A stretch of 56,286 nt of DNA from a virus (Duplodnaviria; Caudoviricetes), in the IMG/VR virus record IMGVR_UViG_3300047548_001281, positions 1 through 56,286 of that record, one strand, 5' to 3'. Both the position numbers and the translations under genes were made by a program. Below are positions 1-56,286 of the stretch, piece by piece. Every line of letters starts with the position of its first letter. Position 1 is the stretch's first letter. A model generated the notes under the pieces. It saw only the letters and a list, made by a program, of their open reading frames with translations. It ran no database searches and was not told where the DNA came from.

Positions 1-27
1 GTTCCTGTTCGTTCAGTGTATGAAGCT

Positions 28-56
28 ATTATATGCCCAAACCGATTTATTGTCAA
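28..56 (-). promoter_or_regulatory. sigma70-type early promoter
   Basis: TTGACA-17nt-TATAAT on the minus strand. Confidence 0.75.
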
Positions 57-64
57 ATTTCGGG

Positions 65-265
65 TTATTCTACGCCATCTTCCCACTTGCCCACGGCAAA
101 ATCAATTTTATCATGGACGATTTCCCTATCTTTATCGTATTGCGTATAAGCCCAAAAAGCTATACCTTCAGAATACCCACGGTCATCCTCTTTTACCGAC
201 ATTTCCACATTGTACTCGCGGAGAAGGGCGAAGAGTTTTTGCTTGAATTCCTGTTCGCGGGTCAT
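65..265 (-). CDS. small hypothetical early protein (ends ...DGVE)
   Basis: ORF; AAGGA SD before the ATG at 265; sigma70 promoter at 290-318 directly upstream. Confidence 0.65.
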   Translation of the reverse strand: MTREQEFKQKLFALLREYNVEMSVKEDDRGYSEGIAFWAYTQYDKDREIVHDKIDFAVGKWEDGVE

Positions 266-289
266 GAATTTTTCCTTCACAATACCCAT

Positions 290-318
290 ATTGTATTACA
301 AATGGGATTTATTGTCAA
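290..318 (-). promoter_or_regulatory. sigma70-type early promoter
   Basis: TTGACA-17nt-TACAAT. Confidence 0.7.
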
Positions 319-325
319 ATTTTGG

Positions 326-523
326 TTATCCCCAGGTTAGCATACAAAGTAGGTAATCTTTCTCATCACCGAAATAAAAGCGGTAATGCCAGCAATTCAA
401 ATCAGGACTATTTTTTTCTACATCATTTGTAATGTAAGATGGGCACCGCTTCTTTGCCCAAACTAATAATTTCTCAGTATCCCTAAAGTTTTTGGATACG
501 GGCCAATAAAAGATATAGATCAT
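326..523 (-). CDS. small protein, 'F.F..EKD..F.LRW' paralog family
   Basis: C-terminus FYFGDEKDYLLCMLTWG; ATGA overlap with the upstream gene. Confidence 0.7.
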   Translation of the reverse strand: MIYIFYWPVSKNFRDTEKLLVWAKKRCPSYITNDVEKNSPDLNCWHYRFYFGDEKDYLLCMLTWG

Positions 524-705
524 ACTTCTGCCCAACGCAACATATACCAAATATAGATTTCGTCATTCATAACCAGTGTCACTAAATCAAAGTCATATTC
601 TTTGTACCAAGTTTGTTTGGTAGGCTTGCCATATCTATCTTCAAGCCATTTTACAACTTCAAATGCTTTTCCAAGAGGCCATCTTTCAATAGCAATACCG
701 TTCAA
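520..705 (-). CDS. small protein, LRW-family
   Basis: C-terminus EIYIWYMLRWAEV; probable TTG start overlapping the upstream stop. Confidence 0.65.
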   Translation of the reverse strand: MNGIAIERWPLGKAFEVVKWLEDRYGKPTKQTWYKEYDFDLVTLVMNDEIYIWYMLRWAEV

Positions 706-959
706 GACCACCTCAATACGAACATGGTAGCATCCCGTTCATTTTCAAAACCAAACTCATCATAGTATGGTGCCACGCCCAAAGCATTTCTGATTACGCC
801 TATCTCTTTAGTTTTTACTATTGTCGCACCTTGTGTAGCCAACCATTTATGATATTCTTGTTCCCAAACTTTGTCATCGTTGGGTAGGTCGTCTATGAAA
901 TGCTTTCTAAAGTAGACCTGTGTGCTGTAATACAACTCGTAGGTAGGTAAAAGGATCAC
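702..959 (-). CDS. small protein, LRW-family
   Basis: C-terminus FGFENERDATMFVLRWS; GTGA start/stop overlap. Confidence 0.7.
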   Translation of the reverse strand: MILLPTYELYYSTQVYFRKHFIDDLPNDDKVWEQEYHKWLATQGATIVKTKEIGVIRNALGVAPYYDEFGFENERDATMFVLRWS

Positions 960-1177
960 GACCACCTCAACAAAAACCAAACTTGATCTTTACTCTTGCG
1001 AAAACGAAATATGGGATTATATGCGTAGGTCCAAACTACATTGTTTTTTGGATTTTTAATATTTTCGTTTATCCATAATACCATCTGATAGTACTTTTCT
1101 ATGCTGCCATTGATTTCTAATTCATCTTGCCAACCATAAAAATCAAAATCATTGACCCAATGTTCACTATGAATCAT
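956..1177 (-). CDS. small protein, LRW-family
   Basis: C-terminus FRFRKSKDQVWFLLRWS. Confidence 0.7.
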   Translation of the reverse strand: MIHSEHWVNDFDFYGWQDELEINGSIEKYYQMVLWINENIKNPKNNVVWTYAYNPIFRFRKSKDQVWFLLRWS

Positions 1178-1240
1178 GACCACCTCAACCCAGCCAATGT
1201 AGCCCAATGTTCCTTACCTTTACGGAATTTGATGGTAACA
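1174..1240 (-). pseudogene. orphaned 3' end of an LRW-family gene
   Basis: Encodes TIKFRKGKEHWATLAGLRWS*, a near-copy of the C-terminus of 1926-2264, with no credible start. Confidence 0.7.
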
Positions 1241-1275
1241 CATAAATAATTTTTTAACAAGAAATATTGGAAAAA

Positions 1276-1343
1276 CATAAATAAAAATGCGGGTCGCGAC
1301 ACGCCAATGTCCATCCGCTCTATAACTGAATAGGAGTTACAGC
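1276..1343 (+). promoter_or_regulatory. late-type promoter (ATAAATA), structured leader and RBS-sequestering hairpin
   Basis: GCGGGT/ATCCGC and GACA/TGTC stems; TAACT/AGTTA hairpin overlapping AGGAG; same layout at 27284-27354. Confidence 0.65.
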
Positions 1344-1952
1344 ATGTATATTTATCCCCAATCAAGATACCCTTTTGGATATTATGTTTACGCTTACATA
1401 AGATCAAAAGATTCAACCACAGCAAAAGCAGGGACACCGTATTATATAGGTAAAGGTAAATCAAAGCGAGCCTATCAAAAACACGATAATGTTCCAGTTC
1501 CACGAAATAAATCACATATTATTATAGTTGAAGAAAATTTAACCGAAATTGGAGCATTTGCGTTAGAACGCCGATTAATAGCATGGCATGGACGAAAAGA
1601 TTTAGGTACTGGTATATTGATGAACCGACAACAGGGTGGCGAGGGGTCCTCAGGAAGAAAAATGTCCGACGAAACAAAATCAAAAAAATCCAATTCTATG
1701 AAAGGATATAAGTTTGGGCCGCCGAGTGAGGAGTCAAACATAAAACGCCGATTAGCCATGAAGGGTAGAGTCCCGTCCAATAAAGGAAAAGCAAGATCAC
1801 CGAATGCCATAGAAAAAGCAAGAAAATCATTAACAGGATACAGGTACGAAAAGGTGGAATGTCCATACTGCTCTTTATTAGGAGCAGCCCATGCCATGAA
1901 GCGTTATCATTTTAATAATTGTAAGTTATCCCCATTTAAGAGCAAAGTATGA
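1344..1952 (+). mobile_element. free-standing GIY-YIG-like homing endonuclease with NUMOD3-like repeats and C-terminal Cys/His motif
   Basis: YYVYAY...[11 protein letters not shown] motif, conserved E and N, basic repeats, CPYC..H..NC tail; opposite strand to its neighbours. Confidence 0.8.
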
Positions 1953-2264
1953 TGCCAAATGTTCTTTGCCGCGCCGAAATTTAATAGTCAATTTATTTGT
2001 ACTGATATCGTCGTCCATTAGGGTCCAATCCCAATTTAGTCCTTGTTTTCCTACCAAGTTTTCAAGTTCAGGCCTATAGTGGTCATTTGGGTCCGCACTT
2101 TCTATTTGAATTGTTCCTCCCCCTCCTGCTTCAACAGAATCAGTCCATCCTACAGGCCATTTTACCTTGATTTTGGTACCGGGCATAAACATCCACCAAA
2201 GTTTGTTCATCAAACTCAGCGACACCTTTAATCTATGATTAGACCAATAATAGGGACTGAACAT
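1926..2264 (-). CDS. LRW-family protein
   Basis: ORF ending [20 protein letters not shown]; 3' end overlaps the endonuclease. Confidence 0.7.
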
Positions 2265-2444
2265 TTATGACCACCTCAACATAGCAAAAATTCTATCTTT
2301 CTCATTGTCAATATACCAAGTATCATATGCCTTTGCAGCAAATTGGGGTCCAATCTTTTCTGTACCCTGATATTCGCAAGTGATATTATTCTTTTCGCAC
2401 CATTCCCAAAACATGTCACGATACCAAACTGGCACCCTAAACAT
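2265..2444 (-). CDS. small protein, LRW-family
   Basis: C-terminus WYIDNEKDRIFAMLRWS. Confidence 0.7.
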   Translation of the reverse strand: MFRVPVWYRDMFWEWCEKNNITCEYQGTEKIGPQFAAKAYDTWYIDNEKDRIFAMLRWS

Positions 2445-2641
2445 TATAACCACCTCAACAAAAACATAGTGTATTCTTTTTCGTTGCGGAAGTAAAATGT
2501 ATTGCCATCTACCCACCAATCGGGTTCATAATGCCCGCCATGATACAAATGGTCTTGGCACCACAATGCCATTTGGTTGCGGTCATGTACCGTAAGTAGG
2601 TCGAATCTTTTTAGGTAAACTCTGCTATGAGTTAGCTCCAT
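2444..2641 (-). CDS. small protein, LRW-family
   Basis: C-terminus FYFRNEKEYTMFLLRWL. Confidence 0.7.
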   Translation of the reverse strand: MELTHSRVYLKRFDLLTVHDRNQMALWCQDHLYHGGHYEPDWWVDGNTFYFRNEKEYTMFLLRWL

Positions 2642-2892
2642 TTTAGTTTTGCCCAAACTAAATCTTTTTCATTTTTGAAATAAAATGTTACCACTTCTCT
2701 CCAATGACTACTGGGTTCAAAATTTAGATATTGTATGTTACTTTCTTTAAGCCATGTTCTAAACTCAACAACGCGGTTATATAGCATATGATTTTTAAAT
2801 CTATAAAATTCATGATCATAAGGTAAGACACATTTGTAGGGCCACTCTGCGTCAAATTTTCTTTTAGATATCCTACGCTGTTTGCTATTCAT
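2632..2892 (-). CDS. small protein, LRW-family
   Basis: C-terminus FYFKNEKDLVWAKLKWS. Confidence 0.7.
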   Translation of the reverse strand: MNSKQRRISKRKFDAEWPYKCVLPYDHEFYRFKNHMLYNRVVEFRTWLKESNIQYLNFEPSSHWREVVTFYFKNEKDLVWAKLKWS

Positions 2893-3203
2893 TTCTGTTT
2901 TGCTTTGTTGATGACCTTATTTGCTTCTTGCGAGTCATTTACAATAGAGTGAATATCAATTAGGGCATTAGTCAAATCAAATAGCAACTCTTGTATAAGT
3001 TTACTAATTTTGGCTAATCTTTGTTCAGGTGTAAGACCTACAAATTGTTCTTGTAATTTCTTTTCGTATTCTATGACTTGCTGTCTTTTATCTTCAGGTA
3101 ATGACTGAATGAATTCTTCTAATAGGCGCTGTTTTTCCTCATACAATCCCTGATCACCTGATCCAAGGTAAATCTTTCGTAGCCTATCAAAATCTAAATT
3201 CAT
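2889..3203 (-). CDS. helical hypothetical protein, DUF3135-like
   Basis: DFDRL...LYEEKQRLLEEFIQSLPE pattern recalled from DUF3135. Confidence 0.5.
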   Translation of the reverse strand: MNLDFDRLRKIYLGSGDQGLYEEKQRLLEEFIQSLPEDKRQQVIEYEKKLQEQFVGLTPEQRLAKISKLIQELLFDLTNALIDIHSIVNDSQEANKVINKAKQK

Positions 3204-3204
3204 C

Positions 3205-3618
3205 CTACACCTTTTCGTACCTACCATGTGCTTTGCTTACATCGGCCATTCTACGATTGTTCAAATCGTCAAAGAATTCTTCTGTAGGTTTTTTGATCCT
3301 ATAAGCAAATCTACTACCAAAGTAAACACAGAATCCCGCACCTTGTTCACTTTCTAATACCACTACATAAGCACTTGTAATAGCCTGTCCACCAATACCA
3401 CCAAAGCCTAATGCCGTAGAACCCCAAGTTTGTGTAAACATGGCAAATACCGTGATATCATAAGGATTATGTTTTCTGCTTTTAGTGATTCGCTTATCTT
3501 CTCGGGTTTTATGATAATGTTCCCAATCACGGTCTTCGTATGTGATTTCAGGGAATCCTTCATATTGGGCGTGGGCAAGGGCATGGTGTAGGGAATTGAT
3601 TGGATCATTTGTAAACAT
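3205..3618 (-). CDS. phage hypothetical protein
   Basis: ORF with FTQTWGSTALGFGGIGGQAIT motif. Confidence 0.7.
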   Translation of the reverse strand: MFTNDPINSLHHALAHAQYEGFPEITYEDRDWEHYHKTREDKRITKSRKHNPYDITVFAMFTQTWGSTALGFGGIGGQAITSAYVVVLESEQGAGFCVYFGSRFAYRIKKPTEEFFDDLNNRRMADVSKAHGRYEKV

Positions 3619-3878
3619 TATTCAACCCCAAAATGTTTTTCAATCTTCTCACTTGTTTCAGACAATGCTCGGTTCCATTCTGGATTCTGGTCACCGCCCT
3701 TATTACAATCTATTACATATATACATTCTTCAACGATCAACTCAGCGAACTTGCCTGCCACAATGGCTTGAAAGTAGGGCTTGTCGCTATCTTCCTTACC
3801 CACATTTTCATAGGCAAATTCTAGGGCGTATTGGTAAAGTGCTAGGGCTTGTCCATTCATTTTCTTTCTCCAATCCAT
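3618..3878 (-). CDS. small protein, 'KFAELI...HFGVE' paralog family
   Basis: KFAELIVEEC...IEKHFGVE; start may be at the second Met. Confidence 0.7.
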   Translation of the reverse strand: MDWRKKMNGQALALYQYALEFAYENVGKEDSDKPYFQAIVAGKFAELIVEECIYVIDCNKGGDQNPEWNRALSETSEKIEKHFGVE

Positions 3879-4032
3879 CTAACAAAACCAACAACGGCAG
3901 CAATACACAAAGCCGGTAACATTAGTGGATAGTCATACCATTTGTCTTTTCTAAATTTATAACCCATAATAGAAAAGAAATAGCAAACACTAACAATCGT
4001 CCAAATAACAAGAAACAAGAAAAAATATCCCA

Positions 4033-4248
4033 TTATTCAACTCCGAAATGATGTTTAATCTTATCTACGAGCCCTGACCTGTTTACATCCAATTCAAATT
4101 CATCAGCCAATGTAATAAACTCTGTAACCATCAACTCGGCGAATTTTTCAATGTCAACCATCCTACCTTCAGCAATCGTTCCATCGTTTGAAGTATATGT
4201 TTCAACCAATGTAGATTGGTGGCGTAATTCTTTAATTCGTTTGTTCAT
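4033..4248 (-). CDS. small protein, HFGVE family
   Basis: MNKRIKEL...IEKFAELMV...IKHHFGVE. Confidence 0.7.
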   Translation of the reverse strand: MNKRIKELRHQSTLVETYTSNDGTIAEGRMVDIEKFAELMVTEFITLADEFELDVNRSGLVDKIKHHFGVE

Positions 4249-4457
4249 TTCTTTAACATCCTAATTAGGTCAGCCATCAATTTTGAATCTATCATTTTAG
4301 CCTCTTTGGCTATTTCAACATCAGTTGATAACTTACATTGGTCTATGAAAGCAATTAATTCTTCATATTTTGAATAATCAAATATAAATGACAGGTATAG
4401 CGCCTGTAGCTTTTTAATCGTTTTTCTTGTGCCAGGTGCTATCTCTATAATTTTCAT
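4245..4457 (-). CDS. hypothetical protein
   Basis: ORF coupled to both neighbours by ATGA overlaps. Confidence 0.6.
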   Translation of the reverse strand: MKIIEIAPGTRKTIKKLQALYLSFIFDYSKYEELIAFIDQCKLSTDVEIAKEAKMIDSKLMADLIRMLKK

Positions 4458-4639
4458 TTAATATTGTGCCTAATTTCATATTCTTTAATAGCATTCTCCA
4501 GTTGGGTCGTGTCCCTTGTTTTTTTCAAGTTGGGAAGGGTTTCCTTAATACGAAGATACCAATCATATCTTTCATCATCTGTCAATGAATCAATTTTTTC
4601 GTTATTTGAAATATCTTTATATTCGGTTATTTTTTTCAT
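4454..4639 (-). CDS. hypothetical protein
   Basis: ORF, translationally coupled. Confidence 0.6.
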   Translation of the reverse strand: MKKITEYKDISNNEKIDSLTDDERYDWYLRIKETLPNLKKTRDTTQLENAIKEYEIRHNIK

Positions 4640-4800
4640 TATTGTTCCTGAGGAATCTCACCATTGAGGTCTTCTTCAATCTCCAGAACCCACTCGACAG
4701 GGATAGCAAGTCGTTTAGCAACAATGTAGGGAGAATTTCCCATTTCCAGTTGTTCTTGTACCGAAGTGTATAGTTCAGACATACGCGACATAATAAACTC

Positions 4801-5094
4801 CTATTTAAGGTAACCTTTGATAACACTCTTTAGTTTAGGACCACGACCTTGATTCCACAGCGGCTGTTGTTTAGTTTGATTGGGATAACATCCTTTTGCC
4901 CATTTGTAATGCTCATCAAACAACTTACCGCATTCCATCATTATCTTATCTTTTTGAGTTTTTGTCAACTTTTGTTCAGCGATAAATTTGACCAGATTTT
5001 CCTTATTGATTTTGTGTTGGTTGGGATCCCTAGAACCAAATTGGTTGAAATGGTCAAAGTAATAGATACGCTGGACTAACTCTTTGAATTCCAT
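4801..5094 (-). CDS. hypothetical protein
   Basis: ORF from MEFKELV; TAG stop overlaps the next SD. Confidence 0.55.
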   Translation of the reverse strand: MEFKELVQRIYYFDHFNQFGSRDPNQHKINKENLVKFIAEQKLTKTQKDKIMMECGKLFDEHYKWAKGCYPNQTKQQPLWNQGRGPKLKSVIKGYLK

Positions 5095-5241
5095 TATTTG
5101 TAGTCTGCCCTTTTTAGGAATTTGATGGGTACATCTACATAAATTCCACCAATTAGTACACGATGGCAAAGGAACCAGCCAGAATGGCTAAGTGTCATTC
5201 CGCCAGGTACATAGCAAACTTTGAATTGATCCATGTCCATT

Positions 5242-5448
5242 TTAAACTCCGCGGTATGGATTTACACCATACCTATCACGGATGATATAGTACATATGGA
5301 CACCGTCTTTATCACGGATACTATCATTAGGCAACATATCAGTCACATCCTTGATGATAAGTGTGGCAAACTTTTCAATTGCCGTAGATGGGGTCAGTAC
5401 ATCATCAATACCAGCCTGTTCAGCAAGTTTTTTGATTCGCTCGTTCAC
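5242..5448 (-). CDS. small protein, HFGVE family (divergent)
   Basis: (V)NERIKKLAEQAG...IEKFATLII...IRDRYGV. Confidence 0.6.
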   Translation of the reverse strand: MNERIKKLAEQAGIDDVLTPSTAIEKFATLIIKDVTDMLPNDSIRDKDGVHMYYIIRDRYGVNPYRGV

Positions 5449-5620
5449 AATCCCATCCTTTGGATGCTTGCTTGGTCTTGAATCCAATCACGGGTAGATT
5501 TTTCTTGATTCAATCTTGATACCAGTCGTTGGATTTCACGATCCTTCATTTCCAACATAACTTTGGCCATTTCTAATCGTTCTTCGACTGAATAAGATTG
5601 GTCGTCTAAAATATTATTCA

Positions 5621-5803
5621 TCATTCTACCTCATACGGATCAAAATCAGCGTAGGCGATGTGTACCATCTTATTCAGCTTATTGACCATTTCTCGGGCTT
5701 TTTCGGCACTATCGTAGACACCTTCAATTCTACGTTGCTCGGCGCCTCGCTCACCAAAGCCACGATACATTTCATCGTAATACACCACATAAACTTCCAT
5801 CAT
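5621..5803 (-). CDS. hypothetical protein
   Basis: ORF VYVV...IEGVYDSAEKA, coupled to neighbours. Confidence 0.65.
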   Translation of the reverse strand: MMEVYVVYYDEMYRGFGERGAEQRRIEGVYDSAEKAREMVNKLNKMVHIAYADFDPYEVE

Positions 5804-6048
5804 TCAACATCCAAAAAGATTTTATCGCCCACGGCAGCAATGCGAACAACCTTACGGCCTTCGATCAGATAACCACGCGAAATAAAAGGTCCACCACTGG
5901 GATCGACAAACCCCAGATTGCCATAGTTGATGGCATCCTCACCCTCATTGCCACCAAATCGCCAGTATTTGAGGTCACCCACGATGGTATAGGTATTGTC
6001 GTCTACCTTTTCAAAGTGATAGTTATCACCGTGTCGATTACGCATCAT
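5800..6048 (-). CDS. hypothetical protein
   Basis: ORF with FVDPSGGPFI motif. Confidence 0.65.
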   Translation of the reverse strand: MMRNRHGDNYHFEKVDDNTYTIVGDLKYWRFGGNEGEDAINYGNLGFVDPSGGPFISRGYLIEGRKVVRIAAVGDKIFLDVE

Positions 6049-6326
6049 TCAACTCCTTCAGATTTGAACCATTCATCAATGGTCATGATTTCAGGGGCAT
6101 AGTACTCGCCCTCTTGAATGAAGTCAGTGTAATCAAATTTTTGCCCACCAAGCTCAAACTCAAAAGTACTGGTCCTCCAGTCATGACTGGCAAATTTAGC
6201 CTTCACAATTTCTTCAAAGTCAACCAAAAACGCTTCGGCAGATTCGTAGACAACAGGTACTGTGTTTTGGGCGTGCCAAGTATAACCGTCACCTGTCGTG
6301 TATTGGATAACCAGTCGCATCATCAA
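6045..6326 (-). CDS. hypothetical protein
   Basis: ORF, coupled to neighbours. Confidence 0.65.
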   Translation of the reverse strand: MMMRLVIQYTTGDGYTWHAQNTVPVVYESAEAFLVDFEEIVKAKFASHDWRTSTFEFELGGQKFDYTDFIQEGEYYAPEIMTIDEWFKSEGVE

Positions 6327-6535
6327 CCCCGCAGTTTGTCAAACACCTGACGATTCAGGATGTCCATGTCCTCATTGGACACATAGAAGTCAGTCTTGGG
6401 ATCCCAGTACTGACCTTCGCGGCTATCGTAGTAGAGAATCTGACCGTTAGCATACACGAAGGGACCTTCAAGGCCCTTACGCGGCCCGTAGCCCTTGAAA
6501 ACATCTTCAGTCTTACCCAGAACACGATATCCCAC
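6323..6535 (-). CDS. hypothetical early protein
   Basis: GLEGPF..NG..LYYD..EGQYWDP.TDFY; AGGAG SD and promoter upstream. Confidence 0.7.
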   Translation of the reverse strand: MGYRVLGKTEDVFKGYGPRKGLEGPFVYANGQILYYDSREGQYWDPKTDFYVSNEDMDILNRQVFDKLRG

Positions 6536-6550
6536 AACAAACTCCTAAAT

Positions 6551-6595
6551 TTCAGCGTATAAGCGTATTATACACTAAATGGGATTTATTGTCAA
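6551..6595 (-). promoter_or_regulatory. sigma70 promoter with conserved leader TATAATACGCTTATACGCTGAA
   Basis: TTGACA-17-TATAAT; leader repeated near 7373, 7598 and 31901. Confidence 0.8.
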
Positions 6596-6647
6596 ATCCT
6601 ACCAAGTCATCCTGACAAATAAAGTAGCCAGAATTTTTTTCATCTTA

Positions 6648-6827
6648 TTATTTGAATTTATCAGGACCGATTTGTTTGACTTCCTGTTTCAGTTCAGCCA
6701 CAAGCCTTTTGATAAGGTCTTCTGGATGCTTTTGCTCTACGCTTACAATCACCTGCATCGCCTTGCGGTACAGGCTATGTTCGTAATGCTTACTACCATC
6801 GAAGGTTAGGGTGAGAGATTTATTCAT
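6648..6827 (-). CDS. hypothetical protein
   Basis: ORF from MNKSLTL. Confidence 0.5.
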   Translation of the reverse strand: MNKSLTLTFDGSKHYEHSLYRKAMQVIVSVEQKHPEDLIKRLVAELKQEVKQIGPDKFK

Positions 6828-6834
6828 TTTCGTA

Positions 6835-7107
6835 TCAGTGAAGGTCGACTTGAACCTGACGGAAGCCTTGTGCGGCAACGCCAAGCCCAGTGGGAAGGGG
6901 CTCACCTTTAGCCTTAGCGGCGATACGATCCATAGCCAGTTTAGCCATAGCCGAATAAACTGCCACGCGAGCATCGGTAGTAGCAAACTGATCCGACATT
7001 TGCTGAACCGTCATAGTCATTCCGAAATCTTCACCGCTATTTGCCGTCAGGATGAAGCGGAACTTTTGGGTGTTGTTGAAGCCAGGGATGATTTGTTTGG
7101 TACGCAT
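6835..7107 (-). CDS. hypothetical protein (GC-rich)
   Basis: ORF from MRTKQIIPG with AAGGA SD. Confidence 0.65.
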   Translation of the reverse strand: MRTKQIIPGFNNTQKFRFILTANSGEDFGMTMTVQQMSDQFATTDARVAVYSAMAKLAMDRIAAKAKGEPLPTGLGVAAQGFRQVQVDLH

Positions 7108-7133
7108 GATTTTTCCTTGAAAATTACAATTGA

Positions 7134-7355
7134 TTATTCGTAGAGATTGGCAAAGACCTTGCGCTCCACGAAGCTGCAGGTCAGGTCGTGCGCGCGGCTG
7201 TCGCAGGCGCGGGTGCCTTCTCCGTCGAAGAGGGCCCGCTCCACGATGGGCCACTGCGCCTCGCAGAAGGCGTTCAGTCGGCTGAAGGTCATGTGTTCCA
7301 GGCTTTTGCCGCAGAAGACCAAAAATTCGTTAAAGATTGCGGTTCGGGCAGTCAT
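7134..7355 (-). CDS. hypothetical protein (GC-rich)
   Basis: ORF with AGGA SD directly after a promoter. Confidence 0.6.
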   Translation of the reverse strand: MTARTAIFNEFLVFCGKSLEHMTFSRLNAFCEAQWPIVERALFDGEGTRACDSRAHDLTCSFVERKVFANLYE

Positions 7356-7372
7356 TTAATGTTCCTGTTTTG

Positions 7373-7416
7373 TCAGCGTATAAGAGTATTATACAACCAA
7401 ACCAATTTATTGTCAA
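7373..7416 (-). promoter_or_regulatory. sigma70 promoter with conserved leader
   Basis: TTGACA-17-TATAAT followed by ACTCTTATACGCTGA. Confidence 0.8.
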
Positions 7417-7583
7417 GCCTGGAGATAGACCTGCATAAACTTCGCAAGCCCCATATGCGTCAGGATGTAGGAGTCAAAGTATTCGGTATCGACCCCTTCC
7501 TTCGCGAGGACATAGCTTTTCAGGCTGCGGTCGTACCACATTTCGTAACCTCGGGCTTTCGCCGCCATCTTGAAAAGCTTCAT
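7413..7583 (-). CDS. 56-aa hypothetical protein not in the ORF track (MKLFKMAAKARGYEMW...)
   Basis: AAGGA SD, open frame to a TGA inside the next TTGACA. Confidence 0.6.
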   Translation of the reverse strand: MKLFKMAAKARGYEMWYDRSLKSYVLAKEGVDTEYFDSYILTHMGLAKFMQVYLQA

Positions 7584-7597
7584 TTCCTTGCCTATAT

Positions 7598-7642
7598 TTC
7601 AGCGTATAAGCGTATTATAACAGGAATGGAATTTATTGTCTA
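7598..7642 (-). promoter_or_regulatory. sigma70 promoter with conserved leader
   Basis: TAGACA-17-TATAAT followed by ACGCTTATACGCTGAA. Confidence 0.75.
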
Positions 7643-8352
7643 CCAAATTCAATGCTGTCGGCAGGGTACCAATCATTTACGATTTGGTCAAGGCTGCGTT
7701 TATCGTTCGTAAGGATCTTGAATGTTTTTGCCTTTTCGTATTCAGCAGCCATTGCGGGCCAATCACTGGTGAATAGCCTTACACTATAGCCAAAATGTTG
7801 CTTGAATAGAGTTTTTTCATCTTTGTGTCCACCGCCTCCACCAGTACCAGTGTGAATGCGAGTATTCTTCCACAATTCACTACTGCCAGGATAACAATGT
7901 AGTTGGTTTTTGTGTGATTGAACATCGTAGTCGAACCTACCCTGCCATCCTGGATATCCACGCGGTGCATCTTTATTTTGACCGCCCCAGTTAGTGACGC
8001 CATCATGTGGGCAGTCATGGGTATTACTTACACTATCATTATACCTTAGGTCAAAACAGGTAAACTCAATGATAGGTGTAGGCAGAAGTTTTGGCTTAGC
8101 CCAATAGTTTTTTACACCATTAGCAGCAAAAACATCACGGTGATGAAGGATAGCAGCCTTAAGTTGTTCAAGGCTTTTTACACGATTCCAAAAGTTATCC
8201 ATCCACCACTGCTTTTCAGTTTTGTATGCGGCGTCAATTTTTCGTTGGATACGCCGTTCTGCCGCAACTTTACGGATATGCTTTTGATACTTGGCTTTAT
8301 CCTCGAAAAGCTTACCCGTGGTATCGCATTTGTATGCGGTAATAACGCTCAT
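7633..8352 (-). CDS. phage hypothetical protein
   Basis: 239-aa ORF with SNTHDCP.DGVTNW and GYPGWQGR motifs. Confidence 0.75.
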   Translation of the reverse strand: MSVITAYKCDTTGKLFEDKAKYQKHIRKVAAERRIQRKIDAAYKTEKQWWMDNFWNRVKSLEQLKAAILHHRDVFAANGVKNYWAKPKLLPTPIIEFTCFDLRYNDSVSNTHDCPHDGVTNWGGQNKDAPRGYPGWQGRFDYDVQSHKNQLHCYPGSSELWKNTRIHTGTGGGGGHKDEKTLFKQHFGYSVRLFTSDWPAMAAEYEKAKTFKILTNDKRSLDQIVNDWYPADSIEFGRQ

Positions 8353-8612
8353 TATGAGACCTCATATCCTAGAAGTTCAAGCATACTGTCGCACCATTTC
8401 CTAGAAATATCGTCGTTGGGGCCATCTCCTTTAAAACCCTCTGCCCAATTTAAGAAGTCGGGGCAACTACTGCTATAGACATTCCTCCTGATACGTACCC
8501 GAGGGGTCTTTTCGATGAAGGCAACACGATCCAAAACATTGTCGGGATTGCCGCCTTCAATGACGCGAGCGACACAATATTCATCGACAACTTGCCATGG
8601 ACTAACTTTCAT
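8352..8612 (-). CDS. hypothetical protein
   Basis: ORF, coupled to the downstream gene. Confidence 0.65.
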   Translation of the reverse strand: MKVSPWQVVDEYCVARVIEGGNPDNVLDRVAFIEKTPRVRIRRNVYSSSCPDFLNWAEGFKGDGPNDDISRKWCDSMLELLGYEVS

Positions 8613-8624
8613 TTTATTCCCCGA

Positions 8625-8888
8625 TTAAGGGCGGTAGGGTTCGTATGAACGAATTGGGCTGCGAAGATCAGTATGCTTCCCGACCAGTTCGACTTTCATG
8701 CCGCGCCGCTTTAGTTCATCCACTAGAAGACTGGCATCGCAATCTTCTTCAAGATAAACGGTCTTGCCTTTTTGATAAGAATAGTGGCTGATCGTAAACT
8801 TTAGGCCAAGATCCTCGACCCATTTACGCTTAACTGCAACCCAGCCGTGACCTGGATCTTGATAATGCTTTAGCTTGACTTCTGCCAT
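8625..8888 (-). CDS. hypothetical protein (DPGHGW motif)
   Basis: DPGHGW...YSY....VYLEEDCDA. Confidence 0.7.
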   Translation of the reverse strand: MAEVKLKHYQDPGHGWVAVKRKWVEDLGLKFTISHYSYQKGKTVYLEEDCDASLLVDELKRRGMKVELVGKHTDLRSPIRSYEPYRP

Positions 8889-9016
8889 TTATTCACCCAT
8901 ACCAAACTTGATAGCTTTACCCAGGATTAGGGCGCAGGGAACGCTTACTACGAACCAAACTGCCAAAACGACTAGAAAAGTATACATTTTCTAACTCCAA
9001 TTTCTAATGTTTCAAC

Positions 9017-9045
9017 ACTATACAGGAAGTCTTATTTATTGTCAA
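9017..9045 (-). promoter_or_regulatory. sigma70-type promoter
   Basis: TTGACA-17-TATAGT. Confidence 0.65.
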
Positions 9046-9046
9046 G

Positions 9047-9808
9047 TTATGGAACTATACTAAAATAAACCAAATCGTCTCGGATTCTTCGTTGTTTTTT
9101 ACCCAAAAGCTTAATAACGCCTGTGGAATTATTATGTACCTGAGTATCCCAAAAGCCCAATAGATTATTGTGTGTGTCGATTGAAACGCAGCCTAATGCT
9201 TTGTTAGAATCTACAAACCAATAATCATGTTTTTTCATTTTTCGGTTAATTCTAACCATATTACCTAAGAACTTGTATTCATCCTTACCTAAAACAAAAT
9301 CTTGTTTGCTTTCAGTAATAAATTTATCTAACTGGATGTCGTAATCGTAAAATTCAGGCAACCTGAATACTAATGGAACAAACTCTTCCCTAAATATGGT
9401 GCCATCACTGTTTACAAAAGTTGATAGATCCTTTTTGAATTGAGTGAAAGGTCGTTCAGATTTTAATGACAACATCATCAATTTTTTAGAATAGTAATCT
9501 CTTATGCTATTTGCCAGTTCAATATCCGTATCGGATACCTGGGGTAATAAACCGATGTCCAACAGGCTAGTTATATAGGGTTTAGGATCAGAACTAGTGT
9601 CATTCCTTAATCGTCTCCAACATACAGACAGAGCCAATAAATCTACCGTAGATTCATACATAACAAATGATTTCATATGAGTTGAAACGGATGCTTCGAC
9701 TAAAGAGGGTGTGTCTAAGGATAAATTGCGCGCAATTTTACTTTGCTGACCCTGTAAAAGGCTTCCAAGGGAAGCAATACCTGTAATAACGCTTTTATGA
9801 TTGTTCAT
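9047..9808 (-). CDS. hypothetical protein
   Basis: 253-aa ORF downstream of uvsY. Confidence 0.75.
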   Translation of the reverse strand: MNNHKSVITGIASLGSLLQGQQSKIARNLSLDTPSLVEASVSTHMKSFVMYESTVDLLALSVCWRRLRNDTSSDPKPYITSLLDIGLLPQVSDTDIELANSIRDYYSKKLMMLSLKSERPFTQFKKDLSTFVNSDGTIFREEFVPLVFRLPEFYDYDIQLDKFITESKQDFVLGKDEYKFLGNMVRINRKMKKHDYWFVDSNKALGCVSIDTHNNLLGFWDTQVHNNSTGVIKLLGKKQRRIRDDLVYFSIVP

Positions 9809-9816
9809 TTTTCACC

Positions 9817-10272
9817 TTAAATTGTAAAGTCTTCCATACCTGCGGTTTTAAGCTTTGTCAAGTGACCTAGCATAAAGTTTTTGCTTTCTAAGCCTTTAAG
9901 TAGGCCAAGATATTGATTACGCAAAAATGCTACAGAGTTTATGATACATTCAAAGTCAACAACTTCCTGTTCACCATCTACATATTTCTCAGCAGTCCTA
10001 TCACTTAGGGCTCTGTTGTAATTTTCTAAATATTTTTGAAAGTGCTTACGACGGATTTTCTTTAGTTGAATGTTGAGATAATTCAGAACAGCTTCAATCT
10101 CTTGTAGTTGATTGAACCTTGTTTCAGTAATTCCAGGGAGCGCGGCCAGATTCTTTTCTACGCTGCCCTTTATACTTACTTCCCATTTTGCCTGATTGTA
10201 CTCAGATTCAAAATGGGAAATAAAGTCAGGGATAGTACTAATATCACTTGATATTGTAGTTAACCAATTCAC
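9817..10272 (-). CDS. uvsY: UvsY-like recombination mediator
   Basis: Size, helical pattern, EKYVDGE motif, position next to uvsX. Confidence 0.7.
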   Translation of the reverse strand: MNWLTTISSDISTIPDFISHFESEYNQAKWEVSIKGSVEKNLAALPGITETRFNQLQEIEAVLNYLNIQLKKIRRKHFQKYLENYNRALSDRTAEKYVDGEQEVVDFECIINSVAFLRNQYLGLLKGLESKNFMLGHLTKLKTAGMEDFTI

Positions 10273-10281
10273 AGAAGATCC

Positions 10282-10527
10282 TTACCAATCTCGGTCTTCC
10301 TCGTCATCTTCATCCTCATAGTCATCGTCGTCATATTCTTGGTCGTCATATGCTTCCAATGCTCTGATGATGTCTCTTTCTCCAGCAAAGGCTGCTTTGA
10401 TTTCATCCGCATCATAATTGTTGTCTACTAAAAAATCAACTAACGTAGTCGCGGCGGCTGATCGATCATTGCTATCAACATAGTAATTTAGTAAATCCCA
10501 AATTTCAGCAATAAAACTTAGATTCAT
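10282..10527 (-). CDS. small acidic hypothetical protein
   Basis: ORF with a D/E-rich tail. Confidence 0.7.
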   Translation of the reverse strand: MNLSFIAEIWDLLNYYVDSNDRSAAATTLVDFLVDNNYDADEIKAAFAGERDIIRALEAYDDQEYDDDDYEDEDDEEDRDW

Positions 10528-11582
10528 TCTTCAATTTCCTCTACAAATGTTTTTTTACTTATGCGCTGATGATACTCGCTCATAACTTTATCCAAACATC
10601 CTTCTTCATTTGATTCCCAACCTTTGCGGAAATATTTGATTACTTCACCATCAAGTGTAGTGTAAACCAAACGATTGCCTTCCTTAGTTAGGAAACCAAT
10701 ACCTTCAAACAAGTCAGTAAGACCACTGTAGGGATTCATACCTGTTTCATAAGGAATCTTGACTTGTACGCTTTCAAAGGGTTTTGCGTAACGAGTTTTC
10801 ATTACTTTACAAGCACTACGAATACCACGAACTTCAGTAGTCTTGTTGCCATCTTCATCTTCTTTTAGCTTTAGCTTACGCATAGCTACAACAATACTTG
10901 AAGCATAGATAAAGCCTTGACCGCCTGAAATCTTGTCATCAGGGTCGAACATATCCTGACTTGCGTATGTATGATTAGTAGCAACTAATCCAACATTATG
11001 ATTACCAAACATGTTAACGCAGTTGCGAACAAGTGATGTAAGTGCTTTAGGCTTGCGACCCATGTCACCTTTCATATCGCCCGATTCAAACTGATTTACG
11101 TCAGTAGGCGTCAATAGCATACCTAGTGAATCAATAATGAATAGAACTTTAGGCTTGTTCTCGCCTTCAGGTAGTTCTTTATAGCTTTTCATGAATTCGG
11201 ATATAGTTTTGGCTACATCATCAATCATGGCCATGTTTAGCTTTAATAGCTTATCTTCGCTTGTATCTACACCCAAATTGTGTAGCCAAGTTTCATCAAG
11301 TGCGTTTTCGCTATCAATTAGAATAACAAAAATGCCTTGTTGCTGTGCGTGACGAACTAAGTTGCCTGAGCAAATATAGCTCTTACCTGAACCAGATTCT
11401 CCAGCAAAAACAGTTACCTTACCTAGAGGTACGCCTTTGTTGAAGTCATTTGAAATTCTTAGATTTAGCGCATAGTTTCCAGTACTAACCCAATCAGTAG
11501 GGTCATTGAATCCAATACTAAGACCGTCAATAGCCTTAGTTAAATCTTTACGAAACTTTGATAGGTCAAAAGGTTTTCCCAA
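10524..11582 (-). CDS. uvsX: RecA/UvsX recombinase
   Basis: Walker A GESGSGKS, IDSE, IIDSLG, GDMG motifs; TTG start with GAGGAG SD. Confidence 0.93.
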   Translation of the reverse strand: MGKPFDLSKFRKDLTKAIDGLSIGFNDPTDWVSTGNYALNLRISNDFNKGVPLGKVTVFAGESGSGKSYICSGNLVRHAQQQGIFVILIDSENALDETWLHNLGVDTSEDKLLKLNMAMIDDVAKTISEFMKSYKELPEGENKPKVLFIIDSLGMLLTPTDVNQFESGDMKGDMGRKPKALTSLVRNCVNMFGNHNVGLVATNHTYASQDMFDPDDKISGGQGFIYASSIVVAMRKLKLKEDEDGNKTTEVRGIRSACKVMKTRYAKPFESVQVKIPYETGMNPYSGLTDLFEGIGFLTKEGNRLVYTTLDGEVIKYFRKGWESNEEGCLDKVMSEYHQRISKKTFVEEIEE

Positions 11583-11592
11583 TTATTTCTCC

Positions 11593-11820
11593 TCAAATCT
11601 TGTTAGTATTATAAACCCTGAATGGCTCTTTATCAAGGTAGTCCGGGCAACTGCGCGCCATATTTTCTAAATCCCAATCAGTGGGATAATGACGTAGAAT
11701 TCCTCGGGCGCGATCCCTAATAATTCCAGGAACTCTGGGAGTACGGCCTGGATCGCATAGTTCTTCTAATAGTTTCCTGGATTGAACCAGGGTACGGTAT
11801 CTTTCATCAGGTGTGGTCAT
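11593..11820 (-). CDS. BPSL0761-like small protein
   Basis: MTTPDERYR...P..IRDRARGILRHYP pattern. Confidence 0.6.
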   Translation of the reverse strand: MTTPDERYRTLVQSRKLLEELCDPGRTPRVPGIIRDRARGILRHYPTDWDLENMARSCPDYLDKEPFRVYNTNKI

Positions 11821-11837
11821 GATTATTCCTTTAGTTG

Positions 11838-11860
11838 AGTGGGATCATAAGATCCCACTT
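11838..11860 (-). terminator. hairpin after the SSB gene
   Basis: AGTGGGATC-ataa-GATCCCACT inverted repeat. Confidence 0.55.
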
Positions 11861-11875
11861 TGTCACCTTAACTTA

Positions 11876-12880
11876 TCAGCCCTTGTTTTGTCTTGCGCGA
11901 ATCATCGCTAAGATATCAGCGGCGTTTGTAGAACCACCTGCTGCAGGAACCTTTACAGGTTGTGCGGCTGCTGCAGGAGCTTCTTCTACTTCAGGTTCAT
12001 CGCTATGATCCTGTACAGGCTGTGCTTGAGGTTTAGCTTGTGCTTTTGGTGCGCTATCGCGTGAGTCATTGCGTTCAGCACCTTCAGGCACGTCCAAACC
12101 ATAAGGCTTGAAATAGTTACCCCAACGCTCGGCGTCGTATGCTTGTCCATCCACAGATGCCTCAAACATTTCTTTCATAATGTTTAGCTCTGCTTCAGTA
12201 GGACGCTTTGGCAACCAATCTGAAATGTTGAATAGTCCATGTGCTTCAATAACAGCTTGTTCCATTTCTGTCAGAGGTGTTACTTTACGTGACCAGTTTG
12301 ATGTGCTGTAATCTGAATACTTGCCTTTGGCTGTCTTTTTGATATTGAAATCCAAGCCATTTACATAATCAGTAGGTAGCTCTTCCATTTCTGGATCCAT
12401 CAATGAGCTTTTGATGATAGTGAAAATTTGAGGTGAAATAATAAATTTGCGAATAGGATTCGCAGGAGTTTTGTCATCACCAATAGGATTTTGACGAACA
12501 AATCCCTGAAATAGATAGCTACGCTTTTTCCAGTATTTGTTAGCCATTTCTTTTAGAGTTTCATCTTTGTACCAAGGACGAACCTCAGCAAGAATTGGGC
12601 AGCTATCTCCCCACATTTCTACGCAAGGAACGGTTACTACAACCATTTTCTTGTTTGTTTCACCTTTGATACCGTTGAATGGTAGTTTGATTTGCTGACG
12701 CTCAACCCAAAAGAATGTGTTTTTGTTGTCGCCATCAGGTAAAAACCTGACTGTTGCGGTCGCGCCTTCACTCATATTCCAATGAGAATAAAGTACATTG
12801 TCTGCGGGGGTTCTTGCTTCGTTATTTTGTTTGTTTTCTGCCGCTGCGATGCGGGCGCGGATGTCTGCTAGTGATGCCAT
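11876..12880 (-). CDS. gp32-like single-stranded DNA-binding protein
   Basis: VRFLP, metal-binding Cys pair, ANKYWKKRSY, GLDFNIKK, YSDYSTS motifs; low-complexity tail. Confidence 0.88.
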   Translation of the reverse strand: MASLADIRARIAAAENKQNNEARTPADNVLYSHWNMSEGATATVRFLPDGDNKNTFFWVERQQIKLPFNGIKGETNKKMVVVTVPCVEMWGDSCPILAEVRPWYKDETLKEMANKYWKKRSYLFQGFVRQNPIGDDKTPANPIRKFIISPQIFTIIKSSLMDPEMEELPTDYVNGLDFNIKKTAKGKYSDYSTSNWSRKVTPLTEMEQAVIEAHGLFNISDWLPKRPTEAELNIMKEMFEASVDGQAYDAERWGNYFKPYGLDVPEGAERNDSRDSAPKAQAKPQAQPVQDHSDEPEVEEAPAAAAQPVKVPAAGGSTNAADILAMIRARQNKG

Positions 12881-12951
12881 AATAATTTCTCCTTAATAGT
12901 CCTTGAGATGGTCTCTGTTAAATATAATGTCGCTGCCAACCTAGGCAACTA

Positions 12952-13000
12952 ACACAGATACTATTATAGCAGAAATAGCATCTGTGTCAAAGATATTTAT
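12952..13000 (-). promoter_or_regulatory. sigma70-like promoter inside an inverted repeat, plus ATAAATA late-type box, upstream of SSB
   Basis: TTGACA-16-TATAAT within ACACAGATACTATT...AATAGCATCTGTGT. Confidence 0.55.
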
Positions 13001-13045
13001 CCCTTTTTAGGGAAAACTTATTTTTTTATCGTGTTTTTGGGTATT

Positions 13046-15937
13046 TTAGTTTCCAACCAATTTGCCTACAGCACCCTTTTTACCAACCTTTTCTGTGGGT
13101 CCTAATTGTCCCGCACGCTTTTGGTTAGCATCCAAATCTTCTGTCACATCAGGATCTTTGCCAGGCCAGCGTTTGACTTCGTGATTACATTTAGTATTGG
13201 AACAATGTAATACTCCATCCCAGTCATCATGGATACTCGTTTCTTTGTATTTTCCTTTTTTACATTTTGTACAAGTAGTACCCATTCGGTCCTTTCCAAG
13301 TAGTTTTGCTTTTCCTTTTTCTTCTGAAACGCCCTCTTCTTCTATATTTTGTTTTTTCATTTGGTGTGCAATGCCTTGGCGCAGAGCTTCCTTGAATCTA
13401 CCTAAATCCACATAATTTCCACTTTTACGCATACGCTTATCAAGTATATTCAGTACGCCTTCAATAGCAGATTCTACACTTGCACCTGGTTTAGAAAAAT
13501 GATGTTTCACGCCTTGACGAATTGCTTCTAATGAACTATAGTCACCTATTTGGTTTTTATGAAATAATCTCTCGACAGTATCAATTATATTTTTTTGAAT
13601 TGGATTATCTTCCAATCCTTCTTCAATATCTTGATTTTGTGTTTTTAGCCAATCCCTATAAGCCTTAGTTTTTATTACAGGATGTCCATCTTGACCTATA
13701 CGAATACCTTCTTTATTAAACTCACCTGGTTTCCCTGTAAATTCAGATGTGCGGCCGCTTCTACGTTGACTAGCATGTCCTTTTCTCACACGACTCATGT
13801 AGTTATAGCCAGCACCTTCATCTAAATCTTCGGAAACGCTTTCTTCTTTTACATCAACGATTTTAGCCATTGAATGATGTTTCATAAACTTTTCTTTGGC
13901 TACACGCTCGCTTTGGGCTTTTACGCGGAACTTTTTGGTTCCACCTTCTGCCAATTCTGCGGTAATGATAAATGACTTGTTTAGATGACTTGCTGCTATT
14001 AAGCCTGAGATATCACTGCCTTCCTCCACACCTTGTTCTTCAGGTAACATACCTTTGGGACCAGTTAAGCCGCCCATTCTTTTGGTATGCTTAATATGAT
14101 GTTTTAAACCAGATTGAAAGCCCAACTCTGCTTTTGTTGGTACACCTTTTTTAGTCATGCGTTTAGCCATATCAGCGGCACCACGCCATGAACCGGGGCG
14201 CGCCCTCAATTCGTCACCTGAATCATCTACATCTTTACCACTACGGTCAATGGCTATTTTTCCCGGGGACATGTCACCATCGTCCCAGTCTGCGTTACGC
14301 CATGTCTTATCTTCTAAATCATCGCTACGCCATTTTGCTGCTTCCGCTACATCTTGGTCAGCGGAAGTTTTTAACTTACCACGCAACTCATCAGCCATCT
14401 TCATATAATGTTGCTTTTTGATATCATTCTTGGTTGCTTTTGCTCGTTGTTCGTAATCACTAATCATTTGCCATAAACGACTTTGTTTATGCTTTTCAGA
14501 GCCTTCCGCCACACCATCTTCATCTAACTTACTATTTTGGTCATGGTAAGCTTTTAGCTTATCGGCCATTTGTTTGCCATATTTTTTAGCTACTTGAGCA
14601 TATGCCATTTGTTTGGCACCTTTTGCTGCCCCTGCAGTTTTAGCAAATTTAGCGTATGTTTGAGTATAAAGGGATCTTACGGCTTGGGGTATTTCAGCTT
14701 CAGTCATTATTTCTTCAGCTAAACCTTTTGTTGCAGCCTCTTTATCCAACTGCGCTTTTCTCTTCATGGTTTCTTTTTTAAGAAGAGGATCTTTTGCGGT
14801 GTCTGGATCTATTAAAATGTCTTGTATAGCTTTTAACCTTGCTTTGTAGTCTTCCTTATCTCTGATAGGGATATTTTCTTCATTGATGTCTAATGCCTCA
14901 CTCATTATAGAGTCTGTCCATTTTACTAACTCCAATGTTTCCACAACTTCAGGAGCTTTCTTATGTAATTTACTTAATATAGGTATAACGCTTTCAATTC
15001 TGGGATCGAGGGTTTCTTGTACGAATAGTTCGTTAAGATCAGTTTGTTCTTCTCCATCCTCAATAAGAGTTGGTGTCCAACTTTCAAAGTAAGCTGTGTA
15101 GCCGCGGCGACCACACATCTTATGTAGCGTTTCGCGTAGAGATTGATAGTGCTTCACGCCTTCAGTAATTAATTCTTGTGCTGATTCATTGAATTGCTTA
15201 TTTTTTGTGGCACGAACGAATCCTGCCATCTTTTGATATTCTTCTACTAATCCAGTAATATGCTTGCCACGCTCATCGTAAGGTGTACCACCTTCTGATA
15301 TATGTCTAGCATACACACGCGCGATACCAGGCTTTGTTGTAGGTATTAAGAATCTTTCACCATTCATATTCTCAACAAAGATTTTAGCGATATTACGATA
15401 ACGTTGCTCGCCTTCTTCAATCTTTCTTGTATGTTGAAGTATAATTTTTGTTGTAGGGATAGCATCACTATAACTGGCGTGCTTGCCCATAGCATAATAA
15501 CCTTCATTTACCTGAGTTGAGGTTAACTTATTGTTCATATTTTCACCTAATTTTTCAGTATGCTTTCTGCGTGCCATGTCTGATACCAAACGATTTTCAT
15601 TGCGTAGTTCAAAACCTAGTTGGCGGCGCTGTGCCCAATTTTTAAGATGCTTTACAAATCCTGTCCAAGTATCATCATATTCTAAATCTGACGTTGCATC
15701 ACTGGGGCTATCTGAAACACTATCTCCATAATAAATTTGCAGTGTTTTAGCACCATCAATTGATATCCAAACCTTACCATAATTTTCGCCATCTTTGATG
15801 AAGTCGAACTTAATTACGGCTGCTTCTTCTGGAACAGGTGTGACTTTACCTTCTACATCTAGAGGTTTAGGGTCAAATCCCCTAGTGCTTAATAGGTCGA
15901 ATAATTTGCGATTGATAGATTCTGAGTTTACTGGCAT
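13046..15937 (-). CDS. large mosaic late protein, probable internal head protein precursor
   Basis: 963-aa ORF after terL with an ATAAATA promoter; repeated (G/D)V(A/E)E and L.E acidic linkers between basic modules. Confidence 0.7.
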   Translation of the reverse strand: MPVNSESINRKLFDLLSTRGFDPKPLDVEGKVTPVPEEAAVIKFDFIKDGENYGKVWISIDGAKTLQIYYGDSVSDSPSDATSDLEYDDTWTGFVKHLKNWAQRRQLGFELRNENRLVSDMARRKHTEKLGENMNNKLTSTQVNEGYYAMGKHASYSDAIPTTKIILQHTRKIEEGEQRYRNIAKIFVENMNGERFLIPTTKPGIARVYARHISEGGTPYDERGKHITGLVEEYQKMAGFVRATKNKQFNESAQELITEGVKHYQSLRETLHKMCGRRGYTAYFESWTPTLIEDGEEQTDLNELFVQETLDPRIESVIPILSKLHKKAPEVVETLELVKWTDSIMSEALDINEENIPIRDKEDYKARLKAIQDILIDPDTAKDPLLKKETMKRKAQLDKEAATKGLAEEIMTEAEIPQAVRSLYTQTYAKFAKTAGAAKGAKQMAYAQVAKKYGKQMADKLKAYHDQNSKLDEDGVAEGSEKHKQSRLWQMISDYEQRAKATKNDIKKQHYMKMADELRGKLKTSADQDVAEAAKWRSDDLEDKTWRNADWDDGDMSPGKIAIDRSGKDVDDSGDELRARPGSWRGAADMAKRMTKKGVPTKAELGFQSGLKHHIKHTKRMGGLTGPKGMLPEEQGVEEGSDISGLIAASHLNKSFIITAELAEGGTKKFRVKAQSERVAKEKFMKHHSMAKIVDVKEESVSEDLDEGAGYNYMSRVRKGHASQRRSGRTSEFTGKPGEFNKEGIRIGQDGHPVIKTKAYRDWLKTQNQDIEEGLEDNPIQKNIIDTVERLFHKNQIGDYSSLEAIRQGVKHHFSKPGASVESAIEGVLNILDKRMRKSGNYVDLGRFKEALRQGIAHQMKKQNIEEEGVSEEKGKAKLLGKDRMGTTCTKCKKGKYKETSIHDDWDGVLHCSNTKCNHEVKRWPGKDPDVTEDLDANQKRAGQLGPTEKVGKKGAVGKLVGN

Positions 15938-15963
15938 AATGAGTATTTATCTTTGGAACAATT

Positions 15964-17517
15964 TTAACTTATAATAGCAAAGAAGGGTAAAGGAGCTACA
16001 AATTCATCGTGATCGCGAATTTGTTCCTCTAAGTTTACATGGTAATCACTTAGATGCTGTAGCATTCTAATTACTAACAATGATGCCATTATCAAATCGT
16101 CTGTGTCACCTATTTTAGCAGCATAGCTACCACCTGAGGCAACGAATGCTTTTAACTCACTTATCAACGGTTTGCTGTACAAGGTCATTTTCTTGCTTTC
16201 TAACAATGTTTTAAATTTGGCACATGCCGTCAATTTAACTTTTTGAGTAGTATTGAAGCCTTTGCGTTTCTTTCCTGCTTCGCTTAAGAATATTCCAGGT
16301 ATATTGCTTTCGCCATATTCGTTTAGTGAGATTAAAGCAGCTTCACCTATACTATTATTTTCTATAGAATAATAAAGATTGTTAGGTTCATTTGTGATAT
16401 CAACTATATGCTTGTTGATTTGAGCTAATAATTTGATCTGATTGGGTATATCTGTTTTATTGTGGCGCCATTCACCTACTTGCGTAGTAGTATTTGCTTC
16501 AAATATTTGTATGGCTGCCGGATCTCCCCCAGTACCAAGGCTAGGATCTAATCCTACTACATAAATATTACCCGCTTCAGGTTTTTTATACCATCTAATT
16601 TGACCTATTTTTTCTACAGGATCAATACCTTCTAATTGAATAAGGGTATTTGGATTGATAAGAGTTTCATCAGCAATTAAAAACTTACATTCCATTTCCC
16701 TGGCAAAACGATCTGGACCCAATTGAGCTAACATCTGATCTGCCCATTTTTGATCGCGTTCGGGGTGTTCATGCCAATATGATTGATATGCCTTGAAACC
16801 ATTGACTCCTACATCAGTTTGATTACCATATTCATCTAAACATTTGTTAGCCCCTTTCCAAATTAGTGCGAACTGATCCTCGTCACTATTTGGTGTTGAA
16901 GTAATGATAGCTTTACCACCGGTCGCTAACGTGGGAGTAATAGAGGTCCAGAAAAGTTCTGCTATTGAAGGCCTAACGAAAGCAAACTCGTCTAGATATA
17001 AGAGTGAAATAGACATACCACGACCTGTATTTTCAGTAGTAGTCGCACTAACTATTCGTGAACCGTTTTCAAAGTCCAAGCTACCCTTGTTGTATGTCGT
17101 AACACCAGCTTTTATCCATTTTGGACAGTTTTCATAAGCATATCTAATACGCTGCATGATTTCTTGTGCACCAGTATATTTGTGGGCAGCTATAAGAATA
17201 GTACTATCGGGCACGAACATAGCATACCATAATAGGTATCCCGCGGCGCTGGTTGATTTGCCTGTTTGACGAGGCATCAATGAAATTGAATATCTATAAT
17301 TATGATATGTATGTATTAATCTTTTTTGATAGTCCCAGGGATGATAATGTACAGCACCTTTTGTGGGGTGCTGTATCATAAAAAAGTTATCCATGAAATA
17401 CAGATAACCATTAAAGGGGTCGCAGCATTTTATGAAATCATCTAATGCTTTTTGATCCGGAAAATGTGTTTTTACATATGGATCTTTTATAAAAGAATCT
17501 GTTTTACTCATACCCAT
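15964..17517 (-). CDS. terL: terminase large subunit (T4 gp17-like)
   Basis: PRQTGKST Walker A, LYLDEFAFV Walker B, ITSTPN, nuclease GLDPS and DDLIMA. Confidence 0.95.
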   Translation of the reverse strand: MGMSKTDSFIKDPYVKTHFPDQKALDDFIKCCDPFNGYLYFMDNFFMIQHPTKGAVHYHPWDYQKRLIHTYHNYRYSISLMPRQTGKSTSAAGYLLWYAMFVPDSTILIAAHKYTGAQEIMQRIRYAYENCPKWIKAGVTTYNKGSLDFENGSRIVSATTTENTGRGMSISLLYLDEFAFVRPSIAELFWTSITPTLATGGKAIITSTPNSDEDQFALIWKGANKCLDEYGNQTDVGVNGFKAYQSYWHEHPERDQKWADQMLAQLGPDRFAREMECKFLIADETLINPNTLIQLEGIDPVEKIGQIRWYKKPEAGNIYVVGLDPSLGTGGDPAAIQIFEANTTTQVGEWRHNKTDIPNQIKLLAQINKHIVDITNEPNNLYYSIENNSIGEAALISLNEYGESNIPGIFLSEAGKKRKGFNTTQKVKLTACAKFKTLLESKKMTLYSKPLISELKAFVASGGSYAAKIGDTDDLIMASLLVIRMLQHLSDYHVNLEEQIRDHDEFVAPLPFFAIIS

Positions 17518-17545
17518 ATTTATTGTAATAGGTATGGTTTATAGT

Positions 17546-17568
17546 AAAAGGGGCATAAGCCCCCTTTA
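17546..17568 (-). terminator. rho-independent terminator
   Basis: AAAAGGGGC-ataa-GCCCCCTTT. Confidence 0.7.
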
Positions 17569-17575
17569 ATTTTGA

Positions 17576-18268
17576 TTATTTGATATCTAAAGGTTTTTCT
17601 TTAGTCACTACTAGAGAATAGTGTTTTTCCCTGTAACGGTTTGTTACCTCGCCTTCTTTGATATCAACATCATATTCAACTAATTTAATATAATCTAATT
17701 TAAATCCTGTCCTTACTAAAAGTGCTGTAAGTTGTTCTGAACCTAAAACACTATAATGATTAGCGTTCCATTCATGCTTGCGCTCGCAGTCTGGTGCAGG
17801 AACTTCAATATACATCTTACCATATTGTTTTAGTAATCTGTTATATTCTATCAATGAAAATATTGGATAAGGACTATGCTCTAGTGCATGACGCAAGAAT
17901 ATAAAATCCACACTTTCGTCGGCGTATCCTTTATGTTGAGGTAAAAAGCTTAGGTCGTACATTTCAACATGATGGCCATTTTTCTTACAAACATCAATAT
18001 CTGCTTGACTCAATGTAATACCAGTCATGTTAGTGTATCCCCGACCTTTCATTAAATCCATAAAATATCCTGGCCCGCAACCTAAATCTAGTATCCTAGC
18101 GTCTTTGGGTAAACTTAGGGGTTCAACGTGTGTTTTAACTGCCTCTAAAGTCAATGATTTATGTAAGTTACTATCACCCTCATCATAAAGATGATTGGCA
18201 TATAGCCATTCTTGGTAAAATCTAATTTTGATGGGGTCAAATACTTTGGTAATATCTATCATATGCAA
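17576..18268 (-). CDS. class I SAM-dependent methyltransferase
   Basis: ILDLGCGPG motif I; HALEH; YIEVP. Confidence 0.88.
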   Translation of the reverse strand: MHMIDITKVFDPIKIRFYQEWLYANHLYDEGDSNLHKSLTLEAVKTHVEPLSLPKDARILDLGCGPGYFMDLMKGRGYTNMTGITLSQADIDVCKKNGHHVEMYDLSFLPQHKGYADESVDFIFLRHALEHSPYPIFSLIEYNRLLKQYGKMYIEVPAPDCERKHEWNANHYSVLGSEQLTALLVRTGFKLDYIKLVEYDVDIKEGEVTNRYREKHYSLVVTKEKPLDIK

Positions 18269-18313
18269 TCCTATATTTTATAAGATTACTTATTACATGT
18301 ACTAGGGTAGAAA

Positions 18314-18685
18314 TTATTTTTTATAGCCCTTGAAAGGCTTTACAGGACTTTGTATATTGGTATCAGATAGCTCTTCGCTTTCCATGTTGCCTTTATTTAG
18401 GTCTTCTATTTTAGGAATTCCCACGGTTTCATATGCCATATTAAGCATGTCTTGTTCTGCTTTAGTATAGGGATGAGCAGAGTTGTATTTGCCTATCCAA
18501 CTTTCTGCAGGTGATTGAGCATAAGTTTTACCATCGGTTGATGCTACCGCCATCATGACTCGGTTTAGCATATAAACTCTGTCAAAGGTGCTATCAGTAA
18601 ATTTATTTAATCCTCTAGTGGCTACCTGCTGATGGTCCGAAAGTTTTCCTTTTTTAGCTTCGTTAATAAATTCTTTAGCTCTCAT
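18314..18685 (-). CDS. probable internal head protein
   Basis: N-terminal MRAKEFINE; paralog of the adjacent gene (SP.KPFKGY tail). Confidence 0.65.
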   Translation of the reverse strand: MRAKEFINEAKKGKLSDHQQVATRGLNKFTDSTFDRVYMLNRVMMAVASTDGKTYAQSPAESWIGKYNSAHPYTKAEQDMLNMAYETVGIPKIEDLNKGNMESEELSDTNIQSPVKPFKGYKK

Positions 18686-19083
18686 CGCTTGTATCCTTTA
18701 AAGGGTTTCAATGGTGAGGTTTTAGTTGTATCAGGAACTTCACTACTATTGTTAGAAGCTATTTGAATTTTTCCTTTTTTATTGACCTTTTTTAATGCAG
18801 CGTCGATTACTTTTTCTAAATTAGTATCGTAGCTAACAACAATTTGATTTTCTCCCCAAGAACTTTCAGGTCGAAAGTCAGGCTTGAATCCATTACTAAT
18901 ATGGTCATCACCTGAAGTTCCTCGCACATCGGCAATAGCAACACCAAATCTATACAAGTCATAAAAATCATTGTTTTTTAATTCAGGTATAACAAATGCT
19001 TGAGGTAAGGATGCGCTGACGAGGTCCAAATAATCATGGGCGTCTTGTAATTTGCTTTCGCTGATAAATTCACGGGCTCTCAT
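18682..19083 (-). CDS. probable internal head protein
   Basis: N-terminal MRAREFISE; tail SPLKPFKGYKR. Confidence 0.65.
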   Translation of the reverse strand: MRAREFISESKLQDAHDYLDLVSASLPQAFVIPELKNNDFYDLYRFGVAIADVRGTSGDDHISNGFKPDFRPESSWGENQIVVSYDTNLEKVIDAALKKVNKKGKIQIASNNSSEVPDTTKTSPLKPFKGYKR

Positions 19084-19085
19084 TA

Positions 19086-19628
19086 TTACTCAGTAGATAA
19101 GTTTAAACCATTTTCGGTTGTCAATGTGCTACCCGTAGTATAGCCATCAGGTTGAATAGCTAGTCCAAGAGTTTGATCTCCTGCATAGTATGTAACCTGC
19201 GCTGATACAAAATGTAGTAATGTAGTGTTAAGAAGGGGATTTGCCATCAATCTTACATTTCCTTCGGATACATCCATTTCATATCTAGTACAAGGTGCAC
19301 CGTTGAACAAAGTGCTGTGCCCTGTCCATCGTACATTACTATAATTGTTCATTATTGCTGCATTTATTGTAATGTTCTGCGTGTCTTGACTATTGAGATT
19401 GCTTGTGTCGATCTGTAATGTTGCTTGTGTAAACTGATTTACAGGACATTCCCAAATTACCTGATTAGGTGTTAATCCTACCGAATAAGCTTCACTAGTA
19501 GAGAAATCAGTTGCAAATAATTTAGCAAAATTATTGTTAATCTTTCCAAAGGCAACACGAAGTGGGTCACCTTGTCCATCATTGGGTAACGCACCAATAT
19601 TAATAATTTCTTGCTGTTGTTGTGCCAT
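19086..19628 (-). CDS. virion protein with a T4 gp9/gp10-like N-terminus
   Basis: INIGALPNDGQGDPLRVAFGKINNNF motif; ATAAATA promoter. Confidence 0.7.
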   Translation of the reverse strand: MAQQQQEIINIGALPNDGQGDPLRVAFGKINNNFAKLFATDFSTSEAYSVGLTPNQVIWECPVNQFTQATLQIDTSNLNSQDTQNITINAAIMNNYSNVRWTGHSTLFNGAPCTRYEMDVSEGNVRLMANPLLNTTLLHFVSAQVTYYAGDQTLGLAIQPDGYTTGSTLTTENGLNLSTE

Positions 19629-19680
19629 AGAAGGTATCCCAGTAGTATTGTATTTATCTTTGGGATAATGATTTATAACT

Positions 19681-19953
19681 TCACTTATTTAAGTTGTCGT
19701 ATATTGATTTTTGTTCTTTATACCAGTTCTGCCATTCTGATACTAAATCAGCACAATTATGGTATTTTTCGTAATTACTGCGTACAGTCTGCATGAATTC
19801 GGACAATAAAACCGTGTCTTTGTCTATAGTTTTCAAAGGTCCACAAGCTTCCATTAATACATCAGGTGGGGTCGGAAATTTAGGACTTATAGGTACATGT
19901 GTTTGACAACCTACTAATAAAACTATAGATAATGTTGCGATTACTAATTTCAT
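19681..19953 (-). CDS. o-spanin (Rz1-like lipoprotein)
   Basis: Lipobox LVGC, Pro-rich segment, two further Cys. Confidence 0.75.
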   Translation of the reverse strand: MKLVIATLSIVLLVGCQTHVPISPKFPTPPDVLMEACGPLKTIDKDTVLLSEFMQTVRSNYEKYHNCADLVSEWQNWYKEQKSIYDNLNK

Positions 19954-20453
19954 TTCTTTGCTGACCTTGTAGCTAAACTATTATGTTCTTTTGTGTCGAT
20001 AGCAGTATTAGGAGTTAATACCTCATCAATTGATTTATTTTGTGCAGCGGCATTGTGCGATATAATTACTTCTTTAGGTATTTCACATTTATCGTTGTAC
20101 TTAACTACTTCACGGTCTATGTACTCTACAACTGCCTTGCCCTTTTCTTTAACTACTTCTCTTTTAGTTACTACTCGGGTAACTACTTCAGTATTAATTT
20201 TTTCACTTTGAGTTTCGGCGTTAGCTAATTTAACTTTTAAATCTGCCACTTCTTTTTCTAAATCAGCTTTCACTGATAGACCACCTTGCAAGTAAACACC
20301 TAATGTCAATACTAAAACGCTTATAACTTGTATAGGAAAAGAGTATTGTTTAATAAAAGGTATGAAATTTAGAACGAACCCCGCTAAGGTACCTATTATA
20401 CCTATACCAAGTATAATATGATATACGAAATCTGGAAATTCTAATAGCCACAT
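19950..20453 (-). CDS. i-spanin (Rz-like)
   Basis: N-terminal TM helices, coiled coil and C-terminal Cys; overlaps the o-spanin. Confidence 0.72.
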   Translation of the reverse strand: MWLLEFPDFVYHIILGIGIIGTLAGFVLNFIPFIKQYSFPIQVISVLVLTLGVYLQGGLSVKADLEKEVADLKVKLANAETQSEKINTEVVTRVVTKREVVKEKGKAVVEYIDREVVKYNDKCEIPKEVIISHNAAAQNKSIDEVLTPNTAIDTKEHNSLATRSAKK

Positions 20454-20461
20454 GATAATAT

Positions 20462-21442
20462 TTATCTCACTTTAGTGGCCATCATATCCAATCCTGGACA
20501 CGTACATGAACTTTTTGTGCATATTGTAGGATCTTTTTGAAATATCATTTCAGCAGAATCTAAATCAGTAATAGGTCCATCTACCTCACATACTCCCTTA
20601 AATATAGTTTTATGATCTATTCTCAAAATATTCACGCCTATATCACATTTCCATCCCTTATATATATTTTCCCCATTTTTGATAATGGTTTGAGGATTGA
20701 TAATACGCTGAGTTAAATCGTCATAGGTTATTTTCAATGCAGTGTTTATACCAGGTCTTTTACCTTGAACTTTTGTTATTATTTTTTTGCTCAATTTAGA
20801 ATCGAATTCTTTGAGTTTCAATAGCTGTTCTTCCGTACAAGTTGAATCGACATCATAAAACGCATCCCTCATGTCATTGATGCTTACATACGCACCTGTA
20901 TTTTCTAATATTTCACTGGCTGCATCAATTGCTGCATCTATTGTGTTTTCTGAATGAGTAACTAAACATGATGTAATTACAGGAACATTATGAAATAAAT
21001 TAAGTATTTCAATTATATGTCTATAATCAGAAGTCATATCAGGGTGATAGGAAATAGTTAGAAAATCCACTGTATTGCTTGCTTGCAATTCCTTCCACCA
21101 TCTCAATGTCCGGGACCCGTTTGATACTAAACTAATATAAGCACCTCGCTTTTTAAAATAATCCATCAATTCTATTAAATTAGGAAATAATGTTGGTTCC
21201 CCACCGGTAAACTGGATCCATAGTGGTTCACCACTACATGAGTTTATAATCTTATCGGCGTATATTTTATATGTTTCTAAATCAAACCATCTATCAGATC
21301 CATCTTTGTGCTTGGATCCGCAAAAACGACAATTATAGTTACAAACATTATGTATTTTCCATTCCACAAATTTATATTTTTGTGTAAATACCTTTTCTAC
21401 TTTGATAGGAAATATTTTTTTCATAGAATTATTTAGCTGCAA
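20462..21442 (-). CDS. radical SAM protein
   Basis: CNYNCRFC, FTGGEPT, SNG, Cys-rich C-terminus. Confidence 0.88.
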   Translation of the reverse strand: MQLNNSMKKIFPIKVEKVFTQKYKFVEWKIHNVCNYNCRFCGSKHKDGSDRWFDLETYKIYADKIINSCSGEPLWIQFTGGEPTLFPNLIELMDYFKKRGAYISLVSNGSRTLRWWKELQASNTVDFLTISYHPDMTSDYRHIIEILNLFHNVPVITSCLVTHSENTIDAAIDAASEILENTGAYVSINDMRDAFYDVDSTCTEEQLLKLKEFDSKLSKKIITKVQGKRPGINTALKITYDDLTQRIINPQTIIKNGENIYKGWKCDIGVNILRIDHKTIFKGVCEVDGPITDLDSAEMIFQKDPTICTKSSCTCPGLDMMATKVR

Positions 21443-22523
21443 ATTTACTTACATAGTCAGCAATTGTTTCTACTTCACTATCAGATAATTCAGAATAAAT
21501 GGGTAGGCTAATAACACCCTGCAATAACATTACACTTACACTCATCAAGTCGGGTTTGATTAGATCCCTTGATATAGGTAAATTGCTCAAAGCATGTTTA
21601 TAATGAATTTTAGCCTCTACTCCTTTGGTTTTTAGATAAGAATTCAGTTCATTTCTTTTTTCTGTATATAGGACAAATTTTTGATCCGAATGCTTTTCTA
21701 TATTGGCTGATAAACATTTTATAGGCAAATTTTTGAATCTTTCTAAGTAATATTTTCTTATTTGTTGCCTACGTTCTTGCCAACGATCTATATAATTTGT
21801 TCTTACTAAGATTTGAGCGCAGTCTTGTTCGCTCATTTTGCTATTAGTTCCAACAATTTCGTGACTGCCTCTAGCATTGTCACGATATAATCTTGCATAA
21901 TCATATAGTGCTTGGTTATTTGTCACAATAGCTCCACCATTACCACTGCTAGGTAAATTTTTAGTAGGATCGAATGAGATAGCCATACCTAATCCCACAT
22001 CACCCTCAGCCACTAACCAATGTTGAGCACCATCTACTATAACATGATTATAGCTTACTTCTTTATCAAAATGGGGCTTTGCCCCATAAATACCTACCAA
22101 ACAAATTATATACTCATTATTTCCTGCCGCACTACCATAATTTATAATGCCTCGGTTATCGGTATCACATAATTCTACTGTCCATCCTGCCATCAAAAAT
22201 GAATTCAAAGTGGCAGGATATGTTATATTGGGTATCAGAGCAACTTCTTTTTTTTTAGCGTTAGGCCTAATTTTATCGTACTGATGGGCTCTAAATCTAG
22301 CTATAATTTCCAATGCTTGAGAACCACTATGAACTGTTAGAGCAAATTTAGTTTTTGTTTTTTGTGTTAGCCAAGCCTCAAGTGTACTTGTATAATGGCC
22401 AGCCACTAAAATACCATCGCGGAGTGCAGAATCGGTAGCACTCAATAATTCGTCTTTTAGATTAGCGTATTGTCTTGCTAACCCGAAATGGGGAATTTTG
22501 TAACCACTGGTAATATTTTTCAA
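21429..22523 (-). CDS. DegT/DnrJ/EryC1/StrS PLP-dependent aminotransferase
   Basis: SGSQAL, VDGAQ, SFDPTKNL...GNGGAIVTN. Confidence 0.9.
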   Translation of the reverse strand: MKNITSGYKIPHFGLARQYANLKDELLSATDSALRDGILVAGHYTSTLEAWLTQKTKTKFALTVHSGSQALEIIARFRAHQYDKIRPNAKKKEVALIPNITYPATLNSFLMAGWTVELCDTDNRGIINYGSAAGNNEYIICLVGIYGAKPHFDKEVSYNHVIVDGAQHWLVAEGDVGLGMAISFDPTKNLPSSGNGGAIVTNNQALYDYARLYRDNARGSHEIVGTNSKMSEQDCAQILVRTNYIDRWQERRQQIRKYYLERFKNLPIKCLSANIEKHSDQKFVLYTEKRNELNSYLKTKGVEAKIHYKHALSNLPISRDLIKPDLMSVSVMLLQGVISLPIYSELSDSEVETIADYVSKFAAK

Positions 22524-23442
22524 ATCCTTCCTCTACATCAACTTTAGGATTAAATCCAAAATCTCGTTTAGCAGCATCAATATTTAGCGCACCCCGGCTT
22601 GGGAAGTCTAAATCTTTGTCTCTAACTTCTATCGTACCCTTACCTACTATTTTTATTGCTAATTTAGCAGCGTCAAGTAGTGTGTGACTATGACTTTTTG
22701 TGATGTTGTATATTTTGTTATGGGTATTATTAGATAATGTTGCAGCTACTATACCATCGGCGGCGTCATCAACATAAGTAAAGTCAAGTGCCTCGCTCGC
22801 ACCATTGACTTTTAAAACTTGTCCACGCATTGCTTGTAGTATGAATTTAGCAACTACTCTATCTTCAACGTCTAAGGGACCGTATACGGCACTAGGTCTT
22901 ATAATTGTATAATTAAAATCACTTGTTCTTTGATAATCTTTGACTAACATTTCTCCTGCTAGTTTCATTATACCGTATTGACCTTGAGGGCTGCAAATAG
23001 CATCTTCTTTTATATCATCCTTGAAATCTCCATAGACCATTGACGATGAAATATAAACAAGTTTTTTTACTTTGCGTTTTTTACAAACTTCTAAAATATT
23101 GATAAGACCCTCAATCATTACCCTACTAGCTGTAATAGGATCATTGTTAACTAATTTTTGCCTGGGGTAGCTCGCCAGATGAATAATAGTGTCAATGCTA
23201 TGTTTCTGTACTACCCAATCTATCCAATTTATATCACCTTTTGGCACTATATCAAATGTGTAAATATTACTGGCTTTAATTTTTTGCTTCCTTGATGTCA
23301 TCAAGTATTCTAAATCGGCAGCAGGAGTATGATTATAATTAGTTTTATTATCTAGTAAAACAGGATCGTACCCTATTTGTTCCAATTTAGATGCAACATT
23401 ATACCCAATTAACCCTAACCCACCTGTGACTAGTATTTTCAT
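22462..23442 (-). CDS. NAD-dependent epimerase/dehydratase
   Basis: ILVTGGLGLIG, SSSMVYG, YGIMK. Confidence 0.92.
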   Translation of the reverse strand: MKILVTGGLGLIGYNVASKLEQIGYDPVLLDNKTNYNHTPAADLEYLMTSRKQKIKASNIYTFDIVPKGDINWIDWVVQKHSIDTIIHLASYPRQKLVNNDPITASRVMIEGLINILEVCKKRKVKKLVYISSSMVYGDFKDDIKEDAICSPQGQYGIMKLAGEMLVKDYQRTSDFNYTIIRPSAVYGPLDVEDRVVAKFILQAMRGQVLKVNGASEALDFTYVDDAADGIVAATLSNNTHNKIYNITKSHSHTLLDAAKLAIKIVGKGTIEVRDKDLDFPSRGALNIDAAKRDFGFNPKVDVEEGFEKYYQWLQNSPFRVSKTIR

Positions 23443-23692
23443 TTAAACTTCAAACTCCAGTAAACAAAGTCTTTTTCCATTAATTGAGCAACTATTTTAA
23501 ATTCATAACCATAAGTATTCACATCCGTGTTTTTTGCCCAATAAATGTCAACAGCATTTTCCATTACCCACTTACCCACTTACCCACTTCAGTTTGTTGC
23601 CAGTTGTAAATTGGTTCTGCGGCGTATAAGTCCACATCATCTACATCAGATAGTTTAAATGTATGCACTATGCAAGATTTTAGATTGCTCAT
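23439..23692 (-). pseudogene. 81-aa gene frameshifted by one extra 8-bp repeat unit
   Basis: (AAGTGGGT)x3 at 23566-23589; with two units the frame reads MSNLK...TEVGKWVMENA...EKDFVYWSLKFK* and has ATGA overlaps at both ends. Confidence 0.75.
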
Positions 23693-24537
23693 ACTGCCAT
23701 TTTAGCCTTAATTGATCCATGTGATTCATAACCCACTAGTTCGATATCAGCCATTGTAAATTTGTCAATATCTTTAATGTCAGCATTAAGTTTGAGTTTA
23801 GGCATAGGGTATTCAGGTCTACGTAGTTGCTCTCTCACCTGTTCTACATGATCCTGATATATGTGAGTATCTCCCATTACTATCACAAGTTCGCCTACGC
23901 CGTAGTCACATACTTGAGCTAGCATATGTGTGAACAGTGCATAAGATGCTATGTTGAAAGGTAGACCCAAGAAAACATCTACGCTTCGTTGATACATTTG
24001 GCAAGAAAGTCTTTTATCGTTGCTTACAAAAAACTGCGCCATGACATGACAAGGGGGCAATGCCATTTGATCTAATTCACCTGGATTCCATGCTGTGATG
24101 ATATGTCTACGACCTGTAGGGTCTTTCTTTAAACCTTCAATTAACAATGACAATTGATCGACTTTAGGACCAATTCTAGGGCCCCACTCACGCCACTGAA
24201 CACCATAAATTCTACCTAAATCACCTTCAAATAATGCTTTAGGTTTCCAATAATCTGCTTCAGCGTTTGCTGTCCAAATTGTAGTTTTGTCGATGTTTCG
24301 GTCACCATGAAGAATTTCTCGTAATCTACGTTCATCACCTGATCCCTCAATGAACCAAAGCAGTTCGCTTACGACCGCTTTCCAAGCCAATTTTTTAGTT
24401 GTGACGGCAGGGAATCCTTCACGCAAATCAAAGCGAAGATTAGTGCCAAAAATACGATAGGTGCCAGTATTAGTTCTGTCATTACTCAATTCCCCTTCAG
24501 ATAAAATCTTCTTACATAAATCGTGATAAATTTTCAT
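23689..24537 (-). CDS. thyA: thymidylate synthase
   Basis: DRTNTGT, ELLWFI, YGVQWR, MALPPCH, YQRSVDVFLGLPFNIASY. Confidence 0.97.
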   Translation of the reverse strand: MKIYHDLCKKILSEGELSNDRTNTGTYRIFGTNLRFDLREGFPAVTTKKLAWKAVVSELLWFIEGSGDERRLREILHGDRNIDKTTIWTANAEADYWKPKALFEGDLGRIYGVQWREWGPRIGPKVDQLSLLIEGLKKDPTGRRHIITAWNPGELDQMALPPCHVMAQFFVSNDKRLSCQMYQRSVDVFLGLPFNIASYALFTHMLAQVCDYGVGELVIVMGDTHIYQDHVEQVREQLRRPEYPMPKLKLNADIKDIDKFTMADIELVGYESHGSIKAKMAV

Positions 24538-24989
24538 GTTCTTTTCCAAACTTCGTAAGTGTGGTCTATAAATTCTTCAATACTATATAGCGTGAATTCT
24601 CGTTCTAATTTTATCAAATCTATAAAAGTATCGCAATCGTAATTGGTATAAGTTCTAGTTAAATGTATAGTATCGATCATGTCCCAACAACTTTCAATCA
24701 ATCTAGCACCGCCAATAACCCAAGCATTGTGGTAATGCCTAAAATGATTGATGTTAGAAGTTTTAATAGCACCATTAGGTAAGTCCAGTTGTCTATATGA
24801 TACAACGATGTTTAAACGATTAGGTAACGGTTTTTTAGGTAAGCTGTCCCAAGTATTTCTACCCATCACTATAACTTGGCCATCAGTTAGGTTTTTAAAT
24901 CTAGGTAAATCACCTTGAATGACGCTCCAAGGTAATTTACCTTCGAATCCTATACCTCCACTAGGGTCGCACGCAACAATAGCTTTCAT
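24534..24989 (-). CDS. folA: dihydrofolate reductase
   Basis: GIGFEGKLPW, MGRNTWDSL, PLPNRLN, IGG. Confidence 0.93.
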   Translation of the reverse strand: MKAIVACDPSGGIGFEGKLPWSVIQGDLPRFKNLTDGQVIVMGRNTWDSLPKKPLPNRLNIVVSYRQLDLPNGAIKTSNINHFRHYHNAWVIGGARLIESCWDMIDTIHLTRTYTNYDCDTFIDLIKLEREFTLYSIEEFIDHTYEVWKRT

Positions 24990-25285
24990 TTCAAACTAGC
25001 TAATAGTCTATCTGTTTCCGGCTGCACTTCTTGGGCTATTTTTTCTATGTTTAGAACAAATTCTAGTTGAGTTATTAATGTATCTAACTCATATAATTTA
25101 TTACTAATAGCCTCTTCGATAGTTAAGGGGTCTAAACCCTGTTCCAATAATTTTTCGACGTTTATTGTTTGCTGCCTTTTACCTTCAAGTTTCAAAATTA
25201 TTTTTTTGATAAACTCTACTGGTATTTTTTGCTTATCAACGTCATCTAATATGTGTTCCCACTTATCAATGAATTCAGGCGACAT
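24986..25285 (-). CDS. hypothetical protein
   Basis: ORF coupled to folA. Confidence 0.7.
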   Translation of the reverse strand: MSPEFIDKWEHILDDVDKQKIPVEFIKKIILKLEGKRQQTINVEKLLEQGLDPLTIEEAISNKLYELDTLITQLEFVLNIEKIAQEVQPETDRLLASLK

Positions 25286-25943
25286 TTACTTTCTTGGCTC
25301 TTGGTTTGCGTGTTTTAGTTTCTGCTACTTCTACTACAGGTGCAGGCTCTAATGCGGCCGCTTCTTTTAATAATCTTTGCGCTTCAGCCATCAACCCGTT
25401 AGCTTCACGGCTCATACGTTCAGCTTGTTGACGCAAGTTTGCAGCAATGGCCTGATCACCTAGAGCATCACCTGAAGGTGCCTGTACAGGCGCTGTTGGA
25501 GGTGTACCTCGCATTCTGCGAGCTACGTCAGCAGGATCTTGTAATCCCAAGCTTTTATCCATTTCAGCTAACCTTTTTACTGCTGCCTCACCTTGCTCCA
25601 TTTCATTTAGGATCTTGTTCAATTCATCTAACTTGATTGTAGCGTTGGGTGCTGGGGTCATCACAACTTGTGATGTTTGTACTTTCTTTAGTTGATGTTC
25701 AGCATGTAAGACTTGTAGAATAATTCTACCGTCATTTGTATATGAACGATTTAGCGCGTCAGCAAGGCTATTGCTGTTTTGACCAATGTCGCTTTCAATA
25801 CACTTCATTAGTGGATCATGAATGTGCTGGTTCAATACTTCTGTATAAGTAACCAAGCACATATGTGGTTCACCAGGAATTTCACGGAAAATTACTGCTA
25901 CTTTCCTATCACCTATTTTGCCCACATGTCGTAAAAATGCCAT
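25275..25943 (-). CDS. hypothetical protein
   Basis: 222-aa ORF with GAGGAG SD. Confidence 0.78.
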   Translation of the reverse strand: MAFLRHVGKIGDRKVAVIFREIPGEPHMCLVTYTEVLNQHIHDPLMKCIESDIGQNSNSLADALNRSYTNDGRIILQVLHAEHQLKKVQTSQVVMTPAPNATIKLDELNKILNEMEQGEAAVKRLAEMDKSLGLQDPADVARRMRGTPPTAPVQAPSGDALGDQAIAANLRQQAERMSREANGLMAEAQRLLKEAAALEPAPVVEVAETKTRKPRAKKVNVA

Positions 25944-26005
25944 TATAGCTCTCCTCGTATATCGTACTTTTATTTACTGAGGATAACTATGTGATGAAAA
26001 TTATT

Positions 26006-26263
26006 TTATGCCCATTTCAGTTCATACACTAATGCTTCTTGAGGATTTTCAAAAGCTGGGCAGCCTGCTAAGGCAACTATTGAAAACAAATCGTGGTCGA
26101 CTTCATCGGGGTATACAACAGAAAACCTTCCCCTAAGATTGCTATAGATCCAGGCCCTTGACTCAGGAGTCAGTGGAGTTTTAGTAGCTACGAAATGAGG
26201 CGGCGTGAATTTTACTTCACGCTGCCCAAACCATGTTTGTGGGTCTATTTCATATTCATTCAT
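26006..26263 (-). CDS. small protein, distant LRW-family member
   Basis: C-terminus AFENPQEALVYELKWA. Confidence 0.65.
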   Translation of the reverse strand: MNEYEIDPQTWFGQREVKFTPPHFVATKTPLTPESRAWIYSNLRGRFSVVYPDEVDHDLFSIVALAGCPAFENPQEALVYELKWA

Positions 26264-26672
26264 TGTTCGTAAGAAGATCCAATACTTTATATTTTTCGTA
26301 TGCTTCTACAACCGCAGGCGTAGTATTATTGAGTGTAGGCACAACTTCTAGCCAAATTTGTTTTCTAAATTTACCTGCCCAGGGACCCTCCCAAGTACGA
26401 GGGAAAGTATTTGGCTGGTGAATTCTGCCTGTGTCCCAAAGCCTTTGTGCTAAACTCTTATATTCATACTCATTGATATCGTTAACATCATAGGCGTCAG
26501 GATCTTTTACGTATCCATTACCTGAATGGTAATAAGTATCGATTACAGTCATAAAATCTTTATAGGTACGGGCAGATGTACCTGCAACAATAAACAAAAC
26601 GTGCGCCTCTGACACTTCGCCCGTGAGAATGCTTTTTAGGCATTTACCCAAACTTGTACCAATATACCACAT
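26256..26672 (-). CDS. hypothetical protein
   Basis: ORF with YIGTSLG.C and RIHQP. Confidence 0.7.
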   Translation of the reverse strand: MWYIGTSLGKCLKSILTGEVSEAHVLFIVAGTSARTYKDFMTVIDTYYHSGNGYVKDPDAYDVNDINEYEYKSLAQRLWDTGRIHQPNTFPRTWEGPWAGKFRKQIWLEVVPTLNNTTPAVVEAYEKYKVLDLLTNNE

Positions 26673-27022
26673 TATACGATTACCTGTTTATGATTTTGAG
26701 CGCGGTCGCTATAGATTTGTTCGCCCTTGCTTCTAATCAGATCCACAATAAATTGTGGATTATCTCGGAATTGACTTTCAATGTCCTCGCGCGACAAGTC
26801 AGTGCTTTGAAAGGAATAGATTTCATAGTGGCGCTGAGAGTTATACCTTGCTCTTAAAATAAGCATATTTAGGTTAGGATACCCAGTTAGCTGTTCTTCT
26901 TTGAGAATAGCAATTGTACGCTTATGTTCCCACTCGGTGACATTGATTAGACACTCCAGCCCAAACATGTCCCACATGGCTAACCAAGTGATAGTATTAC
27001 TTGTTTGATTTTGTGAGTTCAT
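26672..27022 (-). CDS. hypothetical protein
   Basis: ORF with MWDMFGLE and RARYNSQRHYEIY. Confidence 0.7.
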   Translation of the reverse strand: MNSQNQTSNTITWLAMWDMFGLECLINVTEWEHKRTIAILKEEQLTGYPNLNMLILRARYNSQRHYEIYSFQSTDLSREDIESQFRDNPQFIVDLIRSKGEQIYSDRAQNHKQVIV

Positions 27023-27239
27023 AAATCATTTCCGCTTTAGAGATGGCATCTGATAAACTAGGGCAGTTTTCAGCAGCCGCCAAAATCTCTTTCCATTTAA
27101 ACCAGCGATTTTTTTCTAATACGCTGGGATCCACCTTGATTAATTCACGTTCACCTGATAGCGAGTCACGGGCATAAACCGTTTTCCCACCATCAGGCGA
27201 TTCGTATATCATTCTAAAATTATTTTTTGTGATCGTCAT
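26997..27239 (-). CDS. hypothetical protein
   Basis: IYESPDGGKTVYAR motif. Confidence 0.7.
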   Translation of the reverse strand: MTITKNNFRMIYESPDGGKTVYARDSLSGERELIKVDPSVLEKNRWFKWKEILAAAENCPSLSDAISKAEMIYELTKSNK

Positions 27240-27283
27240 AATACATTATCTAACATCTTTCTATAATAGTCAAGATAATTGGG

Positions 27284-27354
27284 TATAAATAGAATTGAGG
27301 ATCGCGGTACTGGTAATACCCACCCTCTCTAATGCTAAACAGGAGCACCAGCAA
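27284..27354 (+). promoter_or_regulatory. TATAAATA late promoter, structured leader and RBS-sequestering hairpin
   Basis: GAGGAT/ACCCTC and GGTA/TACC stems; TGCT/AGCA hairpin over AGGAG. Confidence 0.65.
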
Positions 27355-27954
27355 ATGTACTTATCATTGTGTGATAATGGATGTGGAAATACATCTATAC
27401 GTTTTACCAAAAAGGGTAAAGCAGTTTGTTCTATTAGGCCTGCGGGCTGCCCTGCTGTATTACAGAAAATGAAAGAAACAAGCTTACAGCGATACGGAGT
27501 GCCTAACGCAAGTTCATCTTCCATTTGTAAGGAACAGCGTAGGCAAAAGGTGTTACAAAAATACGGTGTTGATAACGTGTCCAAAGCACCAATCATTAAG
27601 CAGAGATTATCTAAACAAAAAGAAACATACTGGAATGCTGTTTACGATAATAAGAAATTTACTGTTGAGGGACTAACCCGAAACCAATACAGGCACAGGT
27701 GCCAACAGTATGCCAATACTCAATACGAACGCTATAAAAATTTATTAGACCCTGATAATCAGCGCGGCAAGCATTGGCATTTAGACCACATTTATAGTGT
27801 AACAGATGGCTTCTTAAACGATGTTCCGATAAACATTATTTCAGACATTTCCAATCTAAGGCTTATTAGCGATAAAGAAAATTATAAAAAACACAAAAAA
27901 TCAGAAAAAACCCTCGAAGAACTTTACGAGGGTTTCCTAAACAAAAATAGTTAG
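27355..27954 (+). mobile_element. free-standing HNH-type homing endonuclease
   Basis: N-terminal Cys cluster, (R/K)YGV.N repeats, WHLDHIYS...NLRLI...N..K; ATG at 27355 has an AGGAG SD. Confidence 0.72.
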
Positions 27955-29252
27955 TTTTTGTGGTCGTTATAAAGCGCGTATTGCCCAAAAGGAGGGTTCG
28001 GATTCGGATCACCATGAATGATCCAGGTTGTGTCACAAAAATCCGGATCACCCCAACTTCCTGCCGGGTAGCCGTCAGTGAAAACGATTAGACGTTTAGG
28101 AGCACGACCTTGTTCCTTAAGATGATCGAAGATCACCGTAAAGTCAGTACCCCCGCCACCTTTAGGTTCGTAGTTTTCAACCGTGTCCATATTCTCGCTA
28201 GTAAAGTCCTGAGGATTGTAGACCGCAGTATCGAAACAGAATACGTGGACTTTATAGCCGTCGAACGATTCCATCATGCCAGCAATCTCACCCAGGAATG
28301 CCTGAGCCTGTTTGTTGCTGATAGAACCCGACATGTCGATTGCCACATCAACGTCGATTTCCTCACCAGGAGTCATGCCAGGCATGATAGCATCCATGTG
28401 CCAACCGCGGCGCGAAGGACGCATCCAAGAGTAGTCAGTACGAATAGCCGAAGTCAGGTTAGTCTGAATCAGTTCGCGCCACGGCATGATCGGGCTAGTA
28501 ATCTGTTTAATCATGCGCTCGACACCTGCGGGGAGAGTACCTGCTTCCGCAGACTGGGCGGCGTTCAGAATAGCCTGCTTGACTTCCTGACGTACCCGCT
28601 CCTTCTCTTCATCAGACATTTTAGGACGCTTGCCGCGGCCCTTGCCTTCCTTGTCACCGCCGTCGCTATCGCCCTCACCGTCATCATCGCCATCCATGTG
28701 ATCGTCTAGCATTTGGTCTAGAAGATCATCAATGGAGATTTTTTGTACGTTTTTCATCAGGTCATCATAGATTTCCTCGGCAGACTTGCCCTCGTACTTT
28801 TTTTCGTAGAGACAAGGAACCGTAGTGATGAATTGACCTACCTGATGTTTTTTGAGGTCAGCGTTGACCGCATAGTCGTCGGCGATGTTCCAAATCTGAG
28901 GGTCGCGATTCTCGCGGCGGCCCATGTGATCGTAGACCACGTGAAGAACCTCGTGCCCTACTAGAAACTCAACCTCTTTAGGCTTGAGCATCATAATAAA
29001 GCGGCTGTTGTAATAGAATTTTAAACCGTCAGTAGCCGCAGTACCGCACCATTCATCAGCATTGACCAGTTGCAGGCGAGTCGCCAGATTGCCAAAGAAT
29101 GATTGACGTAGCAGTAGACCAATACGAGCCGTAATCAGCCGCTCGCGGGCCTGATGATCGACCTTGGGGTCAGTGGGGCCGACAAGCTTGTCGAATTTCT
29201 TGTTACGCTTACGCTTGCCATCGATTACTTCGGACATTTTGACTGCTCGCAT
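27951..29252 (-). CDS. HEXXH metallopeptidase-like plus vWA domain protein (DUF2201-like)
   Basis: TAATDG, HEVLH, DMSGS MIDAS, GGGGTDF, FTDGY. Confidence 0.88.
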   Translation of the reverse strand: MRAVKMSEVIDGKRKRNKKFDKLVGPTDPKVDHQARERLITARIGLLLRQSFFGNLATRLQLVNADEWCGTAATDGLKFYYNSRFIMMLKPKEVEFLVGHEVLHVVYDHMGRRENRDPQIWNIADDYAVNADLKKHQVGQFITTVPCLYEKKYEGKSAEEIYDDLMKNVQKISIDDLLDQMLDDHMDGDDDGEGDSDGGDKEGKGRGKRPKMSDEEKERVRQEVKQAILNAAQSAEAGTLPAGVERMIKQITSPIMPWRELIQTNLTSAIRTDYSWMRPSRRGWHMDAIMPGMTPGEEIDVDVAIDMSGSISNKQAQAFLGEIAGMMESFDGYKVHVFCFDTAVYNPQDFTSENMDTVENYEPKGGGGTDFTVIFDHLKEQGRAPKRLIVFTDGYPAGSWGDPDFCDTTWIIHGDPNPNPPFGQYALYNDHKN

Positions 29253-29278
29253 ATAGATACTCCTGTTAGAATACTGCT

Positions 29279-29307
29279 ATTTTAGCAAAAAGACTATTTA
29301 TTGTCAA
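29279..29307 (-). promoter_or_regulatory. sigma70-type promoter overlapping the nadE stop
   Basis: TTGACA-17-TAAAAT. Confidence 0.6.
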
Positions 29308-30074
29308 ATCTTAGGAAAGACACATACAGGAATTGGATTCATCTTATGGATATTTCGGGCACGGATTTCACGATATTTCTTGAGATTTGCCTTTTCTGTT
29401 TTATCCTTGGGAGTTTGCCCAGTTTCATCTAGCACCATTGCAACTTCTAATTCTGAGTAAGTCATCCCCAATTGAGTTTCATCGGTGCGTCCATCGTCCC
29501 ATAAACCATCGGTTGGAGGTGCATCAATAATACTTTGGGGTACTCCTAATTCACGACCCATATCCCAAACTTCAGTTTTCATGCAATCACCAATAGGCGA
29601 GATATCTACACCACCGTCTCCGTATTTGGTAAAGAATCCTACACCAAAATCTTCAACCTTGTTTCCTGTCCCTACTACGATACCTCCGACACTTTGAGCG
29701 ATTTGGTATAATGTAGTCATACGCAACCTGGCACGTGAATTGGCAAATGCCAACTTGCTATCATAGGCAATTCCCGCAGTTTTCTTTTCAAAGGCAGTAA
29801 ACACTGGTGTTAGGTCAATGTTCAGATGGACAACATTCTTAAAGTTTGTTGTTAGAAACTTTGCCTGCTCCAACGAAAGGTTGTGTAGTTTTTTATTCTG
29901 CCTAATTGGCATGGTTACTATGGTAACAGGTAAACCAGTTCTAGCACATAGTGTAGACACTACCGCTGAATCTATTCCACCCGACACTCCGACAACCAAT
30001 TCCTTAATTTTATTTTGCTTGGCGTAGTCTTTAATCCATTTTGTGATAAATTTTGCCCTATCTTTTGTTAACAT
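29304..30074 (-). CDS. nadE: NH3-dependent NAD+ synthetase
   Basis: GVSGGIDSAV, N.RARLRM, GTGNKVE, FTKYGDGG, PTDGLW. Confidence 0.93.
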   Translation of the reverse strand: MLTKDRAKFITKWIKDYAKQNKIKELVVGVSGGIDSAVVSTLCARTGLPVTIVTMPIRQNKKLHNLSLEQAKFLTTNFKNVVHLNIDLTPVFTAFEKKTAGIAYDSKLAFANSRARLRMTTLYQIAQSVGGIVVGTGNKVEDFGVGFFTKYGDGGVDISPIGDCMKTEVWDMGRELGVPQSIIDAPPTDGLWDDGRTDETQLGMTYSELEVAMVLDETGQTPKDKTEKANLKKYREIRARNIHKMNPIPVCVFPKI

Positions 30075-30133
30075 AATTTTCTCCTATGATAATAATTATG
30101 CCGACATCCTTATAAGGCAAAATTTGTTCTATT

Positions 30134-30295
30134 TTAGTGCAGGGTGTTTGGGAAAGTAGAATTAGATTCCTCAGCAGAAATGGATGTGTAATTTCCCTGT
30201 TTGATAGCTTCAACGATTTGCTTAGTAAGGTCGTCCAATTCTTCCTGGGTACCTGTAAATGATTCTAGAAATTCTTTAGAAAACACGATTTTCAT
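30134..30295 (-). CDS. small hypothetical protein
   Basis: ORF from MKIVFSKEF. Confidence 0.5.
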   Translation of the reverse strand: MKIVFSKEFLESFTGTQEELDDLTKQIVEAIKQGNYTSISAEESNSTFPNTLH

Positions 30296-30378
30296 TTTTA
30301 TAGTTTCCTGAATAAAAAGGGTGAGGTCACCCCCACCCAAAGAGTCAGCAAATTACTGACTCTAGAGTAAGCAACTTA

Positions 30379-31476
30379 TTAGTTGCCTGCTTCGACAATG
30401 TATTTGCCGAATTTCTTGTGGAACTCATCGAAGTTTTTAAGCTGCGAGGGCTCCATCGGCAGTTTGTAAGTCTTGAGTGCAATCTTAGCACCCATGACAA
30501 CAAGTTCCGTTTCAAAGTTGTCCATGATGTAGCGGAAGAAGTTGTCCGCCATAGCATGAAACTCCTTGCTATTGACCCGCTTGTTATCCAGTGCATCCTT
30601 CAGTTCGTAGCACATGGCAATCGTTAGTGCGTACATGGCTGAGATTTCCTTGACAGCCAGATCGCGGACCTTACCCGAGAGAATGTCCTGCGGCTCGGGC
30701 ATCTTGCCTGCGTGACGGCGATGCGCCGCAAACTTGACTGCCAGACCCTCACCCACAGAACCTGCGATCAGGTTGAACAGAGTGTCCGAGTCGGTGTTGT
30801 CCTCGTCCTTGAGCAGGTCGCTTACGAACACCCAGCTACGCGGGGTAGCGAAAGCACGGCTTGAGCCCTTGCTATCGAAGTCATACAGGTCCTGCTTTGC
30901 GAAGGACAGATAACCAACCACGTCCTTGTGAATGCCTTTGTTGACTGCCCAAGTCTGCCATGACGCGAAGTCAGGGCGCATTTCGAGGTGAACGAAACGA
31001 TTCGCCAGGGGCATCGGCATACGATACGTGACACCTTTGTCACTATCACGGTTACCTGCTGCTACGATTACCACATTGTCGGGAAGCGTATACTTGCCGA
31101 CGCGGCGATTGAGAACCAGCTGATAGCCGGCTGCCTGAACCGCGGGGGGCGCGGAATTCATTTCATCGAGGAACAGAACCACGACAGGATACTGCGAAGC
31201 CAGTTCCTCGTCAGGCAGATCAACTGGTGGCGCCCAGTCCATCTTGCCCAGATCCTTGTTGAAGAAGGGGATACCGCGAATGTCAGTAGGCTCCATCTGA
31301 GCCATACGAAGGTCGATCATAAGACCACCTAGTTCATCGGTAATCTCCTGAACGGTCTCGGACTTGCCGATACCCGGGGGACCCCAGATAAAGATGGGAC
31401 GACGGGCTTTGAATGCCGTCATAAGAGCCTTGCGGGCTTGTACAGAAGTTACGGTCAGATTGTCAGTAGCAGCCAT
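30379..31476 (-). CDS. MoxR-related AAA+ ATPase
   Basis: GPPGIGKS, LFLDEMN, AAGN, LANRF, TPRSW. Confidence 0.9.
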   Translation of the reverse strand: MAATDNLTVTSVQARKALMTAFKARRPIFIWGPPGIGKSETVQEITDELGGLMIDLRMAQMEPTDIRGIPFFNKDLGKMDWAPPVDLPDEELASQYPVVVLFLDEMNSAPPAVQAAGYQLVLNRRVGKYTLPDNVVIVAAGNRDSDKGVTYRMPMPLANRFVHLEMRPDFASWQTWAVNKGIHKDVVGYLSFAKQDLYDFDSKGSSRAFATPRSWVFVSDLLKDEDNTDSDTLFNLIAGSVGEGLAVKFAAHRRHAGKMPEPQDILSGKVRDLAVKEISAMYALTIAMCYELKDALDNKRVNSKEFHAMADNFFRYIMDNFETELVVMGAKIALKTYKLPMEPSQLKNFDEFHKKFGKYIVEAGN

Positions 31477-31507
31477 TGCTTACTCCTTGTTGTAAATGTG
31501 AAGTGAT

Positions 31508-31536
31508 ACTATACTATGGGGACGATTTATTGTCAA
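31508..31536 (-). promoter_or_regulatory. sigma70-type promoter
   Basis: TTGACA-17-TATAGT. Confidence 0.65.
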
Positions 31537-31554
31537 TCTATCCTGTTGCCCAAA

Positions 31555-31884
31555 TCAGGCACCAGTCCAAGTAACGTTATAGTTGCCCGTGATGACGTTG
31601 CCACGCGCGAAGTTGCGAGCAGGTGCTGCCCACGATGCCGCTTTCAGGATGTCGCCATTTTTGAATTTGGCGTCAGCCTTGATGACCACGAAAGAGTGAA
31701 CCGATCCACGGCTGACCACTTTTAGGTATTTGGTACCCTCGACTACGTGGAGCTTGGCATCAAATTCGGCTTCCATGTCAGCCACAATTTTTTGCTGTTC
31801 CGGGGTCATGTTGCGACCCGAGTTCCACTTACGAAAGTCAGCCTTGATAGCTGCCAGATACCGATCCATTTCCTGCTTGAGCAT
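31555..31884 (-). CDS. phage hypothetical protein
   Basis: KY.KV...SVHSFV...GDILKAASW.APA.N..RGN; AGGAG SD. Confidence 0.75.
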   Translation of the reverse strand: MLKQEMDRYLAAIKADFRKWNSGRNMTPEQQKIVADMEAEFDAKLHVVEGTKYLKVVSRGSVHSFVVIKADAKFKNGDILKAASWAAPARNFARGNVITGNYNVTWTGA

Positions 31885-31900
31885 GAAAAACTCCTAAGAT

Positions 31901-31945
31901 TTCAGCGTATAACCGTATTATACACGGAATGGTATTATTTGTCAA
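31901..31945 (-). promoter_or_regulatory. sigma70 promoter with conserved leader
   Basis: TTGACA-17-TATAAT followed by ACGGTTATACGCTGAA. Confidence 0.78.
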
Positions 31946-31947
31946 AT

Positions 31948-33396
31948 TTATTGACCTAGAAGTTTTTTACCTTTAAATAGTATTGGTTTGTTATTATTTG
32001 ATACGCTCCAATACAACAAGTCACGAACCCCATCATTATCGAAATCTTCATACAAAGACGTAGTATTATTATACTGGGCTGCAGGAAAGATCGAAGAATC
32101 TAGTTTTACTAGCTTACCTTGTTTATTATTGAGGTAGACAATAATGCTCTCTGCCATATTTTGCCAAAGAGGATAAACTACAATATCATCGTAACCATCA
32201 GCATTGACATCAGAACAATTCATGTAGTTAAAATTAACTCGCGTCACCTCATTTTCAATGATAGACGGGAGGCGATTAGTGAGATTATCTAATTTATAAC
32301 TGTTTAAAGTAACTATGGTTTGATTGTAGGTGTCATTTTGAACAATTGTTGTCCCACTTACGTAGTTTGTAAGTACAGCAGCATTATATTTACCCACAAA
32401 AATAGTTTCATTCGGGTTGATTTTAAGAAAACAGGATTCATCGTAACCCGCAGCCACATGTAAATCAGTACCTACGTTGGTGGCAAATACGCTACCTAAG
32501 CTATTGTTCCATCCCAAATACGATACAAAAGTTCCTGTAACCAGTCGCTCACTTGTTTTAGACCACACACCGTTAATCAATTCATATTTAGCCAAACTTG
32601 CTGGATTTCCTGGATAAGTATTGTCTGTGTTAGTGATAATCGTTTTACCATCTGCCCTTGCCCTAAAAGTAGAGGCAGAAACATTAGGATACTGATCGCT
32701 CACTGCTACCCATGAACCGTCCATAAATCGGAATGCTTGCTTGGGTCCTGAAAAACCCGCAAAAATTACATCATTGCCTGTTATAGTTTTGACTGCTTCA
32801 ACACTGTGAAACCAATTTGGTGTACCTAAGGTATCTACCTTATATTTGCCATTTCCTTGAGAAAGCATAACTACCGATGTAGCAAATTGCGAAGAGGTAT
32901 CTGAATTGACTTCTCTACCATCTTCTCTATTAACAGCATACGCAAGATCAGGATAACCGTCGTTATTGAAGTCAGAAACAATAACTTTTCGGCTAGCAGC
33001 GTAAAATCTCACGTTTGCCGTCCCGAAAATCTGTTCGTTGGCGTATTTAAACGAACCATCAGGCCTCTGTAAGAAAACTGCAAGTGAGTCATCTGTAGGA
33101 TCAGATTTTGGCAGTCCCATAGCCTCACCTCCCACACCACACCACATGTGGACAACTAAATCTTTTTTACCATCATTATTTAAGTCAACAGCAGAAACCA
33201 TAGGTTGAGCACCTAGGCAACGTTTTTCTACTGGAAAAAAATAATCCTGAAAAGGGGGTAATAGTACGGGAACTGAACTAAAAGTAGCGTTTATTTCAGG
33301 AATAGGGTCAATGGGGCTTTCAGATGGACCACTATTGCCACCTCCACACCCATAAAGGGCAGCAATAATTGCTAAAGCAAGCATTTTAAGTTTCAT
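31948..33396 (-). CDS. FG-GAP/VCBS-repeat lipoprotein
   Basis: Lipobox LYGC-GGG; DLNNDGKKDL, DFNNDGYPDL, DVNADGYDDI, DFDNDGVRDL repeats. Confidence 0.85.
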   Translation of the reverse strand: MKLKMLALAIIAALYGCGGGNSGPSESPIDPIPEINATFSSVPVLLPPFQDYFFPVEKRCLGAQPMVSAVDLNNDGKKDLVVHMWCGVGGEAMGLPKSDPTDDSLAVFLQRPDGSFKYANEQIFGTANVRFYAASRKVIVSDFNNDGYPDLAYAVNREDGREVNSDTSSQFATSVVMLSQGNGKYKVDTLGTPNWFHSVEAVKTITGNDVIFAGFSGPKQAFRFMDGSWVAVSDQYPNVSASTFRARADGKTIITNTDNTYPGNPASLAKYELINGVWSKTSERLVTGTFVSYLGWNNSLGSVFATNVGTDLHVAAGYDESCFLKINPNETIFVGKYNAAVLTNYVSGTTIVQNDTYNQTIVTLNSYKLDNLTNRLPSIIENEVTRVNFNYMNCSDVNADGYDDIVVYPLWQNMAESIIVYLNNKQGKLVKLDSSIFPAAQYNNTTSLYEDFDNDGVRDLLYWSVSNNNKPILFKGKKLLGQ

Positions 33397-33616
33397 AGAA
33401 AATCTCCCCAATTATTTACAATAACTAATTGTATTAGTATTTGGTATTTATTGTCAAATTCGGCAAACTTCTTTGATGTCCGCAGCGGGCCTACTTTGCT
33501 CAACCATTTTCATCCTACATTCATGTTGAAGTTTTTGTTCATTATGAAGGCCCCACCCCAACATACCAAAAAATAATACCATAAGTGCCATAAAGGCTAA
33601 AAGCATCCAATCAGGT

Positions 33617-34513
33617 TTACCCATTTTTGTTCTCCAAAAAGTTACGAACCCATGTTAGGCGTTCTTGTTCAGACATTGCCGTATACTCTGTAATGTTAGC
33701 ACGGATAGCATCGATCAAAGGATAATATTCCTCATCAACCACTTCCTTGAAGGCGTTTGTCATCAACTTGTCAGTTTTGGGATTGCGAGCAACCCACTTC
33801 TTTACCAAGTAATAAGGCGACTTGATTTTGGCCGACACACCTTCGTTTGTATAGAATACAAAACCTTCATGGCGCGCGCCCTTAACTTGTTCCATCAGCC
33901 AACCAACTCTTGTACGATGGTGTTCAACAGGCAATGTACCAAAATCCATTGCCAACATACGAAGCAATTTAGGATTTGGATTAACCGGGCTGTCATCCCA
34001 AGATTTGGCACGATAACCGATCAGGTACATACCTTCCTTTTCAGGGATGATATGCGGATCATTATGATGCACGCATTCAAACATAAACGTGGTGTTGTAC
34101 CATTCACGGCATACTTTGCGATAGGATTCTACATCAATCAGTTCCCTAGCCATTTTTACATAGTCGGAATCTGTCGATCCCGTAGTAGACACAAGGATGT
34201 CATTATTGTGCCAAGTCACTGCAACCATAAAGCCATTAACTTTACGGTAGGCATCAACTTCAGTATAAAGATCCAACACAGGCGCCTTGTCCTCTACACC
34301 ATAGTTATAGATTTTGGTGAAGGGACGAGACACTACATTGAAGTCGGCATCAACAATGGTACCGCGACATTCTTCTAGTAACTTGTTCCATAGGTTTTCC
34401 CAAAATACTCGCTTGGAGTATTTCAGAACATAGATGCCCTCGCCAGCAGGCTTCATTGAAACCAGCTTGGGATTCGCCGCTACAAATTTACGCAAATCTT
34501 GTTTGTCCATCAT
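33617..34513 (-). CDS. RNA ligase (Rnl1-like)
   Basis: ECRG, PFTKIYN, KVNG motif I, TFMFE, EGFV, KIKS. Confidence 0.82.
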   Translation of the reverse strand: MMDKQDLRKFVAANPKLVSMKPAGEGIYVLKYSKRVFWENLWNKLLEECRGTIVDADFNVVSRPFTKIYNYGVEDKAPVLDLYTEVDAYRKVNGFMVAVTWHNNDILVSTTGSTDSDYVKMARELIDVESYRKVCREWYNTTFMFECVHHNDPHIIPEKEGMYLIGYRAKSWDDSPVNPNPKLLRMLAMDFGTLPVEHHRTRVGWLMEQVKGARHEGFVFYTNEGVSAKIKSPYYLVKKWVARNPKTDKLMTNAFKEVVDEEYYPLIDAIRANITEYTAMSEQERLTWVRNFLENKNG

Positions 34514-34743
34514 ACACCAAAGTATCTTAGAACACGCTCCATCGCCTTGATATCACTAACGTGATCCATGTAATCTCGCTTTTGATACTCAGCCAAATCT
34601 CCTTGCTCCATCAAGGATTCTAGTGCTTCTGCTTGTTCAGTAAGCCTGCTAAGACAATCTTTTAGATTTGCCACTGTAATACGATCGGCTGTTTCCCAAT
34701 CAATTGTCAAGCCAACTTCTAAATCTTTTTTATCTTCACTCAT
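34510..34743 (-). CDS. hypothetical protein
   Basis: ORF from MSEDKK, coupled to neighbours. Confidence 0.6.
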   Translation of the reverse strand: MSEDKKDLEVGLTIDWETADRITVANLKDCLSRLTEQAEALESLMEQGDLAEYQKRDYMDHVSDIKAMERVLRYFGV

Positions 34744-35158
34744 TAAAAAGCTCCTGAATGTCATACTGAAAACGATCCCTCATACGCTTAAGCGTTTCTT
34801 CGGGGACATTGTGTACGTTGGCGAACTGATTCTGAGCCACGATCATCGTGGGCACGATGCCGAATCGTTTAGCAATTTCGAAATAAGGGCGCAGTTCCTT
34901 GACGGTCGTAAAGGTGTTTGAAACAATCACGCTGTTCCCTCTAGCCAAAGCCTTGTCTGTCATGTTTTGACACCAAGTATGTGCTGCATGAAGTTTGGTA
35001 GCATCAAACTGATAAACACCCTCCTTCATGAAATACATGTCCGCTTCAATGTGAAGCGAATCGCTAAGGGCATCGGCGAGGAGGCGAGCAATCGTGCTTT
35101 TGCCTGAGCCTGGAATACCGCGAACTAGAATCAGTCGTGCCATTTTAAATTTTAACAA
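34736..35158 (-). CDS. P-loop kinase (AAA_33 / polynucleotide kinase-like)
   Basis: RGIPGSGKST, EADMYF, VSNTFT, HNVP; start may be 35143. Confidence 0.82.
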   Translation of the reverse strand: MLKFKMARLILVRGIPGSGKSTIARLLADALSDSLHIEADMYFMKEGVYQFDATKLHAAHTWCQNMTDKALARGNSVIVSNTFTTVKELRPYFEIAKRFGIVPTMIVAQNQFANVHNVPEETLKRMRDRFQYDIQELFNE

Positions 35159-35166
35159 TTTTTAAT

Positions 35167-35195
35167 ATTGTAGTAAATTATGGATTTATTGTCAA
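35167..35195 (-). promoter_or_regulatory. sigma70-type promoter overlapping a stop codon
   Basis: TTGACA-17-TACAAT. Confidence 0.65.
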
Positions 35196-35749
35196 AGTAC
35201 AGGACCTGTGTGGTGCCCCTTGATTTCACCTTGTAGGGCGCTGGCGATCAAATCTTCCATTAGGGTAACCACATTGCCAGTTGCGTCGAATCCAGCATCA
35301 CGGGCACGAAACTTTTCCAACCCACTATGATTGCCATGAAGATGTCCATGGAAATGTAGTGACCCACGATGCATACGGTCCCATTCACAGATAGGATAGT
35401 GCATCATCACAATGTAGTTGCCATTGTAGTTCAGTTCCAAATAGTTGTGGATTTCCAGAAACTGAGCAGAGAATGATTCGTTTTTCAGATTTTTACGGTC
35501 ATGGTTACCCGCAACCAAAATCTTGTGCCCATTCAAACGTGCAACAGTTTCCGCAGCTACTTGAGGATTCTGAAACGAAACGTCGCCTAGAATATAAACC
35601 TTATCCCCAGCGGATACATTGGTATTCCATTGTGAGATCATGTCCTCATTCATTTGAGCAGTGCTTTTATAATGCCCGCGAGTTTTTGGGCAGAATTCGC
35701 GGATGCGTTCATGCCCAAAGTGCAAGTCTGATGTAATCCAAGTTTTCAT
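35192..35749 (-). CDS. calcineurin-like metallophosphoesterase
   Basis: SDLHFGH, LGD, GNHD, HGHLH. Confidence 0.9.
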   Translation of the reverse strand: MKTWITSDLHFGHERIREFCPKTRGHYKSTAQMNEDMISQWNTNVSAGDKVYILGDVSFQNPQVAAETVARLNGHKILVAGNHDRKNLKNESFSAQFLEIHNYLELNYNGNYIVMMHYPICEWDRMHRGSLHFHGHLHGNHSGLEKFRARDAGFDATGNVVTLMEDLIASALQGEIKGHHTGPVL

Positions 35750-35752
35750 TTG

Positions 35753-36007
35753 TCATTTCATCAGTTTGGCCATGATTACTAGTTTTTCTAACCTATCAAT
35801 GGCATAGTTGATGGATTCCAGTTTTTCTCTATAGAGGACCGTGCTCCTAGTCCTGCGCGCCTCTACCTCAATTTTAGACAGTTCAGATACCATTTTATCA
35901 ATGTTACCCAACATTCTATACAGGTCAGCATTGTGGCCAACTGCATTCATTTCTAAACGCAGTTTCCTATATACTTCTTGCCAATCTGTAGAAATTTCAA
36001 TTTTCAT
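35753..36007 (-). CDS. hypothetical protein
   Basis: ORF after a promoter at 36014-36042. Confidence 0.65.
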   Translation of the reverse strand: MKIEISTDWQEVYRKLRLEMNAVGHNADLYRMLGNIDKMVSELSKIEVEARRTRSTVLYREKLESINYAIDRLEKLVIMAKLMK

Positions 36008-36046
36008 GTCAATATTCTAACAGATCGTAGAATTATTGTCAAATGA

Positions 36047-36337
36047 TTAAATTCCTTTGAAAAAAAGTTGACTATCTTTTCCCACACCTAGTACACATCC
36101 TAATTTATCATTGAATTGTATGAGCGCCCAAGATTTGTCCTTGTTTACCACTAACAAATATTTTGATTTGCCATCAGGTGCTGTACCTGCCCATTTAGGT
36201 TCGTCGCCTAGTTCCTTTATTTCTTTTAGTAATTGGTCAACGGGGAAACAAATAACAGGTTTAGGTACTTCCACTTGGGCGCCGGCTATAGAGCTTGTTA
36301 GGCAGAATAGGGGCGCCATTATAATTTTCTTAATCAT
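36047..36337 (-). CDS. small secreted protein
   Basis: Signal peptide MIKKIIMAPLFCLTSSIAGA; KPVIC...CVLGVG. Confidence 0.72.
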   Translation of the reverse strand: MIKKIIMAPLFCLTSSIAGAQVEVPKPVICFPVDQLLKEIKELGDEPKWAGTAPDGKSKYLLVVNKDKSWALIQFNDKLGCVLGVGKDSQLFFKGI

Positions 36338-36353
36338 TTTGGCCCCTTTAAAA
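36284..36353. repeat. 70-bp exact direct repeat, copy 1
   Basis: Identical to 40001-40070. Confidence 0.92.
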
Positions 36354-36377
36354 GTGTATTTATTCAGATACCGTGCG

Positions 36378-36398
36378 GAAAGCCCTTTAAGGGCTTTC
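36378..36398 (-). terminator. hairpin/terminator after the autotransporter
   Basis: GAAAGCCC-tttaa-GGGCTTTC. Confidence 0.55.
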
Positions 36399-36474
36399 CA
36401 CATTCCCAAACATCCAAATTTTAAAAGTATATTGTAACCTAAAATGTTACTACATAACTCCTTTGATAGACTGA

Positions 36475-39400
36475 TTAGAAGCCTATAGTGTAACTTACAC
36501 CTGCGGATGAAATTCTGACGTTATTAAGGTCACGTTGTACCCAACCTACATTAAAACCAATAGATTGATTTGCAGCGATTGAATAATTCATGCCTAATCC
36601 AACTGCGGCTGATGTATGATTACTACCGATCAAAGGTGAGCTAAAATTACCCATGTCGCTAGATACATTTACACTACCCGCATTGCTTCTCACATTATGT
36701 ATTATACCCAAACTTGTTGAAGCTGACAGTTTATCCAAAAACTTACGTGAAACAGTTACACCTGCTAGTAGGTCTGTTGAAGTTTGTGTAACCGAATCGT
36801 ATGTAAGAGGAAATATCGGTCCTTCTTCAGTAAAGCCATTTACCTTAAAGCGTGAATAACGTACTCCAAAGTATGGGCTGACATTTGTATTCAAACCAAT
36901 TGATTCAGTATACGAAACTCTTGCTTGTACTGCGTCGCCACGAACACCGGTTTTATCAGTACCAATTGTATAATCGCCTGAACCTGTGATAGCAGACAAG
37001 GATGCTCCGAAACCACGGCCATTTTTATTCTGTCTCCAACCAATCACAGCACCCATTGCAGGAGTGTCAGTTGAAAACTTGACAGTGCCAACTGTTGGTT
37101 CTCCCAACAATTTATTACCAAATACACCTACACGCCAATTATCATTGATAGATTTAGCTAGGGTAATACCGGATGAGCCTAGATCACCTGATGAGATTCG
37201 ACTTACACCATAGTTTATACTGGCACAATATCCCATTTTACCGAACATTGTACAATCGCTACCTACCATACCAGTGATACTACCGCTAGCCAAACCATTC
37301 ATGGCATTCATACTAGTTGCTACACCATCAACTTTAGCTTGAACAACTGTGCCATCGGGCATTACCCATAGCTGTACCGAATCAGCAGTATATACTAAAC
37401 GACCACCTGATCCAATCAAACTATCAAATCTACCCACTACACTTCCTGCTGTTAGATAAGTATATTTACCTATAGAAGTTGGAGCATCCAAGATTGTAAT
37501 GTTACCTGCTAATGTAGCTACTCCTGGAATATAAAACTGCTGATTACCATAGATAACAGTAGTACCGTTGGTAGTTTGTGTATAGTTTGAACCCAATGAA
37601 GCAGAATTACTCATAGAAGTCAGATCCAGTGTGCCGCTATTAGTAATACTACTAATAGTACCCGATACAAAGTGTAACGTGCCGTTATTTGTAACACTAC
37701 CCATTGTACCTTCATTTACCGCTACACCACTATTAGTGATGTCACCTGTAACACCAGCAGAACCATTCACAAAAAGACCTTGGTTATCAACTGTTCCTAC
37801 AGTATTATTATTAGTGAAAGTATTTAGATTAGTGCCATTACCCATTGTACCTGAGTTAGTTACTACACCAGTATTAACCCAATCACCAGTTGTACCTGCA
37901 TTGGTAAATTCACCTGAATTAGATACAGCACCAGTTGTACCTGAGTTGTTGAAAGTACCTGAGTTGGTTATGCTATCAGTGATGCCAGTTACATCGTTGA
38001 TAAATGTACCAGTATTATTTACTGTACCAACTACTCCACCATTAGTAAACGTACCATTATTAGTACCATTACCCATAGTACCACTGTTATTTACATTACC
38101 ATCGTTGATCCAGTCACCAGTTGTACCTGCATTAGTAAATGTACCATTATTAGCTACTACACCAGTTGTACCTGAGTTGTTGAAAGTACCTGAGTTAGTT
38201 ACATCACCAGTAGTACCTGTTGCGTTATTAGTAAATGTACCTGTGTTATTCACAGTACCAGTTGTACCTGAGTTGTTGAATGTGTCGTTGTTAGTGCCAT
38301 TACCCATTGTACCTGAGTTATTAACAGTACCATCATTAACCCAATCACCAGTTGTACCACTATTAGTTAGTGTACCAGAATTTGTCACTGATCCCGTAAT
38401 TGTACCGCTGTTGGTAGCAGTACCATTGTTAACTAAACTAGAAATAGTACCAGTTTGGCTATTAGTAAATGAGTTATTATTAGTTACATCACTCGCCGCG
38501 CCATTATTAACAAATGTACCATTATTAGTCACACCACTTGAGCTAGCAATGCTGCCATTATTAGTCAAAGTGGCACCTTGATTAATAGTAGTAGAACCAG
38601 TATAAGTATTAACTTCCGTAAATGTAACACTTCCGCCATTACCACTATTAGCAATAATAACATTACCTGAACCACTGATTACACCGCCAATAGTTGCTGA
38701 ATTACTATTTTGATCGATAGTCATTCCACCTGGTTGTACGTCAAACAATTGAGTCAATGTAGCACCGTCCAACATAAGTTGAATAACACCATTGTTAACT
38801 GTGATATTACCTGAATCCAATACATCAGTGCCTGTTGTAGTGTTTGTTACATTGCTGATTAGTGTTGGTCCGCTATTGTTTGGAGCAAGTGTTCCAGGAT
38901 TAGGGGCTATTGGACCAAATGGTTGTCCATTCTGTAGAGTCGTTCCAATAATTTCATCAACAAAAAGTACAGGATTTAGCATCATATCATCAAGGTTGAA
39001 TACACCAAAACCTAGTATATAGTCACCATCAGATGGTGCAGTAAATGTAGCAGTTTGCCAACCAGTAGCACCATAGGAACCCGTTGAGTAATCTCCTGTT
39101 CCTGGATTAGTAAATCCCAATAAAGCATATTGACTATTATAGTTGTTCAACGTAGCAGTTGTGCTTGGATCACCTACTTTAACTAAAGTAGCGATGGAAC
39201 CATCATTAAATGGAACATAGTCCGTGCTAATATACTGCCAGGCTAAAGTAAATGTTTGACCTGCTGTCAACGTAACAACTCTTGTTGTCCAAGCTGCTGT
39301 AGTTGGCTTGCCTTGACCATTACCAGTAGTTTGTGCTTGATTGACTAACATAGATTGAATCCCACTAATACTATCTTGTGTTAGATTCAAACCATTGACC

Positions 39401-39648
39401 ATTTCACTGAATGTCCCAGTAGTAATAGATAGTTTACCCATATAAGTGCCATATGGGTTGACAGTCCAATTATTGGGGCCAGCCTGTAATGTTTGCGATC
39501 CTACAGCACTGATTCCTTGACCAGTCCAGCCTGTAGTTGTGCTATCTTCGAACCCTAAATTTTGAGCAAATGCTCCACTAGAGGCTAGTGTCATTATTGC
39601 TAATGCGATGGGTTTTAGTGTAGGCAAGAACGTTACGGTTTTTTTCAT
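36475..39648 (-). CDS. autotransporter-like outer membrane protein with beta-helical repeats
   Basis: Signal peptide (AFA|Q), NTYTGSTTINQG passenger motif, N/G/T repeats, C-terminal barrel ending YTIGF. Confidence 0.82.
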   Translation of the reverse strand: MKKTVTFLPTLKPIALAIMTLASSGAFAQNLGFEDSTTTGWTGQGISAVGSQTLQAGPNNWTVNPYGTYMGKLSITTGTFSEMVNGLNLTQDSISGIQSMLVNQAQTTGNGQGKPTTAAWTTRVVTLTAGQTFTLAWQYISTDYVPFNDGSIATLVKVGDPSTTATLNNYNSQYALLGFTNPGTGDYSTGSYGATGWQTATFTAPSDGDYILGFGVFNLDDMMLNPVLFVDEIIGTTLQNGQPFGPIAPNPGTLAPNNSGPTLISNVTNTTTGTDVLDSGNITVNNGVIQLMLDGATLTQLFDVQPGGMTIDQNSNSATIGGVISGSGNVIIANSGNGGSVTFTEVNTYTGSTTINQGATLTNNGSIASSSGVTNNGTFVNNGAASDVTNNNSFTNSQTGTISSLVNNGTATNSGTITGSVTNSGTLTNSGTTGDWVNDGTVNNSGTMGNGTNNDTFNNSGTTGTVNNTGTFTNNATGTTGDVTNSGTFNNSGTTGVVANNGTFTNAGTTGDWINDGNVNNSGTMGNGTNNGTFTNGGVVGTVNNTGTFINDVTGITDSITNSGTFNNSGTTGAVSNSGEFTNAGTTGDWVNTGVVTNSGTMGNGTNLNTFTNNNTVGTVDNQGLFVNGSAGVTGDITNSGVAVNEGTMGSVTNNGTLHFVSGTISSITNSGTLDLTSMSNSASLGSNYTQTTNGTTVIYGNQQFYIPGVATLAGNITILDAPTSIGKYTYLTAGSVVGRFDSLIGSGGRLVYTADSVQLWVMPDGTVVQAKVDGVATSMNAMNGLASGSITGMVGSDCTMFGKMGYCASINYGVSRISSGDLGSSGITLAKSINDNWRVGVFGNKLLGEPTVGTVKFSTDTPAMGAVIGWRQNKNGRGFGASLSAITGSGDYTIGTDKTGVRGDAVQARVSYTESIGLNTNVSPYFGVRYSRFKVNGFTEEGPIFPLTYDSVTQTSTDLLAGVTVSRKFLDKLSASTSLGIIHNVRSNAGSVNVSSDMGNFSSPLIGSNHTSAAVGLGMNYSIAANQSIGFNVGWVQRDLNNVRISSAGVSYTIGF
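37680..38560 (-). repeat. tandem degenerate TNSGTFNNSGTTG-type coding repeats
   Basis: Recurrent CCAGTTGTACCTGAGTTGTTGAA and related units. Confidence 0.85.
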
Positions 39649-39753
39649 TAATTTCTCCTATTTTAAAAAAAGTATCGATACCTTTATAAGGTGCCAATAC
39701 TATAGCATAGTAAATAGGAAAAATAAAACTAATTGGGTATATAAAGTTGTCTA

Positions 39754-40054
39754 TTAAATACCTTTAATTACCATCTTTCCTTCTACACCCACACCGACAA
39801 CACACATTATTTTTTGGTCAAATTGAACGAAGGTAAATGTTTTGGTTTTTTCATTAAAAAAACACCATATAGCCAGATTCCGTAGACGCTTATTTACCCG
39901 TAAATACAGGAACTTCTTTATCCTCAGTTAATTCTTTAATTACAGCCTGAATTGGACCACACACTACAGGTTTGGTAGTTTCAATGATATTATTGGCGTT
40001 GGCTATAGAGCTTGTTAGGCAGAATAGGGGCGCCATTATAATTTTCTTAATCAT
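39754..40054 (-). pseudogene. disrupted paralog of the 36047-36337 secreted protein
   Basis: Same signal peptide; in-frame TAA near 39890 and +1 shift in a T7 run; the repaired frame ends CVVGVG...KGI like its paralog. Confidence 0.78.
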
Positions 40055-40070
40055 TTTGGCCCCTTTAAAA
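40001..40070. repeat. 70-bp exact direct repeat, copy 2
   Basis: Identical to 36284-36353. Confidence 0.92.
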
Positions 40071-40084
40071 CCTTATTTATGCAT

Positions 40085-40696
40085 TTAGTCATCATCCTCA
40101 TCGTCAAGATCAGGGTCATAATCAGCGTCTATGTCTTTTTTGGCTATCTCTTCCCAAAGTTTAGGATCGTCGTATGCTTTGTAGTAATCTTCATTGGCTT
40201 GTAAAATTCTAAACCAAATTTTTGTATCATATTTAAGCATTAGCCAACTTAATTGTTTTTGATCCAACAAATCACAAATAGTATACTTACTACCACAACC
40301 ACCATATATTGTTTTGAATGGGGTATGTTTTATATTTTCTTCTTTAAGAATTTTTTCAAAATTACCATAGAATATAATACGTGTAATGCCTTTTTCTTGA
40401 TTTTTCAATCTCACTCTATCGTGCAAATGCAATACAGAGGCTGTGGCATTATTTTCTGCATCAATAGTAAGTAAACATTCTTTGATTTTGATTGCGCCTT
40501 TTGTATGACTGTTGTCAGGCGTTTCTTTGGTTGAGAAAGGTATTTCACTTGTGAAATGATTTACGTAATACGTTTTACCCTTTGTGGCAATTTTCCACAT
40601 AGGGATAATCGGGTCCTCTAAAAATTTCTTATTAAAAGAAAATACAAGATCCTTGCAAGCAATTTCTATTTTGTTGTTATTAATCTATAGCGACAT
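40085..40696 (-). CDS. hypothetical protein with an in-frame TAG at codon 4 (ORF caller starts at 40600)
   Basis: AAGGAG SD and ATG at 40696, in frame with 40085-40600; ATG TCG CTA TAG ATT...; extension is homologous to the 41500-41613 remnant. Confidence 0.65.
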
Positions 40697-40699
40697 AAT

Positions 40700-41479
40700 T
40701 TACTCCTTTATTTTGATAAGTCTGCCTTTTTTCCAGCCATCTGGAAGTTCTTTTACCATTTTATTATTAATTCCATCGTTTGCCCAAAATTTACCTTTTT
40801 GTGAGGGTGGGAGATTATTATTGGATCTTCCGTATTCCCAGCCATTCGGTAAGATGGAATCTTCCGAAATTAAAGTATTGTTGACACCATCGGTAATCCA
40901 TTTTTCTTTAATACGTGACCGTCTTTTTTCTTGAGCAAGTTTCATATTTTGTTTTGCGAGGTCCGTTTTTGGTTTACGCATTTTTTCGATTGATTCTTTT
41001 TTATGATTCTTGCCCATTTTAGATCGAGACATTTTTTCAATAGTTTCATAACTAAGTTTTTTTCCAGTATTAATTTTACTTAGGTGATCTTTTTGTTGTT
41101 TTGTTTTGGGTATTGATTTTTGGTGCTTATGCTTGCCTTTAGTATTATCACTAATTTTTTTCTTTGTTTCAGCAGAATGAGTCCTTCCTAAGTTAGTGCC
41201 CTTAATGGACCCACCATCTCCTTCTTCAGGTTTTAAATTCGCCCAATCATCATTTTCAACTATATTCCACAGCGTTGAATAGTATTGTCCCCAATATTTT
41301 AATTCTTCTTTGGTTGAACACTCCTTCAAAATTTCTGTGGTAACGTTATATCCATATTTAGCAATGTGAAGTTTCCAATACTTACCGGACCCTTTATAAG
41401 TGCGGGGGTCTTTATTTTTAGTTTGACCTAAGTATTTTTTACCTGTGATATTATGTGTTTTTATATAAAGATAAATCAT
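40700..41479 (-). mobile_element. free-standing GIY-YIG (Seg-like) homing endonuclease with NUMOD3 repeats
   Basis: IYLYIKTH..TGKKYLGQT, YKGSG, HSAETKKKIS, WITDG/WANDG repeats. Confidence 0.82.
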
Positions 41480-41499
41480 TAGCTTCTCCGACTATTTAT

Positions 41500-41613
41500 T
41501 TATCTTTTACCTTTTGCTTTGATGGCCTACATGGGTATAGTAGAATCTTCTAAATGTTTCTTGTTGAAATGGAATACCATTTCTTTACATGCTAGTTCGA
41601 TCTATGAGTTCAT
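41500..41613 (-). pseudogene. displaced 5' fragment of the 40085 gene
   Basis: MNS*IELACKEMVFHFNKKHLEDSTIPM*AIKAKGKR*, with its own ATAAATA and AGGAG. Confidence 0.75.
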
Positions 41614-41838
41614 TTTTATCTCCTAAAAATTTATTTATCTTAACAAATTTTACACACAAAGTAAAGATTACAAACACCCAAATACTTTGGCTAGACAAAG
41701 TATGTCGTGTATAATCTGTGTCTGTTCTATGAATAGCTATTTTATAAGTTATCTAAATGATTAAGTCTGAAGTACATACTATACCCTAGCAGTTATGTAC
41801 ACCAGATGTATCATAGTAAGTAGTATTAATAGTAACAA

Positions 41839-42567
41839 ATGGGGTTGAAGGTGAAAGACAAAAAAATTATTTCATATGTATGTTTCAATAGAAACTTATG
41901 CGATGTTAAGCCATTAGCATCTAAATTAGAAAGTGAGTTGTCTATTATAACACATCCCATAAAAGAGTTGAATGACTTATTTCCCTTATTGGCTGATCCC
42001 ACGTTTCACACAGATTATATCACAATTTATATTGAAGATTTTTTTACAATAAATGGAGTAGATAGTTTTGAAATAATACAAACACTAGATACATTGATAA
42101 AATGTACTGTGTACAGACCTGATAATTTTTCTAAGCCTATAAAGCGCAATACAAAATTAGTAGCAGTGGTATCAAATGACGTACCTGTAGAAACTATAAA
42201 AGAAATACTAGAGTTTGATGCTATCGCATATTTAACCCCTAGTGGAACATTTTCATATGATGAAATAAAAGATAGTGTTCGCAACTTTATTGAAGATGGT
42301 GATCGTGTGCCCGATCCTATCAAGAAACTGTTAAAAGCTAAAAAGATTTCTACAAAGCAGAATAAAGGCATTCAGTTAACCCCCAGACAAAAGCAAATCT
42401 TTGAACTTGTATCTAAACGTGGTGCAAGTAATAAAGTCATAGCTAAAACACTGAACATAAGTGAAAGCACTGTAAAATTGCATATGGGTGCTATATTGAA
42501 GAAATACAATGTTCGTAACAGGACACAATTGGCGGTCTTTAGTAAAAAATCACTTACTGAAGTATAG
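41839..42567 (+). CDS. LuxR/NarL-type HTH transcriptional regulator
   Basis: LTPRQKQIFELV..GASNKVIAKTLNISESTVKLH...NRTQ. Confidence 0.9.
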   Translation: MGLKVKDKKIISYVCFNRNLCDVKPLASKLESELSIITHPIKELNDLFPLLADPTFHTDYITIYIEDFFTINGVDSFEIIQTLDTLIKCTVYRPDNFSKPIKRNTKLVAVVSNDVPVETIKEILEFDAIAYLTPSGTFSYDEIKDSVRNFIEDGDRVPDPIKKLLKAKKISTKQNKGIQLTPRQKQIFELVSKRGASNKVIAKTLNISESTVKLHMGAILKKYNVRNRTQLAVFSKKSLTEV

Positions 42568-42684
42568 CATATACTAAGTACTACAATGCCGTTTTAGTTT
42601 TCCCAGTAAGTATTATTGAAAGATGTGAAATTTAGCGAGGTCGCTGAATTATATGTCTCTTTCATATTTTACTAGGAAAATATT

Positions 42685-43467
42685 ATGGCAGATATTATTA
42701 CAGGTACAACAACAGGTGTTGTTGATACATCTACACTACAAGGCGAACATGCCGACATCCGTCGTGAAGCAGCAGAGCATCGTGCAAGCGTTCTATTAGA
42801 GACAACTAAGGGTTTTGACCGTGTTAACGCTGACGTTCTACGTGGCACAAACGAGACAGTTAAAGAAGGTCTAAAAGAAGCTTTCAACATTCGCGGTGAC
42901 GTTAAAGACGCACGTTATGATGTTTCCGATCGTATCGGTAATTCCGCTGATCGTATCGTTGACAGATTAACAGAACATGACGCAAAAGTTGCTGATCGTT
43001 TCTTTGCAGTAGGTCGTGATACACAAGACATACGTGCTCAAATTGTTGCTCAACAACAGCAAATGGTTGCAGGTTTCCTAGGTGTTTCTAAGGACACAGA
43101 AATTGCTGCACTCAAGACACAAATGGAAATCGCCAAGCAGACAACTTATCTAAGTGATAAGATTGACAATCAGGCAGAAAAAACTCGCGAACTACTTAAC
43201 GATCTAAAGTATCACGATCTAAATCGTGGTCTAGTAGAGCGTAACACAGAGCTAGTAAATTGCGAGCAAGATCGTCGTCGTCATTATGACCGTTGGTTAG
43301 ATGGTCGTTTCGACATGAATCAAGCTCAATTTGCTGGTCAGTGGGCACAACTACAAAGTCAGATTCAAGCTTTCCAAAGCCAACTACAAGAAACTCGTCA
43401 AGGAATGGTTAACTTCGGCACAATGGCTGGGGTTGGTCAGTCAAGCACAAGTAACAATGTAAGATAA
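42685..43467 (+). CDS. coiled-coil hypothetical protein
   Basis: 260-aa ORF with biased codon usage and AGGA SD. Confidence 0.8.
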   Translation: MADIITGTTTGVVDTSTLQGEHADIRREAAEHRASVLLETTKGFDRVNADVLRGTNETVKEGLKEAFNIRGDVKDARYDVSDRIGNSADRIVDRLTEHDAKVADRFFAVGRDTQDIRAQIVAQQQQMVAGFLGVSKDTEIAALKTQMEIAKQTTYLSDKIDNQAEKTRELLNDLKYHDLNRGLVERNTELVNCEQDRRRHYDRWLDGRFDMNQAQFAGQWAQLQSQIQAFQSQLQETRQGMVNFGTMAGVGQSSTSNNVR

Positions 43468-43500
43468 TTTGTAGTTATTAAGTTGTTGTAGTAATGTAGA

Positions 43501-43527
43501 ATGGGCTCTCACAAGGGGCCCATTCTT
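43501..43527 (+). terminator. rho-independent terminator
   Basis: ATGGGCTCT-cacaa-GGGGCCCAT-TCTT. Confidence 0.6.
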
Positions 43528-43547
43528 AAACATATAGGAAAAGTGCC

Positions 43548-44099
43548 ATGGATAGAAAAATTAGTGCTATACATAAAAAAGTAGCTGCATGGAATAGCAG
43601 CAAAACTAACTCAAGAAAACTATGGTCAGAACATGTATTCTATACTCGAAATGTATTGATTAGTATCATTTCTAACCTAGCCGATGTTTCCAGTATTACT
43701 ACTAGATTAATGAAAAATCAAGAAGATATTGGCGAATTTATTCGTCCTTATTATTACGATGAGGATGTAGATCAATTAATTACTTTATTAAAAGAACATA
43801 TTACTCTTGCTGCAACTTTTATAAGTGGTGTGGGTAGCAGTATAGTAGTAGAGGATCAATGGCGAGATAATGCGGCGGCTATAACAGCATTAATGGAAGA
43901 AATGAACCCATATGATTGGGCTGCTATGGATATGCAACCTTTATGGACTATGCATATAGATCATATTATAGCTCAAAATACTGCCAGAAGAAGTTCTAAT
44001 TGGGCCGCAGATATCGTTGCTGTGGACGAAAATTACAATACTGCATTAGAAATCGCTGATAAGTTTGCAGCAGGTGCAAACTATTACTATTGTTATTAA
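43548..44099 (+). CDS. helical-bundle protein (LW.EHV.YTR family)
   Basis: [30 protein letters not shown] motifs; several His. Confidence 0.7.
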
Positions 44100-44110
44100 A
44101 GGATTCTAAA

Positions 44111-44788
44111 ATGGATAGTTTAGAGCGAAGATTAGTAGAGTTAAACGCAGCACTGTTAAAATTAAATGCGGGTGAAAAGGTAGACCCTAAATATTTTGAA
44201 CAGGCTAGACAAGTATTGGCTGGTGGATCTTTCCCCATTGATACGGGTCCAGGTAATGACACAGTAATAATAAATCAAGGAGCAAAAAATGACTGCGAAT
44301 GCCCCCCAGGACCGCCCGGTCCGCAAGGAGAGCCTGGTCCGCCAGGTCCTCAAGGTGAGCCTGGACCTCCAGGACCGCCTGGAGAAACTGGAGAAGCAGG
44401 TCCGCCAGGACCACCAGGTCCGCCTGGACCGATTGGAGAACAAGGCCCTCAAGGAGAACCAGGCCCTCCAGGACCTCCTGGTCCGCCTGGAGAGTGTACT
44501 TGTAAATGCAAAGCAATTCTGGTATCACAAGACTACATTGTTACGATGGATGATCGTTATGTTGGTGTTAATAGTACTGGACCGGTTTATATCACACTCC
44601 CCGGAGATTGTAAAGATTGTGACCAGCTTATTATAAAGGCTGAAATGGGTCCACCTTTAGGTAACCGTAAAGTAATTATTTTAGCGGCTGAAGGTCAAAC
44701 TATTGACGATGAAGAAGAGTATGTTATGGAAGTCCCTTATCAATCTGTTCATTTGATATGTAGGGGCGGTAATTGGCACATAATTTAA
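44111..44788 (+). CDS. collagen-like repeat protein
   Basis: About 20 Gly-X-Y triplets (GPP/GPQ/GEP) flanked by Cys clusters; C-terminal beta domain. Confidence 0.88.
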
Positions 44789-44797
44789 GGATAAATC

Positions 44798-44980
44798 ATG
44801 TTTTCAAAATACTATAACAATAGGTGGTACTATCCCCAATTTGATTATTATCATAGAAACTATTATGACTATAGGCAGCAAATAATTAATAGTCAAATTA
44901 ATAATACTCAACAAAGCATAGTAAATTTTGGTTACCAACAAAATGTTAATCAAACATCTAACAATTATAACATAAGATAA
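44798..44980 (+). CDS. small Y/N/Q-rich protein
   Basis: AAGGA SD; low-complexity 60-aa ORF filling an operon gap. Confidence 0.55.
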   Translation: MFSKYYNNRWYYPQFDYYHRNYYDYRQQIINSQINNTQQSIVNFGYQQNVNQTSNNYNIR

Positions 44981-44990
44981 AGGAGTAAGT

Positions 44991-45620
44991 ATGTCATATT
45001 TAAGTAATCCAGCTTCGTCAGTTGAATTTGGTGTCGTCACAGTAGGCGCAAATATCAATGTGTTAGACGGCTTAATATCTATTGAGCAAAGTGTATCACC
45101 TAATGCCAATATAACTTTTGGCAATGCCAATATCACTGGCAATTTACTAGCTGGTGGAAATTTAGTAATAACTAGTGTAGTTCCCAGTGTGGGTTTAGGT
45201 TTAGCTTTAAGTAATGTTAATACTGGTGGAACAACTGCGTCTTTCAGTATTACTAATACTGGTGTCTTACAAGTACTAGCTGGACCCGGTATAAGTATTA
45301 GTAATGGCACAGGTAATGTAACTATATCTGCTACAGGCGCAGACTTGATAGCAGTATATGGTACAACCACAAACTACACAGCTACTGCCAACGATGAGTA
45401 CATTGGCGTCAGTAGCGCGAGTGCTATCACTATAACATTACCTACAGGTATACCAGGTCGTGTTTATACTATTAAAGATGAGTTTGGTCAGAGTAGTGGT
45501 AAGATAACTATACAACCTCAGATTGGTGAGTTAGTTGATGGTAAGGCTAACTACGTCATCAGCATACCTTATCAAAGTGTCAGCATAGTGTTCAGGAGCA
45601 CAGGATGGTGGATCATCTAA
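44991..45620 (+). CDS. fibre-like protein sharing its C-terminal domain with the collagen protein
   Basis: Both have D.Y.GV.S....ITLP...IK.E.G and end PYQSV.....W.II. Confidence 0.75.
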   Translation: MSYLSNPASSVEFGVVTVGANINVLDGLISIEQSVSPNANITFGNANITGNLLAGGNLVITSVVPSVGLGLALSNVNTGGTTASFSITNTGVLQVLAGPGISISNGTGNVTISATGADLIAVYGTTTNYTATANDEYIGVSSASAITITLPTGIPGRVYTIKDEFGQSSGKITIQPQIGELVDGKANYVISIPYQSVSIVFRSTGWWII

Positions 45621-46405
45621 AATTTCGTGGCGTAATCAATATGGTTAAGCCCAGCAAACCTGACTCAAGGGACTATAGATATCAGATAAAAAAGATATCA
45701 TTAAGACCTGAAGTTAATTTGCGAGAATTCGATAGTTTAGTAGAAGATCAAGGGGAATTAGGTAGTTGCGTGGGTAACGCAATTACCAATTCCTATGAGT
45801 TATTAGTCAAGCAATCATATCCTGATTACTTTGTAGAATTAAGCAGATTGTTTGTTTATTACAATGCCCGTATGATAGAAGGCACTGTCAATGAAGATTC
45901 TGGTGTTTATGAGATAAGAAACGCGCTAAAAGGCGTCAAAGAATATGGTATCTGTAAGGAAGAATTATGGCCTTATGATCCCGCAAAAGTAAATGTCAAA
46001 CCTCCCGATGAATGCTATGTTGAAGGTAGGCCAAGGACTATATCAAGCTATACTTCGCTATCTACTATAGGAGAAATGTTGGAAGTATTGAACTTAGGTA
46101 AGCCCGTAGTCATTGGCATGGATGTTTATTTGAGCTTTATGTATGTAAATAAAAGTAATCCTGTAGTTTCAATGCCCAACAGCGGGGACGCTTATGTAGG
46201 TGGACATAGTGTAAATCTTATGGGATATAATATAGAAAAATCTTGGTTTATTGCAAAGAATAGTTTTGGATCTGATTGGGGCGAAAATGGATATTGTTAT
46301 ATTCCATTTGCTTACGTTGAACAGTATGTTTTTGAAAAGTGGATATTTGATATCGTAGATCCCAAAACTACCATGTTAGTAGATGGTGCGCCTGGTGGGG
46401 ATTGA
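45605..46405 (+). CDS. papain-like cysteine peptidase (C1)
   Basis: DQGELGSCVGNA, SRLFVYYNAR, GGHSV, KNSFGSDWGENGY. Confidence 0.9.
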   Translation: MVDHLKFRGVINMVKPSKPDSRDYRYQIKKISLRPEVNLREFDSLVEDQGELGSCVGNAITNSYELLVKQSYPDYFVELSRLFVYYNARMIEGTVNEDSGVYEIRNALKGVKEYGICKEELWPYDPAKVNVKPPDECYVEGRPRTISSYTSLSTIGEMLEVLNLGKPVVIGMDVYLSFMYVNKSNPVVSMPNSGDAYVGGHSVNLMGYNIEKSWFIAKNSFGSDWGENGYCYIPFAYVEQYVFEKWIFDIVDPKTTMLVDGAPGGD

Positions 46406-46458
46406 ACCCACTAATCAGAGGTTTAGAAGCTCCTGCCTATCCATTTAGCTTCAGGCGC
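46384..46458 (-). tRNA. tRNA with an Arg-like body; best-pairing register gives anticodon CUA (amber suppressor); alternative tRNA-Arg(UCU)
   Basis: GCGCCTG/CAGGCGC acceptor stem, encoded ACCA, GTGGG-TTCAATC-CCCAC T-arm; anticodon arm GGAGC-TTCTAAA-CCTCT. Confidence 0.8.
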
Positions 46459-46578
46459 AGTATTAATAATACTACATTATAATCTACAGTTTGTCTAATT
46501 CTTTGGTAATATGCATTTATATATTTTAACTATATTTTATATAAATAAATTTAGTAATAATTCTTAAAGGAAAAAAAA

Positions 46579-47394
46579 ATGCCAGGAGTATCTTTAATTG
46601 GAGGGATGACTTTAACCTCAGGTGTGACTTTAACCTCAGGCGGTTCTGCACCACCTAGCGGTGCTATGGAGATTGTTTGGACTGTTCATCCAGATAGAAA
46701 AACTATAACTTTACCATTTAACAACGGCGGAGGTGCGATAAACCTCAATGTTGATTGGGGCGATGGCAGTTCTATAGAAAATGTATTACTTGAAAATCCC
46801 ACTCATACCTACGCTTCTGCAGGAGATTACACAATTTCAGTAACTGGTACTATGTCTCCTTTACCTAATGGAGCTAACTTTGGTTTGTTTGATCCATTTA
46901 ATCAGTTTCAGGCTGGAGTTAAGAGAATTAACTCGTGGGGCACTATACCTCTCACTAGCGCAGCATATGCTTTTTATAGAGGTGCTACAGTAGAGTATGT
47001 GGCGCAACCCACATTTACGAATTGGGCAGCGATGTTTGAAAGAGCAGCAGAATGGGGTTCATTTACAGCAGATATTTCTGGCTGGAATTCAAGTCAAGTT
47101 ACAAATATGACCCAAATGTTTAAGGAAGCATATAATTTTAACGGCAATATCAGTAGTTGGAATGTGGGAAATGTAACTAATATGGATAGTATGTTTGAGT
47201 CGGCTTATGTGTTTAATCAAAACATTAGTTCTTGGAATGTAGGGAATGTAACAGATATGGATGATATGTTTTTAAGTGCCCAAGCATTCAATCAAGATTT
47301 ATCAGGATGGAATGTCAGCAATGTTACTACATATAATAACTTTGATGCGGGAGCTACTGTTTGGACATTACCTAAACCTAATTTCCCAGCATAA
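46579..47394 (+). CDS. PKD-like plus DUF285/BspA-repeat protein
   Basis: VDWGDGS...HTYAS.G.Y; repeats FN.NISSWNVGNVT.M..MF; TATAAATA upstream. Confidence 0.85.
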   Translation: MPGVSLIGGMTLTSGVTLTSGGSAPPSGAMEIVWTVHPDRKTITLPFNNGGGAINLNVDWGDGSSIENVLLENPTHTYASAGDYTISVTGTMSPLPNGANFGLFDPFNQFQAGVKRINSWGTIPLTSAAYAFYRGATVEYVAQPTFTNWAAMFERAAEWGSFTADISGWNSSQVTNMTQMFKEAYNFNGNISSWNVGNVTNMDSMFESAYVFNQNISSWNVGNVTDMDDMFLSAQAFNQDLSGWNVSNVTTYNNFDAGATVWTLPKPNFPA

Positions 47395-47410
47395 CACATA
47401 CGCTGAAATT

Positions 47411-47437
47411 AAAAGCCCACTATAGTGGGCTTTTTTT
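47411..47437. terminator. bidirectional terminator between convergent genes
   Basis: AAAAGCCCAC-tata-GTGGGCTTTTTTT. Confidence 0.85.
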
Positions 47438-47438
47438 G

Positions 47439-48926
47439 TTATACACTAAATGTTATTAGCAATTGCGAATTGCCCCGCTCATCTTCCATTCTTACCGGAT
47501 ATCCCCAAAGATATTCAATATGCTTCAATACTTTATCTGTGTCTTTGTTTAGACGCTCACTATTATGTGAAGTGTATCTTAGTTTTAGTTCGCGATTGCC
47601 TTTTAGATTAGCATCTACTACTTGTATATCAGGTTGATATCTGCTAATACTGTAATTTTTAGCAAGTGATTGGCGAATTTGATTGTACCCTGTACGGTTT
47701 TGTATATTGGATACAATAACATGATCTTCTTTTTCTATGTTTGTGATTTCAAACAAACCCCATTTACGCATAACAGTGGGGCTTAGAAATTGTAGAATAA
47801 AGCTTTCGTCACGATAATTTCTAACAGCATCTAAGCATGTCTCTAACCAATCACTACCTATCATGTGTGGAAAGTATTCACGATCCTCATCAGTGGGGTT
47901 AGTACATATTCTTCTTATATCAGTGAATATATCGAATCCTAATGCATAAGGATTATAACCGTTATAGTATTTGTGATCGTAGGGTAGTTGAGTAAGCACA
48001 CTACTATGACTATGAATGAACTCCATGTAGTGTCCATCATTGATAAGCTTTTTCTCCCACAATCTATTCATTATGTAATAGTGTGTGAAGCTTGCCCAGC
48101 CCTCATTCATTACTTTCGTTTGACGCTGAGGGTAAAAGTATTGTGCTATCTTGCGAACGATACGAACTATTTCACGCTGCCAAGATTCTAACTTGGGACT
48201 GTGTTTCTCAATAAAATACATTATGTTTTCTTGGGGCTCTTTGGGGAAGGTTTCTGGCTTTTTGTTCTCTTCTTTTTTAGCTTTTGTGGGTAATGTATTC
48301 CAAAGTTCGTTCGCTTGCTGTTGTACGTATTCTTCTCGTAGCTTTTGCTGTTCTAGTTCCTGCTTCTTATTAGGCTTTTGTGGGCGCTTGTACTTATCAA
48401 CACCATAATCCATAATAGCATGACAAGCATCTAAAGTTTCTTCTACTAATTTCGTACCATACTTTTCTTCGCACTCAGCAATATACTTTTTAGCAAAGAG
48501 CATATAATCAACTATACCTTCAGCATCAGTCCATTGCTTGAACAAATAATTGTTTTTGAAGAAATGATTATGACCATATGCTGCGTGTGCTATGACCAGT
48601 GTTTGCATGGTCATACTATTTTCTTCCATCAAATAAGATATACAAGGGCTAGAATTGATTACAATCTCATAAGCTAATCCCTGATATCCCTTGCGATAGT
48701 TATGCTCTTGCTGCAAGAAATGCTTACCAAAGCTCCAATGATTATACATTATAGGTAAACCATGACTAGCATAAGCATCAAGCATTTGATCGCTGCCTAT
48801 GATTTCTATTTGATTTGGGTATATGTCTAACTTTAATTCGTCAAAGGCAATTTTGGCGATGGCAGTTTCTACGTCTTTTAATCGCTTAAAATTCCAATGA
48901 TTATCTGTATAAAGAAGTTTAGCCAT
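47439..48926 (-). CDS. spoVR: SpoVR/YcgB family protein
   Basis: YNHWSFGK, LAYEIVINS.PCISYLMEEN, AHAAYGHNHFFKNN, TKVMNEGWA. Confidence 0.93.
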   Translation of the reverse strand: MAKLLYTDNHWNFKRLKDVETAIAKIAFDELKLDIYPNQIEIIGSDQMLDAYASHGLPIMYNHWSFGKHFLQQEHNYRKGYQGLAYEIVINSSPCISYLMEENSMTMQTLVIAHAAYGHNHFFKNNYLFKQWTDAEGIVDYMLFAKKYIAECEEKYGTKLVEETLDACHAIMDYGVDKYKRPQKPNKKQELEQQKLREEYVQQQANELWNTLPTKAKKEENKKPETFPKEPQENIMYFIEKHSPKLESWQREIVRIVRKIAQYFYPQRQTKVMNEGWASFTHYYIMNRLWEKKLINDGHYMEFIHSHSSVLTQLPYDHKYYNGYNPYALGFDIFTDIRRICTNPTDEDREYFPHMIGSDWLETCLDAVRNYRDESFILQFLSPTVMRKWGLFEITNIEKEDHVIVSNIQNRTGYNQIRQSLAKNYSISRYQPDIQVVDANLKGNRELKLRYTSHNSERLNKDTDKVLKHIEYLWGYPVRMEDERGNSQLLITFSV

Positions 48927-50205
48927 TTTTGACCTCAGACTTTGCAAATAGCTTTTTGAACACTGGCCAAATATCACTAACATCAGCAACGTGCTTTACT
49001 TTAAGTTGAGCAAATTCTTTTTCTAACTCTTCGTAAATATCCCACACATCGCTGTTGCCGCCTTGATGCATCATCTTGTACATGTTAAAAATTTCAACAT
49101 AAGCAAAGTATTGTACTTTAGGTAACAAATCTTTCATGGCTTTAGCTAATTCAGAGTTATCACTGGAATAATTGTCGCCGTCACTTACTTGTGCTACATA
49201 GATATTCCAATCATTTATGTTATATCTATCGTCAATGATTTTATCTGTTAATTTAATAGCCGTAGATACTACGGTACCACCACTTTCTCTGCTGCTGAAA
49301 AATGTTTCTTCATCAACTTCGCTGGCGCTTTCATGATGGCGAATAAAAACCACATCAAGTTTATTATATTTTCTTTTCAAGAATAAATGTAGCAAAAAGA
49401 AAAATCGTTTTGCTAAATCTTTTTCTCGTTGTCCCATAGAACCTGATACGTCCATCACACAAAACATTACCGCTTGTGTCATTGGTTGCGGTGTGGGGGT
49501 GAAGTTACGATAGCGTACATCAAAGGGATCTAGCCAAGGTACTGCTGTTTGTTTTTGTTTAAATAATTTAATTTTTTCTTGTAATTTCTGGATTAGAACA
49601 TCATCACCTACACGTTCGGCTTCTTTTAATTCTTTTTCAAGTTCTAATATTTCTTCGTCTTTGGGTCTACCTAAACCTAATCTACGACCTAAACTATTCT
49701 TCAATGAACGCACTACATCTAATTGACTAGGGTTGCCCACATTTGTAAAGCCAGCACGCTTTGGTTTTACTTTAGTCATATCTTTAAGTTGTTTTTTGAT
49801 TAAATGAGGTAGTTCTAAATCTTCAAAGATAAAATCTAAGAATTCATCTTGGTTGAGGACGAATTCAAAGTCATCTTCTCCCTCACCCAATCCACCTTTA
49901 GTTCCACCTTTTCCTTCACCATCTTTAGGTTTAGGTGATTTGTCTCCTACCACATGATCTTTGTTCCCAGGCAGAACATACTTTTTGTCGCCAGTTTTAT
50001 GGTCTATACCAAAGGTAGGTTCACCAATTCCTTTTACTTTGATTTTAGTTTTCTTGCCGTCGGTTTCGATATCGGTAATTTTACCGTTATCTATAGCTTC
50101 CTTTACCGCTTCTTTTATTTGTTCTTTACTGCGTTGAATAAATTTTTGTCGGTTTCGTAAAGCTTTATCTTTAGGGTTTAACCTACGGTCAATTATAGTA
50201 GTCAT
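48919..50205 (-). CDS. yeaH: YeaH/YhbH family vWA-like protein
   Basis: IIDRRLN, AVMFCVMDVSGSM, ESGGTVVS, SDGDN. Confidence 0.93.
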   Translation of the reverse strand: MTTIIDRRLNPKDKALRNRQKFIQRSKEQIKEAVKEAIDNGKITDIETDGKKTKIKVKGIGEPTFGIDHKTGDKKYVLPGNKDHVVGDKSPKPKDGEGKGGTKGGLGEGEDDFEFVLNQDEFLDFIFEDLELPHLIKKQLKDMTKVKPKRAGFTNVGNPSQLDVVRSLKNSLGRRLGLGRPKDEEILELEKELKEAERVGDDVLIQKLQEKIKLFKQKQTAVPWLDPFDVRYRNFTPTPQPMTQAVMFCVMDVSGSMGQREKDLAKRFFFLLHLFLKRKYNKLDVVFIRHHESASEVDEETFFSSRESGGTVVSTAIKLTDKIIDDRYNINDWNIYVAQVSDGDNYSSDNSELAKAMKDLLPKVQYFAYVEIFNMYKMMHQGGNSDVWDIYEELEKEFAQLKVKHVADVSDIWPVFKKLFAKSEVKNG

Positions 50206-50207
50206 CT

Positions 50208-52151
50208 TTAGTTAGATTTCCTGACTCTCATATACCAATCTGTAAGTCTACGGATCTGTCTTGATGTATATCCTTTCTCCTGCATTCTGGCTACGAAGTC
50301 ATTGTGCTTCTTTTCTAACTCTTTATCTTTCTTACTTTCAAAGCTGATAACTGGCAATAAATCTTCAACCTGACTAAACATCTTCTTTTCTAGTACATCA
50401 CGTAGAACAGCATAGCTTGTCCAACTTGGATTCTTACCTTTGTTCTCAGGCTTTGCTCTTGCACGCAAACAGAAGTTTACGATTTCATTACGGAAATCTT
50501 TAGGGTTAGCAATACCCGCAGGCTTTTCAATCTTTTCAAGTTCAGCGTTTAATAATGCGCGATCCATCAATAAACCATTATCGGGATCTTTGAATTCAAT
50601 ATCTTGTATCCAAGCATCAGCATATTCTACATAACGGTCAAATAGATTTTGCCCATATTCGCTGTAACTTTCTAGATATGCTTTTTGAATTTCATTACCT
50701 AAGAATTCAGCATAACGGGTAGCTAGTTCAGTTTTGATGAAGTCAAGATATTCTTGCTCTTTTTCCTCGCCAAACTGTTCACGCTTGATAGCGTTTTCTA
50801 ATACTAACATTAGATGAACAGGATCAGCGGCAATTTCATCAGGGGTGTGATTAAAAGTTTGTGAAAGTATCTTGTACGCAAATCGTGTACTGATACCATC
50901 CATGCCCTCATCTACACCCGCTACATCGCGATATTCCTGAATGCTCTTGGCTTTAGGATCGCTTTCTCTTATGTTTTCACCATCGTATACTCGCATTTTG
51001 CTGTACAGATTTGAATTTTCGTGTTCGCGGAGACGAGTTAATACGCTGAACTGAGCTAACATTTCCAATGTCTGGGGAGCGCAGGGAGCATTTCCTAACC
51101 CAGAGTGCTTAATCATTTTTTCATAGATTTTTTGTTCTTCTGATACACGTAGGCAATATGGCACTTTGATTACACAAATACGATCCAAGAATGCTTCATT
51201 ATTCTTGTTATTGCGGAATGTTTGCCATTCGCTTTCATTACTGTGTGCTAGTACGATACCTTGAAATGGTATTGCGCTAATAGCTTCAGTGCCTACATAG
51301 TTACCTTCTTGTGTAGCTGTTAGTAATGGATGTAGCACTTTAATAGGTGCTTTAAACATTTCTACGAATTCTAACAAGCCTTGATTAGAGCGGCACAATC
51401 CACCACTATAGCTATAAGCGTCTGTATCGTTTTGACTAAATTTTTCTAATTTTCTAATATCTACTTTACCTACTAGTGTAGAAATATCTTGATTGTTTTC
51501 GTCACCTGGCTCAGTTTTCATAACACCAATTTGCTCTAGTTTGCTTGGCATCAACTTGACCACACGGAATTTTTCTAAGTCTCCTCCAAACTCCTTCAAG
51601 CGTTTAACTGCCCAGGGACTGGGAATGCTTTGTAGATATCTACTATCTATACCATATTCTTCTTGTAATATTTTTTGGTATTCTTTGCTTGTGAATAATC
51701 CTAAAGGGCTTTCAAATACAGGACTAATTTCGCCTGTATGTGTAGCCAACACATATATAGGGTTTAATTCCATCAATTCTTTTAGCTTTTCAGCCAACGA
51801 TGATTTGCCGCCGCCTACTGGACCCAAAAGATAAAGCACTTGTTTTCGTTCTTCTAGTCCTTGTGCTGCGTATCTAAAATATCCTACGATACGTTCTATG
51901 GCATCTTCCATACCATAGAAATCTTTGAACGCTGGATAAATTCTTACTGTTCTGTTTGAAAATATACGGCTTAGTCTGGCGTCTTTACTTGTATCTACTA
52001 GTTCGGGTTCACCAATTGCTGCTACCATACGCTCGGCTGCGGTGGCATAAGCCATTTTATCTGTTTTGCACAATTCAAAATACTCATCAATAGTAATAGA
52101 ATTGACAGTATTTTTTTCAAAATTGCTTTTGAATAGCTTTGATATAGACAC
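50208..52151 (-). CDS. prkA: PrkA/YeaG AAA+ protein
   Basis: GLEERKQVLYLLGPVGGGKSS, PGDENNQDISTLVGKVDIR, EFVEMFKAPIK. Confidence 0.95.
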   Translation of the reverse strand: MSISKLFKSNFEKNTVNSITIDEYFELCKTDKMAYATAAERMVAAIGEPELVDTSKDARLSRIFSNRTVRIYPAFKDFYGMEDAIERIVGYFRYAAQGLEERKQVLYLLGPVGGGKSSLAEKLKELMELNPIYVLATHTGEISPVFESPLGLFTSKEYQKILQEEYGIDSRYLQSIPSPWAVKRLKEFGGDLEKFRVVKLMPSKLEQIGVMKTEPGDENNQDISTLVGKVDIRKLEKFSQNDTDAYSYSGGLCRSNQGLLEFVEMFKAPIKVLHPLLTATQEGNYVGTEAISAIPFQGIVLAHSNESEWQTFRNNKNNEAFLDRICVIKVPYCLRVSEEQKIYEKMIKHSGLGNAPCAPQTLEMLAQFSVLTRLREHENSNLYSKMRVYDGENIRESDPKAKSIQEYRDVAGVDEGMDGISTRFAYKILSQTFNHTPDEIAADPVHLMLVLENAIKREQFGEEKEQEYLDFIKTELATRYAEFLGNEIQKAYLESYSEYGQNLFDRYVEYADAWIQDIEFKDPDNGLLMDRALLNAELEKIEKPAGIANPKDFRNEIVNFCLRARAKPENKGKNPSWTSYAVLRDVLEKKMFSQVEDLLPVISFESKKDKELEKKHNDFVARMQEKGYTSRQIRRLTDWYMRVRKSN

Positions 52152-52198
52152 TATTTGCTCCCTTTAGATATCTATGGGTATTTATTCTGTTATTTTAT

Positions 52199-52996
52199 TT
52201 ATTCTGGTATAACGCCTAAATCTAGTACTAAACACTTAGCTGCGCCGCCAGCTTTCAAGAATTCGCTTAAGTCAAATTCTTGTACATTGTATCCTAATGT
52301 TTTTAGTCCATCTGATACATCACGATTTTTAGGCATAAAAATATTATTACCCACACATACTGTATTGCAAGCAAAGGCTAATGCGTCTTGTTCAGAAATT
52401 GAAATCAAATGTGCGAAAGACTGACGCACAGTTTTTTGACTTTTTTCTGAAAAAGCCATGGGGTACCATAGTAGCTCACCATTAGGCAATGGACAGAAAC
52501 ATGTGTCTAAATGATACCATCTAGGGTCTATTAATTCAAGTGTGTTAATATGCACTTTGAATAAATCTCCTAGTTCTAGGGAAGCTTGAGTAGTTGAACG
52601 AAAGCCTGTTCCAATCCAATGGCGACCCCACTTGTCAACTAAATGGTCACCTTCACCTTCATATGAGTTCTTAAGTTTTGTTGTTATATAATTATTGTCA
52701 CAAAACCATTTCTCAAAATGTTCCTCTTCAGGCTGTCTTTGTTGTTTGTAAAACAATGATACAACTGCCACATTATTTTTGACTATACCTGCATTTGCCG
52801 TAAAGACTAAATCAGGTAAATCAGGAAGCCCTGGCATTACAACTACGTCAGCTACACGCTTAAGAGCATCATGTAAAACTGTCCATTGAGTTTGTGCTTT
52901 ATCGCGATCTACCAACCCAATATTACTAGACATCCAAGGGTTGATATCATATGTGACACCAAAATATTCAGGAGAACACATAAGAAGTTTTTTCAC
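52199..52996 (-). CDS. amidinotransferase / DDAH-like pentein enzyme
   Basis: INPWM, PDLVFTANAG, EGEGD, YHLDTCF, EFLKAGGAAKCL. Confidence 0.9.
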   Translation of the reverse strand: MKKLLMCSPEYFGVTYDINPWMSSNIGLVDRDKAQTQWTVLHDALKRVADVVVMPGLPDLPDLVFTANAGIVKNNVAVVSLFYKQQRQPEEEHFEKWFCDNNYITTKLKNSYEGEGDHLVDKWGRHWIGTGFRSTTQASLELGDLFKVHINTLELIDPRWYHLDTCFCPLPNGELLWYPMAFSEKSQKTVRQSFAHLISISEQDALAFACNTVCVGNNIFMPKNRDVSDGLKTLGYNVQEFDLSEFLKAGGAAKCLVLDLGVIPE

Positions 52997-53069
52997 AGTA
53001 GACCTTTCATAAATTCAGTATATTTATTATACTCTTAACCTACTGAAAAGTAATTTGTATGTGCCCAAA

Positions 53070-53095
53070 CAAATAGGAGCTTGCGCTCCTATTTG
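53070..53095 (-). terminator. hairpin terminator after the tmRNA
   Basis: CAAATAGGAGC-ttgc-GCTCCTATTTG. Confidence 0.75.
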
Positions 53096-53385
53096 GGTTA
53101 TTGGGTTACAAGGTTACCAACCCCGTGAAGATCACGCTGCTAGGCGTGTTTCTCCAAAATATGCATCATTTGCTGCATTTATTTTGTTTTGCTCCTACGA
53201 CCAGGTTACCCCAATCCTAACGACTTCTGCTTTGCCGATTCTAATTTCTGCCCTTCTAACCCCGTCGAATCCTTTCATCCCCATCAAAAGAATTACTAGC
53301 ACAACTCTTTTGATGTGAATGGTGGAGATGACGACATACGATAGTCGTGTCCGCAATTAGTACTTCAGAAACTTTCAAGGATATG
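53096..53385 (-). ncRNA. ssrA: circularly permuted (two-piece) tmRNA
   Basis: Acceptor piece ends CATCTCCACCA at 53320; coding piece starts GGGGATG..GATTCGAC at 53282; G3.U70 pair; tag AANDAYFGETRLAA* at 53176-53132; outer ends approximate. Confidence 0.88.
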
Positions 53386-53389
53386 AATC

Positions 53390-54052
53390 CTAACGAACAT
53401 TAGTATTTATACTATGTCTACCTATTACCAATAAATCATTATTGTAAATTTCCCGTCTTACTTTATTATTTTTACCTTCATCTAAATTTACCAAATATCC
53501 CCTATCTACTATGAGTCCAAATATATCTATCAATTTAGATTCTATTGCGAGGGCCTGAACTTCTGTTAAATCTTCTTTTATAATTTGTACAACTACATCT
53601 TTATTGGACTTTTGAATTTTTTGCCTATATTTTCTATGTGAGTCATTTCTATCTAATTCATAAGCCCTATTATTTTGCCCTTTACCTATATAAAATGGGC
53701 GGTATGTTAAACCCAATGTGGCCGCAAAAGTGGTTATACCGTGTTTGCCAATGGCAACTTTATGGTTGGGATCACAATGGGCATAAACATAATATTTTTG
53801 ATTTAGGTCTCCTGCTTCGTATAAATGTGTTATATCAGTATTATAAATTCTGTTACAAGCATCAAATACATCTTTGGAATGGGCATTCTTTGAATAGAAT
53901 CCCTCTTTTGATCTTAAATTACCCAACATATTCTTAGACCAAGATAAAAGTTTTTTTAACTGCTCCTCTGATTTAGCGTCTACTTGGATATCATACAATG
54001 AACTTTTGGTCAGTTGTCCATTAATATTCACCTTTTTTCTTTCAATCAACAT
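53390..54052 (-). mobile_element. GIY-YIG-like endonuclease next to the tmRNA
   Basis: YYVYAHCDP...PFYIGKGQNNRAY...E.KLI...LVN. Confidence 0.72.
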
Positions 54053-54287
54053 TGGATTTCTTTATCTTAAGTTTGGTATTGATGTTTTTACTCCAATCTA
54101 TACCCCTGACTCGCCAATACAATTGATGAGCCTTTCTTGGAATCTTATACCATTTTTCAAAACGATTTGGTTGTCCACGATCAGTAGGATCAATCAAACA
54201 ACCCACGTTGGGAACGCTATGACTCCACTTAATTTTTTCGTGTGGACTCATACAATGAGCCCTGCTTTGTAGATATTTAAAACTCAT
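54042..54287 (-). CDS. hypothetical protein
   Basis: 81-aa ORF overlapping the endonuclease start. Confidence 0.5.
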   Translation of the reverse strand: MSFKYLQSRAHCMSPHEKIKWSHSVPNVGCLIDPTDRGQPNRFEKWYKIPRKAHQLYWRVRGIDWSKNINTKLKIKKSNVD

Positions 54288-54407
54288 TATTAATGTGGTA
54301 TACCTCTATTTTAACACAATATTTTACTGTATAAACTATATAATGTCAAGTAGAGTGGGTAAACACCAAGTTATGTCTACTTGAAGGTAAAACCTTTATA
54401 AATAAAG

Positions 54408-55622
54408 TCAATCTAATAAGAAATTAGTTTTATTTCTTAATACTTCTCTATTGTGGATTGCAATAGGCATTACATTTTTTAACCAATTTACTTTTTCATC
54501 ATTAGTAAGATTGTGTATTCTATTTACCTCTTCTACTATGGCTAATAATCTATCACCATTATTTTCAATATCATCATAATGCTCGTTTATATAGGGACTG
54601 AATGTTTGATATCCTAATTTTTTGAGGTAGTAAAGAGATTTGGGCCTTGCAACTAAAATAAAAGGGTGGCCCATTATAATAGGTTTGAAAGTTTTCTCTG
54701 AAAAATATACGCCCTTTCCCTCTTCAAAATTATACTTACCCATAAAATTATTAATTTTATTTTCAAAAAAGAAGGTTTCGGTTACTAAAGAAAATAGGCT
54801 ATTTTGAAAATAATTATAATCTGATTTATCTACATAATTCTTATTATGATCTTTATTAATGTTTAGTACTAAAGGCATTAAATGCTCGTTTTGACTGTAG
54901 ATATCTTTCAGTTCCGCAAGCACTTCTTTTTTCAATGAAGTAGAAGCGGTTTGAAATATAAAATCGATAGGGGGCGAGCCTTCAAAAACTGCTTCAGGAA
55001 AGTAAGAATAAAACCCTGCATCCAATAATCCTTTCTTGAGTATAAGAGAAAGTAAAATTAATCTGTGGGGTCTAACCATTCTATTGAAACACAAATATGT
55101 TTTCTTTTTTTCAATATCAGTGAATTCTATATCTATAGGTGATAAACCTTGCATGTTCAATTGATATTTGGGTTCAATTATATTGAGACCATAGACATTT
55201 ATCTTATCTATGATATTATTTGACTTACAAAATTCTTCATAAATTTCTGTATTATTACATAATGCATTAATCAATATAAACTTGTTACAGTGAATATTAG
55301 TAAGGTTTGCTAATTCATGTAAACGAGCATACAAAATTCCTGCACCACCTTCCTTAGTGTGGTCAAAGATTATATTACCCCCTAATTTATAGTGAGCAGT
55401 AATGTATTGAGAAAGTGCAGTAATATCGCAGTTGAATATATTTATACCTTTTGAACCTCGGTGATATCCAGCATAGATATCGATATTATCACCTTCGAGC
55501 CAAGGCATATATTTATAGTATGAAGCTATAAAACGAGGAATTTTAGGGAATGATTTGAAATCTAATGGATCAAAATTGGGCTCCATAGTGCCTTCTATAT
55601 GAATACTAAAATTTTTTGACAA
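54408..55622 (-). CDS. phage protein, possibly glycosyltransferase-like
   Basis: YLCFNR..RPHR, SLVTET, FSEKTFKPI..GHPFI, GYQTF motifs. Confidence 0.6.
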   Translation of the reverse strand: MSKNFSIHIEGTMEPNFDPLDFKSFPKIPRFIASYYKYMPWLEGDNIDIYAGYHRGSKGINIFNCDITALSQYITAHYKLGGNIIFDHTKEGGAGILYARLHELANLTNIHCNKFILINALCNNTEIYEEFCKSNNIIDKINVYGLNIIEPKYQLNMQGLSPIDIEFTDIEKKKTYLCFNRMVRPHRLILLSLILKKGLLDAGFYSYFPEAVFEGSPPIDFIFQTASTSLKKEVLAELKDIYSQNEHLMPLVLNINKDHNKNYVDKSDYNYFQNSLFSLVTETFFFENKINNFMGKYNFEEGKGVYFSEKTFKPIIMGHPFILVARPKSLYYLKKLGYQTFSPYINEHYDDIENNGDRLLAIVEEVNRIHNLTNDEKVNWLKNVMPIAIHNREVLRNKTNFLLD

Positions 55623-55630
55623 CTTTTATC

Positions 55631-56286
55631 CTAGTTTTTTGATGATTCTTCAACTGATTGTTGCATAGCTTTTTTTATGTTTTCGTTACCTATTACTACT
55701 TGTTTATTAGTATCGTTCATGGCAAGTTTTGCAAATGGAGTTTTATTTTCTCCTGAAATGATACTATCCCACCAACTGGTATCTACACCTATATGTTTCA
55801 TATATTGAGCTAGACGATTAATATCAAGTAGTCGTTTTTTGTAGAATTTTACGTTATGGAAATCTTCAGGATTTTTGGGATTACCCTCAAAATATTCTCT
55901 TTCTGTGTATGTAGAGTCCTTGTTGTTACCTGTCAAGTCTGCCCTATCGTGTGTGACATATACAGGGATACGCTGAAATATATCTAATAAATAAGCCATC
56001 TGACTTATTTCAGCGTCATTTAGTTGGTGCCTGCTAAATCTGCCTAATATCTGTACCCAAGCTTTTGGTACTATAGGAAAAATACTGTAGGGATGTTCGT
56101 TATGTGCGATTACTGATAGCACTTTGAATTGTCCATTATATTTTGTTATTTGTTTATCCCATCCTTCTGTTTCCATTATAGCATCATCAGTCCAAAAGAA
56201 TAACCAATCAGCCTGAGCCATATTACCCATTATATTATAATAACGATTTAACCTTTGATATCCAAATCGTTCTGTGATTAGAACTG
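55631..56286 (-). CDS. probable GT-A glycosyltransferase, 5' truncated by the window edge
   Basis: WLFFWTDDA (DXD-like), FPIVP; frame stays open to the window end. Confidence 0.55.
   Translation of the reverse strand, partial: VLITERFGYQRLNRYYNIMGNMAQADWLFFWTDDAIMETEGWDKQITKYNGQFKVLSVIAHNEHPYSIFPIVPKAWVQILGRFSRHQLNDAEISQMAYLLDIFQRIPVYVTHDRADLTGNNKDSTYTEREYFEGNPKNPEDFHNVKFYKKRLLDINRLAQYMKHIGVDTSWWDSIISGENKTPFAKLAMNDTNKQVVIGNENIKKAMQQSVEESSKN

Follow-up and report, generated by a model that had tools for sequence, protein, structure and literature searches.

The principal selfish elements of large phages are homing endonucleases, and how hosts tolerate them by the dozen is understood only in part; the controls described for their genes, among them autorepression, late promoters and hairpins that cover the ribosome binding site, are gene-specific. 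For other mobile elements antisense control is known, as in the RNA-OUT/RNA-IN pair of IS10. In IS200, a short structured RNA, art200, lies opposite the 5' UTR of tnpA, is perfectly complementary to it over approximately 90 nt and blocks ribosome binding, and the tnpA leader also carries a stem-loop over its Shine-Dalgarno sequence (available parts of PMC4513863). In T-even phages, hairpins that contain a late promoter mask gene e, I-TevI, I-TevII, I-TevIII, segB and Aeh1 mobE; as far as the accessible sections of PMC3014915 and PMC2988022 go, these hairpins are gene-specific and belong to the sense strand, and late transcripts lack their 5' arm. The T4-like cyanophage S-PM2 encodes CfrI, an antisense RNA of approximately 225 nt that lies opposite a homing endonuclease gene and links this gene to psbA (PMC2984593, in part). 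Finally, the PeSL of T4-like phages are composite terminator/promoter motifs, whose stems are described in the excerpts of PMC4122927 as simple hairpins beside early promoters and not linked to endonucleases.

Here we describe a self-contained cassette of approximately 90 nt that heads homing endonuclease genes of uncultured T4-related large and jumbo freshwater phages, starting from two copies in the window, the whole 56,286-nt stretch of viral DNA that was analysed (IMG/VR record IMGVR_UViG_3300047548_001281). Like IS200 art200, in the account available, and IS10 RNA-OUT, it joins a selfish gene for cutting or moving DNA to facing promoters at the 5' end, a short structured RNA opposite the 5' UTR and a stem-loop over the Shine-Dalgarno sequence, all of which are predicted in the present case. 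Unlike IS200 and IS10, the gene is a phage homing endonuclease and not a transposase, both promoters resemble T4 late promoters, so that the two RNAs would be expected together in time, and the cassette, known from sequence alone, is common to many unrelated nuclease families. With the T-even masks, as portrayed in the sections cited above, it shares a TATAAATA-type late promoter just 5' of the endonuclease gene, structure at the ribosome binding site and a promoter hexamer complementary to the start region. It differs from them in having two covarying hairpins downstream of the box, which would stay in late transcripts and are conserved across gene families, in the maintenance of pairing on the antisense strand, and in a second, inverted box inside the gene; only a weak TAAATA/TATTTA helix has its 5' arm at or upstream of the late promoter, as in a T-even mask, and this helix shows no covariation. 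CfrI can be likened to the cassette from its description, but the available text of PMC2984593 does not present it as a portable 5' cassette of many nuclease genes. Like PeSL, as outlined in those excerpts, the cassette is a conserved regulatory module of small size that accompanies inserted, plastic genes. Read on the minus strand it ends in a stem-loop, with a sigma70-like site beyond it at a preferred offset in 35 of 110 cassette loci (19.3 +/- 4.0 in shuffled sequences). Unlike PeSL, it has as its core a unit of two hairpins flanked by late-type boxes, and its sigma70-like promoter depends on context.

On the gene strand the cassette is ordered as follows: a TAAATA box, five bases, an invariant G, hairpin P2 with two bulged C, CUCUAA, hairpin P3 with the Shine-Dalgarno sequence, CAGC, the start codon and, in codons 2-4, an inverted TAAATA that lies five bases after CAGC. 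Sequence inspection recovered in both copies every element listed by a first-pass annotation of the window (Table 1), yet the unit it had delimited is too short, since conservation extends into the coding sequence as far as the inverted boxes. The window contains two instances of TCGCG-N15-24-CTCTA where 0.24 would be expected, a count attained by 1 of 100 shuffles, and a covariance model built from relatives scored 91.2 bits for copy 1 and 81.9 bits for copy 2, the third-best match in the window being the reverse strand of copy 1 (19.7 bits). Single-sequence folding of the two originally delimited intervals was not significant on its own (z of -1.43 and +0.39).

Table 1 Features of the two cassette copies and their genes in the window.
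Feature	Positions	Strand	Remarks
Copy 1, ATAAATA box	1277-1283	+	From sequence; putative T4-late-type promoter box of endonuclease gene 1
Copy 1, U-rich tail	1277-1283	-	Same bases as the box; tail of predicted antisense RNA
Copy 1, G1289	1289	+	Candidate sense mRNA start, 5 nt past box
Copy 1, hairpin P2 (GCGGG.../...TCCGC)	1289-1318	-	Outer and inner stems and two bulged bases; predicted to be the 3' hairpin of antisense RNA (covariation and fold)
Copy 1, TCTA	1319-1322		
Copy 1, hairpin P3	1320-1342	-	8 pairs, 1320-1327 with 1335-1342; loop has Shine-Dalgarno AGG on +, CCU on -; A1322.C1340 is a mismatch on +, a G.U pair on -
Copy 1, AGGAG	1332-1336		Enclosed by TAACT/AGTTA hairpin
Copy 1, CAGC	1340-1343		
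Copy 1, ATG	1344		
Copy 1, inverted ATAAATA	1349-1355	-	TATTTA 1349-1354; codons 2-4 of gene 1; putative late promoter of antisense RNA, start opposite C1343, 5 nt past box
Copy 1, cis-antisense sRNA	1277-1343	-	Predicted, approximately 67 nt
Gene 1	1344-1952	+	Homing-endonuclease-like, 202 aa; Seg-type GIY-YIG-like N-terminus, NUMOD3-like repeats
Block absent from closest relative	27242-27950		Empty site in L124; holds gene 2, cassette and 42 nt upstream
Copy 2, TATAAATA box	27284-27291	+	From sequence; late-type promoter box
Copy 2, hairpin P2	27297-27327	-	A27301.C27323 is a mismatch on +, a G.U pair on -
Copy 2, hairpin P3	27329-27351	-	8 pairs; A.C on + at 27331.27349 and 27332.27348, G.U on -
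Copy 2, AGGAG	27341-27345		Enclosed by TGCT/AGCA hairpin
Copy 2, CAGC	27349-27352		
Copy 2, ATG	27355		
Copy 2, inverted TAAGTA	27358-27363	-	TACTTA on +; one mismatch to TAAATA
Copy 2, cis-antisense sRNA	27285-27352	-	Predicted, approximately 68 nt
Gene 2	27355-27954	+	Homing-endonuclease-like, 199 aa; DUF7487, HNH-like motif near C-terminus

The cassettes form a genuine and extensive family. In viral contigs, a strict motif scan returned at least 120 loci, and the 111 distinct copies among the matches listed form the main alignment; a variant motif scan gave 35 loci, 33 of them new, and the covariance model found 117 copies across 100 loci. Overall there are at least 136 distinct cassette copies, 13 of which reside in one complete 360-kb record. 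Because the scan patterns forced TAAATA, TCGCG (or CCACG), CTCTA and AGGAG, the invariance of these motifs in the scan sets arises by construction. Orthogonal stems within one genome were considered but did not emerge: in the 360-kb record, the outer stem GTAGT/ACTAC is common to six of its 13 copies.

Screening of the whole window against Rfam 15 at the gathering threshold identified only a permuted tmRNA and a tRNA, both away from the cassettes, and at E<=10 four cassette-bearing loci gave eight weak matches, none at the cassette. Further homologs exist, the stems covary and no described Rfam family matches at either threshold, so that none of the outcomes that would have counted against the first-pass annotation was observed. 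Cultured phages do not carry the cassette as far as searched: among 50,697 phage records there was no match to window positions 1000-2200 (megablast) or to a consensus-like copy (blastn). The covariance model found nothing in T4, Phosso and Atu_ph07 and a single match in PA5oct (23.3 bits, E = 0.14), and a full-text literature search outside subscription journals and supplementary files retrieved no description of the cassette.

The genes downstream are all endonuclease-like or unassigned, and their products fall into seven N-terminal clusters that include GIY-YIG-like, HNH and other endonuclease-like proteins, in agreement with the earlier proposal of a portable element travelling with diverse nucleases. 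The clustering was limited to residues 5-95, because shared NUMOD3 tails merged nearly all whole proteins. Gene 1 belongs to a 30-member Seg-like cluster; its N-terminus was read by eye, and its NUMOD3 match is below the cut-off. Protein 2 matched no HNH model in Pfam at E<=0.01, only DUF7487; it also matches a PHROG family named homing endonuclease and has, by eye, an HLDH...N...N motif near residue 140. These findings correct the original assignment of the two proteins to GIY-YIG-like and HNH families.

Covariation across the alignment is strong, in line with the initial observation that the stems vary yet keep pairing: 92.2% of cells are paired, compared with 78.8 +/- 0.4 in shuffled alignments (0 of 500 reach the observed value) and 32-45% for slid partners. 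P2 shows compensatory changes in seven of 11 pairs, with 96.9% of cells paired (111 copies among the matches listed), and in P3 pairs 66-92, 65-100 and 64-102 covary. What had been taken for an invariant TCGCG/CA internal loop is a helix, made of U25-A46, G27-C45 and G29-C44 and interrupted by two bulged C. Subfamilies show coordinated changes at pairs 25-46 and 27-45; in the CCACG subfamily, 25-46 is C-G in 25 of 25 copies, and 27-45 is A-U in 10 and A.C in 15. The spacing between the left box and the invariant G is 3-4 nt instead of 5 in a few matches found only by the model. A hammerhead-like core was rejected by eye, because the minus-strand CUGAUG is base-paired and not constant (CUGGUG, CUGUAA). 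The two conserved bulged bases are candidates for a protein-binding role.

An A.C combination on one strand is a G.U pair on the opposite strand, and imperfect pairs can thereby report on the strand that folds. In P2, the non-Watson-Crick cells comprise 32 A.C vs 8 G.U (111 copies among the matches listed) or, counted on distinct haplotypes, 22 vs 7, and an independent set of 200 cells holds 28 A.C, no G.U and no other mismatch. In P3, A56.C103 is fixed in 111 of 111 copies among the matches listed, and the helix is fully paired on the sense strand in 0 of 31 haplotypes vs 14 of 31 on the antisense strand. The folding energy from G20 to CAGC averages -16.6 for the antisense and -12.5 for the sense strand, with the antisense strand folding better in 100 of 111 copies among the matches listed (Wilcoxon p = 2.5e-18); in the window the values are -17.5 vs -15.1 kcal/mol for copy 1 and -20.8 vs -9.2 kcal/mol for copy 2. 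Base pairing is maintained on the strand opposite the gene, and therefore the cassette probably makes a small antisense RNA.

Judged from their sequences, the two boxes are putative late promoters in facing orientation. In all copies TAAATA precedes the ATG by 60-70 nt, as forced by the scan pattern; ATAAATA occurs 28 times in the window, 10 times at 8-70 nt 5' of an ORF start, compared with 0-4 for most 7-mers of the same composition. A gp55-like ORF was detected in four of four large cassette-bearing records. The inverted box, TATTTA on the gene strand, is at least 90% conserved. Of the 111 copies among the matches listed, 97 have the perfect box and 14 an imperfect one (TACTTA in 11, window copy 2 included, and TATATA in 3); the distance between box and CAGC is fixed in 82. 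A coding explanation of TATTTA was rejected, because the motif is read in three frames (M-x-I-Y, M-I-F-I and M-Y-L) and because CCAGC and its spacing to TATTTA persist where the ATG is 5' of CCAGC.

We favour, with moderate confidence, the reading that the cassette consists of two facing T4-type late promoters and a cis-antisense sRNA of approximately 65-70 nt over the nuclease mRNA leader. The left late promoter would give rise to the nuclease mRNA, with its 5' end at the foot of P2, and the right, inverted promoter to the antisense sRNA, which would start opposite the last C of CAGC. This RNA would first form an 8-bp hairpin whose loop displays CCU, the complement of the Shine-Dalgarno AGG, then the bulged hairpin, and finally a U-rich tail, probably a terminator, whose sequence overlaps the left promoter. 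Through its full complementarity to the mRNA leader, the sRNA would keep ribosomes from binding or induce decay, the facing promoters would additionally interfere with each other, and the net outcome would be low nuclease output; the antisense RNA would, in short, probably restrain the nuclease. Predicted antisense folds contain two stem-loops in a transcript that would cover the ribosome binding site; the complementarity follows from geometry. For copy 1 the predicted structure has two hairpins and a single-stranded U-rich tail (MFE frequency 0.38; 0.34 for copy 2). Among sequencing runs matching window positions 900-2300 there was no RNA run, the entries being two of DNA from a single study, possibly that of the source sample. 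The antisense tail has the consensus ACUUUUAUUUAU; of the 111 copies among the matches listed, 86 have at least six U among the initial 10 bases. A simple terminator scan of the minus strand made no call at copy 1 or copy 2; the U tract is interrupted and begins two bases past the stem, which is bulged.

Of 101 loci evaluated, 21 have neighbours in the direction of the gene and 35 have them in the opposite direction; the cassette is the same in either setting, and it therefore belongs to the nuclease gene. At copy 2, the block missing from the closest relative (Table 1) begins 42 nt 5' of the promoter box in what is the only clean empty-site comparison; these 42 nt hold a sigma70-like outward promoter, and the block is flanked by an approximately 20-bp duplication of the overlap between two host genes. 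A cassette is present at the copy 2 site in one of 80 related loci. For copy 1, no clean empty site was found among 37 relatives of the right-hand neighbour, which are 38-57% identical and loosely syntenic; none of the 37 has a cassette downstream. No conserved 3' element of the nuclease genes was detected either, the commonest 8-mer occurring in at most five of 101 flanks. The suggestion that the element might be a mobility end thus finds no support, neither in the insertion boundary, which at the one empty site is off the cassette, nor at the 3' end of the genes.

It is unlikely that the inverted box instead drives late transcription outward into the adjacent phage gene, the fold being the 5' leader or insulator of that transcript, so that the cassette would repair polar insertion damage without regulating the nuclease. 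Endonuclease genes of T4 do embed promoters for downstream host genes (PMC2988022, in the sections available), and copy 2 split two overlapping host genes, the small downstream one of which now lies 46 nt past the cassette on the minus strand. The nearest upstream ORF is divergent at 59 of 102 loci. At the other 43 of 102, however, the upstream ORF is co-oriented and ends a median of 3 nt from the box, so that an outward RNA would serve no gene there and would be antisense to the neighbour. Moreover, a hairpin followed by a U-rich tail resembles a stop signal, and a separate sigma70-like promoter lies past the cassette at 22 of 59 divergent vs 6 of 43 co-oriented loci, as if the neighbour brought or needed its own. 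The sigma70-like promoter is context-dependent and not a constant part of the cassette.

We regard as rather improbable a T4-style mask, in which TAAATA and TATTTA form a closing helix, P1, that hides the start region in read-through transcripts, while late transcripts, having no 5' arm, are translated; such a mask could also operate alongside an antisense RNA. The hexamers are complementary, 92.7% of P1 cells are paired, P1 appears in the minimum-energy fold of a 131-nt stretch around copy 1, co-oriented neighbours could read through at 21 of 101 loci, and the principle is established for T-even endonuclease genes (PMC3014915 and PMC2988022, as far as available). Yet P1 comprises merely 6-7 A-U pairs closing a multiloop of approximately 90 nt and shows no covariation, column pair 8-122 being unpaired in 35 of 111 copies among the matches listed. 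No sense read-through is expected at the 35 of 101 loci where both neighbours are on the opposite strand, and the mask leaves the pairing of P2 and P3 on the other strand unexplained. Read as a helix within a longer RNA, TAAATA and TATTTA require no second promoter.

The sense-strand leader of the first-pass annotation, with P2 as a 5'-terminal stabiliser or protein-binding hairpin and P3 hiding the ribosome binding site, now appears improbable, because wobble asymmetry and folding energy point to the opposite strand. Most P2 cells are Watson-Crick (1165 of 1221 in the copies among the matches listed) and could form on either strand, a promoter at the left box would place P2 precisely at the 5' terminus of the mRNA, the last two bases of AGGAG are within P3, and the two invariant bulged bases may indicate a bound protein. 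However, A.C stands where G.U would be expected (28 vs 0 in the independent set, 32 vs 8 in the main set), including the P3 mismatch common to all 111 copies among the matches listed, P3 averages merely -2.5 kcal/mol on the sense strand, and the copy 2 sense fold is worse than its shuffles (z = +1.17). Bottom-strand ssDNA hairpins for recombination or mobility, like integron attC sites or IS200/IS605 ends, are very improbable: the conserved structure, variable sequence and fixed extrahelical bases of the cassette would match the attC pattern, and DNA hairpins tolerate G.T, so that the strand asymmetry fits them as well, but no recombinase or HUH-type gene accompanies the cassette, the boundary at the empty site is not at a hairpin, a conserved 3' partner element is missing, and the promoter-like boxes, anti-Shine-Dalgarno loop and U-rich tail are RNA-type features.

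Returning to the antisense reading, it is possible, and proposed here only tentatively, that the cassettes constitute a very abundant class of phage cis-antisense sRNA for homing endonuclease control: a bidirectional late module in which each promoter overlaps the end of the other RNA, exchanged between at least five nuclease families with no relation to one another, on which it imposes its own first four codons. If this is true, with up to 13 near-alike copies per genome, the sRNAs could also act in trans, on each other's mRNAs or on those of a co-infecting phage, setting a genome-wide or cross-phage ceiling on nuclease activity. The covariance model provides a sensitive marker of free-standing endonuclease genes in viral metagenomes, and the cassette is a candidate for a compact part where late and tightly limited expression is wanted in T4-type phages. 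A shared, exchangeable cassette, probably encoding an antisense RNA, would add a large structured-RNA family absent from Rfam, would explain the identical first four codons of unrelated nucleases in these phages, and would extend the logic of IS10 and IS200 transposon control to homing endonucleases.

The two leaders claimed by the first-pass annotation were both found in the window sequence just as it had stated, and the window contains two occurrences of the core that they share (TCGCG-N15-24-CTCTA), compared with 0.24 expected by chance. Folded singly, either leader interval is unremarkable (z = -1.43 and +0.39), and the case therefore depends on comparison with relatives. A strict scan of viral contigs (TAAATA-N10-TCGCG-N17-22-CTCTA-N8-16-AGGAG) returned at least 125 sites, with at least 111 distinct sequences, from at least 120 loci. 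A covariance model built from these sequences, R1, scored the two window copies at 91.2 and 81.9 bits and recovered, among the matches listed, 117 copies across 100 of the strict-scan loci, about 15 of them outside the strict pattern; one complete 360-kb record holds 13 copies, and three other large records hold 2, 1 and 1. To judge from these sequences, the cassette is a large family. Further homologs were thus found by the covariance-model search that had been suggested, and no Rfam family resembles the cassette. The window is a 56-kb uncultured-virus fragment with a completeness rating of 12%, whose large terminase shares ~50% identity with counterparts in the jumbo phages Phosso, PA5oct and Atu_ph07. 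The cassette had no blastn match in 50,697 cultured-phage records, and R1 gave no match in T4, Phosso or Atu_ph07 and a single, non-significant match in PA5oct.

Hairpin P2 was confirmed by RNAalifold and by pair counting, with 96.9% of cells paired and compensatory changes in 7 of 11 pairs. The full structure is 92.2% paired, compared with 78.8% in shuffles (0 of 500 as high) and 32-45% with slid partners, which bears out the claim that the stems covary. The supposed invariant internal loop is really a helix, with U25-A46, G27-C45 and G29-C44 (alignment positions) around two bulged C. An independent scan imposing CCACG on the 5' side only gave 25 distinct parsed copies, in which C25 faces G in 25/25 and the 27-45 cell reads A-U in 10 copies, A.C in 15. 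The hairpin proposed to hide the ribosome-binding site (P3) is present but longer than had been recognized: CUCUAA and CAGC make its base, for 8 pairs and a 7-nt loop.

On the gene strand, nearly all non-Watson-Crick cells are A.C, equivalent to G.U on the opposite strand. P2 has 32 A.C versus 8 G.U cells among the matches listed (22 versus 7 when only distinct haplotypes are counted), the 200 cells of the independent CCACG set include 28 A.C, no G.U and no other, and A56.C103 in P3 is fixed in 111/111 copies among the matches listed. Because transitions strike both stem arms equally, this asymmetry points to selection for pairing on the strand antisense to the nuclease gene. P3 is fully paired in 14/31 haplotypes on the antisense strand versus 0/31 on the sense strand, the mean energy from G20 to CAGC is -16.6 versus -12.5 kcal/mol, and the antisense strand folds better in 100/111 copies among the matches listed. 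For the window copies, the predicted antisense RNA forms two clean hairpins and a free U-rich tail (-17.5 and -20.8 kcal/mol, versus -15.1 and -9.2 kcal/mol for the corresponding sense segments).

In 82/111 copies among the matches listed, CAGC is followed at constant spacing by TATTTA, which is TAAATA in reverse complement. Since the ATG offset varies (0, 1 or 2) while this spacing stays fixed, the box is read in three frames (M-x-I-Y, M-I-F-I and M-Y-L), and copies with the ATG upstream of CCAGC retain CCAGC and its spacing to TATTTA. It is the nucleotide sequence of the box that is conserved, and this forces identical first residues onto unrelated proteins. Both boxes share a TAAATA-N5-G geometry: on the + strand this G forms the foot of P2, and on the - strand it faces the final C of CAGC, one base ahead of P3. 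ATAAATA is enriched before ORFs in the window, where 10/28 occurrences precede a correctly oriented ORF start by 8-70 nt, compared with mostly 0-4 such placements for 7-mers with identical base composition. Matches to T4 gp55, weak but significant (E = 1.5e-6 to 4.4e-5), were detected in 4/4 large cassette-bearing records and none in the window fragment. Past P2, the - strand tail reads ACUUUUAUUUAU, with at least 6 U in its first 10 bases in 86/111 copies among the matches listed; a simple terminator scan made no call at this tail in either window copy.

Coordinates of cassettes and associated features
Feature	Record	Position (strand)	Remark
Copy 1; gene 1	window	1277-1355; 1344-1952 (+)	
Second ATAAATA	window	1242-1248 (+)	35 nt upstream of copy 1 promoter box; possible tandem late promoter
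Copy 2; gene 2	window	27284-27363; 27355-27954 (+)	
Inserted block	window	27242-27950	~709 bp
Sigma70-like promoter	window	27245-27273 (-)	TTGACT-17-GATAAT, 10/12; within inserted block, between cassette and small host gene
Small host gene	window	26997-27239 (-)	translationally coupled to 433-aa gene in empty-site relative
433-aa protein	window	27951-29252 (-)	PHROG family 'HNH endonuclease', E = 1.3e-109
tRNA gene	window	46387-46458 (-)	Rfam 45.6 bits
Permuted tmRNA	window	53132-53382 (-)	Rfam 61.4 bits, gathering score 47
Late-type box TATAAATA	window	53404-53411 (-)	~20 nt upstream of tmRNA, same strand
Cassette pair	G001 (524 kb)	174948-175049; 522501-522602	89.6 bits each, 347 kb apart; possible endonuclease-gene duplication or long repeat
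Cassette pair	L022	1288-1394 (+); 3787-3893 (-)	near-identical, opposite orientation, 2.5 kb apart; each with ATG upstream of CCAGC and a different Seg-like protein
Truncated ORF behind cassette	L065	6092-6217	42 aa
Truncated ORF behind cassette	L106	8421-8627	69 aa
ORF behind cassette	L077	~4768-4869 (-)	stop at codon 5

The explanation that we judge, on balance, to be probable is a pair of late-type promoters pointing toward each other, both of which would fire, with a cis-antisense sRNA of 65-70 nt spanning the whole mRNA leader. The first sRNA loop would present the anti-Shine-Dalgarno CCU, and the second hairpin and tail would stop transcription over the sense promoter, the RNA ending at the tail. 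Pairing of sRNA and mRNA would then repress expression, so that the nuclease is held back. IS10 RNA-OUT is among the systems nearest to the cassette in mode of action. IS200 art200/tnpA is equally near in this respect (PMC4513863), CfrI of S-PM2 is the sole antisense RNA found in print to run opposite an endonuclease gene of a phage (PMC2984593), and PeSL modules are like the cassette's - strand end at a minority of loci (PMC4122927). No description of the cassette was found in full-text searches of open-access articles.

Among the rivals, an outward promoter and leader could serve the neighbouring gene. Against it stands a separate sigma70-like promoter, which lies past the cassette on the - strand at 35/110 loci, compared with 19.3 +/- 4.0 in shuffles, mainly with a divergent neighbour (22/59 versus 6/43). 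Across 101 loci, the neighbours of the nuclease gene are both opposite in 35 and both co-oriented in 21. A second rival, a closing helix of T4 type in read-through RNA, may coexist with the antisense RNA. T-even late promoters with hairpin masks are nearest to the cassette in setting, and their defining sense-strand structure was not found in it (PMC3014915, PMC2988022). A plain sense leader would put P2 at the mRNA 5' end and P3 over the ribosome-binding site, and has the A.C excess and the fold energies against it. Hairpins in bottom-strand DNA, the weakest rival, would also fit the strand asymmetry and have the promoter-like boxes and other RNA-type features of the cassette against them.

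The 433-aa gene beside copy 2 has 80 relatives, of which one alone (L163) has both cassette and gene at this position. L124, the closest relative, has the 433-aa gene overlapping a small downstream gene; compared with L124, the window has a block inserted at the overlap, with ~20 bp of the overlap duplicated and the start codon lost from the left copy of the duplication. The 433-aa protein is ~77-88% identical across 80 related contigs at a fixed position, and its gene behaves like a core gene rather than a mobile endonuclease. No clean empty site was found for copy 1, no cassette lies downstream of its right-hand neighbour gene in 37 relatives (0/37), and no conserved element was found 3' of the nuclease genes.

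Of the 125 sites among the matches listed, 116 have an ORF of 40 aa or more behind them, and these ORFs encode 108 distinct proteins; the remaining 9 sites include some at locus ends and some with broken-looking genes. The cassette seems to outlast a decaying endonuclease gene. A Pfam scan of 101 complete downstream proteins identified NUMOD3 (30 proteins), HNH (12), HNH_3 (7), SegE_GIY-YIG (7), I-TevI_DNA-bd (3), HNH_4 (3), HNH_5 (3), GIY-YIG (2), DUF7487 (1) and DUF2089 (1). Clustering of residues 5-95 of the 108 proteins gave 7 clusters (sizes 30, 30, 23, 18, 5, 1 and 1), the four largest being, by eye, Seg-like GIY-YIG, HNH and two more GIY-YIG-like types. As the first-pass annotation had proposed of an element accompanying unrelated nucleases, families and N-terminal clusters behind the cassette are diverse, and the cassette therefore moves with unrelated nucleases.
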